Shown here: in pieces, positions 1 to 64,000 of the stretch
How positions within the stretch are numbered: position 1 is the stretch's first letter
How the letters are laid out: the number at the start of each line of letters is the position of its first letter
Assembly (NCBI GenBank): GCA_963806535.1
Contig: CAWDYC010000005.1
Span: 96,001 to 160,000 of the forward strand
Reading direction: 5' to 3'
Source: Candidatus Bathyarchaeota archaeon
GTDB taxonomy: Archaea; Thermoproteota; Bathyarchaeia; Bathyarchaeales; Bathycorpusculaceae
DNA length: 64,000 nucleotides
Notes under the pieces: generated by a model
The model's input: only the letters and a program-made list of their open reading frames with translations
What the model was told of the DNA's origin: nothing
Database searches by the model: none
Translations under genes and position numbers: made by a program

Positions 1-1701
1 ATTGTTTTTCATAATGACACATCTGATTCGAAAAGTTATAGCGGAATGCTTTCTAATCTCCTTAATACGACGTCGACAGATTTACAATTGGCTAAATCTT
101 GGGTTTTGTTAGACTCTCACGGTACCCCTGACGGCGCCATTTACCTTTTTGAAAACATGGATATGCCAGATTATTTCCAGACTTTTTCGAAAGTAAATTT
201 AGTAGTGGGTGGATTAGATACAATAGGTTCTCTCTCTTCCATTAATGGCTTTTATCCTGCTGAATCGGCTTCCATTTTCCTTGAAAACCAACCCATTTCT
301 AATGACAGTATAGTCTCCATTTTAACTTCAAAAGACATAGACAAAACACTGATCTTTTACGGTAATAAGACGTTTAATGATCTAGTTTTAGATACTATTG
401 ATGACAGTGCTCTTATTGCCCCGGGGGACTCTTTTTCTAACACCGCCTTGCCATATTGGTTAACCGATACAACGCACTACTTTACCCCTGAAATGTCAAA
501 TTGGACAAAAGATGCGGTAACGAGCTTTACATGGACTCCTATTATTTTGCCTTCCTTAGTTAACACTACCTCTCTAAGCGACAAATACGACTTCGGCCTA
601 GGGCACAGCCTTATCTACACTTCCAATTCTAGTTCTCTGTTCACTTCACTTTTTAATGTCAAGAATTCAGGGCAATATGATCTCTGGACTAGAGTGTTAT
701 TTGGTTCAAGCGGCGGAAATTTAAGTTTTACAATTAATGACGCTAAAATTAGTCCGATGGAAATTAATACTAACTCGACAGTTTTGACTGGTTTCAATTG
801 GGTTCATTTAGGAGAAGTAAATCTGGTGGCAGGTTCACATAAACTTACTATCTCTAATAAGAGTGGGACCAATGCTGTTAACCTTGTTGCACTGCCAACC
901 ACGATTGAGCTTGCAGAGCACACACAAAAATTGCTTGATTTGATTAATCAATCTGGTGCTACAATAGCTTACATTACAGGTGAACCGTTTCTGCTGAATT
1001 CAACGAAATATGACGCCCAAGGAGAAAATACAACGTTTTCAGAATATGCACCGAAGACTTCTTCATATCTAATTAATGTTCAAACTGATCAATCATTGAA
1101 TAGCGGCATGTTAGAACTATTTGTCGATAACAAGCCCTACGCTATCAGCGCTAATCCTTTGGATGGTCAATATTGGTATTCAGCGGGGCCAATTAACTTA
1201 ACTCAAGATTATCATGATATTACATTCAACTACTCTGCTTCAGTAAACATTGAGAACGTAATCCTATATTCGTCAACAAAATCAAATAGTTCATTGGAAA
1301 GCCTCAAATCCGTATTTGGCGACCGCGTTGAACCTTATGTGGTGAATTATGAAAAATCTGGTCCAGTGACTTTTTCTGTCAAAATAAATGCCTCGGCCCC
1401 CTTCATTTTGGCGTTCAACGAACCATCTGATGACTTTTGGCAAATTAATGCTTCTGGAACAAAATTGGCTTTAAATTCTTTGAACAATGCTTTCTTAATT
1501 AACAATACTGAAGATAATTTAGTAACTTTAGACGTCTTCTATGCCCCTGAAGTGTCCTTGCAGTTAGGTGAAAAGATCTCAGTAATATCGTTCGTTTCTG
1601 TTTTAGCAACAATTTCCGTGCTTCTCGTTTTGCCAAAGATAAAAGGAAAACGGTGTTTGAATCTTAGCAACTCTCCTCCAAGCTCTTCTAAGAAAGACTA
1701 A
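1..1701 (+). CDS. C-terminal part of a large membrane-anchored surface/glycosylation-locus protein with beta-sandwich (CBM-like) domains; 5' end outside the window
   Basis: Frame is open from position 1. Two repeats resemble CBM6/35-type sandwiches (GQYDLWTRV...WVHLGEVNLVAGSHKLTI; YLINVQ...WYSAGPINLTQDYHDITF). Has a YfhO-like C-terminal segment (FILAFNEP...W...LNNAFLI), a C-terminal TM helix and many N-x-S/T sequons. Confidence 0.6.
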   Translation: MVFHNDTSDSKSYSGMLSNLLNTTSTDLQLAKSWVLLDSHGTPDGAIYLFENMDMPDYFQTFSKVNLVVGGLDTIGSLSSINGFYPAESASIFLENQPISNDSIVSILTSKDIDKTLIFYGNKTFNDLVLDTIDDSALIAPGDSFSNTALPYWLTDTTHYFTPEMSNWTKDAVTSFTWTPIILPSLVNTTSLSDKYDFGLGHSLIYTSNSSSLFTSLFNVKNSGQYDLWTRVLFGSSGGNLSFTINDAKISPMEINTNSTVLTGFNWVHLGEVNLVAGSHKLTISNKSGTNAVNLVALPTTIELAEHTQKLLDLINQSGATIAYITGEPFLLNSTKYDAQGENTTFSEYAPKTSSYLINVQTDQSLNSGMLELFVDNKPYAISANPLDGQYWYSAGPINLTQDYHDITFNYSASVNIENVILYSSTKSNSSLESLKSVFGDRVEPYVVNYEKSGPVTFSVKINASAPFILAFNEPSDDFWQINASGTKLALNSLNNAFLINNTEDNLVTLDVFYAPEVSLQLGEKISVISFVSVLATISVLLVLPKIKGKRCLNLSNSPPSSSKKD

Positions 1702-2020
1702 GTGTGTAAGGATAATGACAGTTAATAATTCTTTAGCTCAAGCTTCAACCTTAACAAATAAACAATTTCTAGCTTAATAAGGTAGAAAAAAATTGAACTC
1801 TTGTTCAAACTCTTAAAACGTGGAAATTTGAGTCAACGTTAGAAAGTCTTTGGCTTGAAGAGACGAAAGATTCCGTACGTTCTTCCTACTCAACACTTTG
1901 CTCAATCGCTAGGCTACTTTACGTTTAGAGGTTAAGTTTAGATAAACATATAAGTTATAGCTCGATATTCACGCAATACTAAATTGAAAACAATTAGACA
2001 TCAATGGATTAATCGGCTGA

Positions 2021-3910
2021 ATGATTATGGATAAAATAGGTTTAGGTTCATGTTTGCTTATTATTCTAGGTATTGGTCTAATTATTGTTCCAGCAATACC
2101 CCAAACCATAATCAACATATCTCTAATTTTAACCGGTTTGAAACTTGATTTGCTAACAGTTGTGTCTTTGCTTCAAAATATGTGGCTGATTAATCTTGTT
2201 CCCAAAATAGTTGGCGTGGTCATATTAAGTGTGATTACGGCTCGAAGTCGCTTGAAGGTTGACTCTTCTAAGATCAAGCGACAAATAATCAAAGTTGCTG
2301 TTTTGGCGTTTGTTGTCTTGATGCTTGTTGGAGCTATCTTTTTAGAAGTTCCAGTAGCAAAAGCGGAATCAGTTGCAACTACTAGCTTCATTTTGGGATT
2401 TCCTTTGCCGATTGCTGACTATTATATTGGAAAATCCTCAACCGATTCTTATTTTGCCATTAATGGTTCAAATTGGGTCAATTTAATGTTTGATGTTGGA
2501 ACTAAGACTTGGACCAGTTACTCTAGTAATTATACAAAGGTTGAACAGCTTGTTTTGGGGCAAGTTTCTTCCGGCACAGTTTACCTTAAAGAAGTACCTT
2601 TTAACTTGACCTTGATGAGTAGTATCCCGGCTAATGTTTCTGTTATTTGCAGTATTGATGGTGTTATTTGCACTTACATCAATCCAGTTAGTAGTCTTGG
2701 ATCGCCATACACAGTTTCAATTGGTTCAGGTAATAATGTAGGCGACTACGTCGTCACTGACTCAGGAAACCGCATTTTGTTGGCTTCGCCCAATGCTAGC
2801 TTTGCGATTCAATCAGCTGTAAACTCGGTTTTTGGATACGGAACTGTTAATGTATTATGCAACATCACGGTAACTGCTCCAATAGCAATTTTGCAAAGCA
2901 TCAATTACGTTCAGCAGGGTGTTGCAAATTTGCAATCCGACTATTTGATAATCGGCGATTCAACTCACTTAGTTCAAGGCTACACAATCACCATTAATGA
3001 TATTGAAGGCGATGGAGTGCACAATGGAATTACTTTTGTCAACGCAATTTATGGGCAAATTAAATACAACTTTATTAATAATTGCAATTATGGCTTTTTC
3101 TTTAACGCGCAACCTACTTCTTTCTCTTATCCGTTTGGTGCAGCCGAAAACACCATAATTGGAGGTATGCTCGGAGCGTGGAATGGCAATAGTACAACAA
3201 ATATTGGCAACACCGCAATCAAATATAATAATGGTGACGGTTGGATGGAAGGAAACCGATTTCTGCAAAATGGTATTCAAGGTTACAAAGTTGGAATTGA
3301 TTTTGGAAATGGAACCAAGCAAGGCTACACTTGGTTTCAGGGGTTCTTTGGGCTAGAAGGAGATCTTAATCCCATAGACATTATTTGGGGAACCGCAACC
3401 CACGAAACCATAGAAACTTATTATACTGTGCCTGGAATAACTGGCATTCCAAAAGACTGCATTGTTTTAACCCCTACAAACTCTAACCAATTTACAGGCC
3501 CCACCTACATGAATGATACTGGTATCCAAGTTACTCCTAATAATGTTAATCAAGCCATACCAATTGGTTTGAATAGTGGTTGGGGGACTTCACAAATTTT
3601 TTACTTCAAAAGTTTGTCTAACCCTGATTTAGCAGATTGCGCAATTCCAGCCCAAATAGGAATTACAAGAGATGGCACTTTTACGGGGGAAAATGTGACA
3701 GTTAGAATTAGCATGGTTCACAGTGATGGAACTGCCTCAGATCTAGACAAAATTTATACAACAACCGGAACTGAATGGCTTAGCGGTAGCGATTGGGCTA
3801 GTTTAATTCAAGACATGAAACCGATTCAATATATTGTTGTTACAGCAATAACAGCTTCCAACTCAACAAGTGTTACTCTTAACGTGACAGTGATAGCATT
3901 CGCAATTTAG
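2021..3910 (+). CDS. Membrane-anchored extracellular protein with a probable pectin-lyase-like beta-helix
   Basis: 629-aa ORF with three N-terminal hydrophobic segments. The motif NASFAIQSAVN...GTVNV is followed by an Asn/Gly/Ile-rich region typical of beta-helices. Confidence 0.55.
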   Translation: MIMDKIGLGSCLLIILGIGLIIVPAIPQTIINISLILTGLKLDLLTVVSLLQNMWLINLVPKIVGVVILSVITARSRLKVDSSKIKRQIIKVAVLAFVVLMLVGAIFLEVPVAKAESVATTSFILGFPLPIADYYIGKSSTDSYFAINGSNWVNLMFDVGTKTWTSYSSNYTKVEQLVLGQVSSGTVYLKEVPFNLTLMSSIPANVSVICSIDGVICTYINPVSSLGSPYTVSIGSGNNVGDYVVTDSGNRILLASPNASFAIQSAVNSVFGYGTVNVLCNITVTAPIAILQSINYVQQGVANLQSDYLIIGDSTHLVQGYTITINDIEGDGVHNGITFVNAIYGQIKYNFINNCNYGFFFNAQPTSFSYPFGAAENTIIGGMLGAWNGNSTTNIGNTAIKYNNGDGWMEGNRFLQNGIQGYKVGIDFGNGTKQGYTWFQGFFGLEGDLNPIDIIWGTATHETIETYYTVPGITGIPKDCIVLTPTNSNQFTGPTYMNDTGIQVTPNNVNQAIPIGLNSGWGTSQIFYFKSLSNPDLADCAIPAQIGITRDGTFTGENVTVRISMVHSDGTASDLDKIYTTTGTEWLSGSDWASLIQDMKPIQYIVVTAITASNSTSVTLNVTVIAFAI

Positions 3911-4068
3911 TAATGTCGCATTGTAAAAAGATGTGTAGTGCTGCTGATTCTGAATTCGCTTCTCTCTTTAGGGTAATGTGCATTCTAACTTGTAAAAAAA
4001 CCTGACAGAGGCATAAGATATAAACTCGAATTATTGTTAATCATTGGAATTAACAAAGGAGACTGCCA

Positions 4069-4797
4069 GTGGTATCTAGACGACCTTCCAAAATTAATTC
4101 TGCTAAACCAATGCTAGGCAAATTTGGGATATCATCATCCGATGTCATCCTGGATGCTGGTTGTGGTTACGGATTGCGTTCAATTGAGGTAAGCGAGAAA
4201 ATTGGCTCTCATATAATTTCAGTTGATTTATCATCAAGTTGTCTAAAATCCTTTAACTCAAAGAAACACAAGAACGATATTGATATTATCCGTGCAGATG
4301 TTCAGAATCTTCCGCTACAGGATAGGTCGTTTGACAAAATTATTTCTGGCGATGTTTTGGAACATGTACCAAATGTCTCGAATACTTTGGAGGGTTTCCA
4401 TCGAATGCTTAAAAAAAGTGGGATGGTATTTCTGTTGGTTCCGTCAAGTGTTTCGGAAAAGCTTTTTTTGAAACTCGATAATAAGCATGCCGAACGGATA
4501 GGTCATCTTAGGATCTTTGAATCGGAACAATTTCTGGCCATAGTCAAGGACGCAGGCTTTTGTGTTGTTGATAATTACAACGTTGAGTTTTTTAGGGCAC
4601 TTTATCATCTATTTCAAGTTTTATTAGGATCAAGAATTGAACATCAAACCGGTCGGGTTATAGAAGACATGTCTGGTTTAACAATTATGTCTAAGTTTTC
4701 TAGAGTGGTATTTTATTCGTGGCTTGGAGACATTATTGAAGAATTTGGAAAATTCATTTTCCCAAATAGTTTTGTCGTAATTGCAAAAAAAATGTAG
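4069..4797 (+). CDS. Class I SAM-dependent methyltransferase
   Basis: Motifs ILDAGCGYG, ADVQNLPLQDRSFDKIISGDVLEHV and GHLRIF. Confidence 0.9.
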   Translation: MVSRRPSKINSAKPMLGKFGISSSDVILDAGCGYGLRSIEVSEKIGSHIISVDLSSSCLKSFNSKKHKNDIDIIRADVQNLPLQDRSFDKIISGDVLEHVPNVSNTLEGFHRMLKKSGMVFLLVPSSVSEKLFLKLDNKHAERIGHLRIFESEQFLAIVKDAGFCVVDNYNVEFFRALYHLFQVLLGSRIEHQTGRVIEDMSGLTIMSKFSRVVFYSWLGDIIEEFGKFIFPNSFVVIAKKM

Positions 4798-5040
4798 CAA
4801 CGGATAATTTTTTATCTGAATTATAGTGGGTTTTGGCATATCAATGCTCTGCTTAGACGGACGTCCTGTTAGGTCTACCCTTGAAATTTTAGTGTTAGAG
4901 ACTGACAAACTCAATCAAGATTAATATGCCCGCTGACCATAAATCAGTTAACAACAAAATTAGCTCCAGTTTCAACCAAAAGTGATAAACGCAACCGAAC
5001 AGAAAACACTTAACTTGCAACTCCAAATCTGGAAAAAAAT

Positions 5041-6653
5041 ATGACAACCAAAACTGCAGAGATGGCTAGAGTTTCAGCTAAAGGTGGTTTTCACCTCTTA
5101 TGGGGCTTAGTTGTCTCTACGTTGATTTCAGCTGTAGGTACCATAATTATCGCTCGGCTTCTGGGTGCAGATAATTACGGTTTATACATTGTTGCCCTTT
5201 CAGCCCCAAATTTAATTTCGACTTTTCGTGATTGGGGAATAAATTCTGCCATGATCAGATATTCTGCACAATACAACAGCGAAAACAATACAGCTAAAAT
5301 AAGAGGCATTTTTGTTTCAGGTTTATTGTTTGAGATAATTTTAGGTTTATTGCTCTCTGTTCTTTCTTTTGCTCTCTCTGGTTTTTTAGCTACAACCTTT
5401 AATCGACCAGCTATTGCTCCTTTGATTCAAATAGCTCTTTTTACGTTTTGGCTGGTGCACTGATGAACGCAGCAACTGCAGCTTACACTGGAATGGAAAC
5501 AATGCATCTAAACAGCATCATGCTAATAGTACATTCAATTGCCAAAACTACCCTGATAATCACACTCGTGCTGTTAGGGTTAGGCACTCTAGGCGCAGTT
5601 ACGGGTTTTACGATAGCCACTACAATTGCAGGCATAACAAGCGTTCTTCTAATGTTTACTATCTACAGATCTTTGCCTAAACCTACTCGACGGCAAACTG
5701 GAAATCATTGCAACAACCAAAACTATGTTAAAATATGGTTTACCCGTATCAATCGGCACTATTCTTTTAGGATTTTTAGCTCAATTCTACAGTTACATCC
5801 TAGCAATTTACGTATCAAACAACGCTACTATCGGCAATTATAGTGTAGCAGTAAATTTCGTTGTTTTAATTACCTTCTTTGCAACTCCTGTAACAACGAT
5901 GCTGTTTCCAGCATTCTCCAAGTTAGATGCCCAAAAAGACAAAGCACTTTTTGGAAATATTTTTCAATATTCCGTAAAATACGCTTCATTTGTTGTTGTG
6001 CCAGTCGCAGCTATGGTTATGGTTCTTGCGCAACCTGCAATAGGCACTATATTCCAAGATAGGTATGTGCAAGCGCCTTTGTTTTTGGCTTTGTTGTCAG
6101 TAACTTATCTTTACACGGCTTTTGGCAGTTTAAGTGTCGGCAACTTGATAAATGGACAAGGCTACACAAAATTTAATTTGAAAGTGTCTGTTCTTACTGC
6201 TGCTATTGGTTTTCCATTAAGTTTTATTTTAATATCAAGCTTTGGCGTTATAGGTTTGATTGTTACTTCGTTAACGGTTAGTCTTCCAGGTTTATTCATT
6301 AGTTTACGCTTCATCAAAAAACGTTTCGGGGTGTCGGTAGATTGGGTTTCTTCAGGGAAAATTCTTTTTTCTTCTGCATTAGCCGCTATTTTGACCTATG
6401 TTCTGATCTCTAAACCTTGCTTTTTCAAATCCAATAAAATTAATCAACAGGCATAGTTGCTTTTGTGATAATTCTACTTGTTGCAGCATTGATTACAAGA
6501 ACAGTAAACGCTGGAGACATAAATAATCTTCGAGAAATCTCAAATGGACTTGGTTTGCTTCATAAACCATTGAATTTCCTAATTAGTTTCCTCGAAAAAT
6601 TAATGAAAATTCTGCAGCGCCAAAAACAGAATTCACTTGAACAAAATCAATAA
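5041..6653 (+). CDS. Oligosaccharide flippase (Wzx/MOP family), split by about 3-4 frameshifts
   Basis: ORFs 5041-5463, 5448-5843, 5725-6456 and 6465-6653 join into one multi-TM flippase (IIARLLGADNYGLY; MLKYGLP; IGNYSVA; LFPAFSKL). Confidence 0.85.
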
Positions 6654-7191
6654 CTAAGCTGAAATTTCTTTCTCTCTCATGAAATTTTGATTTCCGCTGC
6701 TAGCTTTTTTGGATATTTGTGAAAGTGCTCTGTATTTGCCGCAGTATTCTCCTCCAACATGTGTGCAGGTGTAGCTATTGTTTGAATACAGTTTGCAAGA
6801 ACGATTGAAAAGGCATTTTTTCTCGCCTAGAACCAAGGATGACAAAATGTAAGAGTTGAATGGTTTCATTTCGATTCGACTCCCTAATTTTCTATTACTG
6901 TTATGCCATGTTATCGCTAATAGAATTATGTGATTGTCTCGATGCAATCACAGGATAATAAAATTAATGCGATTTATGAAAAATTATTGAGAAGAATCCA
7001 AATCTTTGAACTTGATCAAATCGATAATATTGAGGCTTAATAGAAAGACGTACTATTTTTAATTATGAAAATAATCTGAATTTGCGATAAAGCTTCTGAA
7101 TACATTCTGTTACTATTTATTATTTAGCACATAAACTTATTTAGTTCTGTAATAGCAAATCATACTCAACCAGAAATAGTTAGGGATTGAT

Positions 7192-8250
7192 ATGAAAGCA
7201 CTTGTTCTCAGCGGCGGTAAAGGCACTAGGCTTAGACCTTTAACTTTCACTTGCGCTAAACAGCTTATTCCAGTAGCTAACAAACCCATATTGGGCTATG
7301 TTCTTGATCAGGTGGCATCTACCAGCATAAAAAAAGTCGGCATAATTACTGCGCCTGAAACTGGACAGTTCGTTAAGGATTATGTTAAAGATGGTTCAAA
7401 CTGGGGTCTTAAAGTCGATTATATTCCTCAGGAACCTCTTGGATTGGCACATGCAGTTAAGACTGCTAAACGATTTTTGGGGCAGGATTCTTTTGTTATG
7501 TGTTTAGGCGATAACGTTACTGGTCAAGGTTTAAACTCATTTGTAAAAAAATTCAAAAGTGAGCATCTTGATGCTCTTATTATTCTTAAAGAAGTTGAGA
7601 ATCCATCAAGTTTTGGCATAGCTCAACTAGATGAGAAAGGAAACATTATCAGGTTGGTGGAGAAGCCTAAGACTCCCATGGGTAATCTTGCTATTATTGG
7701 CACTTACCTCTTCTCCAACAAAGTTCATCAAGCCATAGAAAGAATAAAGCCGTCTTGGCGAGGAGAATTGGAAATTACTGATGCTATTCAAGAAATGATT
7801 AACATGGGCTTTAAGGTTAAAGCTGAAATCTTAAATTCATGGTGGCTTGACACAGGCAAAAAAGATGACATCCTATCAGCTAACGCCAAAATACTGGACA
7901 CATACATCGAGTTTGACGTTAAGGGGAACGTAACAAACAGCATTTTAGATGGCAGAGTTAAAGTGGAACCTGAAGCAAAAATAGTGAATAGTACAATACG
8001 AGGACCATGCGCAATTGGAAAAGATGTTTTGATTGAAAACTCTTTCATTGGACCTTACACAAGCATTGGAGATTGTTCAACAATTATTAATTCTAACGTT
8101 GAATATTGTGTTATACAAGAAAACGTTACGGTCAAAGATGTGGAGCGGCTGGAAGAGAGTTTAATTGGCAAAAACGCGAAGGTGACAAGAAACCAGCGGA
8201 ACCGAACCATCAAGTTGCATATAGGTGATTTCTCAGAAGTGGAAGTTTAA
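7192..8250 (+). CDS. rfbA: Glucose-1-phosphate thymidylyltransferase (long form)
   Basis: Motifs LSGGKGTRLRPLT, KQLIPVANKP, EKPK and RGELEITDAI, plus C-terminal hexapeptide repeats; first gene of the rml cluster. Confidence 0.93.
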   Translation: MKALVLSGGKGTRLRPLTFTCAKQLIPVANKPILGYVLDQVASTSIKKVGIITAPETGQFVKDYVKDGSNWGLKVDYIPQEPLGLAHAVKTAKRFLGQDSFVMCLGDNVTGQGLNSFVKKFKSEHLDALIILKEVENPSSFGIAQLDEKGNIIRLVEKPKTPMGNLAIIGTYLFSNKVHQAIERIKPSWRGELEITDAIQEMINMGFKVKAEILNSWWLDTGKKDDILSANAKILDTYIEFDVKGNVTNSILDGRVKVEPEAKIVNSTIRGPCAIGKDVLIENSFIGPYTSIGDCSTIINSNVEYCVIQENVTVKDVERLEESLIGKNAKVTRNQRNRTIKLHIGDFSEVEV

Positions 8251-8320
8251 AGCACTCGAACCATAACAACTATTATAAACATTTTTAAAAATTATGTTAA
8301 CGGGCAAGCAAGGGATATTG

Positions 8321-8824
8321 ATGCTAAAAGGAATAAGAATTAAACCAATAAATCGATTGCCAGACGAAAGAGGCTTTTTCTGCGAAGTAATGCGTAAGGA
8401 CTGGAAAGATCTGTTTGAAGAAGATACAATTGCACAGGCAAATCTTTCATTTACTTATCCAAACATTATTCGTGCGTGGCATAGGCATCTTAAAGGGCAA
8501 ATAGACTATTTTCTGGCGCTTAAAGGTTCAATAAAAATCGGTGTTTTTGACGAAAAAACAAATGAACTTAACGAGATTATTTCAAGTGCTTTGAACTTGC
8601 AAGTTGTACGTGTTCCTGGTCATTATTGGCATGGCTTTAAAGCTCTCGGAGATGAACCGGCTATGCTGCTTTATTTCACCACAAACTTGTATGATCCTGC
8701 TCATCCAGATGAAGAACGCAGACCTTGGAATGACCAAACACTTATCCCTAAAATTATAAATGGCAAGAAGGATGATGCACGTGTTGGTAAACCTTGGGAT
8801 TGGAATTATCCGCCTCATAAGTGA
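8321..8824 (+). CDS. rfbC: dTDP-4-dehydrorhamnose 3,5-epimerase family protein
   Basis: Motifs DERGFFCE, IIRAWHRH and WHGFKA. Start taken at ATG 8321 (upstream ATG at 8294 is in frame). Confidence 0.9.
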   Translation: MLKGIRIKPINRLPDERGFFCEVMRKDWKDLFEEDTIAQANLSFTYPNIIRAWHRHLKGQIDYFLALKGSIKIGVFDEKTNELNEIISSALNLQVVRVPGHYWHGFKALGDEPAMLLYFTTNLYDPAHPDEERRPWNDQTLIPKIINGKKDDARVGKPWDWNYPPHK

Positions 8825-8830
8825 TGAATT

Positions 8831-10720
8831 ATGAAAGTGTTAGTTACTGGTGGTTTAGGTTTTATCGGAAGCAACTTCTGCAGGTACATGCTTTCTGAGA
8901 ATCCTGATTACGAATTGATAAATGTTGACAAAATAGGGATAGGCGCTAACCCAGCGAATCTTCACGATATTGAAAATGACAAACGTTATACTTTCATTAA
9001 AGGTGACATTTGCAATCCGCAGCTTATGAATAGGCTGATTCATCAAGTGGATGCTGTTGTAAACATTGCAGCGGAGACTCATGTAGACAGAAGCATTGCT
9101 GATCCCTACGTGTTTTTGCAGAATAACACGCTTGGTACTTTTACGATTTTAGAAGCTATACGCAAACATAATCATAAGGCTAAGCTTTTGCAGGTTTCAA
9201 CTGACGAAGTTTACGGTGAAGCACTTGAAGGTTCATTCACCGAGAATACTCCGCCTAAACCGTCTAATCCTTACTCAGCTTCAAAAGCCGCCGCCGACAT
9301 GTTTGTTTTATCTTACCATAAAACTTTTGGCTTAAACGTGTCTATTACCCGATGCACCAACAATTTTGGTCCTTACCAGTTGCCAGAAAAACTTATCCCA
9401 AAAACCATTATCCGAGCGCTTAGAGATCTTCCGATTCCAATCTATGGATCTGGACAAAACATTCGCGATTGGATTTACGTTCAAGATCACTGCGAAGCAA
9501 TCGCTACGGTTCTCAAAAAAGGAAACGCTGGAGAAATTTACAATGTTTCAGCTGGAAACGAAATTCCCAACATTGAAATCGCAAAAAAAATCATTGCATT
9601 GCTGCATAAACCTGAGAGTTTGATTACTTTTGTGGAAGATCGGCCTGGGCATGATACAAGGTACAGTTTGGATTCTTCGAAAATAAGGTCATCTTTGGGT
9701 TGGCAGACAAAGTGCAGTTTTGAGAAATCTTTAGAGTCAACTGTTCAATGGTATCTTGACAATGAACATTGGTGGACGCCGTTTGCTACGGAAGTAATTC
9801 TTCATCCAACACCTTGGAAACTTGGCGGTATCTCATTGAAGCTTTTAATCACTGGCGCCAGCGGTCTTTACGGCTCAAAGCTGGCTGCGCTTGCTGTCGA
9901 AAAGAATTTTGAGGTTTATTCCTGTGATGTGCAAGAATTGCCCGTTTGCGGTAACTTCGTTAAATTTGACGTTTCAAATAAAGAATTGGTTAATGAAGCG
10001 TTTAAGCGGGTTAAACCCGACGTTGTAGTTCACGCTGCAACTCTGACTGATGTGGATAAATGTGAGCTCAACAAGGAGCTTGCTTGGAAAATAAATGTTG
10101 AAGGAACAAAAAACATTGTTGAAGCAGCCAAAAACACAGGGTCTTTTCTAATTTATATTTCAACAGATTATGTTTTCAACGGCGAAAAAGGCAACTACAA
10201 GGAAACAGATGAACCCGCCCCGATTAATTATTACGGATTAACTAAGCTCAAAGCTGAAGAAATTGTGAAAACGCAGGCAGAATATTTTATTGCGCGGCCA
10301 AGCGTTATTTACGGTTCAACTCCTGCGGCTGGAAAAGTCAACTTTGCTCTTTGGCTAATTGAAACGCTCCGAAAAGGAGAACATGTGAAGATCATTACTG
10401 ATCAATGGAATACGCCGACGTTGAACACTAATTTGGCTGAGATGACTCTTGAAGTTGTTGAACGCAGATTGACCGGAACATTTCATCTTTGTGGTGCCAC
10501 ACGGGTTAGCCGATTCGAATTTGCAGAATTAATCGCTGAAACTTTCGGTTTAGATAAGAGCTTGATTGATCCAGTTTTGTCTTCACAGTTTACTTGGCCC
10601 GCTAAACGCCCTATGGACTCATCGCTTGACACAACCAAAGCCCAGCAAACGCTGCAGCATAAGCCCCTTGAGATGGATGAAGCGTTGAAACAGTTGAAGT
10701 TTGAGCTTTCAACAGTTTGA
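8831..10720 (+). CDS. rfbB: In-frame fusion of dTDP-glucose 4,6-dehydratase (RfbB) and dTDP-4-dehydrorhamnose reductase (RfbD)
   Basis: N-half has VTGGLGFIGS, AAETHVDRSI, STDEVYG and YSASK. C-half (from about 9836) has LITGASGLYG, ISTDYVFNG, YGLTK and AKRPMDSSLD. Confidence 0.9.
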   Translation: MKVLVTGGLGFIGSNFCRYMLSENPDYELINVDKIGIGANPANLHDIENDKRYTFIKGDICNPQLMNRLIHQVDAVVNIAAETHVDRSIADPYVFLQNNTLGTFTILEAIRKHNHKAKLLQVSTDEVYGEALEGSFTENTPPKPSNPYSASKAAADMFVLSYHKTFGLNVSITRCTNNFGPYQLPEKLIPKTIIRALRDLPIPIYGSGQNIRDWIYVQDHCEAIATVLKKGNAGEIYNVSAGNEIPNIEIAKKIIALLHKPESLITFVEDRPGHDTRYSLDSSKIRSSLGWQTKCSFEKSLESTVQWYLDNEHWWTPFATEVILHPTPWKLGGISLKLLITGASGLYGSKLAALAVEKNFEVYSCDVQELPVCGNFVKFDVSNKELVNEAFKRVKPDVVVHAATLTDVDKCELNKELAWKINVEGTKNIVEAAKNTGSFLIYISTDYVFNGEKGNYKETDEPAPINYYGLTKLKAEEIVKTQAEYFIARPSVIYGSTPAAGKVNFALWLIETLRKGEHVKIITDQWNTPTLNTNLAEMTLEVVERRLTGTFHLCGATRVSRFEFAELIAETFGLDKSLIDPVLSSQFTWPAKRPMDSSLDTTKAQQTLQHKPLEMDEALKQLKFELSTV

Positions 10721-10746
10721 AGGAAGATAGGATATGGAATTATTGA

Positions 10747-11295
10747 TTAAGGATTCATTGCGCCGCAATGAGGGCAATTGTCAAGCTTTTTATCATAAGT
10801 GAATTTGCAGTAATGACAACGTACCTTTGTAACCTCAGTAATCTCTTTTGTGACAGGTTCTTCTTTTGCTTTCAAACAAACTCGTAAATTGAATAGCTCG
10901 TTTGCAAAATCAGTCAGATAATCTGAATGATCAAAAAGGACTGTTTGAGTTTTTTCTAGACCATCATCAAATTCTATAACAAAAATATTGTCTTTCGATG
11001 TAATGCCTGTTGGTGCTAATGCTCGTTTAATTTTGCTTACAGGAATTTCCAGTATGAATTCAGCCGATCTAAAAACAACTTTGTTTTGAGGATGGGAATA
11101 TAACGATAAATTACCATTAATTTGATGAGTAAATAGAGGGTGTCCGCTTAAATATCTGGCGTCAATTTCTAAGATTAGTTCTTTAACGTGCTCTTTATCT
11201 GAAATATGCTCTTTTTCAAGATGCTGGAACATTCTGTCTTCCCCTTTGAACAGTTTTCCACATTTGGGGCAATAGACTTCTAAACCGTTTTTCAT
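10747..11295 (-). CDS. Zinc-finger protein (N-terminal C2H2, C-terminal zinc ribbon)
   Basis: CPKCGK...HLEKEH at the N-terminus and CHYC...CPHCG at the C-terminus. Confidence 0.7.
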   Translation of the reverse strand: MKNGLEVYCPKCGKLFKGEDRMFQHLEKEHISDKEHVKELILEIDARYLSGHPLFTHQINGNLSLYSHPQNKVVFRSAEFILEIPVSKIKRALAPTGITSKDNIFVIEFDDGLEKTQTVLFDHSDYLTDFANELFNLRVCLKAKEEPVTKEITEVTKVRCHYCKFTYDKKLDNCPHCGAMNP

Positions 11296-11430
11296 GCGTT
11301 CAACCTGGCAAATTGTTTCTTATTTCTCTCTTTTACTATTTAAGGAGAACATAAGGTTGCAGCATTAGTATTTTTTAAAAATAGTAGCGCGTATTCTTGG
11401 AAACAAAGATAGTCCAATCGATGTTTCACC

Positions 11431-11552
11431 ATTGTCTAAGATTGTCTATTTTTGTCTAATAATGTCTAAAAATGAACCTACTTGCAAATGATTTGAGATT
11501 CAAATCAAAACAGCAACTTAAAACACAAAGAACAAAAATATCCCCCAAAAAA
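11431..11552 (+). repeat. Dispersed non-coding element, copy 1: four 10-bp-phased TGTCTA repeats plus a conserved AC-rich tail
   Basis: TGTCTA at 11433, 11443, 11453 and 11463. Tail AGCAACTTAAAACACAAAGAA...CCGTCAATA is shared with the copy at about 14633-14680. Confidence 0.75.
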
Positions 11553-11628
11553 CCGTCAATACGCAGTTTTTGCAAAGTGTATTGTCAAACACAAGTGTTA
11601 TGTTCTGGGCTTTGTACTCTTTTTGCTA

Positions 11629-11988
11629 ATGAAACAGACAAGTATTAAGCAGATAGCGAGGCAGCGTATTCAAATCCTCTTTGAAGAGGCAAAGAACATT
11701 GCTAATTCTGATCCAAAATTAGCCGCGAAGTACGTTAAATCTGCACGCCGAATCGCCATGGCAGCCAAAATACGCTTACCCCTCGAGTTCAGACGTCAGA
11801 CCTGCAAAAACTGCAACGCCCTGCTAGTGCATGGTTCTAACTGCCGAGTGAGGATAAAGCAGAAAAGGGAGTCTCATGTTGTAGTAACCTGTTTAAACTG
11901 CGGTAACCAAACCCGTATATTACTAGGTAAAAAAGAGGAGAAGAAACATCTTGAGCAAAATAACGACCAGAATGAAGCGGCATGTTAG
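11629..11988 (+). CDS. rnp4: Ribonuclease P protein component 4 (Rpp21)
   Basis: IARQRIQILF and CKNC...CLNCG motifs; conserved position upstream of yhbY and rps19e. Confidence 0.92.
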   Translation: MKQTSIKQIARQRIQILFEEAKNIANSDPKLAAKYVKSARRIAMAAKIRLPLEFRRQTCKNCNALLVHGSNCRVRIKQKRESHVVVTCLNCGNQTRILLGKKEEKKHLEQNNDQNEAAC

Positions 11989-12259
11989 ACATGTTTTGAA
12001 AGATGAAAACGTAACAATTTGGGTTGGCAAAGACGGCTTAACTGATCAGTTGACAGGTGAAATTGAGAAGCAACTTCAAAGAAACAAAATGGTGAAAGTT
12101 AGAGTTTTACCCGCTGCCCTTCAAGCACCCAACACAGCGCAGACAATTGCGGCTAAGGCTGCAGATAAAACAAATGCTGCTTTGGTAGAGGTCAGAGGTC
12201 ACGTGTTTATTTTGTTTAGGAAACGTAGAGCGGAAGAAAAAGAAGAATCTGAACTATAA
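11951..12259 (+). CDS. YhbY/CRM family RNA-binding protein
   Basis: Motifs IWVGKDGLT, MVKVRVL and VEVRGHVFILFR. Confidence 0.9.
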   Translation: MSKITTRMKRHVRHVLKDENVTIWVGKDGLTDQLTGEIEKQLQRNKMVKVRVLPAALQAPNTAQTIAAKAADKTNAALVEVRGHVFILFRKRRAEEKEESEL

Positions 12260-12311
12260 TTTTTAGAAAATACATCTCAAATAGAAAAAGAAAATAGGGC
12301 ACAATGTGCCT

Positions 12312-12866
12312 TCAAAACGTGGTTATTTTAGGCTTAATTCTCAGTCGACCAAGATACGCCACTAAAGCTGTAGCAGCAAGTGCGAAAAAGACGAAAACCA
12401 GCGCAGATGGAAATTCTGGAACCGCCGCATTGACTTTTACATTGCCCCACATGCCCAAATTTACATGTCCATCAACTTGACAAATGTAGTAATAGTTTCC
12501 AGCGTTGCCGACAGTAAATGTAACTGAATCGCTTGTTCCAGCTGCAACTGCATTGCTTGCAGACCCAATTGCTGCATTCCAAAGAACATTTCCGGTTGAA
12601 GATTTAGTGTCTACAATGGCGAAGTTATGACTCATTGTTCCCGCGTTATGAAGAGTAACTGTTACAAGTTCTCCAGAGGTAAAAGTCAATGTTGGACCAG
12701 GCGAATTTATGCTAGATGCGCTATCACCAAATCCGTATAAAGTCGTGCTTTTTTCTCCTGCATACAAAGTTACTTGAGTTTGCGCTTGAACCTGCATCGT
12801 TCCCAACGTGACGCAAAGTAACCCAATTGAAAGCAGAAATGCCAAAACTAATATTGATTTTTTCAT
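12312..12866 (-). CDS. Secreted cupredoxin (type-1 copper) with a PEF-CTERM-like sorting tail
   Basis: Signal peptide; HNFAI...YYICQVDGHVNLGM provides His/Cys/His/Met ligands; ends in VPEF, a TM helix and a basic tail. Confidence 0.85.
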   Translation of the reverse strand: MKKSILVLAFLLSIGLLCVTLGTMQVQAQTQVTLYAGEKSTTLYGFGDSASSINSPGPTLTFTSGELVTVTLHNAGTMSHNFAIVDTKSSTGNVLWNAAIGSASNAVAAGTSDSVTFTVGNAGNYYYICQVDGHVNLGMWGNVKVNAAVPEFPSALVFVFFALAATALVAYLGRLRIKPKITTF

Positions 12867-13053
12867 AAGAATATCTCATGAATTTTGTTGTGGAAGTAAG
12901 CTTTAAAGTATTTGCTGTAGCGTGTTAGCAACCACAAATATTGAGCATTTTTCAAAGAGTTATATGCTGCGTTATCAGTCTTTTCCTATCAGATAATATT
13001 TATATTAGGCTTCATTGTTTAACTGCAAGGAAAAACAAGGGAAAAGAGTATCT

Positions 13054-13518
13054 TTGACGACTCCTCATGACGTTCCAGCTTCAAAATTTATAGATCGTTT
13101 AGCAAAGTATCTAAGAGAAAACGTTGACGAAGTTCAACCTCTTCCATGGGCAGCTTTCGCTAAAACAGGAAATCACGTAGAAAAGCAGCCGCAGAACCCT
13201 AATTGGTGGTACACTCGAAGCGCATCAGTGCTTCGCAAAGTTTACATTCATGGACCAATCGGATTAGAAAAACTACGCGCTGATTACGGCGGAAGAAAGA
13301 ACAATGGCGTAAAGAAAAATCATGCTGTTAAAGGAGGCGGTAGTAACATCCGCAAGATTCTGCAGCAACTTGAAACTGCGGGTTTAATTCAAACTACTAA
13401 GCCTAAGGGCAGAGTTATGTCTCCAAAAGGTCGCAAACTTCTTCAAGAAGTCGCCGGAGACCTCAACAAAGAAATAGTTAAAACCATCCCTGAGCTCAAG
13501 AAATATCAAGGCGAATAG
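13054..13518 (+). CDS. rps19e: 30S ribosomal protein S19e
   Basis: Motifs WAAFAKTG, NWWYTRSASVLRKVY and IRKILQQLE; TTG start. Confidence 0.96.
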   Translation: MTTPHDVPASKFIDRLAKYLRENVDEVQPLPWAAFAKTGNHVEKQPQNPNWWYTRSASVLRKVYIHGPIGLEKLRADYGGRKNNGVKKNHAVKGGGSNIRKILQQLETAGLIQTTKPKGRVMSPKGRKLLQEVAGDLNKEIVKTIPELKKYQGE

Positions 13519-13850
13519 TGAAGATGTCAGATGACCAGCTTGACCAAATCCGCAAGCGAAAAATGTTGTCAATGCAGCAAAGATCAAATGACGAGCAAAG
13601 ACAATCTCAAGAACAACAAATAGACGCTCAAAAAAACGCATTGCTTGCCAAGATATTGGCACCTGATGCCCGGCAAAGGCTAAATAACCTGAAAATGGTT
13701 AAGCCGGAATTTGCAGAACAGATCGAGATGCAACTGATTGAAATGGCGCAAACAGGAAAGTTGCCTATTCCACTTTCAGATGCACAGCTTAAGGGAATAT
13801 TAATTCAGCTTCAATCACGGAAGCGAGAAACAACAATTAGAAGGATATGA
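13518..13850 (+). CDS. DNA-binding protein, PDCD5/TFAR19 family
   Basis: Motif [25 protein letters not shown]; conserved synteny. Confidence 0.93.
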
Positions 13851-13855
13851 AAAAA

Positions 13856-14014
13856 TTGGCAAGAGTTAAACCTACAGCAAAAAAGCTTAGACTGGCTAAA
13901 GCTGGCAAAGAATCAGCGTCGGTTCCAACATGGGTAATTGCCCGCACAGACGGCAAAGTTAGAAATAACCCTAAGCAAAGACGTAACTGGCGGACAAGGA
14001 AAATAAAGGCATAG
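13856..14014 (+). CDS. rpl39e: 50S ribosomal protein L39e (not in the ORF track)
   Basis: Manual translation gives (M)[51 protein letters not shown]; an in-frame ATG also lies at 13847. Confidence 0.93.
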
Positions 14015-14026
14015 GGGTAATTTTGC

Positions 14027-14509
14027 ATGAGTAAAGAAGTCGTAGAAGAACAAAAGAAAGCTGAAGTCGAAGAAGAATTACCAGATTTAACTGAAGAAGA
14101 ACCTGCAGTTGAAGCAACTGAAGAGGTAGCTGCTACTACTGAAGAAGTTGAAGAGCAACCAGAAGAAGCAGTGGAAGCAAAAGTTACTAAGAAAAAGAAG
14201 CCTGAAGAAGAAATTGTTGAAGAACGAACTTACACTGTTCCTCTTTCAAGAGCTTTAGTTAGACCGCCTAAGAAGCGTGCTCCACGTGCTATGCAATTGC
14301 TAAAACTTTTCATTACAAAACATATGAAATTGGAAATGAAGGTTTCTGAAGAAGAGGAAGAAGAAGAATTGCCTCAACTTATTATCAGTCAGGAAGTTAA
14401 CGAGAAAATCTGGGATAGAGGCATAGAGAAGCCGCCGAGAAAGATTCGGGTTCGTGCAGCAAAAGATAAAGACGGCAACGTAACGGTTTATCTCGCTGAA
14501 GCCCAATAA
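14027..14509 (+). CDS. rpl31e: 50S ribosomal protein L31e with an acidic N-terminal extension
   Basis: Motifs ERTYTVPL, KRAPRAM and VNEKIWDRGIEKPPRKIRVRA. Confidence 0.95.
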   Translation: MSKEVVEEQKKAEVEEELPDLTEEEPAVEATEEVAATTEEVEEQPEEAVEAKVTKKKKPEEEIVEERTYTVPLSRALVRPPKKRAPRAMQLLKLFITKHMKLEMKVSEEEEEEELPQLIISQEVNEKIWDRGIEKPPRKIRVRAAKDKDGNVTVYLAEAQ

Positions 14510-14560
14510 TCTCTTCTTCAATTTTGTTTTACTTATTTCTTATTTAGTTTTGAGCGACTT

Positions 14561-14830
14561 TTTTGACGAATTTTGACGTTTCTTGACGGTTTTTGACGCA
14601 ACCTGCAACTGAAACAAACTGCAAACACAAAAAGCAACTTAAAACACAAAGAAAAACCCTACCAAGAAATCCGTCAATAACCTTCGAGACACAATAGATC
14701 ACCTTATTTCTTCCTTTTTCTTCCAGATTTTTCCGTTTTCTTGCATTTAAAGACGCAACCTGCAAACAAATTGGACCCTAAATCAAAAAAACAACTTGAA
14801 ACACAAACAACAAAAACCCAGCCAAAAAAT
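14561..14830 (+). repeat. Two tandem copies of the 10-bp-phased/AC-tail element between rpl31e and eif6
   Basis: TTGACG at 14563, 14573, 14583 and 14593, then GCAACCTGCAA...CAACTTAAAACACAAA. TT(C/G)C at 14711, 14721, 14731 and 14741, then GACGCAACCTGCAA...CAACTTGAAACACAAA. Confidence 0.75.
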
Positions 14831-14933
14831 AATTTGAAAAATTCTTGTTTCATTGAAAAAGACCGCAATCTAAAAAAAGGAGTATGCATGTGACTTCGCC
14901 ATTAACGTTTATCATCATCAGGAGAAATAATTC

Positions 14934-15617
14934 TTGACTGTTTACTTATCCAGCATAGTTGGAAGTGCAAGCATAGGTGTTTACGCGTTCGCAACTGAAA
15001 ACATAGTTATGATACCAAGAATGGTTCCACTTGAAAAAGCACAAGAGTACGCAACATGGCTTAAAACTAAGCTTCTGTATACTCACATCGGAGGCTCAGT
15101 TCTGGGCGGTGCATTAGTATGCGCAAACTCGAATGGAATGGTTCTCCCAAACTATATCCGCCAAGAAGAATTAGAGGCAATTAAATCAGTTTTTGATGGA
15201 AACATCACAATTATGGAAACCAAAAAAACGGCATATGGCAACTTGGTTTTGGCAAGTGATAAAGGAGCAGTGGTTGATCCTCGATTCAAAGATGAGGACA
15301 TAACACTTATTTCCGATGCCCTAGGCGTTGAAGTTGTGCCGACAGAAATTGCGGGTTTACCCTATGTTGGCTCCTTGGCGACTGCAACAAACAAAGGAGT
15401 ACTAGCCCATCCTTTGCTAAAAGATGAAGAAAGAAAAATCTTAGAAAGCGTTTTCAAAGTTCCAGTCGATGTAGGCACAATTAACTGTGGGGTTCCCTAT
15501 GTTGGAACTGGCTTATTGGCTAATTCTCATGCTGCTGTAGCTGGTTCTATGACAACTGGACCCGAGATGTTTATTATTGGGAATGCGCTGGATGTGGTGC
15601 AGGAAGATCAAAAATGA
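14934..15617 (+). CDS. eif6: Translation initiation factor 6 (aIF6)
   Basis: Motifs IGVYAFATE, ANSNG, ATNKGVLAHP, GTINCGVPYVG and TTGPE. Confidence 0.96.
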   Translation: MTVYLSSIVGSASIGVYAFATENIVMIPRMVPLEKAQEYATWLKTKLLYTHIGGSVLGGALVCANSNGMVLPNYIRQEELEAIKSVFDGNITIMETKKTAYGNLVLASDKGAVVDPRFKDEDITLISDALGVEVVPTEIAGLPYVGSLATATNKGVLAHPLLKDEERKILESVFKVPVDVGTINCGVPYVGTGLLANSHAAVAGSMTTGPEMFIIGNALDVVQEDQK

Positions 15618-15844
15618 AGGCTTTCAAAGTAACCGGCCAAATCAGTAAGCCAAGGCTGTCAACTCCTTTTGTAAGGGAATTGTTAGCAGACAAAAGTGAG
15701 CATGCAGTAGAGAAAGTTTACGCAGAAATAGGTAGCAGACACCGAGTTAAAAGATGCCACATAAAAATCGCCTCTGTTGAAGAAGTTTCTGCCGAACAAA
15801 TTATAAACCCAATCTTGAAGAAAATTGTTTTAGCAGGAGTGTAA
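15614..15844 (+). CDS. rpl18a: 50S ribosomal protein L18Ae/LX
   Basis: Motif AVEKVYAEIGSRHRVKR; conserved synteny. Confidence 0.92.
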   Translation: MKAFKVTGQISKPRLSTPFVRELLADKSEHAVEKVYAEIGSRHRVKRCHIKIASVEEVSAEQIINPILKKIVLAGV

Positions 15845-15849
15845 AAATC

Positions 15850-16287
15850 TTGGTGGAAAGAGCTAAATCGGAAGAAGAACTTCGTAGACTCAGCATGGAA
15901 ATGCGTTATCTCGAGCAAACAGCAGATGCTCTCCAGCAACGCATAAGCATGGTGAATGCAGCCATCACTGACATAAGCTATGCGAACATGACGCTTGACG
16001 GAATCGTGGCGGAAAAAGAAAACGCTGAACTATTCGTTCCGATCGGTGGAAGCTCTTACGTGAAAGTTAAACTTGCAGATTCAAACAAGGTAATTATTGG
16101 ATTAGGCTCTGGCGTTTCTATAGAAAAGACTTTGGCGGACGCAAAAGCAGCCTTGAAAGAACGGTTGGATGAACTGGAAAAAACCATGAATTCGGCTCAG
16201 CAACAGTTTACTCAGGTGGCTGAAAGAATAAACTCTGGCAGAAGCAGGCTTGAAAACCTACTTGGAGCAAGAGAAGGGAAACCTTGA
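15850..16287 (+). CDS. pfdA: Prefoldin subunit alpha
   Basis: Coiled coils flanking ELFVPIGGSSYV and VIIGLGSGVSIEK. Confidence 0.94.
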   Translation: MVERAKSEEELRRLSMEMRYLEQTADALQQRISMVNAAITDISYANMTLDGIVAEKENAELFVPIGGSSYVKVKLADSNKVIIGLGSGVSIEKTLADAKAALKERLDELEKTMNSAQQQFTQVAERINSGRSRLENLLGAREGKP

Positions 16288-16291
16288 AGCG

Positions 16292-17197
16292 ATGTTTGAG
16301 AAGCTCAAATCTGGTTTTAAAGGCTTAGTAAACAAAGTTACAACCACAGAACTAAAAACTGAAAATCTAAAGCCCATTTTATCCGAATTCAAAATGAGTC
16401 TTTGTGAAAACGATGTGGCTTATCCAGTAGCTGAAAAAATCGGCGATGACCTTGAAAAACGCCTCGTGGGTGTCCAAGTTAAACGGTTGGAAGACAGAAA
16501 AAAAATTGTGGACGAAAACCTCAGACAAGTCCTTCTAGAAGTCATGCTTACAGGCAAAAGCATTGATCTGCTAAAGATGGCTGAAGAGAAACGCAGAAAG
16601 AAAGAGCCGCTAGTTCTAATGTTTGTCGGCATTAACGGCACAGGAAAAACCACCACGATTGCTAAAGTTGCACATTTTTTACGGGACAAAAGCTACAGTG
16701 TCGTGCTTGCTGGCGCTGACACATATCGTGCTGGCTCAATTGAGCAGTTGGAAGAACATGGAAAACGTTTAGGAATTCGAGTTATTAAGAGCAATTATGG
16801 TGGAGACCCAGCGGCAGTAGCATATGATGCGGTAAATCATGCTAAAGCTCATGGACTTAACATAGTTCTAATTGATACTGCAGGAAGAATGCAGACTAAC
16901 CAGAACTTGATGAATGAACTTATTAAAGTCAAACGTGTTGTTGGCCCCGACTTGACCATCTTTACTGTTGATTCCTTGATTGGCAATGATGCTGTTCAGC
17001 AAGCCGAGGAATTTAACAAAGCTGTCGGTATTGATGCTACAATTTTGACTAAAGTGGATGCAGATGTCAAAGGCGGATCTGCTTTAAGCGTAACGTATGT
17101 TACTCAGAAACCAATTTTGTTTATCGGGGTTGGGCAAACGTATAAGGATTTGGAATTGTTTAATCCTGAAAAATTCGTCAACATGGTACTCCGATAA
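16292..17197 (+). CDS. ftsY: Signal recognition particle receptor FtsY
   Basis: Motifs GINGTGKTTTIAK, DTYRAG, DTAGR, TKVDADVKGG and GVGQ. Confidence 0.96.
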   Translation: MFEKLKSGFKGLVNKVTTTELKTENLKPILSEFKMSLCENDVAYPVAEKIGDDLEKRLVGVQVKRLEDRKKIVDENLRQVLLEVMLTGKSIDLLKMAEEKRRKKEPLVLMFVGINGTGKTTTIAKVAHFLRDKSYSVVLAGADTYRAGSIEQLEEHGKRLGIRVIKSNYGGDPAAVAYDAVNHAKAHGLNIVLIDTAGRMQTNQNLMNELIKVKRVVGPDLTIFTVDSLIGNDAVQQAEEFNKAVGIDATILTKVDADVKGGSALSVTYVTQKPILFIGVGQTYKDLELFNPEKFVNMVLR

Positions 17198-17223
17198 TCC
17201 GCAGTTTTTGTTTAGGGGCTGAA

Positions 17224-17737
17224 ATGTTGCTGATAAGAGAGGAAAAATCATCAGATTTTCAAGCCATTTACGATTTAGTCAAAGTTGCTTTTCAAACCGC
17301 CAGGGTGTCTAATGGAGAAGAACAAAATTATGTTAATAAACTCCGTGCTGGCCATAACTACGTTCCTCAACTTGCATTAGTGGCAGTAGAGGGTTCAAAA
17401 CTTGTTGGGCATATAATGTTGACTAAAACTTACGTTACATTGGGTAACTCAATATTTGATGCCCTTTTGTTAGCGCCTCTTTCTGTGGCATTAGAGTATC
17501 GCAGATGTGGAATTGGCTCAAAACTAGTTAAGAAAAGTTTTGAGTCAGCAAAGAACTTGGGGTTACAGAGCCGTTTTTGTGGTTGGTGACCCTGCTTTTT
17601 ACAGCAGGTTTGGTTTTAAGTCATCTGTACTTTTTGGGATTAAACATGTCCCAACGATTGCTGACCAATTTGTAATGGTACATGAGTTGTCTACTGGTGC
17701 GTTGAATGGCGTTAATGGAACAGTAACTTTTACTTAA
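17224..17737 (+). CDS. GNAT N-acetyltransferase (YhbS-like), one frameshift near 17560
   Basis: LAPLSVALEYRRCGIGSKL continues in another frame as GYRAVFVVGDPAFYSRFGF. Confidence 0.85.
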
Positions 17738-17758
17738 CAATCCACTTGCTTAGCTGTT

Positions 17759-18118
17759 CTAAGGCTCTTCTATCTCTGCTAGTTCAAAGCTGATTTTGCT
17801 TGGGTAAATCCAATATGCTTTGATGAAGTCTTCAATGCTCTGGTCAATGTCTAAGGCTTCAAAAAAATTAATGAACTCTTTATCTACATTTCCAATGTCT
17901 TTTGCCGTGTATACCCTTAAATTAGCCAAATATTCTCTATCAACAATTAGCTCTTTCATCGAAATCAAGTCTGGCACTTCAACTGAAAACATTAAATTTG
18001 TTAAAACGTCTAAGACAGCCACTTTGCGAACGTTTTCATTTTTGGTTTTTACAACGATCAGTCTTTTGTCAAAAACTCTAAAATTCCAATCGCTTTCCAA
18101 GTCTAAAGAAATGGACAT
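17759..18118 (-). CDS. Hypothetical protein
   Basis: 119-aa ORF with protein-like composition; no family recognised. Confidence 0.6.
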   Translation of the reverse strand: MSISLDLESDWNFRVFDKRLIVVKTKNENVRKVAVLDVLTNLMFSVEVPDLISMKELIVDREYLANLRVYTAKDIGNVDKEFINFFEALDIDQSIEDFIKAYWIYPSKISFELAEIEEP

Positions 18119-18266
18119 AAAACTTCACTAAGGAATAGATAGTTTTCCAGCTTTAAAAACTTGAAGGGTGCAAGTGTTCTTTAATATTTAGAAAATATTC
18201 TCAACGGTGGTGTTGTCTCTTTGCTATGTAATTATTATACGAATATCCTATTTGTTGAGAAGCCTA

Positions 18267-18485
18267 TTATGCTTCAGCTTTGCCTTTTTTCCATTTCGAA
18301 GAGTCACGCAAATTCTCAACCGGCGAATCGTTATTGAAGCATAGAGAAGCCTGAGTTTTCTGTTTATAGTTTTTCTCCTCTATTTTTGCTTTGGTTTCTT
18401 TAGAGCTGAACTCAACGCTTCCTTCAAGCTTACGTATTGTTCTGCCAATCCTGCGCTGACCCTTTGTTACAGTGCATCTTCCCAT
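18267..18485 (-). CDS. Small basic hypothetical protein
   Basis: 72-aa ORF, divergent from the 18556 gene. Confidence 0.5.
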   Translation of the reverse strand: MGRCTVTKGQRRIGRTIRKLEGSVEFSSKETKAKIEEKNYKQKTQASLCFNNDSPVENLRDSSKWKKGKAEA

Positions 18486-18555
18486 TTTTGGTCAAAAGTA
18501 ATTGAACGCTAAAGTTAAAAAACCCTTCCAACAACTAGTTTAGTAGTGACCTTTT

Positions 18556-18969
18556 ATGAAAACAACGTGTAGAACCATAAAACAAAAAGTGATAATTCCA
18601 GCTTCTCCAAAAGAAGTCTATGATGCCTACACCGATCCTAAAAAACACACTGCATTCACAGAGAGCAAAGCATCGGGTAAACCAGTTGTCGGTGGCAAAT
18701 TCACTGCTTGGGACGGATACATTTTTGGAAAATACCTTGAACTAGATGATGGAAAACGTGTGGTTCAGGAGTGGACATCAACTGATTTTCCAAAAGGATA
18801 TGGTCCCTCAAGATTAGAGCTCTGTTTCAATAAGGATCCAAAAGGAACTGAACTTATTATGGTGCAATCAAATTTTCCAGAAGAGATAGCGGATGATGCT
18901 GCTGATGGCTGGGTTGAATGGTATTGGGATCCACTTAAAAAATACTTTAGCGAACAACCAAAATCTTAA
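18556..18969 (+). CDS. SRPBCC/AHSA1-domain protein
   Basis: Motifs ASPKEVYDAY, GGKFTAWDGYIFG and GWVEWYWDPLKKYF. Confidence 0.88.
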   Translation: MKTTCRTIKQKVIIPASPKEVYDAYTDPKKHTAFTESKASGKPVVGGKFTAWDGYIFGKYLELDDGKRVVQEWTSTDFPKGYGPSRLELCFNKDPKGTELIMVQSNFPEEIADDAADGWVEWYWDPLKKYFSEQPKS

Positions 18970-19029
18970 TTCGGTACTTTTCAACAAAATCCCAAATCAG
19001 CCATTCAACTTTTTGTTTTTTCTAAATAA

Positions 19030-20292
19030 CTATTGTTCTGTTCGAGTTTTCCCAATTCCTGAAAAATAGAAGACGACTGCTGAAGCTACCAGTACTACTG
19101 TCAAAGAAGTAAAAAGCCCGTTGTACTGCAAAAATGTGGCAAGGATTACTCCGCTTATTATGGGTCCAATAGTTTGTCCAATATCCATCATTGTGCTTAA
19201 GAAACCCATGGACGTGCCTACTAAATTGCTCGGGGTTAACTCGCACATCAGAGGTGCGGTTGAAGAGATCACCATGGCAAAGCCTAAACCGTAACCAACC
19301 GAAATTGCAAGCAATAGACCAAATTGAGTTGTAAATGGAATCGCAAACAACAATGCTCCACCAATTACGCAGCCTAAAACGATTGGCAAACGCCTGCTAC
19401 TTCTATCAGAGAAGCGTCCAACAATAGGTCGAGAAACAATTAAGGAAACAACCTGTATACCCATCACAATGGAAACCGCCAACGCGTTAAAACCTGCTTT
19501 CTGTATCATGTATTGCACCAAATAAAACTCAACAACTCCATAAACGTAATATTGGATTGATTGAACAAAACTCACAACCAAAGCACCCCTATTACGAGCA
19601 ACAACGAGCCATCCTCTAAGCATCGTGCCCGTCGCCATCTTTGCCTTCATCGGAGGCCTAATCGTTGTCTTGTTTTCTGATAACAAAAACAAGGCAATAA
19701 CAAACGACGCGACACCCGCAATAGCCACCGCCAAATACAAAATGTGAAAACCATAGCTGGTCACGAACAAAATGGAGCCACCCAAGAAAGGAGCCAGTCC
19801 ACGACCCACAGCCGTTGCTGAATTAAAAGTGGAAATGCGTTCACCTCTTTTGGCGGGGTATCGTTCAGCAATTGTGGCTTCTGCAACTGGAACAAAAATT
19901 GCAGTTGCGAAGCCATGGTAGAAACGCACAAGCGCTAGCTGCCACCAAACATTAACAAACAGGTAGAGGAAAGGTGCAGACGCGAAAACGAATGTGGCGA
20001 ACAGAAGCATTTTTTTTCTGCCAAACACGTCTGAGAGTGATGCAGCTGGAAGGCTCACCAGTATGCCGGGAATTGTTGAGGCGGATGCAATTATGCCTGT
20101 TAAGTTTGCTGGTGTTCCAAGGCTTATGGCGAAGGGGTTGAGGACCGGGTTTTTTGACATTGTACTGCTTAATATGGCAAAAGCTCCCATGATGCATAGG
20201 ACCCAGAAGAATCGGTTACTGACTATTTTCTCAGCCTGCATTAAAGTCACAGATAATTTTTTAGTATCTGGTATTTTGGTTTTTGCATTCAA
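19030..20292 (-). CDS. MFS transporter
   Basis: About 12 TM helices; motif A in both halves (LSDVFGRKK, FSDRSSRR). Confidence 0.92.
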   Translation of the reverse strand: MNAKTKIPDTKKLSVTLMQAEKIVSNRFFWVLCIMGAFAILSSTMSKNPVLNPFAISLGTPANLTGIIASASTIPGILVSLPAASLSDVFGRKKMLLFATFVFASAPFLYLFVNVWWQLALVRFYHGFATAIFVPVAEATIAERYPAKRGERISTFNSATAVGRGLAPFLGGSILFVTSYGFHILYLAVAIAGVASFVIALFLLSENKTTIRPPMKAKMATGTMLRGWLVVARNRGALVVSFVQSIQYYVYGVVEFYLVQYMIQKAGFNALAVSIVMGIQVVSLIVSRPIVGRFSDRSSRRLPIVLGCVIGGALLFAIPFTTQFGLLLAISVGYGLGFAMVISSTAPLMCELTPSNLVGTSMGFLSTMMDIGQTIGPIISGVILATFLQYNGLFTSLTVVLVASAVVFYFSGIGKTRTEQ

Positions 20293-20352
20293 CGCTCTGA
20301 ATTGATAAGAGGGGTAACAAAATTTCCTCTTTAGAAACTGTACGTGTCTAAG

Positions 20353-21009
20353 TCAACCGTAAGTTGAAGTTACATCTTGAAATGAGCCATCTTCAAATGC
20401 GTAGATTCTAACACTTGACCCAATGTCTTTGCCCCAGTCCCAGCCGCTATAATGTGATGGGTTATTCCACACTTTGTCGGATGGATCCACATGCACCCAA
20501 CTTCCATTATAGTAATCTTCAGCCCAGGTATGGATGAAATTCCAGTTTGTCGTGTCAGCTGCAACCACTATTCGGCTCTGATATCCAAGTGCGAGACAAG
20601 CAGAAACGTAAACAATGCTCCATTGAACACAGATACCGTCTCCAAAGTTTAAAATTTGAATTGGGTCCTCTGACCACGTTGTGTCTGAGGAAAAAACCAT
20701 CTTAGTTTGCTGCCAAGAAAAAAGGTCTGTTTGATTATAATTAGATTTAAGCTGTGATGCCATGGCTGTTTTGGTTTGAGTTGAGTTTAAGCTTTTCATT
20801 AATGTTAAGTAATGTTCTGTGAATGCTGTGAAGGCGGGGTTGTTGTTGATTGCTGAATTTGAATCTTTGTTTTCCTTACCGTTCTGAGAGTAAACCAAGT
20901 ATGCAGCAGTAGGCAAAGTCGCAATAAGAATTGTGGCTACAGCGATGAATATCCATCTTCGACTATGCCGATTTCGTCTCTTAGTATGCCCTTTGCCCGC
21001 AGATCTCAT
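20353..21009 (-). CDS. Membrane-anchored transglutaminase-fold protein resembling the peptide:N-glycanase core
   Basis: N-terminal TM; Cys-His-Asp triad in GICVQW, HTWAE and WVHVDP; PNGase-like tail (P..Y...WGK...AF.....DVT..Y). Confidence 0.75.
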   Translation of the reverse strand: MRSAGKGHTKRRNRHSRRWIFIAVATILIATLPTAAYLVYSQNGKENKDSNSAINNNPAFTAFTEHYLTLMKSLNSTQTKTAMASQLKSNYNQTDLFSWQQTKMVFSSDTTWSEDPIQILNFGDGICVQWSIVYVSACLALGYQSRIVVAADTTNWNFIHTWAEDYYNGSWVHVDPSDKVWNNPSHYSGWDWGKDIGSSVRIYAFEDGSFQDVTSTYG

Positions 21010-21398
21010 AGCGCCATATATGGTAGCTTTTAACAGTAAAACCTTATCCTATCCTAAGAATAACTATCCATTTCATTTGAAAAGCTAAAGTGTTACCAAA
21101 CTTCGGTTTTTATGTTACTGGTTTTCAACATAGGTGAACATGGTTTCATGATCCGGTGGACCTCATGTTTTTTGTTTTGGTTTGTTTGGGATTTTTGCTG
21201 CTTTTTGTTTTTCATTTGATAGAGTAGGTATTTGGGTTTGTTGGTTTAATTGGTTTTTGCGTTGTTTTTTTTTGTTCCGATGGGGTTGATTTTCTATTAA
21301 ATCTTTGTCTTGTAAATCTTGACTTGTTTTGGAATCCTGTCGTTTGGTTAGCGTCACATTTTTTAAACCCGCAAACAAATTATAAGTCGGTGCTTGAT

Positions 21399-21683
21399 TT
21401 GCCAACTCAAAAATATTTAGCAATGATCAGAATTAGTCCAAACATGGCTGCCAAACTCTACGACCCCCTGATGGAGTTCACAGAGAAACCATCCGAAGGT
21501 GTAAAGCTAGAAGAAGCGTATCAAGTATTTGGAAAATGGGATTTTGCAGTCCTCTTCGAAGCAGACACAAACGAGAACGCGCTGCATTTCGTGGGAGACA
21601 AAATCCGACTAATAGAAGGAGTAATAGCGACCACCACCATCCCGTTAACGCCGATAAAAAACTACCGCAAAAACAATGAGTAA
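21399..21683 (+). CDS. Small Lrp/AsnC ligand-binding or GYD-like protein
   Basis: Motif AYQVFGKWDFAVLFEA...IRLIEGVIATTT; probable TTG start at 21399. Confidence 0.7.
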   Translation: MPTQKYLAMIRISPNMAAKLYDPLMEFTEKPSEGVKLEEAYQVFGKWDFAVLFEADTNENALHFVGDKIRLIEGVIATTTIPLTPIKNYRKNNE

Positions 21684-21880
21684 TTAATTTTTTTTTCTTA
21701 AACCAATTGCCTCGGAGTATGTTTTTTACTTGAGGTATTTTTTGTCAGAAAATGCGCGAATTGCCGTTGAAGAATAGTTCATAATTAGTTGAAACTTGCG
21801 CCACGATTTTTCTCATATTTTTCGGATTCTTGTAAGAAAAGACCGGAATTGGTCTTAATCAGACTGTATGGAGAATCTCG

Positions 21881-22603
21881 TCACGATTGCTGTTCAAAGC
21901 ATTTTGGAATCCAAGGAACGACACGGATTGAAGGTTCTTTTAGTCCATTAAGAATTGCAACATTTAGCAGCAAAGGCGTTAGTGACTCAATTAACTTGGA
22001 ATTTGCTAAGGCTCCCACTCTAAGAGGACGCAAATTAGATATGTCAGCAATCAAATTAGAAACCAACGCAATCGAATCAGGATTGTCTCCAGCAACTAAA
22101 ACATCAATATTCATTATCGAATCGATATTGTCAAGGTAAGCTGCAGGTACCGTTTGAAATGCCGAAACCACAGGAGTAGGCTCCACAATTTTTTGAACAA
22201 CTTCAGCCGCAGACATGCCTCGATACTGTTCCAATTGCTCAGTAGCAAGCGGTACATAGTTAAACAGACCTTTCCGCTTCTCCATAGGCACAACAACAGA
22301 CAGCACCGTTTGGTCTGCCCTAAAACACTTCTTAACTTCACCCAAAATGTCAATAATTCCCGAACATGGAAGAGCTACTACCACAACATCCGATTCCAAG
22401 GCAGCATCACAGTTAAGAGCTCCTCTAATGCTTCCCTTCATATCCGCTTGATAGAAGCCTCTCGCAACGCTTTCCTGTTCTTTAGCGATTGACAAAGCTT
22501 TGTCAAGGGATCTTGATCCAAGAATGACGTCATGTTTGAATGCCCAACGGACAGAGAGCCCTCCGCCCATATTTCCAGTTCCGCCTAAAATTCCGATTTT
22601 CAA
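21881..22603 (-). CDS. npdG: NADPH-dependent F420 reductase
   Basis: Motifs KIGILGGTGNMGGGL, GSR, SAAE, VVSAFQTV and IESLTPLL; TTG start preceded by AGGAGA. Confidence 0.88.
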   Translation of the reverse strand: MKIGILGGTGNMGGGLSVRWAFKHDVILGSRSLDKALSIAKEQESVARGFYQADMKGSIRGALNCDAALESDVVVVALPCSGIIDILGEVKKCFRADQTVLSVVVPMEKRKGLFNYVPLATEQLEQYRGMSAAEVVQKIVEPTPVVSAFQTVPAAYLDNIDSIMNIDVLVAGDNPDSIALVSNLIADISNLRPLRVGALANSKLIESLTPLLLNVAILNGLKEPSIRVVPWIPKCFEQQS

Positions 22604-22682
22604 AAAAATGTCTCCTAACAGAATATTCTTCGAATGCATTTAAGAACTTTTTCAAGCAAAAATCAAGCGAGTTAGAAATGTT

Positions 22683-22961
22683 TCAGTTTTCTTGTTTCTT
22701 TACTTCACAACTGTCGAATATTTTTCCCATTCTTGTTCTATTCAAGTAAGTAATTAAGGTAAACTGCATTATACCTCCAAAACCGTTAGCCACCACCCAT
22801 GTCCAAGCCCCAAACGTGTTGAAAGACATCGCAAAGATCGCGGATGCAACAAGGAAAATAGTGAAACCTATAACATTAAATTTGATGAAACGCAAAAGCC
22901 ACCTCTTTGCTGAATGGCCAAAGGGTTTGTGGACTGGATTATCAATTTTAATCATGTTCAA
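22683..22961 (-). CDS. Small membrane protein (GtrA-like half)
   Basis: Motif LLRFIKFNVIG...ANGFG with two TM segments. Confidence 0.5.
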   Translation of the reverse strand: MNMIKIDNPVHKPFGHSAKRWLLRFIKFNVIGFTIFLVASAIFAMSFNTFGAWTWVVANGFGGIMQFTLITYLNRTRMGKIFDSCEVKKQEN

Positions 22962-23091
22962 AACCTGTTTACAATACTCAGAATATAGCTCTATTTAAGG
23001 AATCAACAGATAAATCCAAGCTCGCTAAAATTGTTTTTTCAAAAATCGTAAAACTCTAATATAAAACCAATCAATACTGCTTGTTTTGATT

Positions 23092-23360
23092 CATCCCGGC
23101 AATCTCAGTATAAAGACATAGGCAAACGGAGAAGTTCGCCAAGATGGCAACACACATGACATGATTTTCAGCGTTGCCCAGACAATTCACCATCTCACGC
23201 GAATCATGACGCTAGAACCCTGCGACGTTATTGCCATCTGTACCCTTTCGGAAGTAGCTATGGCCATGAAACCGACCTAAGTGGCTACAAGCAGCCGATA
23301 TTGTCCGCACAGAAATCGAAGTTATCGGGAACATTAGAAAATTCAACTCAAGAAATGTAA
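23092..23360 (+). pseudogene. Degraded 3' fragment of a fumarylacetoacetate hydrolase family gene
   Basis: Manual translation [49 protein letters not shown]...WLQAADIVRTEIEVIG. Has stops, frameshifts and a decayed TGTP motif, and lacks the 5' part. Confidence 0.8.
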
Positions 23361-23462
23361 CTTCTAACTTTTCATCGTCGAGTCTTGCTTATTCTTAAAA
23401 TCAAATTGTCAAATGTTTAGGATTCAGTTACTATCTAATTCGTGAATGAACTTTGTTTGGCG

Positions 23463-23762
23463 TCAGGCTTTTTCAATGACAGAAATTTTTTGTTGTGGTC
23501 CGCCGAAAAACTTCAGAACAGTTACGCCGCGTTTTGTGACTGTGAAAACTACGCTACTTTTCTTAATTGTTCGCTCTTCGACCAAGCCTTGCTTGATTAG
23601 AAAGACCAGGTACCCTTTGAGTGTGCTAACGTTGATGTTTGATTCGTGTGCCATGTGCGTCAATCTCAATGGACCCGTGCGTGCCAATACTTTAAGGATG
23701 TCAATGTTTATTTCCAGTTTTGATCGCCTCATCTGCTTTGCCTCAAGATTCTCCAGTTTCAC
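23463..23762 (-). CDS. Winged helix-turn-helix protein (archaeal RRSKLEI family)
   Basis: Motif RRSKLEINIDIL...THMAHESNIN...FTVTKRG. Confidence 0.85.
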   Translation of the reverse strand: MKLENLEAKQMRRSKLEINIDILKVLARTGPLRLTHMAHESNINVSTLKGYLVFLIKQGLVEERTIKKSSVVFTVTKRGVTVLKFFGGPQQKISVIEKA

Positions 23763-23990
23763 AGGTGGTCTTTCTATTGCGCAAATGTAAGTTCTTTTTA
23801 TAAACTTTTGCTATATTCAGATGTTTTAATCATTAAAAAACCAATATTTTGAACCAAAAATGAAGAAAGCTACCAACACTTTTTCTGTGATTGTACAAAG
23901 ACTATCACAATTTTTTATATGCTTTTCAGAATAATAGTAATATCCTTGCACTGCCGATTTAGATAAAAAAGTTAGTATAGAGTTTTCGGG

Positions 23991-24269
23991 ATGACAAGAA
24001 AAAATATTCAAGAAATTGACTTTACTTCAAGTCAAGACCGGAAAAGCAAATCTGACGTAACCAAGAAAAGAATGCTTACTGTTAGATGTGTGTGCGGTTG
24101 CGAAATTTTGGTTGTGCCCGATTTGAAAGCTATGAACCGTGCCATTAGAGATCATGTAGCCGAGCATAAGAAAGTAAGCGATGGTCCAGAGTTTAACTCG
24201 TTAGAACAGTTTTTGACAGAGCAAGTTCTGATAGTCGCAAGCGAAAAGAACATGCCAAATGTAAATTAG
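23991..24269 (+). CDS. Small putative zinc-binding protein
   Basis: Motif CVCGCEILVVPDLKAMNRAIRDHVAEH. Confidence 0.65.
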   Translation: MTRKNIQEIDFTSSQDRKSKSDVTKKRMLTVRCVCGCEILVVPDLKAMNRAIRDHVAEHKKVSDGPEFNSLEQFLTEQVLIVASEKNMPNVN

Positions 24270-24346
24270 TCGAAAACGCTTACCACGGTCTCCAAAAATT
24301 TACTGTAGCACATAGAATTATGCCTTTTTCTTTATGCCCAGGCATC

Positions 24347-25021
24347 TTAACTTTTGACCCAATCAGAAACTACTATCTCATTAGTGTTTCCAAATTCTTT
24401 AACTGTAACAATACCACGTTGCGCAAACCGAGCCACAATCCGATGAGTCTTAAGCCTACTTAACCCAGCTTCCTTTGAAACATACTTTTGCAAATATTTC
24501 CCCTGATGAACAACTAACACATTCAAGACCTTCTTTTCTTCAGGAGTCATTGTTTTCAACAAAACATCGCAGTTGTTTGAGACGTTTTGCATATTCTTGG
24601 CGTTAGTGGAATTTTTTTTGGCTTCTTTATCTTGATTAATGGTGTGAGTTTCAAGCTCAGTTTTTGGTGAGCTGGGATTGCATGTTCCTCTGACGTACTT
24701 TAGTTCTGGAAATGTGAGATAAAACGCGACTCCGATAACTGCAACCGCGACTACAGCTCCTAACGCTACTGGAATTATCAAAAGATAAGAGGTTGAAGCT
24801 GTACCGCCGTTACCCATCATGCCACCCATTCCTCCATTGTTTCCAGTGCTTCCAGTTCCCCTCCACATCTGGCTCATCCAACTTGAATTATAGTAGCTTG
24901 GAGATGAAGTCGCTAAGTACCAGCTAACGAAAGTAAGAGTTAACAAGGCTGCTAAGGTAGCGATCAAAACAATGATGAAAAAGTGTATCCTTCGCATATG
25001 ATACATAAATTTCATACGCAA
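24347..25021 (-). CDS. Membrane-anchored winged-helix transcriptional regulator
   Basis: Two TM segments with a Gly/Met-rich loop; C-terminal wHTH MTPEEKKVL...YLQKYVSKEAGLSRLKTHRIVARFAQRG. Confidence 0.8.
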   Translation of the reverse strand: MRMKFMYHMRRIHFFIIVLIATLAALLTLTFVSWYLATSSPSYYNSSWMSQMWRGTGSTGNNGGMGGMMGNGGTASTSYLLIIPVALGAVVAVAVIGVAFYLTFPELKYVRGTCNPSSPKTELETHTINQDKEAKKNSTNAKNMQNVSNNCDVLLKTMTPEEKKVLNVLVVHQGKYLQKYVSKEAGLSRLKTHRIVARFAQRGIVTVKEFGNTNEIVVSDWVKS

Positions 25022-25132
25022 AATTAAGGGTTACTGGGCGAAACTTGGGTTTGCTCCATGAAAACTTGTGTTTCAAGATACTAGTCACTAAATGAAACAG
25101 AGAAAGATGTTTTTAAAAAAAAGGTTGGTAGT

Positions 25133-25450
25133 TTAAGGTCTGAATCCCATGCATCGTCCATATCCAGGGTAGCCTTGATAGGTCGTTGTAATACCTGTAT
25201 TTGGATCTGTTACTGTTATGTTTGCTGGAAGATCTTGATAGGTTGTTGTTCCAGTTCCATAATTTTGTGTTCCTCTTAATCCGAAGCATCTACCCATCCA
25301 GCCGAAGAAGCCATTGTTTGCTGCTCCGCTTGCTGACCCGTTTGGTGCTGAAGTAGCGATTTGCGCTGAAACCAATCCTACAACTGCAACTGCTAATACT
25401 GCAACTATTGCCAATGCAACTATTAGTTTTGTGTTCATGTTCTTTTTCAC
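25133..25450 (-). CDS. Small secreted or membrane-anchored Gly-rich protein
   Basis: Signal anchor, two MGRC/GRCMG motifs and a GAGG-like RBS upstream. Confidence 0.65.
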   Translation of the reverse strand: MKKNMNTKLIVALAIVAVLAVAVVGLVSAQIATSAPNGSASGAANNGFFGWMGRCFGLRGTQNYGTGTTTYQDLPANITVTDPNTGITTTYQGYPGYGRCMGFRP

Positions 25451-25615
25451 CTCAATAGGATATTAAGTATTCGAATGATATGATAGTTGGCTGAAACAGA
25501 CGTGAAACAGTTTTTTGAAACGTTTTTCACCATGAAAAAAGGACAAATTTGGATTATTTTTCTGGATACGTTAGATTTTTGGTCTTAAGAATTGACTAAG
25601 CCCTTATTTTCTGTT

Positions 25616-26931
25616 TTAATGTGGCATGAAACGGGCGCCTCTTCCAGGAAGTGGTGCTTGAACACTTGCATAAACTGCCAGAGCTAGACTCCAGAATACA
25701 TCATCGTGGCTGCCTTCTGGATGACTAAATCTAAGATGGCCAGTTTTCAGGAGTTCGTATTTTTCGATGTTAAGTTCGGAGGTTAATTCAAGATCGGCTA
25801 TTCTTTTGGATGGAACGTATGGAATTTTGATTTCTTGGGTTCGCATTTTTTCTCTTAAGATTGTTGCCATTTCTTCTTTAGATTGGATATTGAATGTGAT
25901 TCCGTTGACTCCATGGATGCCTCCTCGAACCATGTCTTCAACAATATAGCCGCCTACACCAGTAATGTCGGCATACACAGAATTCATGCTTTTCCAGCGA
26001 TCTTGAAGACTTTTAATGTAGCCAATAACGCTGCCATAAGGGGTTTTTAGTGGAAAACGGTGAACATGAACAATTCTTGTCATGGCTCCAAGCTTTTCAA
26101 CCACAACGACCACGCTGAAGTCTTGTTCTTTTCCAAAATCAACTCCGACATGGAAATCGCCGCTGGGCATTGTTTGAAAATCATAAGGCTCAAGTTTGCT
26201 ATCAATGCAGTTAATTATTAAACTCTGAGTTAGCCAAGCGTCAACGTCTTCGACGAATTCACTCATGAATTCCCGTTGAAACCTCTCAAATGGAATCTGA
26301 TTTCGCATCTCTTCAATAAAACTCTGCTTTATCAGCCCGCTGTTCTTGACATCTTCACATGTTATCTTGTGTTTGCTGAACTGTGGATTTTGGCACATAC
26401 GATAAAAAACGCTGTCTTTACTCCAAGGCGTGCTTGAAGCGATAAGAATGCCATCTGTTGTTGCAAGCATTGGATAGAGCACGTTGAAAAAGACAAGGTT
26501 GTCATCTCGGAAAAAAGCTGCTTCGTCACATATGACTTGGTTTGCTGTGTATCCTCGTAGAAGTTGCGGATTGTTTGGGAGGGCGATTATGCGTGATTCC
26601 ATTGTTTAGTTGGATGATGGTTCTTTGAAGTTTTTTGACAAAAATGTTGGAGTATTTTGGTGGTAGGCTTGTTAGGAAGTCAGTAATGCGGTCGCTCATT
26701 ATCATGCTTTGACGTAGGCTTGGAGCTATGATGAGTGTTAAGGTTTTCTGGTGAGTAAGTGCATACCATATCGCTCTCAGAGCTATGGTTGTTGTTTTTC
26801 CGCTTTGGCGGCTCCAAACTACAACTATGCGTTTGCTTTCATCCCGAAGTAGGTCGGCTTGGTATTTGAGTCGGCTTAAAATTGAAGAATGTTTCAGCAA
26901 AAAGAGCTGGATCTGCAAAGGCTTTTTCCAT
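25616..26931 (-). CDS. Terminase large subunit (ATPase plus RNase H-like nuclease), two frameshifts
   Basis: Reconstructed start MEKAFADPALFAETFFNFKPT/KYQADLL; Walker A SRQSGKTT; APSLRQS; LRG; Walker B VICDEAAF; ASSTP; nuclease motifs GVDFG, YADITG and HDDVFWSLALA. Confidence 0.88.
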
Positions 26932-26932
26932 C

Positions 26933-27340
26933 TTAAATCGTTCCCAATAGTTTTTTCAGTTTCAGTGTTACGTCGTCGTCATGTATTATTTCCTTGAAGA
27001 TTTTACCTCGCATTTTAGGTGTAAGTTGCAGTTCATCAAAAGTGGAAATGAGCATGCAGTGAATCTTTGCTAGAGCGTCAGCATACTTGCATACATTTGC
27101 TTTGTTTTCATCGCTGGAAAGAAGTTCTTCAATGTAGAGCCAATCAGCAAAAAGTCTTGCTGCTTGCTCAATGAGTGGTGCATCAAGATTTCGTACAAAG
27201 GTCGGTCTTCTTCCTAAATGCCTGAAAATTGCTCTTCTTAGTTCTTCATATTCTCCACGCTGCCTATTCGCTATGCGCCGTTCAATAAAATGTACTGGAT
27301 AATTGATTCTTCTCATGTACAAATCACTAGTTTTCAACAT
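26933..27340 (-). CDS. Helical hypothetical protein, candidate terminase small subunit
   Basis: Stop abuts the terL start. C-terminal DELQLTPKMR resembles the LGLTP..R motif of P27-type small terminases. Confidence 0.5.
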   Translation of the reverse strand: MLKTSDLYMRRINYPVHFIERRIANRQRGEYEELRRAIFRHLGRRPTFVRNLDAPLIEQAARLFADWLYIEELLSSDENKANVCKYADALAKIHCMLISTFDELQLTPKMRGKIFKEIIHDDDVTLKLKKLLGTI

Positions 27341-27563
27341 ATGTCAACATACTTTCATGAACCGGGGGGGGTCGACTATGCTCTCCCATCGGAAGAGGGT
27401 TAACACTGCTTAAGAAGAAAGCGAACAAACTACTCTCCACATCAGCGGAGGGGGAGGTGAAAGTGAAATTACTGAAAACATTTTAAGCTGAAAAGACCTA
27501 AGCTCGGCTGTTACAAGTAGTACATTGTTTATTTTTCCATTATCTACCCCTTTGCTTTCAAGC

Positions 27564-27610
27564 GTTCTAGTTGTAGAACAAAACGTTCTATGACGAGAGC
27601 TAATAAGTAG
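27564..27610 (+). promoter_or_regulatory. Operator/promoter: GTTCTA-N4-TAGAAC-N5-GTTCT...AGAGCTAATAAGT
   Basis: Inverted repeat plus a TATA-like box; a closely matching copy lies at 29328-29373. Confidence 0.7.
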
Positions 27611-27639
27611 CTTGAAAACAATATTTGCGGTGACAACGT

Positions 27640-28842
27640 ATGGACTTCAAGTACAAACTAATCGTCGTTGCTGTTTTAGCTTTGTTGAGTGGAACAGCGT
27701 TTGCGGCTCCAATGCTTATCGCGCCGTTGGACGTTAAACCTTATCCACATGTTAGTGAAGGACCAAAAGCTGATTTCAGCATCGACATTTTGTACGCTAA
27801 CCTGAGTGTTATTGAGTGGCAACGAAACCAGACATCGCAAAAATGGGTTGCTGATCCTACAACTGGCAATTACTCGACGGTAAACGTTACCGAGTCTATT
27901 CCTTACACAAACGTCACATACACAGTAATTGCGAACATGACCAACCTATCGGATTTAAGTGCAAAAATGCATGAAATGGGTTTTGCAGCCGCCCAAAGCA
28001 TAAGCATAGTTAATTCAGCGTTAGGCGGTGAATCCTTCAACCGAGGCTATGCTAAAGATCCAGGCGTTAGTTTTGGTGGTGTCGTAGACGGTGTTTGGCT
28101 AGACGGCAAATGGGTCAACACAACCTGGATCCCAGGCAAGAATTATCCCTACAACGTTTTTCAGATAATGACTCCACAGCATAGGACATTGTCTTCTATT
28201 CCTGATTTGCCTGAAAACTCCACCAATGACGGCACTTGGATAGAGGGCGTTCCAATAGGCGAATCCTATGATCCAACAAAAATGTCCGAGACGCAAATTT
28301 ACGTTAACGGTGCGTGGGTTGATGTAACCGGCAGAATACAACCAGGTACCCCACAACCGATAGTTCTAGCAAGCAATACACTAGTAGACCAAGTGTTAAC
28401 CTCAAGCACACCGATCTACCAGAACATGAACTCCAGTATCGGCCCGATAACCGCATTTCCTGATTGGCACATGTATAACTCCAACGGTCCAGCGTTGAAA
28501 TGGTCTGGGGGAACTGGATTTAGCTATGTTTGGGAACCCCACCAATCTAAACTCATCGCTTTCACAGGCATGCAATCTTACAATAATGCAGAGGGCACAA
28601 ATAGCACCCTTGCCTCTCTTGAAAACGGGAATATAACCCTCTACGGATCAATAACCAGCTTCATTAACAACATGCCAGTCGATGGCATATATTCCAACAC
28701 TGTTGCAACTGCCACATGTCTTAACACAGTGCAACTCCAAATAACACCCAACGGATACATATACAACCCCGTTCTCTCCGGTAACCAAACATTCCAGCTC
28801 TCCCCAAACGGTATTGAAGCATTCATAAAAGAGGAGCCATAA
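27640..28842 (+). CDS. Secreted or surface protein
   Basis: Signal peptide; internal repeat (GVWLDGKWVNTT, QIYVNGAWVDVT); many sequons. Confidence 0.75.
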   Translation: MDFKYKLIVVAVLALLSGTAFAAPMLIAPLDVKPYPHVSEGPKADFSIDILYANLSVIEWQRNQTSQKWVADPTTGNYSTVNVTESIPYTNVTYTVIANMTNLSDLSAKMHEMGFAAAQSISIVNSALGGESFNRGYAKDPGVSFGGVVDGVWLDGKWVNTTWIPGKNYPYNVFQIMTPQHRTLSSIPDLPENSTNDGTWIEGVPIGESYDPTKMSETQIYVNGAWVDVTGRIQPGTPQPIVLASNTLVDQVLTSSTPIYQNMNSSIGPITAFPDWHMYNSNGPALKWSGGTGFSYVWEPHQSKLIAFTGMQSYNNAEGTNSTLASLENGNITLYGSITSFINNMPVDGIYSNTVATATCLNTVQLQITPNGYIYNPVLSGNQTFQLSPNGIEAFIKEEP

Positions 28843-28843
28843 A

Positions 28844-29323
28844 TTGACAAACACCGAAGAGCTCGAAGGCACTACCCTAAACGTATATTCGTGCATGGTT
28901 AAGGAGGGTAAAGCGTTAGGTCCACGCGAAACAATGCGGCTTGCAAACCTTAGCAGCCCCAGCGTTGCTTATTGGCACCTGCAAAAACTGGAATCACTAG
29001 GCTTAATCGCTAAGAACGAGTACGGCGAATATACAGTCAAGGAAAAAATAAACATCAGCGGTCATTTATGGGTGGGGAAAACCCTTGTCCCGCGGCTGAT
29101 CTTCTATGCTTTCTTTTTCATCGGGATATTAATTGTGGAGGCAATAGTAATTGCCATTCCATTCTTTCAAAATGGCCAAACTCCAGGGTTGTACATTTTC
29201 TACTTGATGGGCCCAACTGCCATTGCTATGGTGCTGTTCCTTAGCGAAGGCATATGGTTGCGCAAAAAAACACAGAATGAAAGCGCCAAGAAAAAGGCAG
29301 CAGTGGAAAAACCACTGTCCTAA
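28844..29323 (+). CDS. wHTH regulator with two C-terminal TM helices
   Basis: Motif GPRETMRLANLSSPSVAYWHLQKLESLGLI followed by two hydrophobic segments. Confidence 0.82.
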   Translation: MTNTEELEGTTLNVYSCMVKEGKALGPRETMRLANLSSPSVAYWHLQKLESLGLIAKNEYGEYTVKEKINISGHLWVGKTLVPRLIFYAFFFIGILIVEAIVIAIPFFQNGQTPGLYIFYLMGPTAIAMVLFLSEGIWLRKKTQNESAKKKAAVEKPLS

Positions 29324-29327
29324 GGCT

Positions 29328-29373
29328 GTTCTAACAATAGAACAAAGTGTTCTGTCATTAGAGCTATAAGTCG
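29328..29373 (+). promoter_or_regulatory. Second copy of the GTTCTA-N4-TAGAAC operator/promoter
   Basis: GTTCTAACAATAGAACAAAGTGTTCTGTCATTAGAGCTATAAGT aligns with 27564-27610. Confidence 0.7.
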
Positions 29374-29404
29374 TAAATTACTTAGTGGCTAACCGGTAAG
29401 AAGT

Positions 29405-30325
29405 ATGAATAACATTAGAGCTAAACTGTTTGCGGCTTCTCCAGAATTGCCCCCAACAAATGAACAACCAATTTCATCATCGCCCGTCAAGCGCAGGTGG
29501 TTTGGAAAAAAGTTCTTTGGTTTATTAGCCGTCGTTGCGGTTGCAACAATTGTGGTAGCACTCTTTATTATTCCTCTGGGCTCAGCGGTAATACCGCTTA
29601 ACGTTGATTATACAGTTGGCGAGAAAATGGTTTACGATACAACCATTAATAGCAGTTTTGATAATTCGGCTATGCCATCAGGATCTACCGCTAACCTGCC
29701 TAGTAATACAACCATAAGTTACCAGCAAACTATAGACGTCACTGGTTTTGACGGAGAATACTACACCTTGAATCACACAATGACAATGGCTCTAAACAAT
29801 AAACCATTTAACTTCTCAGTGGTTGAGAAAATGAATAAAACTGGATACTCCGCGTACTTGCTTAACCTAGGAAGCACCCAGCAGGAAGTACCTAACAACG
29901 GATTAACAAGTAGCTCTTATCTTGCCCAGTTGTTAAACCAGCCAGAGGTTAAAGTGGGCGACACTGTAAATGTGCCGTTCCCAACCGGCAACTCAAGCAT
30001 TGGGGTTACAGGCGAATTAAAAATGACTTTCAAAGGCACCGAAGACCTCACAGTTCCAGCAGGCACATACAAAGTATTCAGAATAGACATAACAAGCAAC
30101 AACCTAAAAATGAACTATAGGACGCCATTGAGCGGCCTAAGTAACTTTACGCCAGCAAACATTACCATAGGCATGAACGTGAGCTATCAAATTTATATTG
30201 AGTATGGGACAATGAGGCAAATTAAGGCAAACATGCAAGAAAGCGTTTCAACTCAATCAGCAACAATGAACTACGGAATGAAAATGAACATGGATATGAC
30301 GCTTATCGAACATATTAAACCGTAA
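29405..30325 (+). CDS. Membrane-anchored extracellular beta-rich protein
   Basis: N-terminal TM; motif EDLTVPAGTYKVFRI. Confidence 0.75.
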   Translation: MNNIRAKLFAASPELPPTNEQPISSSPVKRRWFGKKFFGLLAVVAVATIVVALFIIPLGSAVIPLNVDYTVGEKMVYDTTINSSFDNSAMPSGSTANLPSNTTISYQQTIDVTGFDGEYYTLNHTMTMALNNKPFNFSVVEKMNKTGYSAYLLNLGSTQQEVPNNGLTSSSYLAQLLNQPEVKVGDTVNVPFPTGNSSIGVTGELKMTFKGTEDLTVPAGTYKVFRIDITSNNLKMNYRTPLSGLSNFTPANITIGMNVSYQIYIEYGTMRQIKANMQESVSTQSATMNYGMKMNMDMTLIEHIKP

Positions 30326-30719
30326 TTAAGAGTCTTAAATGTTGACGTTGACTGAGAGTTAGGGCAGTTACATTGTTGCCGCGAAATGTCCGATTAGGGA
30401 TGCCCACTGGGGTCACTTTGAGCCATCGCATTCATTGTAAAAACATTTCTTGTTGGGTTGCTAACTTTCTTGTTTCAATTAATATAAGGCATTTTTTACT
30501 CTGTAAAAGTATATTTTGGCGAATTAGGAACCGCCAAGGAAGCAATGTTTATCAGTTTATTTTGGATGAATTCGGAACTAAATCGAGTAACTTATATTTT
30601 TCCGCAGATATTTCGATGCATTATATGAACATCTAAGAGTTGACATCTCTTAAAGCCGAGGTAACCCTTAATACGTTATTCCAAGTGTTTGATCTTTTCA
30701 TTGTCATTATTTTTATTTA

Positions 30720-30891
30720 ATCAATTTTTTTTCAATCCATCATTCGACATAGCCACAGTTAGGACAGTAAAGCGGAGTTATTTTATCACTAAAAGATCGC
30801 CTTGTTTTCTGATAAACATCGCCCCTTGACTGCCTGTCTTACCTATTCTCCTTTGCTTTCCGCATTTTGGACATTTCTTGGATTCTTGCAT
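30720..30891 (-). pseudogene. Degenerate small zinc-ribbon protein gene
   Basis: MQESKKCPKCGK...IRKQGDL continues after a frameshift as KITPLYCPNCGYVE*WIEKK. Confidence 0.55.
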
Positions 30892-31124
30892 AATTAAGCG
30901 TCATAAATTAGAATGATATACAAGTTGAAAATGGTCGTATGCTGGTTTGTTGGTTTACCACAAGAAACACAAAAAGCTGAAAACAGCTGAATTATAGATT
31001 AGAAAAATATTAGACACAAAAATTGAGCGCTCCAGCCTTGCTTGGTTTTCGCTGCTACCTTTTTAATCCGCTTTCCTTTCCATTTATTTGTTATTTCTTT
31101 TTTCATGATTCAATGCTCAAGTCT

Positions 31125-31739
31125 CTATGTTGAATTGAAAGGGCTTAGTTTGTTTCTTTTACGCCACTCCATATCTAACCCAAAGCCAAATAGCAACATC
31201 AATAATGCGGCAATGTCCAAATAAAATGGAGCGGTTGCAGGGACCTGGGGAGTAGAGTCAACAAATAACCTCAATAAATATGAACAAACCAATATTGCTC
31301 CACCAATCACACCAATAATTATGCCGCCTAATCTTAAATTGGGGTTTATGTTTTCACTAAGCAAGTTTTTGTGAGATGCCCTTTTCTTAAAATAATCATA
31401 AGAATAATATACAACCACAAAAAGAAAAACACTATAGTCAACTAACCTTCCTCCCCAAAGAAGTGCAAAACCACTAATTAAATTGTTCATTGTTAAAGAA
31501 TACAGAAACCATATTGTGAAGATTCCAATTCCAAAAGCAAGCATTAGAATTTTTGTTCTAAGGTTTATTTGACCAATTAACGAAGAGATGAAGGCTGAAG
31601 TTCCATGAAGCCATCGCCTCACTTTAAAACTAAGACTTCTGTCGACCGGGACGATTTGGGCTTTGAAAGGCGCATTTAAGACGGGTTCTTTTGGAAGCCA
31701 ACCCCTGATTCGATTTTCTAAACTCTTCTTCACATTCAT
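31125..31739 (-). CDS. Membrane protein with N-terminal RIRGWLPKEP motif (array member 4)
   Basis: Begins MNVKKSLENRIRGWLPKEP; about 4 TM helices; ATGA overlap with the upstream gene. Confidence 0.8.
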   Translation of the reverse strand: MNVKKSLENRIRGWLPKEPVLNAPFKAQIVPVDRSLSFKVRRWLHGTSAFISSLIGQINLRTKILMLAFGIGIFTIWFLYSLTMNNLISGFALLWGGRLVDYSVFLFVVVYYSYDYFKKRASHKNLLSENINPNLRLGGIIIGVIGGAILVCSYLLRLFVDSTPQVPATAPFYLDIAALLMLLFGFGLDMEWRKRNKLSPFNST

Positions 31740-32389
31740 GCTCTCAACGGCGACCCTGTTACTCTTGATAATTCTTGCTTAGCTGTTGTTTCCGAACTGT
31801 TAGCATTGCTGTTTGATGCCTTTGGACTCAGGTAGAATCCAGATCCGAACCAACTTTGTACTATACGCATATTTTCCTTTTTTTCTAAGACGGAAAATAA
31901 GATAACTCTCGTTATTTGGAATGAAACTCCATAAGCATAAAAAGAAATCAAAGATCCTTGCAAAGCTGATGGCTTGCTTACAAAGAAACCAAAAATAAAG
32001 AATATAACTGTTGGAACAATAAACAAAATCATGTCTTCTCCATTTGTAGAGAATTTGTAATCTTTTAAAAGCCGATTAAGTTGGTTTTTAGTAAACATCG
32101 TGCATGAGATTGCACCAACTGCTAAGCCAGCAATTATCCAAGCCACTAATTGGAAAGCTGAAATAGGGTACGTTTCAAGGTTTCGGGAAATAGAAAAGGT
32201 AAGAAACCCGTAAAGGGTTATCCAGAAAATTGCAAGTGCTCCTGCAACTTTCGTGGCGCTTACTTTGTATTGGGGCGGAGTTATCTGCGGTGGCTTTTTG
32301 TTTTCATAGTCCATATTTGATCTTCTGCTAATTATGTATGGCTCTTTTGGCAACCAACCGTGAAAAAGTTTTTCTAACCGCTTTTTCAA
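31736..32389 (-). CDS. Membrane protein with N-terminal GWLPKEP motif (array member 3)
   Basis: Begins MKKRLEKLFHGWLPKEP; about 4 TM helices. Confidence 0.8.
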   Translation of the reverse strand: MKKRLEKLFHGWLPKEPYIISRRSNMDYENKKPPQITPPQYKVSATKVAGALAIFWITLYGFLTFSISRNLETYPISAFQLVAWIIAGLAVGAISCTMFTKNQLNRLLKDYKFSTNGEDMILFIVPTVIFFIFGFFVSKPSALQGSLISFYAYGVSFQITRVILFSVLEKKENMRIVQSWFGSGFYLSPKASNSNANSSETTAKQELSRVTGSPLRA

Positions 32390-32392
32390 TTT

Positions 32393-33454
32393 TCAACCAC
32401 TCCCAAAATTCAGTTGGTCAACCCAGAGATTCCCAAAAACTTTATCATTGAATCCTATTTTTGCAGTGACATTTACTGAAAAATGCGCATCTTGGGGAAC
32501 CCATATGTCAGTTGAAAATGTCTCGCTTTGTTTGGGGTTAAGTGTTGATTCTATCCAGCCTATTTTTGTTTGGTCAGAATTAAACAGGACAGTTTCAAAG
32601 TTTCCAACGTACAAGGTTGCGATGCCAAGTCCGATGCCTGCCGGGGTTCCGGGACTTGCTTGCGGCTCATGGGACATCCCCCAGAGTATCCAATCAAGGG
32701 GCATAGTTCCGTTTTGGGTTTCTACAGAAACATTTACGATGGCCGAGTTAAAATTTCTTTGTGGACACTGCAAATCTATCTCTAAATAGTAGTAGTCTTT
32801 CTTGCTGTCAAGGTCAGCATATTGGTATACGTTGACGCTGACGTTAAAACTGCCGTTGTTACTTATTTGGTTCTGGCTTTTTACTATTGTTTTTGAAGGA
32901 TTAATTATTTGTGGATCCGTGGCATAAACAGGCGCAAACGTTGCGGCGCATAAGATTACTAATAATGCCACGGGCGCCACTTGAATCAACTTTGAGGACG
33001 CGGTACCTTTGCCCATGCGTAGCGTAACCAAATAAACTAAGACAACAGCTTCCAAAGGCAGAGCGAACCTCAGTGGAACAATGTAGAATGCAATAAGCGA
33101 TATTACTAAAAATATGATGGCGATGTTTACCCAAACTTTTTTCATTGTAAGCAAGCCCGCACCCACAACAAACAAAGCTGCGCTGTCCATCGCTGCTACT
33201 GCAGCCATAATGAACTGCACGTTAAAAGAGAGGTAGCCAAGTTGTGTTACCTGCTGAATAATTGCTAATATTGCGCCAAAACCGAATATCCAAAACAAAG
33301 CAGTAACGAGCTTCAAGCCTAGTGGCGCTCGGCTTAAGAAAATTCTTCGGGCTTTCTTATCCTGTGAATTTGACGCATTTAAACTTCTGGGAAGGCTTGG
33401 TTCTTTAGGTAACCAACCGCGAATACGGCCTTGAAGGTATCTCAGTGGTTTCGC
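32393..33454 (-). CDS. Membrane protein with RIRGWLPKEP motif and an extracellular domain (array member 2); expected start codon reads GCG
   Basis: ORF 32393-33316 extends in frame to (GCG)KPLRYLQGRIRGWLPKEP at 33454; about 5 TM helices, then a soluble beta domain. Confidence 0.75.
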   Translation of the reverse strand, partial: AKPLRYLQGRIRGWLPKEPSLPRSLNASNSQDKKARRIFLSRAPLGLKLVTALFWIFGFGAILAIIQQVTQLGYLSFNVQFIMAAVAAMDSAALFVVGAGLLTMKKVWVNIAIIFLVISLIAFYIVPLRFALPLEAVVLVYLVTLRMGKGTASSKLIQVAPVALLVILCAATFAPVYATDPQIINPSKTIVKSQNQISNNGSFNVSVNVYQYADLDSKKDYYYLEIDLQCPQRNFNSAIVNVSVETQNGTMPLDWILWGMSHEPQASPGTPAGIGLGIATLYVGNFETVLFNSDQTKIGWIESTLNPKQSETFSTDIWVPQDAHFSVNVTAKIGFNDKVFGNLWVDQLNFGSG

Positions 33455-33567
33455 ATGCTCAGCTCCGGAATAAGTTTACTGAAAATTACGCGAGCTATTT
33501 TGGCTGGGTGAATGCTTGCTTTGTTTTCTTCCGTTATACCTCTTTCTTTGGCAATGTCGATTACGAA
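33455..33567 (-). pseudogene. Orphan 3' fragment of a paralog of the HTH gene at 34441-34926
   Basis: FVIDIAKERGITEENKASIHPAKIARVIFSKLIPEL versus FLIDIARERGVEIEGCEKIHPAKLAHIVFSKLIPEL: 23/36 identical by manual count. Confidence 0.85.
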
Positions 33568-33616
33568 GTTGTTGAGGTGCGAATATCTGCTTTCGACTTG
33601 AAGGGGGAATTCCACT

Positions 33617-34444
33617 TTAGTAACTGGCATTTTCTTCGACCTGATACTTGTTTGCATTTTTTCTTAGATTAACTAATGAAATAGCCATGGCTACAATCAA
33701 ACTTGCTATTCCTACGGAAAGGAGAATATTGCCTTGGTTTCTATAGGGGTAAGAGACGATGAACCCGCTATGGGTTAGGTCAATTGGTGTTGTTATGGTA
33801 AACAAAGGTGAGGGCAGTTTTCCAGTCGCATTGCAGTAGAAACTGAAAACAACGTCTCTTACTATGGGTTGCTGGTCGCTCGGGCCGACTTCAAATGGTG
33901 GTTTCATAGAGATTGCGCTAATAATCAAGTCCTGCTTTTTAGTTTGGATGGTCGAAAAAGTACCAGTATAGTTGGTCTGTTGAGGACTGTAAGAGCTTGC
34001 TGAGACGTTGTAGGATGCGTACCTTAAAGTGACAAAGTAAACTCCTGCTGTGAGATTACTGGGCTCATTTAGATATACGTAGATTGGTGCCACCCAGTTA
34101 GAAGTGCCGACTCCTTCTAATGGCGGTGAAACAAAGACATTGATACTGCAGTTATAGTTCGTTCCGTTAAACTGGATAGGTGTTCGTAAAGACCCCCATT
34201 CTACGGGCAATTGGTAAGAACTCTGCACCTTAGAGACCGAGTTTAGGTATAATCCGCTAAGTATTAGACTAACGGCTAACACTACTACAATGAAATGGGC
34301 CAAATTAATTGCCGATTTTTCCGTTATCTGTCTGAGTTTCAAGGGCTTGGTTTCGAGCTTTATCTTCAATGGTTTGTTAGGATTTAGAGGCTCTTTCGGA
34401 AGCCAACCTCTAATTCTGCTTTGCAAACATCTTTTGGCTTTCAT
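33617..34444 (-). CDS. Two-TM protein with RIRGWLPKEP motif and a large extracellular loop (array member 1)
   Basis: Begins MKAKRCLQSRIRGWLPKEP; ATGA overlap with the HTH gene. Confidence 0.8.
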   Translation of the reverse strand: MKAKRCLQSRIRGWLPKEPLNPNKPLKIKLETKPLKLRQITEKSAINLAHFIVVVLAVSLILSGLYLNSVSKVQSSYQLPVEWGSLRTPIQFNGTNYNCSINVFVSPPLEGVGTSNWVAPIYVYLNEPSNLTAGVYFVTLRYASYNVSASSYSPQQTNYTGTFSTIQTKKQDLIISAISMKPPFEVGPSDQQPIVRDVVFSFYCNATGKLPSPLFTITTPIDLTHSGFIVSYPYRNQGNILLSVGIASLIVAMAISLVNLRKNANKYQVEENASY

Positions 34445-34926
34445 TGGCTCGTCAGCTCCGGGATTAATTTGCTAAAAACTATGTGTGCCAATTTCGCTGG
34501 ATGGATTTTTTCGCAACCTTCAATTTCCACGCCTCTTTCTCTTGCAATATCGATTAGGAATTGTTTTGTTTGGTTTAGGAAGGCTGCGTCGGTGACTTCT
34601 TCGGGGTTGTCATGCCAGTACCAGACTTTTAGGCCATGGCTTGTCGTGTAAGTTATGATGGCTTTTCGTTTGAGGACAGGGTGATAACCGAGCAGTATAG
34701 CTTGTTTTGGATACAGTTTTGTTAATTGAAGATCGTTTACTTGCGCCACATCCAGAAGTGTAGTAGCTATTTTCGCTTCGGCCGTCAAGCGTGTTTGATT
34801 TACGTATTGGCGTGTAGTGTTGAGTTTGTCAGCTATTTTGGTTACTGAAAAACCCTCGCTAATTAGGGACCAGATGACTTTTTGACTTTGGCTTAGCGGT
34901 GAGGAGAACGAACAGTTCGGACTCAT
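34441..34926 (-). CDS. HTH (sigma-region-4/LuxR-like) DNA-binding protein heading the RIRGWLPKEP array
   Basis: LSQSQKVIWSLISEGFSVTKIADKLNTTRQYVNQT followed by an unrecognised C-terminal domain (GLKVWYWH). Confidence 0.78.
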   Translation of the reverse strand: MSPNCSFSSPLSQSQKVIWSLISEGFSVTKIADKLNTTRQYVNQTRLTAEAKIATTLLDVAQVNDLQLTKLYPKQAILLGYHPVLKRKAIITYTTSHGLKVWYWHDNPEEVTDAAFLNQTKQFLIDIARERGVEIEGCEKIHPAKLAHIVFSKLIPELTSQ

Positions 34927-34933
34927 CAATATC

Positions 34934-34969
34934 CACGTAAATACGTGAGTATTTACAAGTATTTATAAT
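34934..34969 (-). promoter_or_regulatory. TATA box plus palindromic operator of the HTH gene
   Basis: GTAAATAC-GTGA-GTATTTAC (34937-34956) and CACGTA-AA-TACGTG (34934-34947) lie between the minus-strand TTATAAA (34963-34969) and the start codon. Confidence 0.6.
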
Positions 34970-35151
34970 TTGCTAAAATTGCTACACTTGAAAGTTTTCG
35001 CGGTGAAATTCTCACGCTGTACGCTGATTTTTAATTAAAATTGTTTTAGCGGTTTCCAGCCCATAAAGGGTTAGTAAAGAAATCTTGACTAAGACAAGTC
35101 AAGAAAGTTTTACGAGAAGTCTTTTATTGTAAATTAGTTCCAGAAGTTATC

Positions 35152-35994
35152 ATGGGAAGCATGAGCAAAGGTTTTGCATTATTATTCATTCTAACCATGA
35201 GTGTTTCATGTCTAATTCTGTTGATTATTAGACCTTCATATGCTCAGTCAATACCAACTCCATCTGTTCCAGAATTTAGTTTGAAGTATTTTACAAAATC
35301 ACTTGATTCAGAACCTGAAACTTCAATAAACCCCTACACTGGACAGAATGAAACAATCTCATCAGGCTATCATTATGACACAAGAAATGTAGAAATAACT
35401 ATAAAGAATCAGCCATTCAACCCATTTACAGATTCAAATGGAAACCATGTTGATTTGAACTATAATGTTACTTTCAAAGGACATTATACAGATACTTGGA
35501 GCCACTATCCTGACAGCACATACGAGGACCTTTTCAGCATGTCAGCTACTGGCGACACAATTATTAATGTATCTTTAGAAGGTTGGCCAGAACTTCCTAA
35601 GGGTGCTCTGTTAGATTTTAGATTGCAAGCAGTAATAGGACATTATAACTACGACACACCCCCATCAGGAACAGATTATATAACTGGTTTTACTGCCTAT
35701 CAAACAAGCAATTGGAGTAATCCACTGACGGTAACTGTCGGAGAAACTTCAAGCACAACTTCAACAAGCCAAACGGCTACACTAACGTCTACATCCACGC
35801 CGACCGTTCCAGAATTTCCAATATGGATCCCGATGTTTTTTACTGCAACGGTAATCTTCGGTTGTTTATTTGTGTACTTCAGGAAACACAATCCTGTAAC
35901 TAATCGCAATTTAGAGTGGGAGAATAACAAGAGAGTTATGGGAAATAATAAAAAGAAAGCAAACGATACTAAAAGATGCTGGAAGCCTGAGTAA
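35152..35994 (+). CDS. Secreted surface protein with a PEF-CTERM-like tail
   Basis: Signal peptide, PSVPEF, Thr-rich linker, then VPEFP, a TM helix and RK. Confidence 0.8.
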   Translation: MGSMSKGFALLFILTMSVSCLILLIIRPSYAQSIPTPSVPEFSLKYFTKSLDSEPETSINPYTGQNETISSGYHYDTRNVEITIKNQPFNPFTDSNGNHVDLNYNVTFKGHYTDTWSHYPDSTYEDLFSMSATGDTIINVSLEGWPELPKGALLDFRLQAVIGHYNYDTPPSGTDYITGFTAYQTSNWSNPLTVTVGETSSTTSTSQTATLTSTSTPTVPEFPIWIPMFFTATVIFGCLFVYFRKHNPVTNRNLEWENNKRVMGNNKKKANDTKRCWKPE

Positions 35995-38937
35995 ATGCAT
36001 AAATCGCTTTTGAGTTTGGTTTTAATTGGATTAATTGTTTCCTTAAGCTTATTTGGCACCGTACGGTTAAGCACGGCTCAAATCGGCACAAGCGTCAAGG
36101 GAACAATAAGTTCAGACACAACCTGGACGCAAGCGAAGAGCCCGTATAATCTGATGGGAACAGTAAATGTTGCCAGTGGAGTGATTTTAACAATTGAAGC
36201 TGGAACTGTCGTAAACTTGAACGGTACCAGCATAATAGTTAACGGCACTTTGAACGCAAACGGCAGTGCCACTAATAATATTCAGTTTAACGGTGGGAAC
36301 CTCAACAATGGGGTTTCTCTGGCTGGTTCAGATGGTCAATCAATAATTTCAAACAGCATTTTTACCGGCCAAATTATCGCCGGAGGCTCATCGACAATTT
36401 CAAACAACTTTATCATAGGAAGAATCGACATAAAGGGTGGTTCACAAACAATTGAGAACAACACAGTTTTGGGGTCTTTTAACGCGGACGGAATAGACTT
36501 TTTTGATTCAGCTAACGCCTACGCCTTAATCTCAGGTAACGTAATTTCCAGTTCTTGGAGAGGCATAGCAGTAACCGCCGGAAGCAGTGCAGTCATCGAA
36601 AGAAACCTTCTCTACAACAATACATACGCTATCGTTTCCGGAGCCAGCTCATATATGAATACTTCAGGATCCAACACCACAATTCTGAATAACACTGTTA
36701 CCGACAATGTGGGGGGAATTAGCGTAATAGGTTCTTTCTCTCCAACAATCATGAGCAACAATATCCAAAACAACAGCCAATACAGCCTTTCGTTAGCAGC
36801 ATCCAAGTCAGATATCAATGCAACTTACAATTGGTGTACTCTAAATGTTACAGCCACTTACAATTGGTGGGGAACAACAAATACAACTATTATCGGCCAA
36901 ACAATTCTTGATTCCAACTATAATTCTCCATCAGGCACCGTTACATTTGTTCCCGTCTTGAACGCACCAAATCCTCAAGCTCCAACTTATCCAAAAACAT
37001 GGATAGTTGATCCTCAAGGAACAGGTGATTTCATGTCGATTCAAGCTGCAATAAATGCATCCGCCCCTGGAGACACCATTTACGTTAAAAGCGGAACATA
37101 CTGCGAGCATCCTCTAATTACAAAAACCTTAACGTTGATTGGTCAAAGCGCGACTTCAACCATAATAGACGGTCAAGGTCAAAACAGAACATTGACTGCT
37201 CCCGGTTTGCTTCCTGAATCAATCGGAAGCATCCTAGCAATTGTAGCAAATGGCGTCACGATAAATGGTTTCACGATTCAAAACAGTGTTTCAGACGGAA
37301 GCGCAATCTGGCTTCAAGGTTACAATTATATAATGATTCAAAATAATATTGTTGCTAACAACAGTGACGGCATCAGGATACTTAATTCTACAGGAAACAT
37401 CATTAGCGGCAATACTTTAAGAAATAACTCAAATACCAGTCTAGGATTTGACGCATCCTACAACAATTCAGTTGTCAGCAATTATATTGCAAACAACAAT
37501 ATTGGAATAGGCGCAGGCATTCCATCGTACAACAACACAATTTCGTACAACAATATGACAGGTAATAATTACGGGTTCTATTTAGCAATTTATAACAGCA
37601 CTTTCTTTGGAAATAACTTTAACAACAATGTTCAAGTTGCCTTCTATGGAACTTACCCAAACAATTGGGATAACGGTGCTTCTGTTGGAGGGAACTTTTG
37701 GAGTGACTATCGAACAAAATATCCGAATGCAACTCAAATAGGCACTTCAAGAATTGGAAATACTCCTTACGTTATTGATTCAAACAACAAAGATAACTAT
37801 CCACTATGGACCACACAAGAAGGTGGACCATCGCCTTCACCAGCTCCAACGCCAACATCACACAACCCGACAATAACATTGAATCCTTCTGTGGGCCAAG
37901 TAGGCACTGGAGTTGTGGCCACGGTAACTGGGTTTCCCGCGTATGTATCAATTCTCTTTACTTTTGGCACAATAAACGGCACTCAGAACGTCGGGACGTT
38001 AACCTCAAGCAGCGGTGGCGGAACTGTTCAATTCAATGTTCCCCAAGTTCCTAACGGTATGTATAATGTTTCTGCGATCGGATCTCAAGGCGGCTTTGCT
38101 ACGGCAACATTTTTCGTCGGTCAAACACTATATCCAACTCCGACACCTACACTTTCACCAACCACTACCCCTACCCCAACGCAATCTCCAACGCCAACAC
38201 CCACCCCAGCACCCACGCCAACACTGCCAGCGCCAACCGTTACCGTTTCCTGCCAAAGTTCTGCTTTTTACTCAAACTTCAAAGTAGACATCACTGGAAC
38301 CCTGTCGGGAAACGGAATAGGAATAGCAAATGCTCCAATCTTGCTTTCTATCAGCGTTGATGAAGGCAAATCATGGACTGGACTAACAACTGCAGGCACT
38401 GATAATAGCGGTAACTTTGCTGCCGTTTGGTTTCCATCAGCCTCAGGCATTTATCTTCTTAATGCACGCTGGGATGGAAATTCATCTTTTTCAGATGCCA
38501 ACACAACAATCAATTTTGCCGTTTTACCCTATCAGGAACAGAGTGTTTTTTCCGTTTCTTCCAACTCAACCATCTCCGCGTTTGCTTTCAACTCCACAAG
38601 TCATGACCTAAGTTTCAGCGTCAGCGGACCCTCAGGCACAACAGGATACGTCGATATATATGTTCCAAAAACACTTATCGGTGACGCATCCATTCTCAAA
38701 GTTTCTCTTGACGGAAACAAATTAGAATATACCATCGCATCGCAAGGAGATTCTTGGCTCTTATCTTTTACTTATCACCATAGCATTCATCAAGTAACCA
38801 TAAACTTGGGGACTGCAACATCAGTTTCGTCAACACAAAGCCAAACTGAAGAATTAGTCGTCAGTGCAGCCGCAATCACTGCAATATTAGTTGTTGCAGT
38901 TGTGCTGATTCTTCGAAAACGAAAAAGCAAGAATTGA
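35995..38937 (+). CDS. Large surface protein with two NosD/pectin-lyase-like beta-helix domains, PT linkers and a C-terminal TM anchor
   Basis: Motifs GTISSDTTWT, YNWWG, DFMSIQAAIN...GDTIYVKSGTY, GNFWSDY and DNYPL; C-terminal TM plus RKRK. Confidence 0.88.
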   Translation: MHKSLLSLVLIGLIVSLSLFGTVRLSTAQIGTSVKGTISSDTTWTQAKSPYNLMGTVNVASGVILTIEAGTVVNLNGTSIIVNGTLNANGSATNNIQFNGGNLNNGVSLAGSDGQSIISNSIFTGQIIAGGSSTISNNFIIGRIDIKGGSQTIENNTVLGSFNADGIDFFDSANAYALISGNVISSSWRGIAVTAGSSAVIERNLLYNNTYAIVSGASSYMNTSGSNTTILNNTVTDNVGGISVIGSFSPTIMSNNIQNNSQYSLSLAASKSDINATYNWCTLNVTATYNWWGTTNTTIIGQTILDSNYNSPSGTVTFVPVLNAPNPQAPTYPKTWIVDPQGTGDFMSIQAAINASAPGDTIYVKSGTYCEHPLITKTLTLIGQSATSTIIDGQGQNRTLTAPGLLPESIGSILAIVANGVTINGFTIQNSVSDGSAIWLQGYNYIMIQNNIVANNSDGIRILNSTGNIISGNTLRNNSNTSLGFDASYNNSVVSNYIANNNIGIGAGIPSYNNTISYNNMTGNNYGFYLAIYNSTFFGNNFNNNVQVAFYGTYPNNWDNGASVGGNFWSDYRTKYPNATQIGTSRIGNTPYVIDSNNKDNYPLWTTQEGGPSPSPAPTPTSHNPTITLNPSVGQVGTGVVATVTGFPAYVSILFTFGTINGTQNVGTLTSSSGGGTVQFNVPQVPNGMYNVSAIGSQGGFATATFFVGQTLYPTPTPTLSPTTTPTPTQSPTPTPTPAPTPTLPAPTVTVSCQSSAFYSNFKVDITGTLSGNGIGIANAPILLSISVDEGKSWTGLTTAGTDNSGNFAAVWFPSASGIYLLNARWDGNSSFSDANTTINFAVLPYQEQSVFSVSSNSTISAFAFNSTSHDLSFSVSGPSGTTGYVDIYVPKTLIGDASILKVSLDGNKLEYTIASQGDSWLLSFTYHHSIHQVTINLGTATSVSSTQSQTEELVVSAAAITAILVVAVVLILRKRKSKN

Positions 38938-39058
38938 TACTTAAAATCGCTGAATAACTTATTCCCCATTTCTTTAAACGAAAATTGCGCATCGAGGGCA
39001 AAAATTCGCACTACTTAGAAGAAAGATTTGGGAAGTGTTAGAAAAGATTTTTGCGCTT

Positions 39059-39352
39059 TCAACTGAATTTGGGAAATTTAACCTTTCCTACATAATGCAG
39101 AATCCACTTTACAAGCTCATCATAGGTGTCCAATCCAAGCTTAGTTAAATAAACATCGTCATTTGAGTCAAATTGAATCAATCCCTTTCCTGACATCCAA
39201 GCCAGATACTTTACGAGCCGATCATAGGACATGCTAGTAGCAGTGGCAAGACTGGTTTTGTTTGTTCTGCCATGGTCTTTGAGGGTTTTGATTACCCTTG
39301 CCAAGACATAGAGATCAGGCTTTGAAATCGGCTCTCCTGAACTCACTGTCAA
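39059..39352 (-). CDS. Winged helix-turn-helix protein
   Basis: Motif KPDLYVLARVI...KTSLATATSMSYDRLVKYLAWM...LTKLG. Confidence 0.8.
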   Translation of the reverse strand: MTVSSGEPISKPDLYVLARVIKTLKDHGRTNKTSLATATSMSYDRLVKYLAWMSGKGLIQFDSNDDVYLTKLGLDTYDELVKWILHYVGKVKFPKFS

Positions 39353-39983
39353 ACCACCGAAGCTCCCATAGAAGCGAATCAAGACGTCCAACCTGTTCAA
39401 AACGAATGCGAAGATCCTTCATGCTTAGAACTAAAACAAGAACAAGAGGAATCACGAAAAGCGAAATTGGGTCAAGGCTCGAATGAACAATATTCCCCAT
39501 GAATCCCGACAAAACACCAAACAAAATGAAAGCCAACACCCAATAAGCCATTATCTTTGCAACCCCATAAACTGCGAATCCAAGCTTTGCCACCCTTATA
39601 TCGCTAAAGGTTTTTTCCCAGTTTGTTTCTTGCAAAAGCTTCAATGCGCCAGGAGTTCCCTCGTTCAACGTGCTTTTCCACTGCATAATTGCAACGGAAT
39701 TTAATTTTCGTCGAACCCACAAAACTCCAATAATCACTCCAAAGAAAACGATTACAACACTGTAGAAAGGAAGCACAACCGAATTTCCTGGATAAACAAT
39801 GCTATACCCATAAAAAACATCCAGTAAATTAATTGCAATGTTTACTGCTTCTGCAGATACTAACGAAGCCACAAAAATTATTACAAAATCCGCCATCGCA
39901 TTCGCGAATTCTTTGTATGCTTTAACTTGATCCAACGCATTCATGAACTCAACCATTTTGCTGGTAAGGTTCTCTTCTGTCAA
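39315..39983 (-). CDS. Four-TM membrane protein
   Basis: Four hydrophobic segments; C-terminal LLWELRWFDSEFRRA; coupled to the wHTH gene. Confidence 0.72.
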   Translation of the reverse strand: MTEENLTSKMVEFMNALDQVKAYKEFANAMADFVIIFVASLVSAEAVNIAINLLDVFYGYSIVYPGNSVVLPFYSVVIVFFGVIIGVLWVRRKLNSVAIMQWKSTLNEGTPGALKLLQETNWEKTFSDIRVAKLGFAVYGVAKIMAYWVLAFILFGVLSGFMGNIVHSSLDPISLFVIPLVLVLVLSMKDLRIRFEQVGRLDSLLWELRWFDSEFRRADFKA

Positions 39984-40486
39984 AATCCAACACCATATCC
40001 TTGAATACTTACCTGCGCGTTTCCTTGAATAAGAAACCAGTAAACCGAAATTCGCGAGTCCATTTCTGGGTAAGTTTCTGGGAATTGATTTACAGCGAGA
40101 AGGCGAGGGAGGTCAGTGCTGTTTGAAACGAACTCTGCATCTATTGGATGATTGTCAGAAAGATTGATCCCTAAACTTTGAGTTGCAAAACTTCCTGGAG
40201 AGGGTCCGGTGCTGCGTAAGTTTACTGAGAATTTGTAATGAGCTACCGCAGGTATCACTGTTTGCGTGCCGTTTGGGAATATTAACGTTGTATTGGATTG
40301 TCCATTGTAAACTTGGGGTATTATGTCAATTTCAACTCTGAGGTTAGCATAGGAAGTTTTTGAGATAACTACTGCTGTATAGGCATTTGCGTAAGTGTTA
40401 ACATTGATGGCGCGAAATGAAGATACAACGGCGACTTGGGCCGCTACGATTATAACTAATGCTAAGAGCAGCCAGAGTTTTTTCAT
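39980..40486 (-). CDS. Secreted or membrane-anchored hypothetical protein
   Basis: Signal anchor MKKLWLLLALVIIVAAQ at 40486. Confidence 0.68.
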   Translation of the reverse strand: MKKLWLLLALVIIVAAQVAVVSSFRAINVNTYANAYTAVVISKTSYANLRVEIDIIPQVYNGQSNTTLIFPNGTQTVIPAVAHYKFSVNLRSTGPSPGSFATQSLGINLSDNHPIDAEFVSNSTDLPRLLAVNQFPETYPEMDSRISVYWFLIQGNAQVSIQGYGVGF

Positions 40487-40651
40487 GATTGCTATAGAAG
40501 AAAGCTGTGAATATAAGTCAAACTCACTTTCAATGAGTATGTTCAAATTATTACAAAAAAAGATGTTGGTTGGTTGTTGAATTGATTTAGTGAATCTATC
40601 ACACAATCTTTTAACGGGCGGAGTTCGCAAGAGAGCCTTGGAGACGGCAAC

Positions 40652-40891
40652 TTGAGGAAAGACAACAGGTACATCAGATATTTCGTTAATAGAAAATTTG
40701 CGGTAGACGCTGTTAGCATGGCAATCTTTTGGGTAATAGTATACACGCCTGTATTTTTGTATACTTCAAAGTCGATCGAGGCCGCGTTGATTGGTCTCGG
40801 TTCCTCCGCGATATTAGAGATTCTTTTCGGTGGAGTTTACGGCAAATTCAACGATTGGTTTAGAAGAAAAGCAGGCGTAAATGAAAGTTAA
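40652..40891 (+). CDS. Small membrane protein resembling one repeat of the L-alanine exporter AlaE
   Basis: FAVDAVSMAIF...YGKFNDWFRR pattern with two TM segments. Confidence 0.5.
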   Translation: MRKDNRYIRYFVNRKFAVDAVSMAIFWVIVYTPVFLYTSKSIEAALIGLGSSAILEILFGGVYGKFNDWFRRKAGVNES

Positions 40892-40955
40892 TACTTTTCA
40901 TAGTTAACACCAGTTGGTTTATATTGTTTAATGTCGATGAAACGTCTGAAATTCA

Positions 40956-41144
40956 ATGCCAATAAAGAAAGAACTTGAAAAAACATGCCCTGAATGCGAA
41001 GAAGAAATGAATCCTGTATATGACAAAAACAAGATTCTAATTTGTTGGGAATGTACCGAGTGCGGTACACGCGTTTCAGAATCTAAAGAAGATTTAACAA
41101 GAAAAGCTATAGCCTGTATCATGTTTGAGTTGGTTTTCACTTGA
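40956..41144 (+). CDS. Small zinc-ribbon protein
   Basis: CPEC...CTECG. Confidence 0.55.
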   Translation: MPIKKELEKTCPECEEEMNPVYDKNKILICWECTECGTRVSESKEDLTRKAIACIMFELVFT

Positions 41145-41182
41145 AGAAAGATAAATTTGGATCCCACGAAGACGGGTACAAT

Positions 41183-42421
41183 TTAAGGTTGTATAAGGTC
41201 ATTGAATAGTTTGAGGTAGTCTTTCAAGTCCTTTACGATTAAGAAGTTGTTTTTGACATGTTCTTTGCCTTGTGCACCCATCATTTGGGCTTCCTCTTTG
41301 TGATTGAGCAGGTAGATGGTTTTTTCGGCAGCTTCGTTTACTGTGTTGATTAGGTAGCCGTTGGTGCCGTTGATTATTTGCAGCGGTATTCCTCCTACAC
41401 CTCTTGCGACTACAGGAATGCCTTTCCACAATGATTCAGTTACGCTAAGTCCGAACCCCTCTCGCGTTGACATTTGAAGTATAACGGAGGAAGCCCTTTG
41501 AAAAGCGTTCACTTCTATATCGTTGACGCCTTTAAAGTCCGTTAAGAGGTGAACGTCGGTGTCGTCGCCTGAATGACGGGCTGTCTTCTCAAAGTATGTC
41601 CAGCCTTCAGGGTCATCAGTGGCCATGCCTGCGATGAGGAGTAATTGAACCTGAGGAATTTCCTTTTTTACCAATTTGTAAACATCGATGACTCCAACTG
41701 GGTCTTTCCAAGGGTCAAAACGCCCAACTTGGGTAATGATTGGTTTTTCAGGATTTATACCGAACTTTTCCAAAATGGTCAAAATAGTTTCTGCTGGAAT
41801 TTCTTTGTTCTTATCGCTCAACGGGTCAATTGACGGAGGTCTTATGAGGATTTTTGGGACTTTTAAGCTGGGAATGATGTATTTTTCTGAGGTGAATATT
41901 GCTGCATCGTATCGGCTGATGTATTGCTCAAGAAAACTCCAAACAGATGTGTTGGGCGTTGAGAGGTCGATGTGGCAGCGCCAAATCCACTTGTCATTTT
42001 TTGCAGGAAGAAACTGAATCATGGCTGCTGGTTGGTTGTCGTGAACCACCACAAAATCAGTGTTCAAAATTGTGGATTCACTGTTTTGCCTATTATATTC
42101 CAGATACGTCCTTACTTCTTCCGGAGAAAGTTCTAGGTTCATTCCTTGAAGTGCATTATGAATTTTTTTGGTCACATTGAAAAAATCCAGTGACCCTTTG
42201 ATAACTTCCCAGTGAACATCCAGTCCAACATCATTCATTATAGGCACTAAATTACGAAGCATTTCCGCTACTCCGCCCCCGAAAGATGTAGAGTTAACAT
42301 GGGTCACGGATTTTCCCTTAAGTGTCTCCGCTAAAGCCTTAACCGAAGCGACTTCTTCCTCTCCAACAATTCCAATATAATCGTCAAGACTAATTTTCCT
42401 TAGCTGCTCCACATGTAACAT
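41183..42421 (-). CDS. treT: Trehalose synthase TreT-like GT4 glycosyltransferase
   Basis: Motifs HVNSTSFGGGVAEML, FFNVTKKIHNALQG, WRCHID, RFDPWKDP and EGFGLSVTE. Confidence 0.88.
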   Translation of the reverse strand: MLHVEQLRKISLDDYIGIVGEEEVASVKALAETLKGKSVTHVNSTSFGGGVAEMLRNLVPIMNDVGLDVHWEVIKGSLDFFNVTKKIHNALQGMNLELSPEEVRTYLEYNRQNSESTILNTDFVVVHDNQPAAMIQFLPAKNDKWIWRCHIDLSTPNTSVWSFLEQYISRYDAAIFTSEKYIIPSLKVPKILIRPPSIDPLSDKNKEIPAETILTILEKFGINPEKPIITQVGRFDPWKDPVGVIDVYKLVKKEIPQVQLLLIAGMATDDPEGWTYFEKTARHSGDDTDVHLLTDFKGVNDIEVNAFQRASSVILQMSTREGFGLSVTESLWKGIPVVARGVGGIPLQIINGTNGYLINTVNEAAEKTIYLLNHKEEAQMMGAQGKEHVKNNFLIVKDLKDYLKLFNDLIQP

Positions 42422-42608
42422 AAAATAAAACCTCAGAAATTCGATTTGCCGCATTTGCGACAAATTAATATCACTGTCCGCGGATAATAATGTTTGTTTA
42501 GCGTTAAAAGCAAAAAACATTTTTCAGATCGAAATCAACGATGTGTCGAAGATTTTTTTTGCTTCCCACTTACTCTCAATAAATTAGGAGTAGATTTTTG
42601 CAACGAAA

Positions 42609-44438
42609 ACGAAAATTGGCGCAAATTATTCTAAAGACAAAACCGAATTTTCAGTCTGGGCACCACAAAAAGACGTAATCTCTCTTGTTCTTCCAGAAAA
42701 AAACGAAGTCCACAAAATGAACAAGACGGCTAATGGATATTGGAATTTAGAAATTGATGGACTAAAACCTGGGACCCACTATCAATTTCGTCTGAACAAC
42801 AAAAAAGACAGACCCGACCCAGCTTCGCATTTTCAACCCGACGGCGTCTTTGGTGCATCAGCCACCGTAGATCATTCTTCTTTCTCTTGGTCAGACAATG
42901 ACTGGCTCGGAACAAAGCTTGAAGACATGGTTATTTACGAGCTTCATATCGGTACTTTCAGCAGCCAAGGTACATTTGCTGGGGCAAAAGGTAGAGCTCG
43001 TGAGCTTTCGCAGTTGGGAATTAACGCGGTAGAGCTCATGCCAGTTTCACAGTTCTCGGGTGCGAGAAACTGGGGCTACGACGCAGTCTTCCCGTTTGCA
43101 GTACAGAACACTTACGGTGGACCCGAAGGGTTGAAGATGTTGGTTGACGAGTTCCATGCTAATGGAATCGCAGTGGTTCTTGACGTTATCTATAATCATA
43201 TTGGCCCAGAAGGAAATTTTCTTGGTGATTTCGGGCCGTATTTTCTGTTTTGACCGCAGGCTTCCTTGGGGAGCTGCAATCAATTTTGACGGTGCACTAA
43301 GTCCAGAAGTCAGAAACTTTTTTCTTCAAAACGCTGTTAACTGGTTCCAAAATTACCATGTTGATGGCTTAAGACTCGACGCCATATTCACAATAGTCGA
43401 CAACAGTCCCAAACATTTCTTGAAAGAGCTATCTGAAACTATAGAAAACTTGGGAATATGTCAGAGAAAATTGCTGCTTATCGGGGAAAATGACCGCGTT
43501 GATCCAAAAATAGTTAATGTGAAAGCGGACGGGTTTGGTTTGGATGCGGTCTGGCACGACAACCTGCACCATTCAATACATGCAATGTTGACTGGAGAAC
43601 GAAATTGGTATTACTCATCATTTGGGACTCTGAAAAAAATCGTTAGCGCTCTTCACCAAGAATACGTTAATTGTGAAGAAGCAGTTTCAGTGGAAAAGCT
43701 AGAAATTATGTTCCCAAGAAAGAATTGCCCCACAGAAAGCTTGTGGTTTTTTCTCAAAACCATGATCAAATTGGAAACAGGGCGTTGGGTGAACGGTTAA
43801 TTTCGGTTGCAGGGTTTGAAGCTGCAAAACTTGCGGCGGGAATCGTAATCTTGTCGCAGTATACGCCTTTACTTTTTATGGGAGAAGAATACGGCGAAAA
43901 AGCTCCTTTTCTTTTTTTCACTGACTTTTCCAATGAAGCATTAGGCAAAAGAGTAAGAAACGGAAGGAAAAAAGAACTCAAGAAAAATGGCTGGAAAGAC
44001 GAACCGCCCAATCCTCAGGGACCCTCAACATTTGATTGTTCGAAAATAAATTGGCAGGAAAGGTCAAGTAGAAATGGCAGAAGAATTCTGGAGTACTACC
44101 AGAACCTTATTGAAATAAGGAAGACTTTTCTTAACAGAGACCCTAATAAGCGGCTTAGAATTAAGTTTTATAAGGCAAAGGACGAGTCGCTTTTGGTAAT
44201 TCAAAAAAGAAACTCCAACTCCACTTTGGTATCTGTAGCTAATTTTGGCGAAAAAGAGAGCAAATACACATTTCCCTGCAGCGGAGGATTTTACATTAAA
44301 GCGTTAGATTCCGCAGATGTTAAATGGTTAGGCCCCGGTTCTATGGTTCCTGAGACAGCAAAATTAGGCGATAATCAATCAATTCGCCCTTTAAGCATCG
44401 CAGTTTTTTCTAATCAAAAGGTGAAAAACAATGGTTGA
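42609..44438 (+). CDS. treZ: Malto-oligosyltrehalose trehalohydrolase, two frameshifts; expected start reads ACG
   Basis: Motifs FSVWAP, PDPASHFQP, IYELHIGTF, RNWGYD, YNHIGPEGN, DGLRLDA, QNHDQIGNR and PLLFMGEEY across three frames. Confidence 0.88.
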
Positions 44439-46877
44439 AAAATTCATTTGCATCCACGGCCATTTTTATCAGCCGCCCCGAGAAAACCCGTGGCTTGAAG
44501 AAGTTGAATTCGAAAAATCCGCTAGTCCCTACCATGATTGGAATGCTCGGATAACTGCTGAATGCTATGCTCCCAACTCTGTTTCCCGCATCATGGATAC
44601 GCAATGGAGAATAATTGGTCTCGTGAACAATTATTCAAAAATCAGCTTCAACTTTGGCCCAACTCTCCTATACTGGCTAGCGAGGAATGAACCTGCATTA
44701 TACCAAGCGATCATTGACGCAGACAAGAAAAGTACAATGAATTTTTCAGGGCACGGAACCGCAATTGCCCAAGTCTACAACCACATGATTATGCCATTAG
44801 CCAATAAAAAAGACAAAGAAACACAAGTAAAATGGGGCATAAGAGATTTCCAGGTAAGATTCGGAAGATATCCTGAGGGAATGTGGCTGCCTGAAACCGC
44901 GGTTGACATCGATACCCTGGAAACTCTTGCTTTACACGGAATTAAATTCACAATATTGGCCCCTCATCAAGCAATGAGGATTCGAAGAATTGGCGAAAAA
45001 GACTGGACTGATGTGCAAGAAGCCAAGATTGATCCAAGAAGAGCGTATGTCTGCCCGCTTCCTTCAGGAAAAAAAATCAATCTTTTCTTTTTTGACAAGT
45101 ATAAAGCTTCAGATGTAGCGTTTGGGGAAATTCTGTCAAATGGGGAGGTATTCGCCAACAAACTAATTGAGGGTTTCCAGAATGAACCGGCTGATGCAAA
45201 AGCACTCATAACAAACATGGCAAGCGACGGAGAAGTATACGGTCACCATCAGTCATCACGGCGACATGACCTTAGCCTACTGCCTTTACTACATACAATC
45301 GAAAAACCTTGCTAAAATAACAAACTATGCTGAGTTCCTTGAAAAGTTTCCCCCGGAATTTGAAGTTGAAATCAAAGAGAACACTTCGTGGAGCTGTCCT
45401 CACGGCGTCGAAAGATGGAGAAGCGACTGTGGCTGTAACACGGGATCCCGACCTGGCTGGAAACAGACGTGGCGAAAACCTCTGCGTGAAGCAATGAACA
45501 TGCTTCGAGACGAAATAGCCTCGAAATTTGAGTCTGACGCCGCCAAATACTTGAAAGACCCTTGGGAGGCAAGAGAAAGCTACATTGATGTAGTTTTTGA
45601 CAGGTCAAGCGAGAGTGTCCAGCGATTTTTGGACGCTCAAAAGAGTAGAGACTTATCCGAAGATGAAAAAAAGCGGGTCATGAAACTCCTTGAAATGGAG
45701 CGGCAAGCAATGCTCATGTTTACTAGCTGCGGCTGGTTTTTCGATGAAGTTTCGGGCTTAGAAACCGTTCAGGTAATGATGTATGCTGCAAGAGCAATTC
45801 AGCTTGCCAAGCAAGTACTTGGCTTAGATCTAGAAGGATAAATACGTCAAAATGCTTGAGCAGGCACCCAGCAACATTCCCGAGTTCGAAAACGGTACAA
45901 AAACTTATAATTTACTTGTCAAAACAAAAGTCGTTGACCTATCAAAGATAGCCGCACATTGTACAATTCTTCGATTGTTTTCAAACGCGAAAACTAATAG
46001 TCAAACAAACATCCAGCATTACGGTTGCTGCTTTACAATTACGGATAAAGAAATGGAACAATATGATGCTGGGAAATTCCGGCTTGTAATTAGCTTCTCA
46101 AATGTGCAGTCAACCATAACTTTTGACGAAGAAATGTTTGCTTGCGCTGCAATTTGGCTTGGTGACCACAATGTTTCCTGCGGAGTAAAAGCCGGTGCCG
46201 ACGCGGAACTTTACAAGACAATGAAGAACGAGTTATTAGAAAAATTCAGTAAAGGCGAAATAAACGAAGCAATCATGCAACTGCCAAAATATTTTGGAGT
46301 AAACAATTACTCACTTAAAGACGTGTTCAAAGACGGCCAAAAAAGAATATTGGACTTCATAGTTCAAGATGCCGTTAAAAAAGCAACTGACTTAAATGAA
46401 ATTATTTACAGGGACAATTTGGCCTTTCTGCGCTTCATGAATGAAACCAAAATTCCTATTCCAAAACCGTTTAGGACTGCCACTGAAATCGTTTTAAACC
46501 ACAAGATTAAGCAAATGCTTGTAGATGAAGAAGTAAACGTTGAAGAGTTAAGCAAGCTAATCTCTGATTCCAAAGCTTTATCCATCGAATTCGAATCGGA
46601 CATAATATCTTTGGAAGCAAGCGAGAAAATCGATAAAGAATTTACCAAGCTAATAGATGCAACGCCAGATAGCAAGAAACTCGAAAACGTTGACAAATTA
46701 ATAACCGCTCTAAACGAGCTGCCGCTAAAACTTGAGCTTTGGCATGCACAAAACAACGCTTTTGAAATTGCCCGAAAAACCTACAGACCCCTCAAAGAGA
46801 TGAAAGATGAAGACTCTCAAAAATGGGTTTTGGCATACGAGAAACTTTGTAAATCAATTGGAATAAGGCTGGATTAA
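44431..46877 (+). CDS. GH57 glycoside hydrolase with DUF3536 domain, two frameshifts
   Basis: Motifs [43 protein letters not shown] and [11 protein letters not shown]. Confidence 0.88.
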
Positions 46878-46879
46878 CT

Positions 46880-49544
46880 TTGAAACCTTTGGCAACTTAC
46901 CGGGTACAGTTAAACCGAGACTTTGACTTCTGCAAGCTCAAAGCAATACTTCCCTATTTGCATCAACTCGGAATATCCCATGTTTACGCATCGCCTATAG
47001 TTCAAGCCCGACATTGGAAGCACTCACGGTTACGACGCCACAGACCAAAACGTGATTAACAAAGAACTGGGCGGAGAAAACGGCTTCGATGAATTAATCA
47101 AAGAAGCAGCCTCATTGGGCTTAGAATGGTTACAAGACATAGTTCCTAATCACATCTCATATTCGCCAGAAAGCACATTTGTTTCTGACTTAATGACGCA
47201 TGAATCTGCCTCAAAATTCCACGGCTTTTTGGATATTGACTGGAACCACCCGTCTCCAAAACTCAACCGCAAAGTCCTCGCGCCTTTCTTAAACGATGAC
47301 TTTGAGGTTTGTTTGCGGAAGGGACAGATAAAACTTGCATATCACAGCGGTTTCCGAATACTGTATGGAGACACCGAATTTCCAGTTAATGTACGTTCGT
47401 ACAAAAAAATCCTGGAGAAAAGCCCTCATATTATTTCACTTGAATGTGAAGAAAATGAAAAACTGGTTTTAACACTCATGCAACATTACAATTCCGATAA
47501 TGCATTAAGAACGGCGGTCGATGAAGCAGTAAATCGAATCAACAACGATTTACAACTTCTAAAAGAACTTCTGTCGAACCAAATTTATGTACTTTCAAAT
47601 TGGAGAAGCGTTCTAAAAGAAATCAACTACCGGAGATTCTTCGATATAGCTGGTTTAATATGTCTTCGCATGGAAGAAAACAAAGTTTTTGAAGTAACAC
47701 ATGAGTTGATCGGGCAGCTCTTGCGAGAAAACAAAGTAGCAGGGTTAAGAGTTGATCATGTAGATGGGTTATATGATCCTGAGGAGTATTTGCAATGGCT
47801 TCGAAGATTAGCGCCCGACGCATACATTGTTGTTGAAAAAATACTTCTAAACGGAGAAAACTTGCCTGCATCTTGGCCTGTCGACGGAACAACAGGATAC
47901 GACTTCCTCAACGAGCTAAACAATTTATTCATTTCAGCTGAGAATGAAAAAGAAATATCCACGGTTTACTGCGAATTCACGAAAAATAAAAAGTCATTCA
48001 ATGAACTCGCCTACGTACATAAAAAAAGCGTAATCAAAAGGTACTTTGGCGGTGACATCGCAAACCTGGCCAGAATTCTTAACCAAATCTCAAAAACAAG
48101 ACCGTACGGAGAAAAATGTTCTCCCCAAAGAACCTCCGAAGCCATTATAGAGTTGATTTCAAATTTTCCAATTTACAGAACATATTTCAACTGCAAAGAC
48201 GGAAAAACTGCAGACAACAAAACTTTTGAAGCTGCCCTAAAAAGTTCAAAGGAAAAAAACAGAAAAATAAGAAATGAATTAGCCGCCATAGAACACTTGA
48301 TTCAAGAAGGTTCTAAGTCAACCGACGCTATCCATTTCATCACGAGGCTTCAACAATTCACGGGACCCATTATGGCCAAAGGCGTTGAAGACACCGCGCT
48401 TTACGTTTACAACAGACTTCTTTCGCTCAATGAAGTGGGTAGCAACCCCGAAAATTTTGGCTGCGCAATTGAAGATTTCAATAATTTAATAATAGCGCGC
48501 CAAAACAATTGGCCTAGCACCTTGAATGCCACCTCAACCCATGACACAAAAAGGGGCGAAGACTGTAGAGCCAGAATAAATGTTATCAGCGAAGTACCAA
48601 GTGAATTCAGCAATCATTTGAACAAATGGTCTGAGATAAACTCCAGGAAGAAATACCCACCAAAACTTGCTCCAAACAAAAACGAAGAATACTACATTTA
48701 TCAAACCCTCATAGGCTCATTTCCCCTCCAAAAAACCGAGCTGGACGACTACAAGAACCGGTTGAAGCTGCATATGACAAAGGCGTTGAGAGAAGCTAAA
48801 AAAAACTCATCCTGGCTCTCACCCAATCTGCCTTACGAGCAAGCTGTCAGCAAATTCGTGACTGAACTTTTAAATCAAGGCAGCGAAAACATTTTCCTTC
48901 AGGATTTTTTGTCCTTCCAGAAAAGAATTGCTTTTTGCGGATTCCTCAATTCTCTCTCTCAAACCCTAATAAAAATAGCCAGCCCCGGAGTTCCAGATTT
49001 CTATCAGGGCTCAGAACTCTGGGACCTAAATTTAGTGGACCCAGATAACCGCCGTCCTGTTGATTATTCAAAAAGGAAGCGTTTCTTAGATGAGGTTCAA
49101 AATTTGAGCACTTCAAAACTTCATGGACTTTTAGATAACTTTGCTGATGGAAAAGTGAAGATTTACGAAATAAGCAAAGCATTAGAAACTCGAAAGAAGA
49201 ACAGTTGTCTCTTCCAAAGTGGTGCCTACATTCCGTTGACGACAAAAGGCTCCTTTAACAACAACATTATTGCTTTTTGCCGAAGGAAAGAAACAGCCTC
49301 TGTAGTAATCGTTGCTCTCAGGTTCACTGCTAAACTTACGAATATGGAGAGACTGCCGTTAGGAGATGTTTGGGGTGACACTTTTGTTTGTCTTCCTCAG
49401 GGTGCTTCAAAAGTTTGGCGGGAAATTTTCTCTGAAGACACATTGATTTCAAGGAGGATAGATGGCGCTGAGGGATTTTATGTCTGCGATTTGCTGAAGA
49501 CATTTCCTGTGGCGATGCTTATGCAAGGGGAATCCAAAACATGA
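46880..49544 (+). CDS. treY: Malto-oligosyltrehalose synthase, frameshift near 47010
   Basis: TTG start then ATYRVQ...[45 protein letters not shown] and [12 protein letters not shown]. Confidence 0.9.
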
Positions 49545-51049
49545 AACCACTGAAGAGGGCAAGCGGGGTTTTGCTTCATGTAACATCGCTTCCATCTGAT
49601 TTTGGCATAGGTGATTTGGGGCCAAATAGTTACCGCTTCGTAGATTTCCTCTTTAAAACCAATCAACGTTTTTGGAACATCCTTCCACTGACACCAGCTA
49701 GTACCCAATTCAACAATTCTCCATATCAGCCTACTTCAGCGTTTGCAGGAAATACTCTACTCTTGAGCCCAAAACTTCTTAGTGAAGATGGGCTGCTGAC
49801 AAAAGAAGATCTTGAAATGTTAAAGCTGCCGGAGGGTCAGGTTAATTTCAAAACCGTAACAGCCTCCAAAGCGGAAATGAAGAAGAAGGCATACTTGAAT
49901 TTTGTCCAAAACAAGACTAGCCAAAGTCGATTTAATGAAAGCAGTTTTGAAAAGTTCCTTTCGGAAAACTCTACTTGGATTAACGATTACACTCTTTTCT
50001 GCGCACTTGAAGCCGTCACAGAGAAACCCTGGTACCAATGGCCAAATCAACTGCGTGATAGAGATCCAAAAGCTCTCGCCCAAAAAGAAGCTGAACTGAA
50101 AAACAGGATTGAACAAGAAAAGTTTGCGCAATACCTTTTTTCAAAGCAATGGATCGCCTTAAAAGAATACTGCCGGGTAAGAGAAGTAGCTGTGTTTGGC
50201 GATTTGCCATTTTACATGTGCTACGATAGCGCGGATGTTTGGGTGAACCCTGAACTATTTAACTTGGACAATCAAAAACTGCCAAGGTACGTTAGCGGAG
50301 TGCCTCCGGACTACTTCAGTAAGTCAGGGCAACGATGGGGAAACCCAACATACAATTGGGGTGAACATAAAAAAACATCTTTTCAATGGTGGATAACCAG
50401 AATACAGGAGAATTTGAAGCGTTTCGAGATTTTGCGTTTTGATCATTTTAGGGGGTTCACGGCTACCTGGCAAATACCTGCATCTTCCAAAACCGCCAAA
50501 AAAGGCAGGTGGATTAAGTCGCCAACGAAGAGCTTTTTTGAAGTCTTAAAACGGTTTTTTCCAAATATGCCCTTCGTGGCTGAAGACCTCGGATTAATCA
50601 CAAACAGTGTACGGGAAAACCTAGCGCTTCTAGGGATTTCTGGCATGAAAGTCTTAGTTTTTGCCTTCAACGGCGCATCGAATAATCCTAACTTACCAGA
50701 AAATCACACGGAAAACTCTGTGATTTACACAGGAACCCACGATACCAACACGGCGAAAGGCTGGTTTATGGAGGAAGCCTCCTGCGAAGAAAAAGAGCAG
50801 TTCTTCAAATTTGTAGGCAGAAAAGTTCCTCAAAACCAGATTAGTAATGAGTTTATTAAGTTAGCTCTATCATCCAAATCTAAATTGAGCATTATCACAA
50901 TGCAGGATTTGCTCTCTTTAGGCTCAGAAGCACGAATGAACAACCCTGCGAAAAGCGCTAATAATTGGCAATGGAAACTAAAAAGTGAACAGTTAAATGG
51001 CAAGAATTTTGAAAGAATCATAGCGTTAACTGAGGCGTCAGGAAGATAA
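49541..51049 (+). CDS. malQ: 4-alpha-glucanotransferase (GH77)
   Basis: Motifs RASGVLLHVTSLP, GVPPDYFS, RFDHFRG, AEDLG, YTGTHD and RMNNP. Confidence 0.95.
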   Translation: MKPLKRASGVLLHVTSLPSDFGIGDLGPNSYRFVDFLFKTNQRFWNILPLTPASTQFNNSPYQPTSAFAGNTLLLSPKLLSEDGLLTKEDLEMLKLPEGQVNFKTVTASKAEMKKKAYLNFVQNKTSQSRFNESSFEKFLSENSTWINDYTLFCALEAVTEKPWYQWPNQLRDRDPKALAQKEAELKNRIEQEKFAQYLFSKQWIALKEYCRVREVAVFGDLPFYMCYDSADVWVNPELFNLDNQKLPRYVSGVPPDYFSKSGQRWGNPTYNWGEHKKTSFQWWITRIQENLKRFEILRFDHFRGFTATWQIPASSKTAKKGRWIKSPTKSFFEVLKRFFPNMPFVAEDLGLITNSVRENLALLGISGMKVLVFAFNGASNNPNLPENHTENSVIYTGTHDTNTAKGWFMEEASCEEKEQFFKFVGRKVPQNQISNEFIKLALSSKSKLSIITMQDLLSLGSEARMNNPAKSANNWQWKLKSEQLNGKNFERIIALTEASGR

Positions 51050-51374
51050 ATTGTGGGTAAAAGCTCAGCTTAATTCTAGATTTTCTTTTTGCGCCACGTT
51101 GAGTAACATATAGCTGTAATTTGGTCGTTGGAGCGCTTCTCTGTTTCAGCTTTGCTATTGTTTTCTTCATGCATGAATTTTTCACATCTTGAAATGAAAT
51201 CTCGTTCAGACTCATTCGATTTAGGTTTTGGGACAGGCATCAAAAACACCACATTAAGAATTAGTTCTTACTGTCCTTACAAATTAGTTTCTGATTGATT
51301 AGAATTTGTGATTGATACCTCACAGTAACAAGGGATTATATGCTTGGCTATTGGACTAAATATAGTGATAATTC

Positions 51375-51641
51375 TTGTTTGCACTTCAAGTGATTAATCT
51401 AGTGGATCCAGGCTTTTGGTGGCTGCTTATAGTTCTACTTATAATTGCATTAATTGCAATCGTCTTTATCGGCTTTTTATTCGCTTTCCCAATTGCAGCA
51501 CTCGCAGGGATAGCGGTGTTCTTCTTAACAGGCAGCTTGGTATGGGCGGGAATAACTTTCTTAATAGTTGCCTTGATTTCTGCAGCCGTGGGCGATTTGT
51601 TGCACATGACACGGCGTCACCATCACCATCATGAAGATTAG
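51375..51641 (+). CDS. Small hydrophobic protein with a His-rich C-terminus
   Basis: Three TM segments; ends RRHHHHHED. Confidence 0.65.
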   Translation: MFALQVINLVDPGFWWLLIVLLIIALIAIVFIGFLFAFPIAALAGIAVFFLTGSLVWAGITFLIVALISAAVGDLLHMTRRHHHHHED

Positions 51642-51657
51642 TTTTTAGAAGCTTAAT

Positions 51658-52077
51658 ATGGAGAATATCAAGATGTCAAAACTCAAATCAGTAATAGCCT
51701 TACTGGCAATCGTAATTATCATTATCACAGCTTTCTCGGTTTATGCAGGCGTAACCTACCCAAGAACAACTGCAAGCATACCAGTATCTTTTAGGGTAGG
51801 TGCTGATTCGAAGATTATAGCTTTTGACCAGCCAATCTTGGATGATAGAGTACAAATTCAAGTGGTAGTTCAAAATGGCGCAGCATTGTGGCGGGCTCAA
51901 ATTCTTAACGGCGGCCAAGTTATCTGGGAACACTCGGCAGCACAGGGTGAACAACAAAGCTACAATAGCGGCTGGATTCAAATGCCATCTGGAAACTATA
52001 ATTTCACTTTTGGAACAATAGGCATCGGGTCATTAGACGCCACCGCTTCAGTTATGTCTAAAGGCGGTTTTTGGTGA
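51658..52077 (+). CDS. Membrane-anchored hypothetical protein
   Basis: N-terminal TM followed by a beta-rich domain. Confidence 0.65.
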   Translation: MENIKMSKLKSVIALLAIVIIIITAFSVYAGVTYPRTTASIPVSFRVGADSKIIAFDQPILDDRVQIQVVVQNGAALWRAQILNGGQVIWEHSAAQGEQQSYNSGWIQMPSGNYNFTFGTIGIGSLDATASVMSKGGFW

Positions 52078-52152
52078 AAAAATGCGGTTTCCCAAGGGGT
52101 CCCACAGTTTTTCCCAAACCAGGAGATGCGAATCAATTCACCTTTAAAATGT

Positions 52153-52659
52153 TTAGTTCTCGTTGAGTTTTTCATTAACCTTTAAGTCAATTTTGCCGCA
52201 TTTGGGACAAAAATAAACTATTACGGGTAACGCTTCCTTCCCAAGTTTTACTGAATTATTGTCAGCAGATTTTTGATCCATTCTTTCCAATCCATCAATT
52301 CTAAACTCGGTTCGAGTTTGAGACATCTCAACATTACATAAAGAGCAACAAGGAACTATGGCGTTTTTCGTTTGGTCTTCCTTGGTTTTGTTGTCATCGA
52401 TAACTGTGCCTTCGACATCGATTTTTTCAACCTCAATTGGTGAGGAAATATTTTCCGTATTCCCTAAAAATCGGCAGGGCGTTGCACAATCTAGTACAAA
52501 CAAGCAATGATAGCAACAAGACATCTTCTCTTCATTTTTACATCGAACCTGCCTGCTTGCCTTCGCTCTCTCGCTATCAGTAACAGCTAGACATAATTTC
52601 TCACTTGTTAAATATTCACAGCAATTGGCTATGTCTGACAAATTACTTTCTTCCTGCAC
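52153..52659 (-). CDS. Cys-rich protein with a C-terminal zinc ribbon
   Basis: Motifs CCEY...CCYHC...C, CSLC and CPKCG. Confidence 0.6.
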   Translation of the reverse strand: MQEESNLSDIANCCEYLTSEKLCLAVTDSERAKASRQVRCKNEEKMSCCYHCLFVLDCATPCRFLGNTENISSPIEVEKIDVEGTVIDDNKTKEDQTKNAIVPCCSLCNVEMSQTRTEFRIDGLERMDQKSADNNSVKLGKEALPVIVYFCPKCGKIDLKVNEKLNEN

Positions 52660-52854
52660 TATTCAAGACAAGGATTTCTCCTATGTGTGTTTTGGTTCAG
52701 AAACTCCGAAAAATGGTTGAGATTAAAGCACAGTGTAGCTTCTCAGGTCAGCATTCTACTCGGTGAAATAAATAAATGCTCTTCTCACGAAACAATACGG
52801 GAAATGGTGAAAATAGTGGCTTCAATGATCTTTGAACTTGTGAAAATAGAGTTG

Positions 52855-53385
52855 TTAGCGCTCGTTTGCGGTTATGAGGGTGTTGAAACTGAAATTGCTT
52901 ATGTCCAGTATGTCGTGGGACACAGTTAGGTTCAGTTGAATGGGAATCACTTGTCCTGGGCTGAGGATTTGACCTGAGTAGTTCCAGTTTAGAGAAATAT
53001 AGTTCGAGGAGGCGGATGGGGTCCAATTTGTCATTTCCAAAGACAATGAAGCCTTCGAATTCATTTCATTACTAATATAGATCATTAAGGTATTGTTTGA
53101 ACCAGCTTCTATGTTTCCCCAGTTGAGTGAGAGCGTTCTGTTGGTGCAGGCTTGATCCCAGTAAATCCCCACTCCAATGCCGTTCACGGAGCTCGCATGG
53201 GCAACGATTTTGTCCGACTCGAAGACAGTGGCGGCACAAAAAACAAAGAGAGATAATAAGCATATTACTGCTAGCATTATTTTTCTGTGAGCATGATTTC
53301 CTGTCGGAATAGTAAATGTTTGTCTTAAGTTTTTTATTCCTTTGTTGATTTTGTGGGGCAACTTCCTGAGGCTTTTATTAGACAT
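52855..53385 (-). CDS. Membrane-anchored Ig-like hypothetical protein
   Basis: TM segment then GVGIYWDQACT...LNWG...LNWNYSG. Confidence 0.65.
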   Translation of the reverse strand: MSNKSLRKLPHKINKGIKNLRQTFTIPTGNHAHRKIMLAVICLLSLFVFCAATVFESDKIVAHASSVNGIGVGIYWDQACTNRTLSLNWGNIEAGSNNTLMIYISNEMNSKASLSLEMTNWTPSASSNYISLNWNYSGQILSPGQVIPIQLNLTVSHDILDISNFSFNTLITANER

Positions 53386-53696
53386 TCCAAATCCCCCAAT
53401 AGTATTATATCATAATAAACCATATAGTGATGTATAAACAAATGTGATTGTATTGACACTCCAACAGTCTATTCTGCGAAAGTTGTCTCAGAAAACCAAA
53501 AAAGAAAAAATACGAATTAAAACGTTGACCTTGTAGTTGATGTGCTGGCCATTATCTGGAATTTTCCTCTCATTAAGTGATTTTTCCTAACAATCAGTTC
53601 AACCTTTCACAGGGTTCGAAGTATATCTACACTGAGCGATTAAAAAAATCGCACATATTATTAAGTCGTTTTTATTGTAATATTTTATTGGTATTA

Positions 53697-54098
53697 ATGC
53701 AGTCTCTAACAGGCAATAAGAGTAGGCTTACGTTTTGGACTTTGATACTGATTGGAATTTTTCTTTGGCTTAGTGGGGTTCCTTTGGCAGCATATGATTA
53801 TGGCAAAACATATCCGTATCTAATTTTGGGATTTCTTTTGATTGCTCTTGGAATATTCATGGTGGCTGTCTCCGCAATTCAAAGAATTAATCAACGTGTC
53901 GCCCAAATAATTATTGGTTTGTGTGGTCAGATTCTTTTTGGATTAGTAATATTTGAGATTCCGTTACTACCTGCATTTCCCTTTTCACCCTTCAATTTTC
54001 ATACATACTCAATCATTCTAGGTGTTTTAGGGATGGCTCTTTCAATAGAAAGCATATTTACGCTCAGTAAAAATAGAGAAACTCCGCTACAAAAATAA
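53697..54098 (+). CDS. Four-TM membrane protein
   Basis: ATG at 53697 and four hydrophobic segments. Confidence 0.65.
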   Translation: MQSLTGNKSRLTFWTLILIGIFLWLSGVPLAAYDYGKTYPYLILGFLLIALGIFMVAVSAIQRINQRVAQIIIGLCGQILFGLVIFEIPLLPAFPFSPFNFHTYSIILGVLGMALSIESIFTLSKNRETPLQK

Positions 54099-54170
54099 CT
54101 CTAATCGGGGTTTATGCATTTTCTCATAGGAAAAGATGCTGATAATAATGAAAATCTAAGTGTGCAGGCC

Positions 54171-54230
54171 TGAAGCTGGGATGGGGAATTGAGCCTTCAC
54201 CAAAGAAGAGATTCACCCGCATTTTCTTTT
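54171..54230 (-). repeat. Degenerate tRNA-Cys 3'-end copy, type A (att-like)
   Basis: TGAAGCTGGGATGGGGAATTGAGCC versus tRNA TGGAGCTGGGGATGGGAATTGAACCC, followed by GAGATTCACCCGCATTTTC. Confidence 0.75.
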
Positions 54231-54660
54231 TTTCATTTTAACCTAAAAAACTATTTGCAATGAGAAAACAAATTTGGCATATATAATTCTCTCTTACCAT
54301 TGTCTAATCCTTTTATGGCGCAACCCGCGCGATTATTTTTATTTAACAGCCTGCATTAGAGCATGTTGCCTGTGAAGATAAACACGTCAGTCGGAGAAAG
54401 GATTGGTAGTCCTATCGATGATGTCAGTTAACGAATTCTGAGGCACACGAAAACAACAAACAAAGCGGCGTTGACTGATGAGCAAGTAACAGAAAATTGA
54501 AGCCGAATGAATCAGATTCATTGTGAGAAATTCGATTAAGAATGTTGTATAAACCGGTGCTGTTGTAGATGGACAATCCTCGAATTCTCTTAATGAGTGT
54601 CTCAGAAGTGCATTCCCTGATGTGCCGTCCAAGTTAGAGTTGAAACTCTTGTGTGCGACA

Positions 54661-54751
54661 TGGGAGCTGAGGATGGTTTTTTGAGTTGAGGTGCGATTCC
54701 ATTCTTCGTTTAGGTTTTTATGAAATGTCTTGCATGTGTTTACGTCTTGAA
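54661..54751 (-). repeat. tRNA-Cys 3'-end copy, type B, with a conserved arm of about 75 bp
   Basis: GAGCTGAGGATGG then TTTTGAGTTGA...CGATTCC...CGTTTAGG; 42/51 ungapped identity with 58529-58579. Confidence 0.75.
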
Positions 54752-54831
54752 TACTTGAATGAGAGGTTTAGTCAACACTGAAATCCTTTAACTTAACGTT
54801 TTCACATTATCCTAAAAGAGGCATAAGTTAA

Positions 54832-55605
54832 GTGGTGAGTAAAAAGAAAAAGCGCTCAAGCATCTTTTTTGTAACTCTCTGCCTTTTCGTTTTCATAGGT
54901 TGCTTTGCAACAGGAGTTTTAATGCGACAAAATACTGTCCTTTTAATAAATCACTTACCACAGACTAATCTATTAGTGCAGCCAACTAATTCACAGCCTA
55001 AGATGCAATTGGGACCAAATTTGGAGCCATTGAGTGCATTCTTCTTAGACATGAATGGTGCCGCGTCTTCATATGCGAGTTTAAGCACATCAATAACTCA
55101 CAATGGGCACGCAAGTATCCGTTTAGCTGCTGATCGTATTCGAGGAACACGGGAAGATGATGGTGCCTGGATAAATGTTCATCCTGGTGACCACATATAT
55201 GCTGGCGTTTGGGCTAAAACTGATCCGAATACGGCTAATGGTGGCAACCCAGACATTTACAGAGGCGCACGTGTTGGCATAGATTTATGCGCTCAAACTT
55301 CTGCAGGCTACGGTGTGGTTGATGGAATACCGCATGACTACACAATAATAAACGGATTACCTGTTAGTCAATGGCAGAATACCCCCGTCTCACGGTTTCA
55401 GCTTCCTTACGATAATGACTGGACGCTTATTTATTGGAACATAACAGTTCCAGACAACTATTACGATAGGTACAATCCTGGAAACGAAAATATCGCTGTA
55501 ACTCCAGTTCAAATAAATAGTTTAGTGATGTGGTTTGATGCTAGAGAATTGACTGATGGACCATACGTTTACTTCAGTGATCCTTTTTTGTACGTTAATC
55601 CATAA
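54832..55605 (+). CDS. Membrane-anchored extracellular protein, possible carbohydrate-binding sandwich
   Basis: Basic N-terminus plus TM; motifs YAGVWAKT, WTLIYWNITVP and VYFSDP. Confidence 0.65.
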   Translation: MVSKKKKRSSIFFVTLCLFVFIGCFATGVLMRQNTVLLINHLPQTNLLVQPTNSQPKMQLGPNLEPLSAFFLDMNGAASSYASLSTSITHNGHASIRLAADRIRGTREDDGAWINVHPGDHIYAGVWAKTDPNTANGGNPDIYRGARVGIDLCAQTSAGYGVVDGIPHDYTIINGLPVSQWQNTPVSRFQLPYDNDWTLIYWNITVPDNYYDRYNPGNENIAVTPVQINSLVMWFDARELTDGPYVYFSDPFLYVNP

Positions 55606-55773
55606 TGGAGAGTTGGTTTTCAGGCTAACCATGGCCTGGTAGAACCGTTGTTAACGGAAGGAGATAACATAACAATGCTTAAGTGGTCTAGCTTCTTAGG
55701 ATTTATTGCTGTTAGAGGCATACAAACCATAATTTTTTGTGATCATCAGAGTCAACGTAGAACTTGAAGAATA

Positions 55774-55834
55774 GAGCTGAGGAGAATTGAACCCTCAACT
55801 ATTTGGAGAGGTCACGCCAAGATCCTTTCTTTTT
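55774..55834 (-). repeat. Degenerate tRNA-Cys 3'-end copy, type A
   Basis: GAGCTGAGGA----GAATTGAACCC followed by GAGAGGTCACGCC...TTTCTTTTTT. Confidence 0.7.
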
Positions 55835-56280
55835 TGCTTCCAGTATTCTTTATGGTTTGATTGATTTTGCTTTTGCCTTAAATCTTAATTCGCATTTTTT
55901 ATTACTCAATTCTGAGTAATTTTGGGGGATACCCTTTTTGGAAAAAGACTTTGTGTTGGTTGTTTTTAGTCAGTGGCCTTTTTTGCGGCTTATTTGGTTT
56001 GCGGATTTTGGGGTTTGCAGGTTTTCTGCGTAACGAATTAGTTGATTTGAAGCTAACTCTTCAATTTACGCCGCATTGTTTTTTGGGAGAGGCTTAAATT
56101 GCAGTTAGAAACGCTTAAGCGTGGTGAAGAATGGTTAGAGTTCTTTGCAATGTGAAGGAACTAGACGTGAATTATGCGCTTATTTGCGCTAATTATGCGT
56201 GAACTTGCGTGGATTTGACGCTTGTTTGCAGGCGACCAAGACTTGGCGCTTTTTGACATTATAGCCAAGCAGCTTCTGCA

Positions 56281-56943
56281 TTATTCTGTTACAATATGAG
56301 CGATTAGGCGAAGTTCGGCTTTTCTGGAATGAGTTGCCAACGTAGATTTGGTTAGGTTGAGCTTTTTTGCCAACTGTCTAGAGCTTATTCTTCTGGGCGA
56401 GTCATAGTACCCGAGCCTGTAAGCAGCAATTAAGACTTCCCTTTGTTTTTCTGTTAAAATGTTAAGAGGTGAATCCAGCGAAAACCGTGCGTCGGTCAAC
56501 GAGACAATCTTGTAGCGCATTTTCAGTTTCTGGAAATCCTCAAAAACCTTGCCCATTTGGCTTGCGCTTCCTATAAAAGTTAGCCTAACTTGCCTTTCGC
56601 GAATTTCGCGGGAAACAACATATGCGATATCGGCTCCTGGCTCTTTGGAGATAGTCTTTTGCGGTTTGGGGAGTTTCTGTTTAACGAAGACCACGTATGC
56701 TCCTGTTTTTTCTCTTTCGATGAGCTTCACTTCAAAAACATTGTCGCTAATTAGCCTCACAAAATCTTCAATGTTGGGTACTTCATCCTCAAGCTCTATT
56801 CTCCCTATTGCCGTCATCTCTTCTTGGTCCTGTCTGAGGACTTGCAGGATTTTCAACATTTTCACTTTTTGCAAGCGTGACACATCTACACTCTTATTTT
56901 TTCTCAATTCGTTAATGGAGAACTCTACGATAAGCCTACGCAT
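56281..56943 (-). CDS. Bacterio-opsin-activator-type (HTH_10) transcriptional regulator
   Basis: Motif LTEKQREVLIAAYRLGYYDSPRRISSRQLAKKLNLTKSTLATHSRKAE. Confidence 0.9.
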   Translation of the reverse strand: MRRLIVEFSINELRKNKSVDVSRLQKVKMLKILQVLRQDQEEMTAIGRIELEDEVPNIEDFVRLISDNVFEVKLIEREKTGAYVVFVKQKLPKPQKTISKEPGADIAYVVSREIRERQVRLTFIGSASQMGKVFEDFQKLKMRYKIVSLTDARFSLDSPLNILTEKQREVLIAAYRLGYYDSPRRISSRQLAKKLNLTKSTLATHSRKAELRLIAHIVTE

Positions 56944-56987
56944 GATATCCACATCATATACCAAATCATATATATTTTTTGTATTAG

Positions 56988-57001
56988 GCGGACATGTCCG
57001 C
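56988..57001. promoter_or_regulatory. Perfect 14-bp palindrome, probable operator
   Basis: GCGGACATGTCCGC between the divergent HTH_10 and amidohydrolase genes. Confidence 0.65.
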
Positions 57002-58127
57002 TAAAAAACTAATCCGATTCAACGCATTCTTAATCATCAAGGAGCCAACAAAAATTTCTGAGCGAATTGACGTACATCACCACATTGTTCCAAAAGAATA
57101 CGTTGACGCCCTATCCAAGAAAGGAGTAAAAAAAGGTCTTGGAGTTCAACTTCCAGGCTGGAACGCAGACAAAACCCTCGAGATTATGGACAAAAACGGA
57201 ATTTCCGCATCCATACTTTCAATTTCTGCACCAGGAGTTTACTTCAAAGACAAAGACCCTTCGCTGGAACTTGCCAGAAACCTATCAAGACAGACAAACG
57301 AAATATGCGCCAAATTGATCAGTGATCATCCTAAACGGTTCGGCGCTTTCGCCACTTTGCCCCTTCCTGATATCAACGCAGCTTTGGAAGAACTAAGGTA
57401 CGCTTATGAAAGGCTGAAACTTGACGGAGTGGTACTGCTATCGAACTACGATGGTTACTATCTGGGCGATTCAAGGTTTGACAAGCTGTTTATGGAGCTA
57501 AATCGCCGAAAAGCGGTCGTGTTCATTCACCCAGCTACGCCGCCAGGCATTGAAGAATCGCATCTTGGTCTCCCAGAATCGATGGTCGACGTGTGCTTCG
57601 ACACGACAAGAACCGCTTTTTCCCTAGTCGTGAATGGCATTACTAAGAAATGTCCTGATGTGCGCTTTATCCTAGCTCATGCAGGAGGCGCGGTTCCTTA
57701 CATGGCCGCAAGAGTAGGCATTACGTCAGCTCTCCTTGCAGAAAAAGGCGGCGTAGGACCTTTCATAGCAGATGGGCTTGGAAAGATTGCGTCCGTTTTC
57801 CCGAAATTGAAAGAATCCATGCCCGACCTTCTTAAATACTACTTAAGGTTCAAAGAAAACGTATTACCCGAAGGTCCAGATTTTTACCTGAAGAAGTTCT
57901 ATTACGATACTGCTCTTTCAGCTTCCCCTCACACTTTTGCTTCCCTTCAGACACTTGTCGACAGTTCAAAAATCTTGTTCGGAACCGACTACATTTTTGC
58001 AACACAAGATGCTGTACCCATAACAATTAAGGGCATAGAGGAATACTCAGGCTTCAACGAAAAAGACGTAAGAGCAATTGAGAAAGAAAACTCTTTAGGT
58101 CTGTTTCCGAGGTTCAAAGGCAGTTAA
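56994..58127 (+). CDS. Amidohydrolase_2 family protein (aromatic-acid/ACMS decarboxylase-like)
   Basis: Motifs IDVHHH, VVFIHP, FDTTR, ILAHAGG, YYDTA and ILFGTDY; true start uncertain. Confidence 0.88.
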   Translation: MSAKKLIRFNAFLIIKEPTKISERIDVHHHIVPKEYVDALSKKGVKKGLGVQLPGWNADKTLEIMDKNGISASILSISAPGVYFKDKDPSLELARNLSRQTNEICAKLISDHPKRFGAFATLPLPDINAALEELRYAYERLKLDGVVLLSNYDGYYLGDSRFDKLFMELNRRKAVVFIHPATPPGIEESHLGLPESMVDVCFDTTRTAFSLVVNGITKKCPDVRFILAHAGGAVPYMAARVGITSALLAEKGGVGPFIADGLGKIASVFPKLKESMPDLLKYYLRFKENVLPEGPDFYLKKFYYDTALSASPHTFASLQTLVDSSKILFGTDYIFATQDAVPITIKGIEEYSGFNEKDVRAIEKENSLGLFPRFKGS

Positions 58128-58210
58128 CATATTTGAAAGAATCCTGAGTGATTCTTAACTTTCTTTTTGATGTAAGTAATGTTTGGAGAACAGATTTTGG
58201 TTTTGGGTTG

Positions 58211-58270
58211 TGGTGATGCCGCTGGGATTTGTACCTCGGATAAGCCGGAGATTACCCGTATTTTCCTTTT
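58211..58270 (-). repeat. Highly degenerate type A copy
   Basis: GGGATTTGTACC...GAGATTACCCGTATTTTCCTTTT matches the arm of the 54171 copy. Confidence 0.55.
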
Positions 58271-58528
58271 TCTATTATTTGAGGTTTGAGCGTTAACTTT
58301 CATCTACACATAATGCAAAATATTAGCAATAAGCGCATAAGAAACACAATAATGTACACGCAACCTGGTCGATTTCCAAGAAGACGGTCATGTCGCAAGA
58401 ATTGCCCCTCTGAAAATGAGACATGCCAATTACTTGAAGCCAACTTCGAGTTTGTGTGCAACTTCGGCTATAAAAGTTTTCAGAAAACGCAAGTAGCATT
58501 TTTTCAAAGTATATGAGTTTATGCTAAA

Positions 58529-58617
58529 GAGCGGGGGATGGACTTTTGAGTTGAAGTACGATTCCCTTCCACGTTTAGGCTTCAAAGAAGTGGTTTGTAT
58601 GCTCATTACCTTGAATT
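58529..58617 (-). repeat. tRNA-Cys 3'-end copy, type B
   Basis: GAGCGGGGGATGG plus an arm homologous to 54664-54751. Confidence 0.75.
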
Positions 58618-58883
58618 CATCCAGTTGGAAAACTGGCTTATTAGAATGAGCCTTTTAAGCTGAGCGAAGTATTGTGTGCCTTTTTGCACGCAAAATACAC
58701 ATTATCTATAATCTTTTCCCTTTTTTCTTCACAACGGATTTCGTTAATAGTTGTTGGAAAAATTATCGAAACGAATCTTTTGTTAGCTCTGAATATGTCT
58801 CGCATTTTGAGTTTTCCAACAACTTTAATAGCTCAAACGATGTGCCTAAAAATACATATCGCTAATTGATTTGAGGTAATTAA

Positions 58884-59576
58884 ATGATATACCTAGGAAT
58901 AGATGACACCGACATTTTGGGTTCTAGAGGCACAGGCAGGCTCGCCAGAAACATCGCCGCCGAGCTCTCAAAGAAATACCAAATATTCGGTGTCACACGC
59001 CACCAACTTCTAGTACACCCAGACATCCCATTCACTTCACACAATAGCTGCGCTGTAGTTCATACTGAAACATCACCAACAGACATGGAAGAAATATTTT
59101 GCACCACAAGAAAGCTAATGCTGGAAGATTTCATTGAAGGAAGCGACCCAGGATTAGCTATAGCAGATAGTAATCAGGTGACGCCAGGAACAGTGGCATT
59201 TGGTCTAGATGCTAAAACCATCGTCGTCACTCAGGAACGAGCCAGAGAAGTGGCAAAAAATAGCAAAATCCGTTTTGAAGGTTTAGGCGGAACCGAAGGA
59301 GGTATAATAGGTGCAATCGCAGGCGTTGGTTTAGCTTCTTTGAAAAATGACGGCAGGTTCCTTCTGAAAGGCAAAAATAGAGAGCTCTCAGGAGTTCGGT
59401 CAATTTCAGAAATCATTAACTCAGGCATAGACGAAGTGCTTACGCTTCAAGGAGAGACGATTAATGAAGGAAAAGTGCAGATTCCAAAAAACGCCACCCC
59501 TTCTTTCATTCAAGGAAAAGCGGTGCTTTTCGTGGAACAAAACGAGGATTATTGGATTGCACTTAAGAGGGCCTAA
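58884..59576 (+). CDS. Stand-alone TiaS-N-terminal/DUF1743-like protein
   Basis: Motifs IYLGIDDTD...GTG, RHQLLVHPDIPFTSHNS, SDPGL and GIIGAIAGVG; lacks the OB and zinc-ribbon domains of TiaS. Confidence 0.75.
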   Translation: MIYLGIDDTDILGSRGTGRLARNIAAELSKKYQIFGVTRHQLLVHPDIPFTSHNSCAVVHTETSPTDMEEIFCTTRKLMLEDFIEGSDPGLAIADSNQVTPGTVAFGLDAKTIVVTQERAREVAKNSKIRFEGLGGTEGGIIGAIAGVGLASLKNDGRFLLKGKNRELSGVRSISEIINSGIDEVLTLQGETINEGKVQIPKNATPSFIQGKAVLFVEQNEDYWIALKRA

Positions 59577-59579
59577 AGA

Positions 59580-60358
59580 TTGCAGTTTAAGTATAAGCTG
59601 GCGGCTGCTTTTGCGATTTTTGGTTTGCTGATTTTAATAGTCTTTGCTGTTCAATGGGTTTACTTAAGCCAGCCAGCAAACATCCTCGGAGGAAATTATT
59701 ACCTGGATCAAACGTTTTCTCAAGCAAGTTTTCTTTATGGTCCTCAAGCATGGATTCCCTATGCGTCTAAATTGCCAGTTATGCCAGGGGTGGACACTAA
59801 CAGTAACGGAAACTTCTATGTTATGTTTGTCGATTTGAATGCCACATCTAATTTGAACGCTACGTTTCCCTGTGTAAGGGTTGATTACTCATTTAGTGGT
59901 TTACATGGGACAGCAGCTTTCCATGTTTACGGATATATCAAAGATAATGGGGGATTTTCATGGACGAATCGTGTGGATGGGCTTGGGGCAAGCGGTTTCT
60001 ATGTAACAGCTCCAGCATTGGATCGTCCAGCATTTCGGCAAATGCCCAGATGATGTCTGACATCGACCACATATACGTTAAGGTTTCAAACAAAGAAGGC
60101 GCTGCATTCAATGATTTTGGAAATAACACTTATTTTATGAAATTTGACAAGGATGGTGGCGGCTTAAATTCTCTCCACCTTACAACTGACCCAAGAAATC
60201 CCAGCGGCAACGTTACCACAACAAGCAATACGAGCGGTACTTTTTATGTGGATTTTACGGGTGGCCGAGTTCAGGATGATTTAGTTCTGTTAGTTGCCGT
60301 TAATGGTACTATAGATCACAATTTCAAATTAAATCTAAAGTCGAGTGTGCCAGGGTGA
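59580..60358 (+). CDS. Membrane-anchored surface protein, one frameshift near 59990
   Basis: ORF 59580-60053 continues into 59960-60358 (GGGLNSLHLTTD...GRVQDDLVLLVAVNG). Confidence 0.65.
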
Positions 60359-60367
60359 GATGAGGCT

Positions 60368-60928
60368 ATGAAGCGTCAGAAATATTTTTTGGTCTACGAG
60401 GTCTCTTTCTTGTCGCTTATGGCTGCCCTTGTTTATGTTTTCAAGGCTTTCTTCAAAACTCCGATCGGTTTGCCCGCCCATACTGCGATTGTGTGGGTAA
60501 TCCCTTTCATAATAGGAATTGGTTTAACAAAGAAGTTTGGTGCAGGCATCTACATAGGCGTGCTTTCAGGCTTGCTTCTAGGTGTGCTGGGAATGGCAGA
60601 TAAAGGCTTTTTCGAAGTATTTGAGTATGCAGCGATGGGAATCACCATGGACATTTTAGCTTTGGTGTTTAGAGGTCATTTGGGAAATATTTTGGTCGGC
60701 TGCGTTCTCGGTGCTTTCGGAAGTTTTGATAAAACAATGGTCAATTATTACATAACGAGTCTAATAGGCCAGAATGCACACATACTTCTAGTAGGAATCG
60801 GCGTTGCGGGAACTTCAAGTTTAATTTTTGGAGGAGCAGGCGGCATAATTTCAGCGATAGTTGTCAACCGTACGCAGCATTTGCATTTTCCAAACCGAAC
60901 TAAGAAAAAAGAAAAGATTAAGACTTAA
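60368..60928 (+). CDS. Probable ECF transporter S-component
   Basis: 186 aa with 5-6 TM helices; LMAAL, TPIGLPAH and KFGAGIYIGVLSGLL. Confidence 0.7.
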   Translation: MKRQKYFLVYEVSFLSLMAALVYVFKAFFKTPIGLPAHTAIVWVIPFIIGIGLTKKFGAGIYIGVLSGLLLGVLGMADKGFFEVFEYAAMGITMDILALVFRGHLGNILVGCVLGAFGSFDKTMVNYYITSLIGQNAHILLVGIGVAGTSSLIFGGAGGIISAIVVNRTQHLHFPNRTKKKEKIKT

Positions 60929-60946
60929 TTCAAACCTAAACCAGAT

Positions 60947-61777
60947 TTAGGTTTGACTTGATTTTCTTTTGTAAGTCATTATTGCTATTGTTGCGGCCAT
61001 CAGTACGATTATGGCAATAGCTGCAGCTGGAAATTCTGGAACAGTGGGCGAGGGTGATGGAGATGTTAAGGGAGTTGGGGTAGGTGTAGGCGATGTAGTT
61101 GGTGTTGGAGTTGGAGAAGCGGTTGGAGTAGGTGTTGGTGTCGGAGTTGGCGTGGGGGTGGCTGTTGGAGTCGGGGTAGGAGATGGGGCTGTGTCAGTTA
61201 CATTCACTTGTGTTATGCTTCTTCCGCCCGAACCATCCATAAGTAAACCTTCCTGACCAACAATTACTAGTCTGGGAGCTGGAAGAGAGCTGCTGGGCAG
61301 AGTAGTGCCGTTAACTTGGTAAGCCAAAATTAAGGTGACAGGCTGAACTTGATTCTGCACTGTTCCAGTTAGGTTATTGTACGTTGTGTATTGTGCGTTG
61401 AAGTTGGTGCCACTGTTTACCATATCATAAGTAAAATTGTTAGTGCCTTGACCCGTAACTGTCACATTGCAGGTTGAGGTGATTCCGCCCACTTGATTAC
61501 AAAGATAAAGCAGCGATACACCCACCCATAAACCACTATTGATGACATGTTGATTAGGTTGGTAGAATCCACCATACATGGTGACGTTTGGCATAGCTTC
61601 TAATTGAGTTAATGTATAGTTTATGCTTGTTCCAGTGTATCCAGTTACCTGTATAGTTGCTTCTGTCTGTGCTTTCGCTTGAGGCGAACTGCCTAAAGCA
61701 GCTGTGACGGTTAGCGTAATTATGAGTAACAAGAGAAAAGCTGTATGAGTGGGCTTGTTCGTGAGTTTAGTTAACAT
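60947..61777 (-). CDS. Secreted protein with a molybdopterin-oxidoreductase-like fold, PT linker and PEF-CTERM-like tail
   Basis: Motifs [27 protein letters not shown] and PRLVIVG; (TP)n linker; VPEFP, TM and KRK. Confidence 0.75.
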
Positions 61778-62116
61778 TTATGGTTTTTCTCCTTTTGATT
61801 TGGAAGTTGCCGAGATGTACATAAAAACATTTCGGGGCAAATCTATAGATGTTTTTTTTGACTTTCGAGATCAAAGAAGACTATGGACACTATAGAAAGT
61901 TACGTCGGAGAAAGCTATGAGGAATCCCATTTTTGAAGCTGTTAAAGAGCGGATTACTGAGCCTGTAGGGAACCGAACCTTAAACATCCATGTCAGTAAT
62001 TGTACTGGGGATGGGCTTTTACAAAGATGTTGTCAATTCCATAGATGACGATTCTTTTCGGGTTCGTACTTGTACCCTTAAGAAAAATAGATATTTGCGG
62101 AACTAGACTCGAACTA

Positions 62117-62142
62117 TGGAGCTGGGGATGGGAATTGAACCC
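62117..62142 (-). repeat. Exact 26-bp direct repeat of the tRNA-Cys 3' end (attR-like)
   Basis: TGGAGCTGGGGATGGGAATTGAACCC is identical to 63216-63241. Confidence 0.92.
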
Positions 62143-62346
62143 TAACACGCTGGCGACATCGCCAATTCTTAATATTCTATGCAGCCTTTTTCTCTTTTTT
62201 TGAATCTCTTCCGTATAATGGCGTATCCCAGCTAAGTTGTGCTATCGCTTTAGGTGGCAATCGGTGGCTGACTTGGTTCTTTCTGTATTCCCTTTTTTTA
62301 CAAAAATTCTTAAGAAACGCCCGCGCATAAAAGGTGTGGTATTCGA

Positions 62347-62763
62347 ATGGTTGAGTATTACCAATTACCTTTGCCGTCCAGAATTCCAAAATCGATAATT
62401 ATATTAGTGCTTTTACTGGTCATCGCAGCAGTAGTGGCTATTCTGCTTTCTCCTTTTCTACCACATGGTCCCGCTGGAAGCCTATTTGTAGTTTTAACTT
62501 TGGGGATTTTAACCCTAATTTCCTATATCATCGCCCGCAGTACAGGGCTCAAAGACCAACGCTCTCCAAGACAAAAACGGGTAAATACTCTGCTATGCTC
62601 TGGTTTTGCGAGCTTTTTTAGCTATGCCGCTTTAGCAGTCGCGTTGATGGGTCACCCTATGCATTTTCCGTCTAATCTGCCGCTATTATTAGCCGTAGTC
62701 TTAGCTGCTGCTTCAACCGCGTTGATTGCAGACAGTGCTTCAAAGAAGATTGGCTTGTACTAA
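62347..62763 (+). CDS. Four-TM membrane protein, the only clear gene between the exact repeat and tRNA-Cys
   Basis: 138-aa ORF with four hydrophobic segments. Confidence 0.65.
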   Translation: MVEYYQLPLPSRIPKSIIILVLLLVIAAVVAILLSPFLPHGPAGSLFVVLTLGILTLISYIIARSTGLKDQRSPRQKRVNTLLCSGFASFFSYAALAVALMGHPMHFPSNLPLLLAVVLAAASTALIADSASKKIGLY

Positions 62764-63215
62764 CTGACGCATAGTCAAGCCTAAATGTTGCAATAGCAAA
62801 CCAAAGCATACGATAATGGAGCCCCACTATAGGGGGTAATTAAAACCGCGGCTGGAATCGTTATAGCGGGTTTAAGCTAGATTTGTATATTATCAGCAGC
62901 ATACGGACATGGCGCTAACTCAGTCATCAAGAATACCGGGATTTGAAAACCGTACGTTCCACCAAGGGGATTTACTCTTTCTCCATTTAAAAAATATTTA
63001 AGGAATACCGAGTGACTAAAATGCTGTTCTGTTTCACCCCTTTACCCAAAAGTTGGGAGTGCGGTCTTCTAAGTTAACACATAAACGCGGTAGACGAAGT
63101 ACTAAATCAGAAGAGGTAGGCAGTCAATGACAGACGGCAGCGAATTTGGGAAGAACCAAACCTTCTTAATAGAAGGCTCAAAGTAGAAGCCGCCAGAGGA
63201 TGGGAATGCATACGT

Positions 63216-63291
63216 TGGAGCTGGGGATGGGAATTGAACCCATATATAACAGCTCTGCAGGCTGTCGCCTGAACGATTCGGCCACCCCAGC
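63216..63291 (-). tRNA. tRNA-Cys (GCA), CCA encoded
   Basis: Cloverleaf: acceptor GCTGGGG/CCCCAGC; anticodon arm ACAGC-CTGCAGA-GCTGT; T arm ATGGG-TTCAATT-CCCAT; discriminator U then CCA. Confidence 0.93.
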
Positions 63292-63374
63292 ATCTTGAAT
63301 CTAGGGCTAGAGCACACATAAAAATATTGTTGGATATAAAACATATTATTTCCTGCATGTTTAATGCTTGGTTG

Positions 63375-63743
63375 CTAAATTATTTTTTTGAAGGCTAAAC
63401 CTGAAAAGAAAGCAACACTTTTATCTCTGTTCTTCACGGTTACATTGTATAGACCCATGGTTTTTCCATCCGAAACTCGTGTTGCCTCAGCCGTCAATAG
63501 ATCTCCTTCAACAGAGGGCTTAAGAAAATTTATGCTCACCTGAACTGCAACCGCTACGTTATCGCCAAAGTTGCATGCATGCGCAAAAGCGTAATCCGCC
63601 AACGAGAAGATTGCGCCTCCATGCGTGAAGCCCAACGCATTTGTATGTTTCTTCTCAACTTTCATTGATACTTTGGCATAGCCGTCTTTTGCTTCGAGAA
63701 CTTTGATGCCTAATGCTTCGGCGAAATAGTCTGTTCCTTTCAT
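63375..63743 (-). CDS. paaI: PaaI-family (hotdog) thioesterase
   Basis: Motif HTNALGFTHGGAIFSLADYAFAHACN. Confidence 0.88.
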   Translation of the reverse strand: MKGTDYFAEALGIKVLEAKDGYAKVSMKVEKKHTNALGFTHGGAIFSLADYAFAHACNFGDNVAVAVQVSINFLKPSVEGDLLTAEATRVSDGKTMGLYNVTVKNRDKSVAFFSGLAFKKII

Positions 63744-64000
63744 TTTGTTTTAGCTCCTTTAGGTTTCTCCTCTGATAATAGGTAATTGTAGAATTTGCGG
63801 AACAGCGATGTTAATCCTTTTGGAGAGAAAATAACGATTACTAGTAGGATTACTCCTATGATTAGGTATGTTAATGGGGGTCCAACGTAGCCGACTTTGG
63901 GGAAGAGTGGTCCAATGTGGTGCTTAAGGATTGGGTGACGCTTTGGGTGGTTAATATTTGTCCGATGGATGTGAGGAAAATTGCGCCGATGATTGGTCCG
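63740..64000 (-). CDS. 3' end of a branched-chain amino acid ABC permease (LivM-like), truncated by the window edge
   Basis: Manual translation GPIIGAIFLT...YLIIGVILVIVIFSPKGLTSLF...*; stop overlaps the paaI ATG; one apparent frameshift. Confidence 0.65.
   Translation of the reverse strand, partial: RTNHRRNFPHIHRTNINHPKRHPILKHHIGPLFPKVGYVGPPLTYLIIGVILLVIVIFSPKGLTSLFRKFYNYLLSEEKPKGAKTK

Follow-up and report, generated by a model that had tools for sequence, protein, structure and literature searches.

A conserved HTH regulator and its array of membrane proteins with a shared N-terminal tag in Bathyarchaeia: a candidate anti-sigma-like module

Organization of the locus

The array occupies positions 34,926-31,125 of the window, by which we mean the whole 64,000-nt stretch of a Candidatus Bathyarchaeota archaeon contig analysed here, entirely by computation. 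It lies on the minus strand throughout and consists of an HTH gene followed by four co-oriented membrane-protein genes, M1-M4, which have only an N-terminal ..RIRGWLPKEP peptide (hereafter the tag) in common, and ahead of M2, on the same strand, sits what is left of the 3′ end of another HTH gene. The HTH ORF (34441-34926, minus strand) encodes 161 aa from an ATG, with an alternative TTG start at 34929. M1 (33617..34444, minus strand; 275 aa) begins MKAKRCLQSRIRGWLPKEP and has two TM segments around a ~180-aa loop, all TM numbers for M1-M4 being crude hydropathy counts; the junction sequence bears out the ATGA coupling of its start to the HTH stop that the initial annotation had claimed. M2 (32393..33454, minus strand; 353 codons from a GCG) has four TM segments, a C-terminal domain and the tag, within an open frame that spans 32393-33475 and reads ..AKPLRYLQGRIRGWLPKEP. 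ATG, GTG and TTG are all absent from this frame before the motif, the earliest canonical start being an internal TTG at 33316. The GCG codon (33454-33452) aligns with the ATG of an ATGA junction both in the orthologue from genome G013 (locus L042) and in a metagenome contig (run X4) that is roughly 93% alike, so the start site is indeed altered, as had been noted, but from the ATGA junction of its relatives rather than from the GTGA that had been proposed.

M3 (31736..32389, minus strand; 217 aa, three TM) starts with a TTG 3 nt past the M2 stop (MKKRLEKLFHGWLPKEP) and carries the tag variant LFHGWLPKEP. M4 (31125..31739, minus strand; 204 aa, four TM) overlaps the M3 stop by 4 nt, bears the near-consensus tag MNVKKSLENRIRGWLPKEP, and is the best match in the genome to the tag DNA profile described below. 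Past the first 30-50 residues we found no similarity among M1-M4, which fall into four different clusters of cassettes. The orthologues of M1 (in sister species G012) and M2 (in G013) are 73% and 82% identical, with dN/dS of 0.25 and 0.315, and M3 belongs to the second largest cluster, of 20 cassettes; it has 17 database homologues, 12 of which were examined, and the tag is present in 8/8 of those whose N-terminus is included. The description of this locus as a regulator followed by four motif-sharing, otherwise diverged genes thus held, by ORFs, clusters and genome-wide motif search. A possible decayed fifth cassette start, also suggested previously, is hinted at by a single 28-nt nhmmer profile match (30663..30690, minus strand; 6.8 bits; E 0.007 when the search is confined to the 799-nt gap) in frames MTMKRS and HLE*RIKGYLG, which a stop and a frameshift interrupt, but it is absent from the genome-wide profile search at E <= 10. 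Neighbouring genes also encode envelope proteins.

Upstream of the HTH gene, the sequence reads as an operon promoter with a TATA-like box TTATAAATA (34960..34968, minus strand) and an operator-like palindrome GTAAATAC-TCAC-GTATTTAC (34937..34956) that has perfect 8-nt arms and ends 10 nt before the ATG. The palindrome had been proposed as the gene's own putative operator, and this is borne out by its conservation: the family form GTAAATA-N6-TATTTAC, with a spacer of invariably 6 nt, abuts the TATA box in 63/80 related loci and ends 7-24 nt ahead of the start codon, and a TTAAATA-like box lies at most 6 nt upstream of it in 55/80. The same palindrome occurs only five times elsewhere in the 739 kb of these loci, and within the genome the N6 form is confined to the promoters of the two subfamily-A HTH genes, namely the window gene and a paralogue on contig C10. 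From the operator position, the regulator is probably an operator-binding repressor.

A Tfx-like HTH joined to a private C-terminal domain

The structure model of the regulator (pLDDT 87.8) places a Tfx/LuxR/sigma-4-like HTH and a long helix at residues about 9-64 and an alpha+beta domain of four strands and two helices at residues 65-161. The HTH part is best matched by EnfR (8hno_A; Z 9.4, rmsd 0.8 over 52 residues, 27% identity), and its structural neighbours include the sigma-4 chains of many sigma/anti-sigma complexes at Z 7-9. The C-terminal domain has no match of Z >= 5 among 48,161 PDB representatives, and no precomputed Pfam domain was found among the 120 homologues listed of 1386. 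The whole regulator scores 13.8 bits against TIGR00721 (cut-off 60.25; a true Tfx elsewhere in the same genome reaches 86.6 bits) and does not match the TFX_C profile, and hhalign aligns 37 HTH columns with Tfx and nothing beyond.

The tag is linked to the regulator family

At the level of sequence, the HTH gene with tagged cassettes is a family trait of Bathyarchaeia. Searching all six translated frames of the 2.95-Mb genome with a strict motif regex gave four matches, all in the window array, and a nucleotide profile built from 130 related cassette starts found six places at E <= 1e-4, the four in the array and two after the paralogous HTH on C10, with the runner-up at E 0.75; all 4/4 and 6/6 matches therefore directly follow the two subfamily-A HTH genes. 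Of 80 loci in other genomes, 79 have at least 300 nt downstream, and in 61/79 a tag ORF begins at most 40 nt from where the HTH gene ends, counts which overstate independence as the relatives are kin and the two locus sets overlap. Arrays at these loci comprise 0 (18 loci), 1 (29), 2 (15), 3 (9), 4 (4), 5 (2), 8 (1) or 9 (1) members, with only 13 tag ORFs elsewhere in the same loci. Some of the 18/79 loci that lack an adjacent tag ORF by regex have a variant tag, FWGWVPEEP, and in others ABC-transporter genes or a secreted protein come first, with a tag gene further down or absent. The linkage of motif and HTH gene expected by the initial annotation is thus tight and specific.

The tag, of roughly 19 residues (consensus MNVKKSLENRIRGWLPKEP), is conserved as protein, since among 130 distinct cassette starts the codons for its conserved G, P and P are saturated at the third position (1.6-1.95 bits of entropy) and invariant at positions 1 and 2. 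In 112/130 cassettes the distance from the start codon to that G is exactly 12 codons, and about 20 polar residues separate the tag from TM1. The pre-TM1 segment (median length 39 aa, median net charge +5) is positively charged in 128/129 cassettes, compared with 23/129 for the 15 residues after TM1, and so the tag-bearing N-terminal segment is probably cytoplasmic. The type of tag switches with the HTH subfamily: genes of the distant subfamily B, about 30% identical, have a different palindrome (GTAAGC..GCTTAC) and are followed by single-pass proteins, also in arrays, with another tag, ..FRDWCPQPP.., which in this genome occurs only at subfamily-B loci.

Behind the tag, the cassettes turn over. 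The family's 134 cassettes form 35 unrelated clusters, and 129/130 surveyed tag-bearing proteins have at least one predicted TM. Many are small, with 2-4 TM, the largest has 534 aa, there are up to 10 TM, and some carry NosD/beta-helix ectodomains. One cluster can appear at array positions 1 to 8, and the first cassette falls in the same cluster in only 15 of 45 HTH pairs that are at least 85% identical, so the regulator-adjacent cassette does vary among relatives, as had been anticipated. NosD/Beta_helix gave the only Pfam matches over cut-off in the 134 cassettes, with no toxin family among them, and PADLOC gave no match for any of the six products. DUF1673, to which the initial annotation had likened the cassettes, was ruled out as their identity: no match was obtained in the genome, in the four window cassettes (E <= 0.1) or in 130 relatives' cassettes (E <= 0.001), and the positive control, Methanosarcina acetivorans, gave one.

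Predicted docking of the tag on the regulator

Modelling the peptide with the HTH protein, a check that the initial annotation had called for, placed the conserved peptide on the most conserved face of the C-terminal domain with an ipSAE of 0.62 (0.61, 0.62 and 0.62 in three runs, with at least 81% of contacts agreeing), against 0.00 for the best of three controls. This mark was reached by 116/157 solved complexes and 2/215 mismatched pairs, rates that are only rough here because our own alignments were used. Peptide residues 10-18 face HTH residues 65, 91, 101-110, 112, 117, 121, 124, 143-146, 148-149 and 152, and 19/23 of these show complete or at least 90% conservation, compared with 73/162 overall (hypergeometric P about 9e-5). 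The peptide itself has a low pLDDT of 48-50. Memorisation of a solved structure is an unlikely source of the pass, since none resembling the C-terminal domain was found. Co-folding may simply favour conserved surfaces. Binding of the tag by the HTH protein is hence a prediction of the co-fold, which supports it without proving it. Covariation added nothing: the residue following W agreed within arrays at 0.519, compared with 0.448 when shuffled (293/5000 shuffles reached the observed value), and none of the HTH columns of highest mutual information lies at the interface. We also found no fused HTH-membrane (Rosetta stone) form, itself weak evidence.

The orphan HTH fragment is best read as a scar

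The orphan HTH 3′ remnant (33442..33657, minus strand) is contained in an ORF of 71 codons overlapping the M1 end. Its homology is clear over about 33445-33563, corresponding to HTH residues 123-160, with 23/38 identical to the resident HTH (23/36 in the earlier count), and the existence of such a copy is therefore confirmed. Window positions 32340-33563 are 85.6% identical in DNA to the HTH 3′ end and M2 of G013, and 33585-34920 are 79% identical to M1 and HTH of G012. Repeats D3 and D5 also attest to the remnant, and identity between the window's repeats is no more than 66-86%, their exact runs being short. Across the 109 loci L031-L139, which include the 80 genome-contig loci and some duplicates, a true orphan otherwise occurs only in sister species G012; its left edge is common to G012 and the window, and the cassettes after it differ. 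Both of these cassettes are damaged, M2 having no start codon and that of G012 being truncated. Further HTH 3′ remnants comprise a subfamily-B scar in L057 and, among library proteins, P0255 and P0273, which are chimeric or orphan.

The best reading of these sequences is that the fragment is a recombination scar and not a working cassette store. On this reading, a G012-like HTH-M1 module became fused to a G013-like HTH-M2 module that retained just the final roughly 110 nt of its HTH gene, and M2 lost its ATG thereafter. The proposal that the orphan piece serves as a working swap device was not upheld, given its presence in one other genome only, the damaged cassettes that follow it and the low repeat identity.

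Discussion

We lean, with modest confidence, towards a Bathyarchaeia-specific, anti-sigma-like module in which an autoregulated repressor is held or modulated by tagged membrane partners. The regulator would bind GTAAATA-N6-TATTTAC and repress its own operon, which would also yield one to nine co-transcribed, often translationally coupled membrane proteins of unrelated folds and a common tag. The N-terminal segment of these proteins, cytoplasmic and about 40 residues long, would display the tag for docking in an invariant groove of the regulator's C-terminal domain, formed by the strand KVWYWH and the two last helices, and the docked membrane proteins would tether or modulate the regulator much as anti-sigma factors, or PtsG with Mlc, do in bacteria. 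The feedback logic of this scheme is incomplete, because sequestration of a repressor by excess co-expressed partners is positive feedback. The anti-sigma-like system put forward in the initial annotation is favoured as regards linkage, the subfamily-specific tag, the operator, the co-fold and the varying first cassette, but not as regards swapping through the orphan 3′ end. If true, one regulator could integrate several envelope proteins, a type of membrane signalling that has so far not been reported from archaea.

The main competing idea, which we regard as unlikely, is that other machinery reads the tag as a signal for sorting, membrane insertion or processing and that the HTH protein only autoregulates an envelope operon. 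A fixed distance from the start is what signal sequences have, nearly all tag proteins (129/130) have a predicted TM, neighbouring genes encode envelope proteins too, and the peptide is modelled with low pLDDT. Such a signal would nevertheless not be expected to be confined to genes after this HTH family (6/6 in the genome), to change with the HTH subfamily, or to stand about 20 polar residues ahead of TM1, unlike class I-III signal peptides, and it would leave the co-fold (0.62 against 0.00) and an invariant C-terminal face otherwise without known ligand. It is less probable still that the cassette starts work during translation, whether as an element for coupling or as a nascent regulatory, arrest-type peptide, instead of as a docking site; fixed start distances and tight stop/start junctions across arrays would suit this, yet the saturated silent sites make an RNA element improbable, and neither the invariant face nor the co-fold is explained, so that we give this reading the least weight of all.

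Programmed switching of the regulator-adjacent sensor, with homology arms supplied by the DNA encoding the tag and by orphan HTH 3′ ends, would accommodate a first cassette that often differs, clusters found at positions 1 to 8, remnants that recur (window, G012, L057, P0255, P0273) and the same left edge before different cassettes. We consider it improbable, since a true orphan is found in just one other genome among L031-L139, both cassettes behind orphans are damaged, repeat identity is low with short exact runs, tag DNA is saturated at silent sites, and no alternative read-level joints were seen in the short, low-depth contigs. Slightly more doubtful is a toxin-antitoxin- or defence-like role, with the HTH protein as an autorepressing antitoxin whose C-terminal domain acts on the N-terminal peptide of small membrane-damaging proteins to neutralise them. 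Type II TA operons are laid out likewise, with this gene order, a 4-nt stop/start overlap and a palindrome at the promoter, and many cassettes here are small (2-4 TM) and their content hypervariable; against this stand the PADLOC and Pfam results, cassettes of up to 534 aa and 10 TM, some with NosD/beta-helix ectodomains, up to nine cassettes for a single regulator, and ordinary dN/dS of 0.25-0.32.

Comparison with known systems

Regarding the preferred reading, in which tagged membrane proteins hold or modulate a repressor, several known systems offer partial parallels. The DUF1673 arrays of Methanosarcina were named in the initial annotation as tandem membrane-protein genes with a short conserved N-terminal region, but the cassettes here do not match DUF1673. 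Rhs/CDI loci contain orphan toxin modules in which a conserved upstream piece is retained before the displaced cassette, just as the last roughly 40 HTH codons are kept here; they differ in that such remnants are rare here and stand before damaged cassettes, the repeats have low identity, and toxin or immunity genes are absent.

Similar in architecture is the Tfx family (Methanothermobacter Tfx, PDB 1NR3; Thermococcus onnurineus EnfR/TON_1525, PDB 8HNO), likewise archaeal proteins of about 140-160 aa with a sigma-4/LuxR-like HTH, a long helix and a C-terminal alpha+beta domain in the same order, whereas our regulator falls far below the TIGR00721 cut-off, does not match TFX_C and has a C-terminal domain without a PDB match. 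We know of no report of a linked, tagged membrane partner for Tfx. According to the EnfR paper, EnfR binds a pseudo-palindrome in a promoter, Tfx-type regulators are without an effector-binding domain, and an unknown antirepressor is proposed (PMC10570040).

The docking step has its analogue in a repressor of bacteria: the soluble repressor would be controlled by binding the cytoplasmic part of a membrane protein, much as E. coli Mlc is sequestered at the membrane by PtsG, although the two systems share no homology and the partners here are encoded within the regulator's own operon and bear a short dedicated tag. In ECF sigma/membrane anti-sigma pairs (including the multiple SigI-RsgI of Clostridium thermocellum), the sigma gene lies just upstream of, and often overlaps, the gene for a membrane protein whose cytoplasmic N-terminus binds the DNA-binding protein and whose outer part is variable. 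The present array is alike in having the gene of a sigma-4-like protein upstream of membrane-protein genes with variable outer parts. Archaea are, to our knowledge, without sigma factors, and the regulator here, which has no sigma-2 region, is probably an operator-binding repressor; its predicted binding element is a tag of roughly 19 residues instead of an 80-residue anti-sigma domain, and a single regulator is accompanied by up to nine unrelated partners.

A regulator gene followed by tagged membrane-protein genes

The 161-aa regulator gene (HTH; 34441–34926, minus strand; ATG start, with a TTG one codon further upstream) is followed on the same strand by four membrane-protein genes in tight succession. 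M1 (33617–34444) overlaps the HTH stop through an ATGA, the open frame of M2 runs from 33475 down to 32393, M3 (31736–32389) begins at a TTG 3 nt past the M2 stop, and M4 (31125–31739) overlaps the M3 stop by 4 nt. All four N-termini comprise a basic stretch and then RIRGWLPKEP (LFHGWLPKEP in M3), which together we refer to as the tag. Beyond it the proteins have no common sequence: tblastn cross-matches end within the first 30–50 residues, and the variable parts fall into four different clusters. A strict motif regex over the six-frame translation of the 2.95-Mb genome returned 4 matches, all inside this array, and a DNA profile of 130 related cassette starts found six places at E ≤ 1e-4, namely M1–M4 and two genes behind a second HTH on contig C10, with the next match at E 0.75; the array motif is thus far beyond chance. 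The layout described in the initial annotation, an HTH gene, four co-oriented tagged genes and an HTH 3′ remnant, was borne out by ORFs, tblastn, regex and profile. A putative fifth cassette start had no match in the genome-wide profile search and a local score of just 6.8 bits, and we rejected it. The database copy of M3 (P0121) has 192 aa from an internal Met, without the TTG start and the tag, indicating that automatic gene calls can hide the tag.

None of M1–M4 matches a Pfam or NCBIfam family over cut-off, and PADLOC assigned the six products tested to 0 families; together with the lack of Pfam matches over cut-off, this identifies no known toxin, antitoxin or defence family. A likeness to the DUF1673 arrays had been suggested; the cassettes do not belong to that family, with no PF07895 match in M1–M4 (E ≤ 0.1), in 130 cassettes of relatives (E ≤ 0.001) or in the whole genome.

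The window also encodes a membrane-anchored winged-HTH-like protein (28844–29323, plus strand), with a weak HTH_20 match and then TM segments, followed by a DUF3108-like protein with an N-terminal TM (29405–30325, plus strand). Next to the C10 HTH, a 70%-identical copy of the latter lies in divergent orientation, and 5 of 80 HTH loci have related genes. The DUF3108-like gene is divergent to the C10 HTH and convergent to the window array, orientations that rule out a simple inversion. At 30740–30900 (minus strand), a small gene resembling a zinc ribbon, with the CxxC motifs CPKCG and YCPNCG, extends over two frames and is either frameshifted or two short ORFs. An inverted repeat at 35074–35113 (core CTTGACT-N6-AGTCAAG) lies upstream of a plus-strand gene at 35152, and 50 nt at this repeat are 86% identical to a stretch of another HTH locus (L034), in opposite orientation.

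Distribution and linkage of the module

The HTH is present in 20 of 41 related genomes, with 17 of the 24 other same-genus genomes and 2 of the 16 from other families of the order carrying it. A scan of one genome per species (185,579 species) gave 159 HTH relatives, and all but a few of the 80 that were kept are from Bathyarchaeota or Bathyarchaeia. Within the same genome as the window, the C10 locus encodes an HTH 68% identical to that of the window (together, subfamily A), overlapped by two tagged membrane genes. Each of the distant paralogues on contigs C4 and C9 (subfamily B), 31–34% identical over the aligned stretch, is coupled to a membrane protein that has one TM and begins with another motif.

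The expected linkage of tagged genes to this HTH family is upheld: a tag ORF starts within 40 nt of the HTH end in 61 of the 79 loci with at least 300 nt downstream, counts that are not independent events because the genomes are kin and two locus sets are partly duplicated, and all six profile matches in the window's own genome lie behind subfamily-A HTHs. Elsewhere in these loci there are just 13 tag ORFs, in about three times more searched sequence. Array sizes by regex are 0 (18 loci), 1 (29), 2 (15), 3 (9), 4 (4), 5 (2), 8 (1) and 9 (1). Some of the 18 seemingly empty loci carry a variant tag, FWGWVPEEP, missed by the regex; in some, genes for ABC transporters or for a secreted protein come directly behind the HTH, and the tagged gene is further down or absent. 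An ABC ATPase gene was found at 18 of the 80 loci, for the most part those with the most divergent HTHs, and an exporter may be the ancestral cargo of the module. On the more divergent HTH branches (L097, L109, L125, L129, L134, L135, L137–L139 and L048, as well as C9:88669–90328 of the window's own genome), genes for an ABC ATPase and an ABC-2-type permease are part of the operon, placed ahead of the tagged gene or behind it. At two loci (L049, on G021:C6, and L045/L119, on G023:C5), the HTH gene is broken by several frameshifts or stops and the tagged cassettes behind it are still intact. Among longer proteins we found no fused HTH-membrane forms at E ≤ 0.001, in a search that amounts to weak evidence.

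A probably cytoplasmic tag on unrelated membrane proteins

Over 130 distinct cassette starts the tag consensus is MNVKKSLENRIRGWLPKEP. The G, W and first P were fixed by the search design; at the remaining, unforced positions we observed R before G in 116, I in 93, E in 96 and the second P in 97. In 112 of 130, the start codon (93 ATG, 16 TTG, 3 GTG) precedes the G by exactly 12 codons. For the conserved residues G, P and P, entropy at the third codon position is 1.6–1.95 bits across the 130 starts, so the tag is conserved as protein and not as DNA or RNA. Ahead of TM1, the segment is 39 residues long and carries a net charge of +5 (medians) and is positive in 128 of 129 cassettes, whereas the 15 residues past TM1 are positive in 23 of 129, an asymmetry that, by the positive-inside rule, predicts a cytoplasmic tag.

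What follows the tag is highly diverse. The 134 cassettes fall into 35 clusters (16 singletons), range from 64 to 534 aa and have 0–10 predicted TM segments, and the 3 of 130 that have a Pfam match over cut-off match NosD/beta-helix. For the M3 family, which has 17 database relatives, 12 were fetched, and all 8 with an N-terminus bear the tag.

A putative operator at the HTH promoter

A palindrome, GTAAATAC-TCAC-GTATTTAC (34937–34956), lies 3′ of a TTATAAATA box and ends 10 nt before the HTH ATG. Of 80 loci, 63 have it ahead of the HTH gene in the form GTAAA[TC]A-N6-T[AG]TTTAC. The spacer is 6 nt in every case, the palindrome ends 7–24 nt (mostly 8–10) before the start codon, and in 55 loci a TATA-like box is within 6 nt of it; elsewhere in the 739 kb of these loci it occurs 5 times. 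An archaeal promoter site that lies past the TATA box and ahead of the transcription start points to repression by blocked polymerase recruitment, and from the position of the operator relative to the TATA box we infer that the HTH is an autorepressor. The N6 palindrome occurs in the window's own genome only at both subfamily-A promoters, so no regulon was detected beyond these two operons. A genome-wide regex also returned two N4-spacer palindromes outside the window (GTAAACA-N4-TGTTTAC, at C4:360301 and C5:170705), which we rejected as HTH targets: they lie at the starts of ribbon-helix-helix genes, with a RelE-like gene following at C5:170705, and are ordinary promoters of unrelated toxin-antitoxin pairs of the RHH-RelE-like kind.

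Subfamily B differs at each of these elements. Its tag is ..FRDWCPQPP.., the C-terminal strand of its HTH reads WYKHEGDCEKC vs WYWHDNPEEV in subfamily A, and its promoters carry GTAAGC..GCTTAC palindromes instead of the A form. At the level of sequence, a subfamily-specific tag fits a paired specificity of tag and HTH. The subfamily-B loci of this genome (C4:184146–185241 and C9:90436–91622; L050, L051) and their relatives (L053–L059 and L044:6829–9505) encode HTHs about 30% identical to subfamily A, with three cysteines in the C-terminal domain (..EGDCEKCxx..C..). Their partners are single-pass proteins that start ..RKRFRDFRDWCPQPPDRLP.., form arrays of up to 3 and have ectodomains of up to 757 aa.

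A Tfx-like HTH joined to a private C-terminal domain

Sequence searches with the HTH gave weak matches only (HTH_23, Tfx, RcsB). The only Pfam matches were HTH_23 (14.5 bits) and HTH_7 (14.1 bits), both under cut-off; LuxR/GerE (PF00196) had no match over its gathering score, and no Pfam or NCBIfam family was over cut-off. The protein has 1386 homologues at the level of 90% clusters, with a precomputed Pfam domain in none of the 120 matches listed, and among 50% clusters from metagenomes its representatives number 385 at E ≤ 0.001, falling to 137 at E ≤ 1e-10 and to 34 at E ≤ 1e-30. The predicted model (pLDDT 87.8) consists of helices 14–24 and 29–35, a long helix 40–64, a four-stranded sheet 68–104 and helices 115–131 and 144–155, and thus contains a sigma-70 region 4/LuxR-like HTH plus a long helix, a Tfx-family trait. 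The best structural match of the N-terminal part is the Tfx-family repressor EnfR (8hno_A; Z 9.4, rmsd 0.8 over 52 residues), after which come numerous sigma-4 chains that belong to sigma/anti-sigma complexes. Superposed on RcsB, the HTH has an rmsd of 0.6 over 42 residues, and profile matches comprise RcsB, NarL, EnfR and Tfx chains.

Membership of the Tfx family itself was rejected. TIGR00721 scores 13.8–14.6 bits against a cut-off of 60.25, over positions 6–50 only, hhalign with the genome's own Tfx covers 37 HTH columns only (probability 82%), and TFX_C (PF14601, the ‘note-head’ of EnfR) has no match in the HTH at E ≤ 10, nor in the Pfam search at E ≤ 0.1. The genuine and sole canonical Tfx gene of this genome scores 86.6 bits and lies at C9:171745–172146 (L143:1492–1893); the gene after it encodes a 220-aa protein with a cysteine-rich C-terminal end.

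The 161-aa protein ends in a non-sigma C-terminal domain, which modelled alone has a pLDDT of 87.7. Compared with 48,161 PDB representatives this domain has no match at Z ≥ 5 (best 4.1), and EnfR is absent among the matches listed. Foldseek found none at E ≤ 0.001, the best being PipX (E 0.27, TM 0.31–0.36), and with the whole model it recovers the HTH part only. EVH1/PH-like matches at Z ~3 do not count as evidence. As for a sigma-2 region, Sigma70_r2 has no match, and the region-4 end is the only part of TIGR02937 that aligns, with 12.6 bits against a cut-off of 42.9.

A predicted contact between tag and regulator

Co-folding the HTH with the first 36 residues of the adjacent cassette, each with an alignment of 58 sequences, gave a score of 0.62 (runs 0.61, 0.62 and 0.62), against 0.00 for the best of 3 controls. 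Among solved complexes 116 of 157 reach the mark for this score, as do 2 of 215 mismatched pairs, counts that hold only roughly here because our own alignments were used. At least 81% of contacts agree between runs, and the partner has a pLDDT of at least 48. Specifically, the confident interface involves peptide residues 10–18 (RIRGWLPKE) and HTH residues 65, 91, 101–110 (KVWYWHDNPE), 112, 117, 121, 124, 143–146, 148–149 and 152. Of these HTH residues, 19 of 23 are invariant or at least 90% conserved, vs 73 of 162 overall (P ~9e-5). PDB searches returned no complex or fold like it, so that the score is unlikely to stem from a structure the predictor had already seen. The initial annotation had proposed that the tag tethers the regulator; the model supports binding of the tag to the HTH C-terminal domain, and a model alone does not show it. 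Covariation between the tag residue after the W and HTH columns in subfamily A gave no usable signal: within-array agreement was 0.519 vs 0.448 when shuffled, 293 of 5000 shuffles reach the observed agreement, and the columns with the top mutual information are the most variable ones.

The reading that we consider most likely, at somewhat better than even odds, is a Tfx-like repressor that regulates its own gene and recognises, through its private C-terminal domain, a cytoplasmic tag of 19 residues on the interchangeable membrane proteins encoded with it. In the main rival reading, the tag would have nothing to do with the HTH and would be a signal for sorting or insertion. Such a signal could likewise occupy a conserved N-terminal position ahead of TM1; tag ORFs are concentrated directly behind HTH genes, and the tag is predicted to contact conserved HTH residues, and we regard this alternative as unlikely.

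The orphan fragment and cassette turnover

Between M1 and M2 lies a remnant of the last ~40 HTH codons, identical at 23 of 38 positions to resident HTH residues 123–160. The stretch 32340–33563 has 85.6% DNA identity to the last ~110 nt of the HTH gene plus the M2 orthologue of a related genome (G013), in which M2 stands directly behind a full HTH, and the stretch 33585–34920 is 79% identical to the HTH and M1 of the sister species (G012). The window thus joins an HTH–M1 module to the tail of an HTH–M2 module, and from these alignments we read the orphan fragment as a probable scar of module fusion. In the sister species the remnant has the same left edge, is shortened and in frame with M1, and is followed by a truncated cassette of another type.

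The junction sequence is ..GAGTACATGAAACC in G013 and ..GAGAACATGAAACC in an X4 metagenome contig (~93% alike), both with an ATGA stop/start overlap. In the window it is ..GAGCATGCGAAACC, which makes the M2 codon GCG (33454–33452) and puts the ATG out of frame. A contig of a second metagenome set (X1, depth 3) has no difference listed at 33452–33454, which supports GCG weakly, since one of its three differences is not itemised and X1 is possibly the source sample; set X3 gave no aligned contig. The M2 body is still under constraint, with a dN/dS of 0.315 vs G013; the value for M1 vs G012 is 0.25. M2 would either have lost its start recently, or use a non-canonical start (a CTG overlapping the TGA of the fragment as CTGA), or begin at an internal TTG (33316), which would drop the tag.

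Orphan modules are also a feature of Rhs/CDI-like loci, and the initial annotation had proposed that cassettes are swapped by recombination. Turnover itself is real, and the cassette next to the regulator does differ among relatives: just 15 of 45 HTH pairs at least 85% identical have a first-cassette cluster in common, and one cassette cluster is found at many array positions. HTH 3′ remnants recur as well, as in a subfamily-B locus (L057) where a truncated cassette ends with an HTH-B tail, and in two proteins (P0255 and P0273) in which a non-HTH N-terminus is joined to HTH residues from ~111–115 onward. A programmed cassette-switching locus is nevertheless very improbable. In a profile search of all fetched loci (L031–L139), a true orphan was found only in the sister species, other partial matches being frameshifted HTH genes; the window repeats are 66–86% identical, and those that would act as homology arms 75–86%, not near-identical; and both orphan-linked cassettes are damaged, M2 lacking a start and the G012 cassette being truncated. 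These points also speak against the Rhs/CDI-like swapping of orphan modules. Among proteins with HTH tails, P0255 combines a winged HTH and a TM with the end of a subfamily-A HTH (~47 residues), the orphan tail P0273 has 73 aa, and in P0168 a PAS-like piece is fused to the 100 C-terminal residues of an HTH from subfamily B.

Discussion

If the HTH does read the tag, any membrane protein bearing the 19 residues would become an input to a dedicated Tfx-like regulator, through a previously unseen C-terminal peptide-binding domain. With as many as nine unrelated tagged proteins in an array, a single regulator could then combine information on many states of the envelope. We tentatively suggest that this constitutes a ‘tag-and-reader’ form of signalling private to Bathyarchaeia, a possibility that we hold with less confidence than the repressor reading itself. 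A full-text literature search, with matches partly judged from abstracts, found no published description of this HTH family, tag or arrays.

To our knowledge, envelope-to-transcription signalling in archaea is poorly characterized, archaea have no sigma or anti-sigma factors, and Tfx-type regulators have no known input. If true, our proposal would mean that a transcription factor is sequestered at the membrane in an anti-sigma-like way, for the first time in Archaea, and would supply an actual case of the ‘missing antirepressor’ input that has been postulated for regulators of the Tfx type. The only detailed study of these regulators proposes an undiscovered antirepressor (PMC10570040).

The pair is small and defined, consisting of a 161-aa protein, a 19-mer and a 20-bp operator. 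Should it bind, it would provide a new peptide-binding domain and a portable tag that marks membrane proteins as regulatory partners. The family so defined would number 385 representative clusters in metagenomes at E ≤ 0.001, with 137 at E ≤ 1e-10, and dozens of Bathyarchaeia membrane-protein families, almost none of which have a Pfam match (3 of 130), would become approachable for the first time.

Compared with ECF sigma/anti-sigma systems, the module differs on both sides: the sigma-2 region that belongs to those systems is missing from the HTH, and where their membrane partner carries an anti-sigma domain, M1–M4 have only the ~19 conserved residues. The proposed HTH-tag module would therefore not be a member of the anti-sigma or Mlc–PtsG families, but would be similar to these systems in its working.

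Follow-up and report, generated by a model that had tools for sequence, protein, structure and literature searches.

Organisation of the tRNA-Cys locus

The window, the whole 64,000-nucleotide stretch of bathyarchaeal DNA analysed here, carries tRNA-Cys(GCA) as its sole tRNA gene according to ARAGORN, and the approximately 10 kb downstream, faced by the 3' end of this gene, is a pile-up of serially inserted elements (Table 1). The sequence-only reading had proposed an accretion array anchored at the tRNA, and this is supported, with the newest unit and the sole exact repeat lying nearest to the gene. Most of the repeats of the tRNA-Cys 3' end that it listed are real: apart from the exact 26-nt copy at 62117, the core CTGGGGATGGG is also present at 62005, and two degenerate copies are found on the same strand, one at 54171 that matches the 26-mer at 77% and one of 17 nt at 55779-55795 (82-88%). 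Allowing up to three mismatches, the 26-mer has two matches in the window versus none in 100 shuffles, and CTGGGGATGGG with at most one mismatch has three matches against 0.33 expected, a number reached in 0 of 100 shuffles. The copy claimed at 58211 was rejected as a tRNA-Cys derivative, being 95% identical over 21 nt to the 3' end of the genome's own tRNA-Pro(GGG) versus 69% to the Cys 26-mer, and such a Pro-like core within a Cys array is a point against the accretion reading. The tRNA 3' end does form a direct repeat that bounds an insert, and a similar pattern is seen in relatives.

Table 1. Features of the tRNA-Cys locus, in window coordinates
Feature	Position	Strand	Details or basis
Outermost variable stretch	52700-54170		ORFs 52855-53385 (minus) and 53577-54098
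Type A unit	54171-54662	+	Cys-like fragment 54171-54196, arm A, candidate sRNA
Candidate C/D-box sRNA of type A unit	54367-54445
Type B unit 1, truncated, no armL	54663-55773	+	Core 54663-54676, armB 54677-54790
Secreted 257-aa protein of type B unit 1	54832-55605
Degenerate Cys fragment and type A arm	55774-55840	+
Unit with regulator and enzyme	55774-58210	+	HTH_10 regulator, Amidohydro_2 enzyme
HTH_10 regulator	56281-56964	minus
Amidohydro_2 enzyme	56994-58127
tRNA-Pro(GGG)-like 3' fragment and type A arm	58211-58277	+	Fragment 58211-58236
Decayed C-terminal tyrosine integrase remnant	58286-58516	+	tblastn with integrases of G005, G008, G002; DNA alignment
Type B unit 2, left end	58529-58660	+	Core 58529-58541 (GAGCGGGGGATGG), armB ~58542-58660
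Cargo of type B unit 2	58661-61960	+	Pfam, all matches under curated cut-offs
TiaS-TCKD-like protein, unit 2	58884-59576		Pfam below cut-off
Two ORFs, unit 2	59580-60053 and 59960-60358
ECF/cobalt-permease-like protein, unit 2	60368-60928		Pfam below cut-off
Secreted molybdopterin-oxidoreductase-like protein, unit 2	60947-61777	minus	Pro/Thr-rich linker; Pfam below cut-off
Type B unit 2, right end	61961-62015	+	armL 61961-62004, 11-nt core CTGGGGATGGG 62005-62015
Stub, ~100 nt	62016-62116	+	Diverged armB-like and short armL-like parts
Exact 26-nt direct repeat of tRNA-Cys 3' end	62117-62142		Distal att site of C unit
C unit, 1.1 kb	62143-63215	+	Type C left arm, membrane-protein ORF, 78-nt piece
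Type C left arm	62143-62205		Palindrome GGCGACATCGCC and T-run
138-aa membrane-protein ORF of C unit	62347-62763		Pfam: only weak membrane-family matches
Conserved 78-nt piece of C unit	63037-63114
tRNA-Cys(GCA), attachment target	63216-63291	minus	ARAGORN; Rfam tRNA 61.9 bits

For the C unit next to the tRNA, Pfam analysis of the window ORFs revealed no integrase, and its left arm can be aligned with that of integrase elements in four other genomes (G121, G005, G008 and G014). Two arm classes had been proposed earlier; types A and B stand, but the 62117 site bears a third kind, type C, that had not been separated from them. An empty site, which the sequence-only reading had suggested looking for, occurs in G016 and G010, where the C unit is missing exactly at the 26-nt repeat and the homologue of 62013/62040-62116 continues straight into the tRNA body. 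The stub homologue accordingly lies directly against tRNA-Cys in these genomes (88% and 75% identity, respectively).

Type A arms lie at 54197, 55796 and 58237, all three copies being part of the profile's training set. The 54171-54662 unit is conserved in G009, G016 and G020, and in G009 a left end like that of this unit leads into a terminase gene. The same genome is without the outermost stretch between its homologue of 52153-52659 and the first Cys fragment. As relatives have type A and type C arms at the distal end of provirus- or plasmid-like elements that carry an integrase, the corresponding blocks, formerly taken for mini-cassettes, are remnants of large integrase-carrying elements.

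Integrase remnant and its intact relatives

The description of the array as integrase-free fails because the C-terminus of a tyrosine integrase lies just ahead of the second type B unit. Positions 58304-58492 encode the last ~62-64 residues at 31-39% identity, with tblastn E-values of 7e-9 to 3.5e-6 when the 11-kb region was searched and 2e-6 to 2e-4 for the whole genome. The remnant covers the region of the catalytic Tyr, and the ending ...FRKRK-stop is retained in a shifted frame ~32 nt ahead of the core. At the DNA level it is homologous to the integrase 3' ends adjoining tRNA-Cys in G003, G004 and G019, and the sequence left of the 58529 core is homologous to the DNA abutting tRNA-Cys in the same three genomes.

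While the window retains only this ~64-residue remnant beside an att site, G005, G008 and G121 have an intact gene at the equivalent position. Those of G005 (with an MCM helicase) and G008 encode PF00589 integrases of 417-418 aa adjoining tRNA-Cys, and G121 contains a 33.6-kb element bounded by a 30-nt Cys repeat and an integrase. The intact relatives at tRNA-Cys sit within provirus- or plasmid-like elements, whose core spans 26-30 nt and whose arm is of type C, unlike type B; integrase fragments (G022 and G002) and a terminase (G009) were found at further tRNA-Cys loci. All four PF00589 matches in the loci of relatives adjoin the tRNA-Cys gene or a Cys core, and none lies between armB and armL. 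An SSV-type ('suicidal') integrase, whose ORF contains attP and is split into Int(N) and Int(C) on integration, was rejected, since the integrase ORFs end before the core (24-40 nt short of it in G005 and G002).

A recombinase acting in trans had been posited earlier. A search of the own genome, which is 92% complete, yielded no intact close tyrosine integrase, the best match being a 40%-identical copy with five stops at a tRNA-Ser; the single PF16795 match (C3:193047) is away from the locus. The integrase family is present in 104 of the 120 genomes, and its co-occurrence with type B is therefore uninformative. In the junction search of these 120 genomes, the type B junction was not found in G005, G008 and G080, which have the closest integrases.

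Type B junction across the genus

Each type B site is one half of a ~170-nt junction, armL - CTGGGGATGGG - armB. In the window, the 13-nt cores at 54663 and 58529 share a right arm of 73 nt at 77% identity (nhmmer E-values of 4.9e-17 and 8.9e-30, with both copies in the training set), and the armL at 61961 (E 2.2e-12, likewise a training copy) has an armL-core homologue that is contiguous with armB in G016, G002, G019, G023 and G001. Linkage of the arms to tRNA-Cys, as proposed earlier, is borne out in the own genome, where nhmmer places them only at this locus. The block 58812-61856 occurs arm-less at other loci in G001 (84%), G020 and G023, and type B units may thus carry ordinary chromosomal gene blocks.

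Of the 120 genomes of the genus, 52 have the junction, which frequently recurs in tandem at 1-6 kb intervals, nearly all data coming from metagenome-assembled genomes, in which repeats are prone to misassembly. Among 34 aligned junction copies, 21 have armL and 13 have other left flanks. The left ends of arrays read (T)GGAG, core and armB; their right ends read armL, core and AATTGAACCC, the tRNA body, in three genomes (G091, G002 and G110), while the metagenome locus L101 displays both kinds of end. Such hybrid ends with tRNA-Cys sequence show site-specific recombination at the 11-bp core. Junctions of an integrase 3' end, core and armB are present in the window, G020, G110, L095, L116 and L122, and hence type B units were inserted beside a resident integrase gene.

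The notion of integrase-less cassettes holds for the type B class, as tblastn detected integrase-like sequence in 0 of 22 complete armB..armL units and the 92 ORFs of 16 further array loci gave no PF00589 match. The cargo is diverse, including metal and arsenic handling, sensor kinases, transporters and redox enzymes across loci, and differs between species with common flanking landmarks; for instance, G000 and G016 share these landmarks and have unrelated cassettes between them. It had been expected that contents would vary between conserved landmarks, and they do, with breakpoints at the repeats. In the search for circular forms, terminal overlaps were seen in 0 of 43 metagenome stretches, and the junction was found on 0 viral contigs.

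Evolutionary history of the locus

It is probable that in this genus the tRNA-Cys gene is an integration hot spot, at which integrase elements, now decayed, have accumulated together with non-autonomous cassettes that presumably moved in trans. Tyrosine integrase elements would target tRNA-Cys, with the integrase gene ending 24-40 nt from the tRNA 3' end, and every incoming element would recombine with the intact tRNA end and shift older ones outward, so that the 52.7-63.2 kb stretch would comprise seven or more stacked units. These fall into three kinds: (i) decayed provirus- or plasmid-like elements that would once have carried integrases, marked by type A and C left arms and one integrase remnant, (ii) type B units, 1-6 kb cargo modules that share a conserved attP-like junction and have no recombinase gene, and (iii) stubs. 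Type B units are likely non-autonomous and would be inserted by an integrase in trans, the likely source being a resident or infecting integrase element at tRNA-Cys. In its own genome the array is probably immobile now. Counting against this account are the failure to find an intact close integrase in that genome or any circular form, the different core and arm of the intact Cys-type elements, and the negative junction search in the genomes with the closest integrases. A bolder proposal, possible but tentative, is that type B constitutes a dedicated archaeal cassette system, in which integrase-less modules defined solely by a ~170-nt tRNA-derived junction are stacked serially at tRNA-Cys by virus- or plasmid-borne integrases and are able to carry ordinary chromosomal blocks.

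Alternatively, all units including type B could be decayed autonomous integrase elements (CIMEs in the bacterial sense), with neither a dedicated family nor mobilisation in trans. The A and C units of the window clearly are such remnants, and archaeal elements are described as losing the integrase after integration in the relevant part of PMC8371274. In G110, a 1.6-kb stretch beside the tRNA is flanked by an armB-type left end on one side and the remains of an integrase on the other, and G085 has an armB at a distance of 23.5 kb from a tRNA-Leu integrase; however, an A-type site separates the latter armB from the element, and this armB is therefore probably a separate stub. Despite the frequent presence of an integrase fragment in A- or C-type remnants (the window, G002 and G014), the complete type B units are free of such fragments, both of their arms are ~75-90% identical between species, and the integrase-proximal arm is replaced by armL in the majority of junctions noted above. 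Decay alone thus seems an unlikely explanation.

Far less probable is a true integron-like platform with a dedicated conserved host recombinase, a fixed capture site and a platform promoter. Small cargo units do stand in tandem with a conserved junction between them, an 'empty' unit of ~100 nt adjoins the tRNA, and part of the core with its imperfect inverted copy in armB (GGGGATGGG ... CCCTACCCC) is predicted to form a hairpin. However, the consensus fold of the junction is weak (-4.8 to -9.3 kcal/mol), and at the level of this consensus RNAalifold recovered no helices beyond one between the core and its inverted copy and a short GGG/CCC pairing in armL. Ordinary integrases, too, target a tRNA end, and the thioesterase and other neighbours of the arrays are ordinary genes. 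Pfam analysis of 19 window ORFs and 282 ORFs from the loci of relatives revealed no recombinase fixed at the array head. The integron-like label given earlier also fails on the absence of attC-type sites, the junction being a tRNA-derived core with two arms, and of polarity, the first ORF being on the plus strand in 11 and on the minus strand in 11 of the 22 units. The junction might instead be a functional small-RNA or regulatory module, with arrays arising by duplication or homologous recombination rather than site-specific insertion. Some of its parts resemble tRNA pieces in the junction alignment, and armB has a conserved palindrome, CCAGT-N5-6-ACTGG, together with a TATA-like TTATAAAAA in 14 of 22 units by regular expression. 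This too is very improbable given that several independent genomes have hybrid junctions with tRNA-Cys sequence positioned precisely at the 11-bp core, and that the junction has no Rfam family match, the weak consensus structure just described, alignment indels of lengths not divisible by three and no ORF across it.

Comparison with known systems

Accretion at tRNA-Cys with non-autonomous cassettes, the favoured reading, has parallels in several systems. For the tycheposon islands of Prochlorococcus, tRNA accretion by tyrosine-recombinase elements is described in the pertinent sections of bioRxiv 10.1101/2020.12.28.424599, with newcomers entering at the tRNA and pushing older elements into the island, scattered partial tRNAs, fragmented integrases and adaptive cargo; tycheposons as portrayed there bring their own recombinase, whereas here one class with conserved ends has none and the host is an archaeon. 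For the CIMEs (cis-mobilizable elements) and the site-specific accretion of ICE/IME tandems in streptococci (PMC5704250), the corresponding passages likewise describe loss or absence of integration genes with attL and attR kept, and tandem arrangements with neighbours that supply an integrase capable of acting on the composite. Type B units are similarly flanked by attL/attR in the form of hybrid ends, but CIMEs appear in that account as sporadic ICE/IME decay products while type B is a family with a long conserved junction, diverse cargo and a broad distribution in the genus, and no conjugation context is evident for it. For archaeal integrated elements, re-use of tRNA sites, formation of arrays and loss of integrase genes are covered in PMC8371274 and PMC6563490, whose relevant portions make no mention of a conserved cassette family that lacks an integrase and has an attP-like junction of its own.

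As in integrons, small cargo is stacked serially with a conserved recombination site in between, and the cassettes vary between common landmarks; however, there is no intI beside the array, no attI/attC architecture and no shared orientation or platform promoter, and the target is a tRNA 3' end. The IMEX elements at dif are recombinase-less and insert in tandem with the help of a borrowed enzyme whose gene lies elsewhere, but the site here is the tRNA-Cys end rather than dif, and nothing ties the arrays to XerA. 'Gene capture in archaeal chromosomes' was reportedly addressed by She et al. in 2001.

Biological implications

Accretion at tRNAs and integrase-less att-flanked elements such as CIMEs are already known; what appears to be new is the occurrence in archaea of a conserved family that lacks an integrase. 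Gene exchange is little understood in the Bathyarchaeia, an abundant and uncultured group. The locus and its relatives reveal recurrent, sequence-defined stacking of 1-6 kb cargo at one tRNA, and armL-core-armB with tRNA-Cys provides a substrate pair for an archaeal integrase assay. If type B units are not mobilised, the region would be an ordinary integration graveyard. If they are moved in trans, they would be, as far as known, the first case in archaea of hitch-hikers comparable to the CIME or IMEX type of bacteria, and the junction could be used to search these genomes for flexible gene content. Should a dedicated cassette system prove true, it would offer Bathyarchaeia a parasitic, integron-like way of shuffling adaptive genes.

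Repeated tRNA ends and the C unit

The tRNA-Cys locus has been shaped by serial site-specific insertion accompanied by decay of the older elements, and the accretion proposed by the sequence-only reading was right. The tRNA-Cys loci of same-genus relatives were retrieved for comparison with the source genome G000 (2.95 Mb in 12 contigs, 92% complete), in which the window corresponds to C5:96001-160000. The repeats and two arm classes noted earlier do exist, as an exact 26-nt copy, an 11-mer, degenerate copies and arms 77% identical to each other, while the copy at 58211 had been wrongly assigned to tRNA-Cys, being 95% identical over 21 nt to the 3' end of tRNA-Pro(GGG) of the source genome versus 69% for the Cys 26-mer. 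The fragments are not halves of a split or permuted tRNA, since they are degenerate and lack the fold of tRNA parts, and a single tRNA was returned by both ARAGORN and Rfam.

Coordinates of features at the tRNA-Cys locus and of related features in the source genome (G000) and same-genus relatives
Feature	Location	Strand	Description
tRNA-Cys(GCA)	63216-63291	minus	sole tRNA of the window (ARAGORN)
Last 26 nt of tRNA-Cys, repeat	62117-62142		exact; 0 matches in shuffled sequence
Core	62005		further copy of the 11-mer CTGGGGATGGG of the tRNA-Cys end
Degenerate tRNA-Cys end	54171		77%
Degenerate tRNA-Cys end	55779		17 nt, 82-88%
Type A arms	54197, 55796, 58237
Type B sites	54663, 58529		13-nt core in common, then 73-nt arm, 77% identity to each other
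C unit	62143-63215		sole ORF a 138-aa membrane protein (Pfam scan)
C unit left arm	62143-62205		palindrome GGCGACATCGCC and T-run
Candidate C/D-box sRNA	54367-54445	plus	terminal stem TGCC...GGCA; C, C' and D-like boxes
Secreted protein	60947-61777	minus	weak molybdopterin-oxidoreductase-like domain, long Pro/Thr-rich linker, C-terminal membrane anchor
PF00589 integrase	G005, directly beside tRNA-Cys		full-length, 417-418 aa; then MCM-type helicase; tail-spike-like gene at same locus
PF00589 integrase	G008, directly beside tRNA-Cys		full-length, 417-418 aa
Integrase copy	G022		242 aa, partial or related
Integrase C-terminal fragment	G002		163 aa
Large-terminase gene	G009, between Cys fragment and tRNA
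tRNA-Val(TAC) orphan 3' ends	G000, +9 kb; +11 kb		31 nt; 23 nt
tRNA-Arg(TCT) orphan 3' end	G000, +1 kb		34 nt
tRNA-Ser(CGA) orphan 3' end	G000, +21 kb		24 nt
tRNA-Arg(CCT)-like fragments	G000, C3:386-390 kb		clustered

For the C unit, which adjoins tRNA-Cys, the homologue of 62013/62040-62116 in G016 and G010 continues directly into the tRNA body, and the unit is thus a 1,073-bp insertion with the 26-nt repeat at its exact borders. Its left arm can be aligned to the corresponding arm of elements with an integrase in G121, G005, G008 and G014, and the ~35 nt nearest the tRNA look like the spacer that follows the integrase. The G121 element is 33.6 kb long, with a 30-nt Cys repeat at one end and, at the other, an integrase that shares 94.7% identity with its G005 counterpart. 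In our reading, the C unit belongs to this element family as a miniature or internally deleted form. Within it, a 78-nt non-coding stretch (63037-63114) is 81-82% identical to sites at C4:260047-260124 of the source genome, in G004 and in G013, the last lying ~170 nt downstream of tRNA-Ser(GCT), and a match in G007 is also listed; it looks like an element-end sequence common to elements at different tRNAs.

Decayed integrase and type A arms

The locus had been described as integrase-free, which is refuted by the decayed C-terminus of a tyrosine integrase. The integrase genes of the relatives end in ...LFRKRK, with the stop codon 24-40 nt short of the tRNA end. Window positions 58440-58541 align with the sequence abutting tRNA-Cys in G003, G004 and G019, and integrase residues ~354-418 were placed by tblastn at 58304-58492 with 31-39% identity; the ORF at 58286-58516 is therefore the wreck of an integrase C-terminus. 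All of 58542-63215 is a later insertion between this wreck and tRNA-Cys. An SSV-type split integrase was ruled out, as the integrase ORF stops before the core.

The integrase family was found in 104 of 120 congeneric genomes, many with multiple copies, and groups among Bathyarchaeota integrases in a language-model atlas. In the genome-wide recombinase search suggested earlier, the source genome yielded a copy of 40% identity at tRNA-Ser that is interrupted by five stops, an SSV-type fragment (PF16795, C3:193047-193298) and otherwise distant PF00589 matches, and no intact close integrase was found in this 92% complete genome. The SSV-type fragment, a second and different integrase type, is flanked by tRNA-Val(TAC) and the 31-nt repeat of that tRNA (region C3:184736-193859).

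Type A arms recur in G002, G009 and G016 after near-perfect Cys cores. Because the type A site lies 40 nt past the integrase fragment in G002 and the same left end runs into the terminase gene in G009, these arms are the distal ends of integrase-bearing or virus-like elements. In the source genome they are confined to this locus, barring two weak matches on contig C4. Several other sequences were noted among the type A units. The candidate sRNA scored 22.3 bits against Rfam snoU61 (E 0.49), far under the gathering score; it is overlapped by a probably spurious minus-strand ORF (54387-54632), and 54331-54447 is 80-86% identical to sites away from tRNA-Cys in G001, G022, G012 and G002. Although devoid of ORFs of at least 60 aa, the stretch 55787-56239 has two counterparts in G016 at 73-77% identity. 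Positions 56157-56176 (GGAACTAGACGTGAATTATG) are 85% like 62099-62118, immediately to the left of the core at 62117, with no tRNA core following, and may be a relic att site dividing the 55774-58210 unit.

Type B junctions and their cargo

For the type B arms, 61968-62004 (armL), the core and the arm of 58542-58660 (armB) are contiguous in G016, G002, G019, G023 and G001; the copies at 58529 and 62005, on either side of a 3.5-kb unit, thus together make up a single attP-like site. Of 120 congeneric genomes, 52 have the junction (175-nt G016 query), several of them with multiple copies 1-6 kb apart, and armL is on the left in 21 of 34 aligned copies. An exact-pattern scan yielded 43 metagenome stretches and 21 in the species-genome collection, 20 of the latter titled Bathyarchaeota/Bathyarchaeia MAGs and one 'uncultured archaeon'. 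Arrays have left ends of (T)GGAG, core and armB, the left part being tRNA-derived, and right ends (G091, G002, G110) of armL, core and AATTGAACCC, the latter being tRNA body; at metagenome locus L101, a complete 1.5-kb unit is hybrid at both ends. Such hybrid ends are what site-specific recombination of armL-core-armB with the tRNA-Cys end, inside the 11-bp core, leaves behind.

Within armB, the palindrome CCAGT-N5-6-ACTGG is conserved, a TATA-like motif is present (14 of 22 units) and part of the core recurs imperfectly in inverted orientation (GGGGATGGG / CCCTACCCC); all three may be protein-binding sites. A role of armB as cassette promoter was dropped despite the TATA-like motif, as cargo genes show no polarity (first ORF 11 vs 11 by strand in 22 units). 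A structured RNA at the junction was likewise unconvincing, RNAalifold giving only -2.4 to -9.3 kcal/mol (34 and 21 copies, both strands).

In total, 22 distinct complete armB..armL units were delimited, 21 of 1,055-6,075 nt and one of 17,082 nt. Their cargo is varied, comprising arsenic-resistance genes, Na+/H+ exchangers, PAS histidine kinases, CheB/CheR fusions, Znu and Cbi/Nik transporters, a nitroreductase, an NB-ARC-TPR protein, a helicase and, in one unit, a DDE transposase of an inserted IS. Cargo is re-used across unit contexts; for instance, 1,952 nt at 88% identity are common to a 2.2-kb and a 5.5-kb unit. Between an outer type A unit and a tRNA-proximal stub that both possess, G000 and G016 carry unrelated units. 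The block at 58812-61856 (TiaS-TCKD-like, ECF-like and secreted proteins) is single-copy in the source genome, within a type B unit, and occurs without arms at other loci in G001 (84%), G020 and G023. In G023 its neighbours on the two sides are homologues of C7:83465-84500 and C7:84954-85662, adjacent genes in the source genome; in G001 it lies ~140 nt downstream of tRNA-Val, with no second tRNA-Val fragment around it. The linker DNA of the secreted protein has many weak cross-matches in relatives.

Mode of insertion and relation to known systems

Type B units would be non-autonomous and moved by an integrase supplied in trans. No integrase-like match at E <=1e-3 was obtained in any of the 22 complete units by tblastn, with four relatives' integrases and 16 ORFs around recombinase matches of the source genome as queries; for metagenome loci, tblastn was the sole check. 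Among the 116, 74 and 92 ORFs of the relatives' loci scanned with Pfam, integrase matches were limited to ORFs of G005, G008, G022 and G002, none of them between armB and armL. An autonomous type B element was rejected, its sole same-contig candidate (G085) having the integrase at tRNA-Leu and an A-type site between integrase and armB. Junctions of integrase 3' end, core and armB are present in the window, G020, G110 and three metagenome contigs; insertion of type B units at a tRNA already flanked by a resident integrase gene has therefore occurred repeatedly, which we infer to favour supply in trans. Against this reading are the longer core and different arm of intact Cys-type elements, the missing intact close integrase in G000 and the lack of circles. 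Empty sites and circular forms had both been proposed as checks: the former were recovered, the C unit being missing in G016 and G010 exactly at the 26-nt repeat, and of the latter no sign was seen, with no viral contig carrying the junction in the exact-pattern scan and terminal overlaps in 0 of 43 metagenome stretches. Co-occurrence of integrase and type B units is uninformative because so many genomes of the genus (104 of 120) have the integrase family.

In G085 (L128/L129, C1:236.6 kb), the core of the armB copy, GCGGGGGGTGGG, is nearer tRNA-Leu(TAG) than tRNA-Cys, and a tRNA-like fragment and a type A arm follow directly. With the tRNA-Leu integrase 23.5 kb away, arms may combine with different tRNA cores.

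The label 'integron-like' does not hold, as the features that define an integron are lacking at the locus. According to the excerpts consulted, tycheposon islands (bioRxiv 10.1101/2020.12.28.424599) accrete elements at tRNAs together with partial tRNAs and integrase fragments, CIMEs (PMC5704250) have lost integration genes, keep attL and attR and are accreted with incoming elements, and tandem integration and integrase loss have been noted in archaea (PMC8371274, PMC6563490). Excerpts from the Bathyarchaeia genome literature mention proviruses and islands and not such arrays; literature searches likewise yielded no account of a conserved family of integrase-less cassettes at a tRNA in archaea, which does not disprove its existence. 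Beyond tRNA-Cys, orphan tRNA 3'-end copies lie downstream of many tRNA genes of the source genome, and tRNA integration is therefore pervasive in this archaeon.
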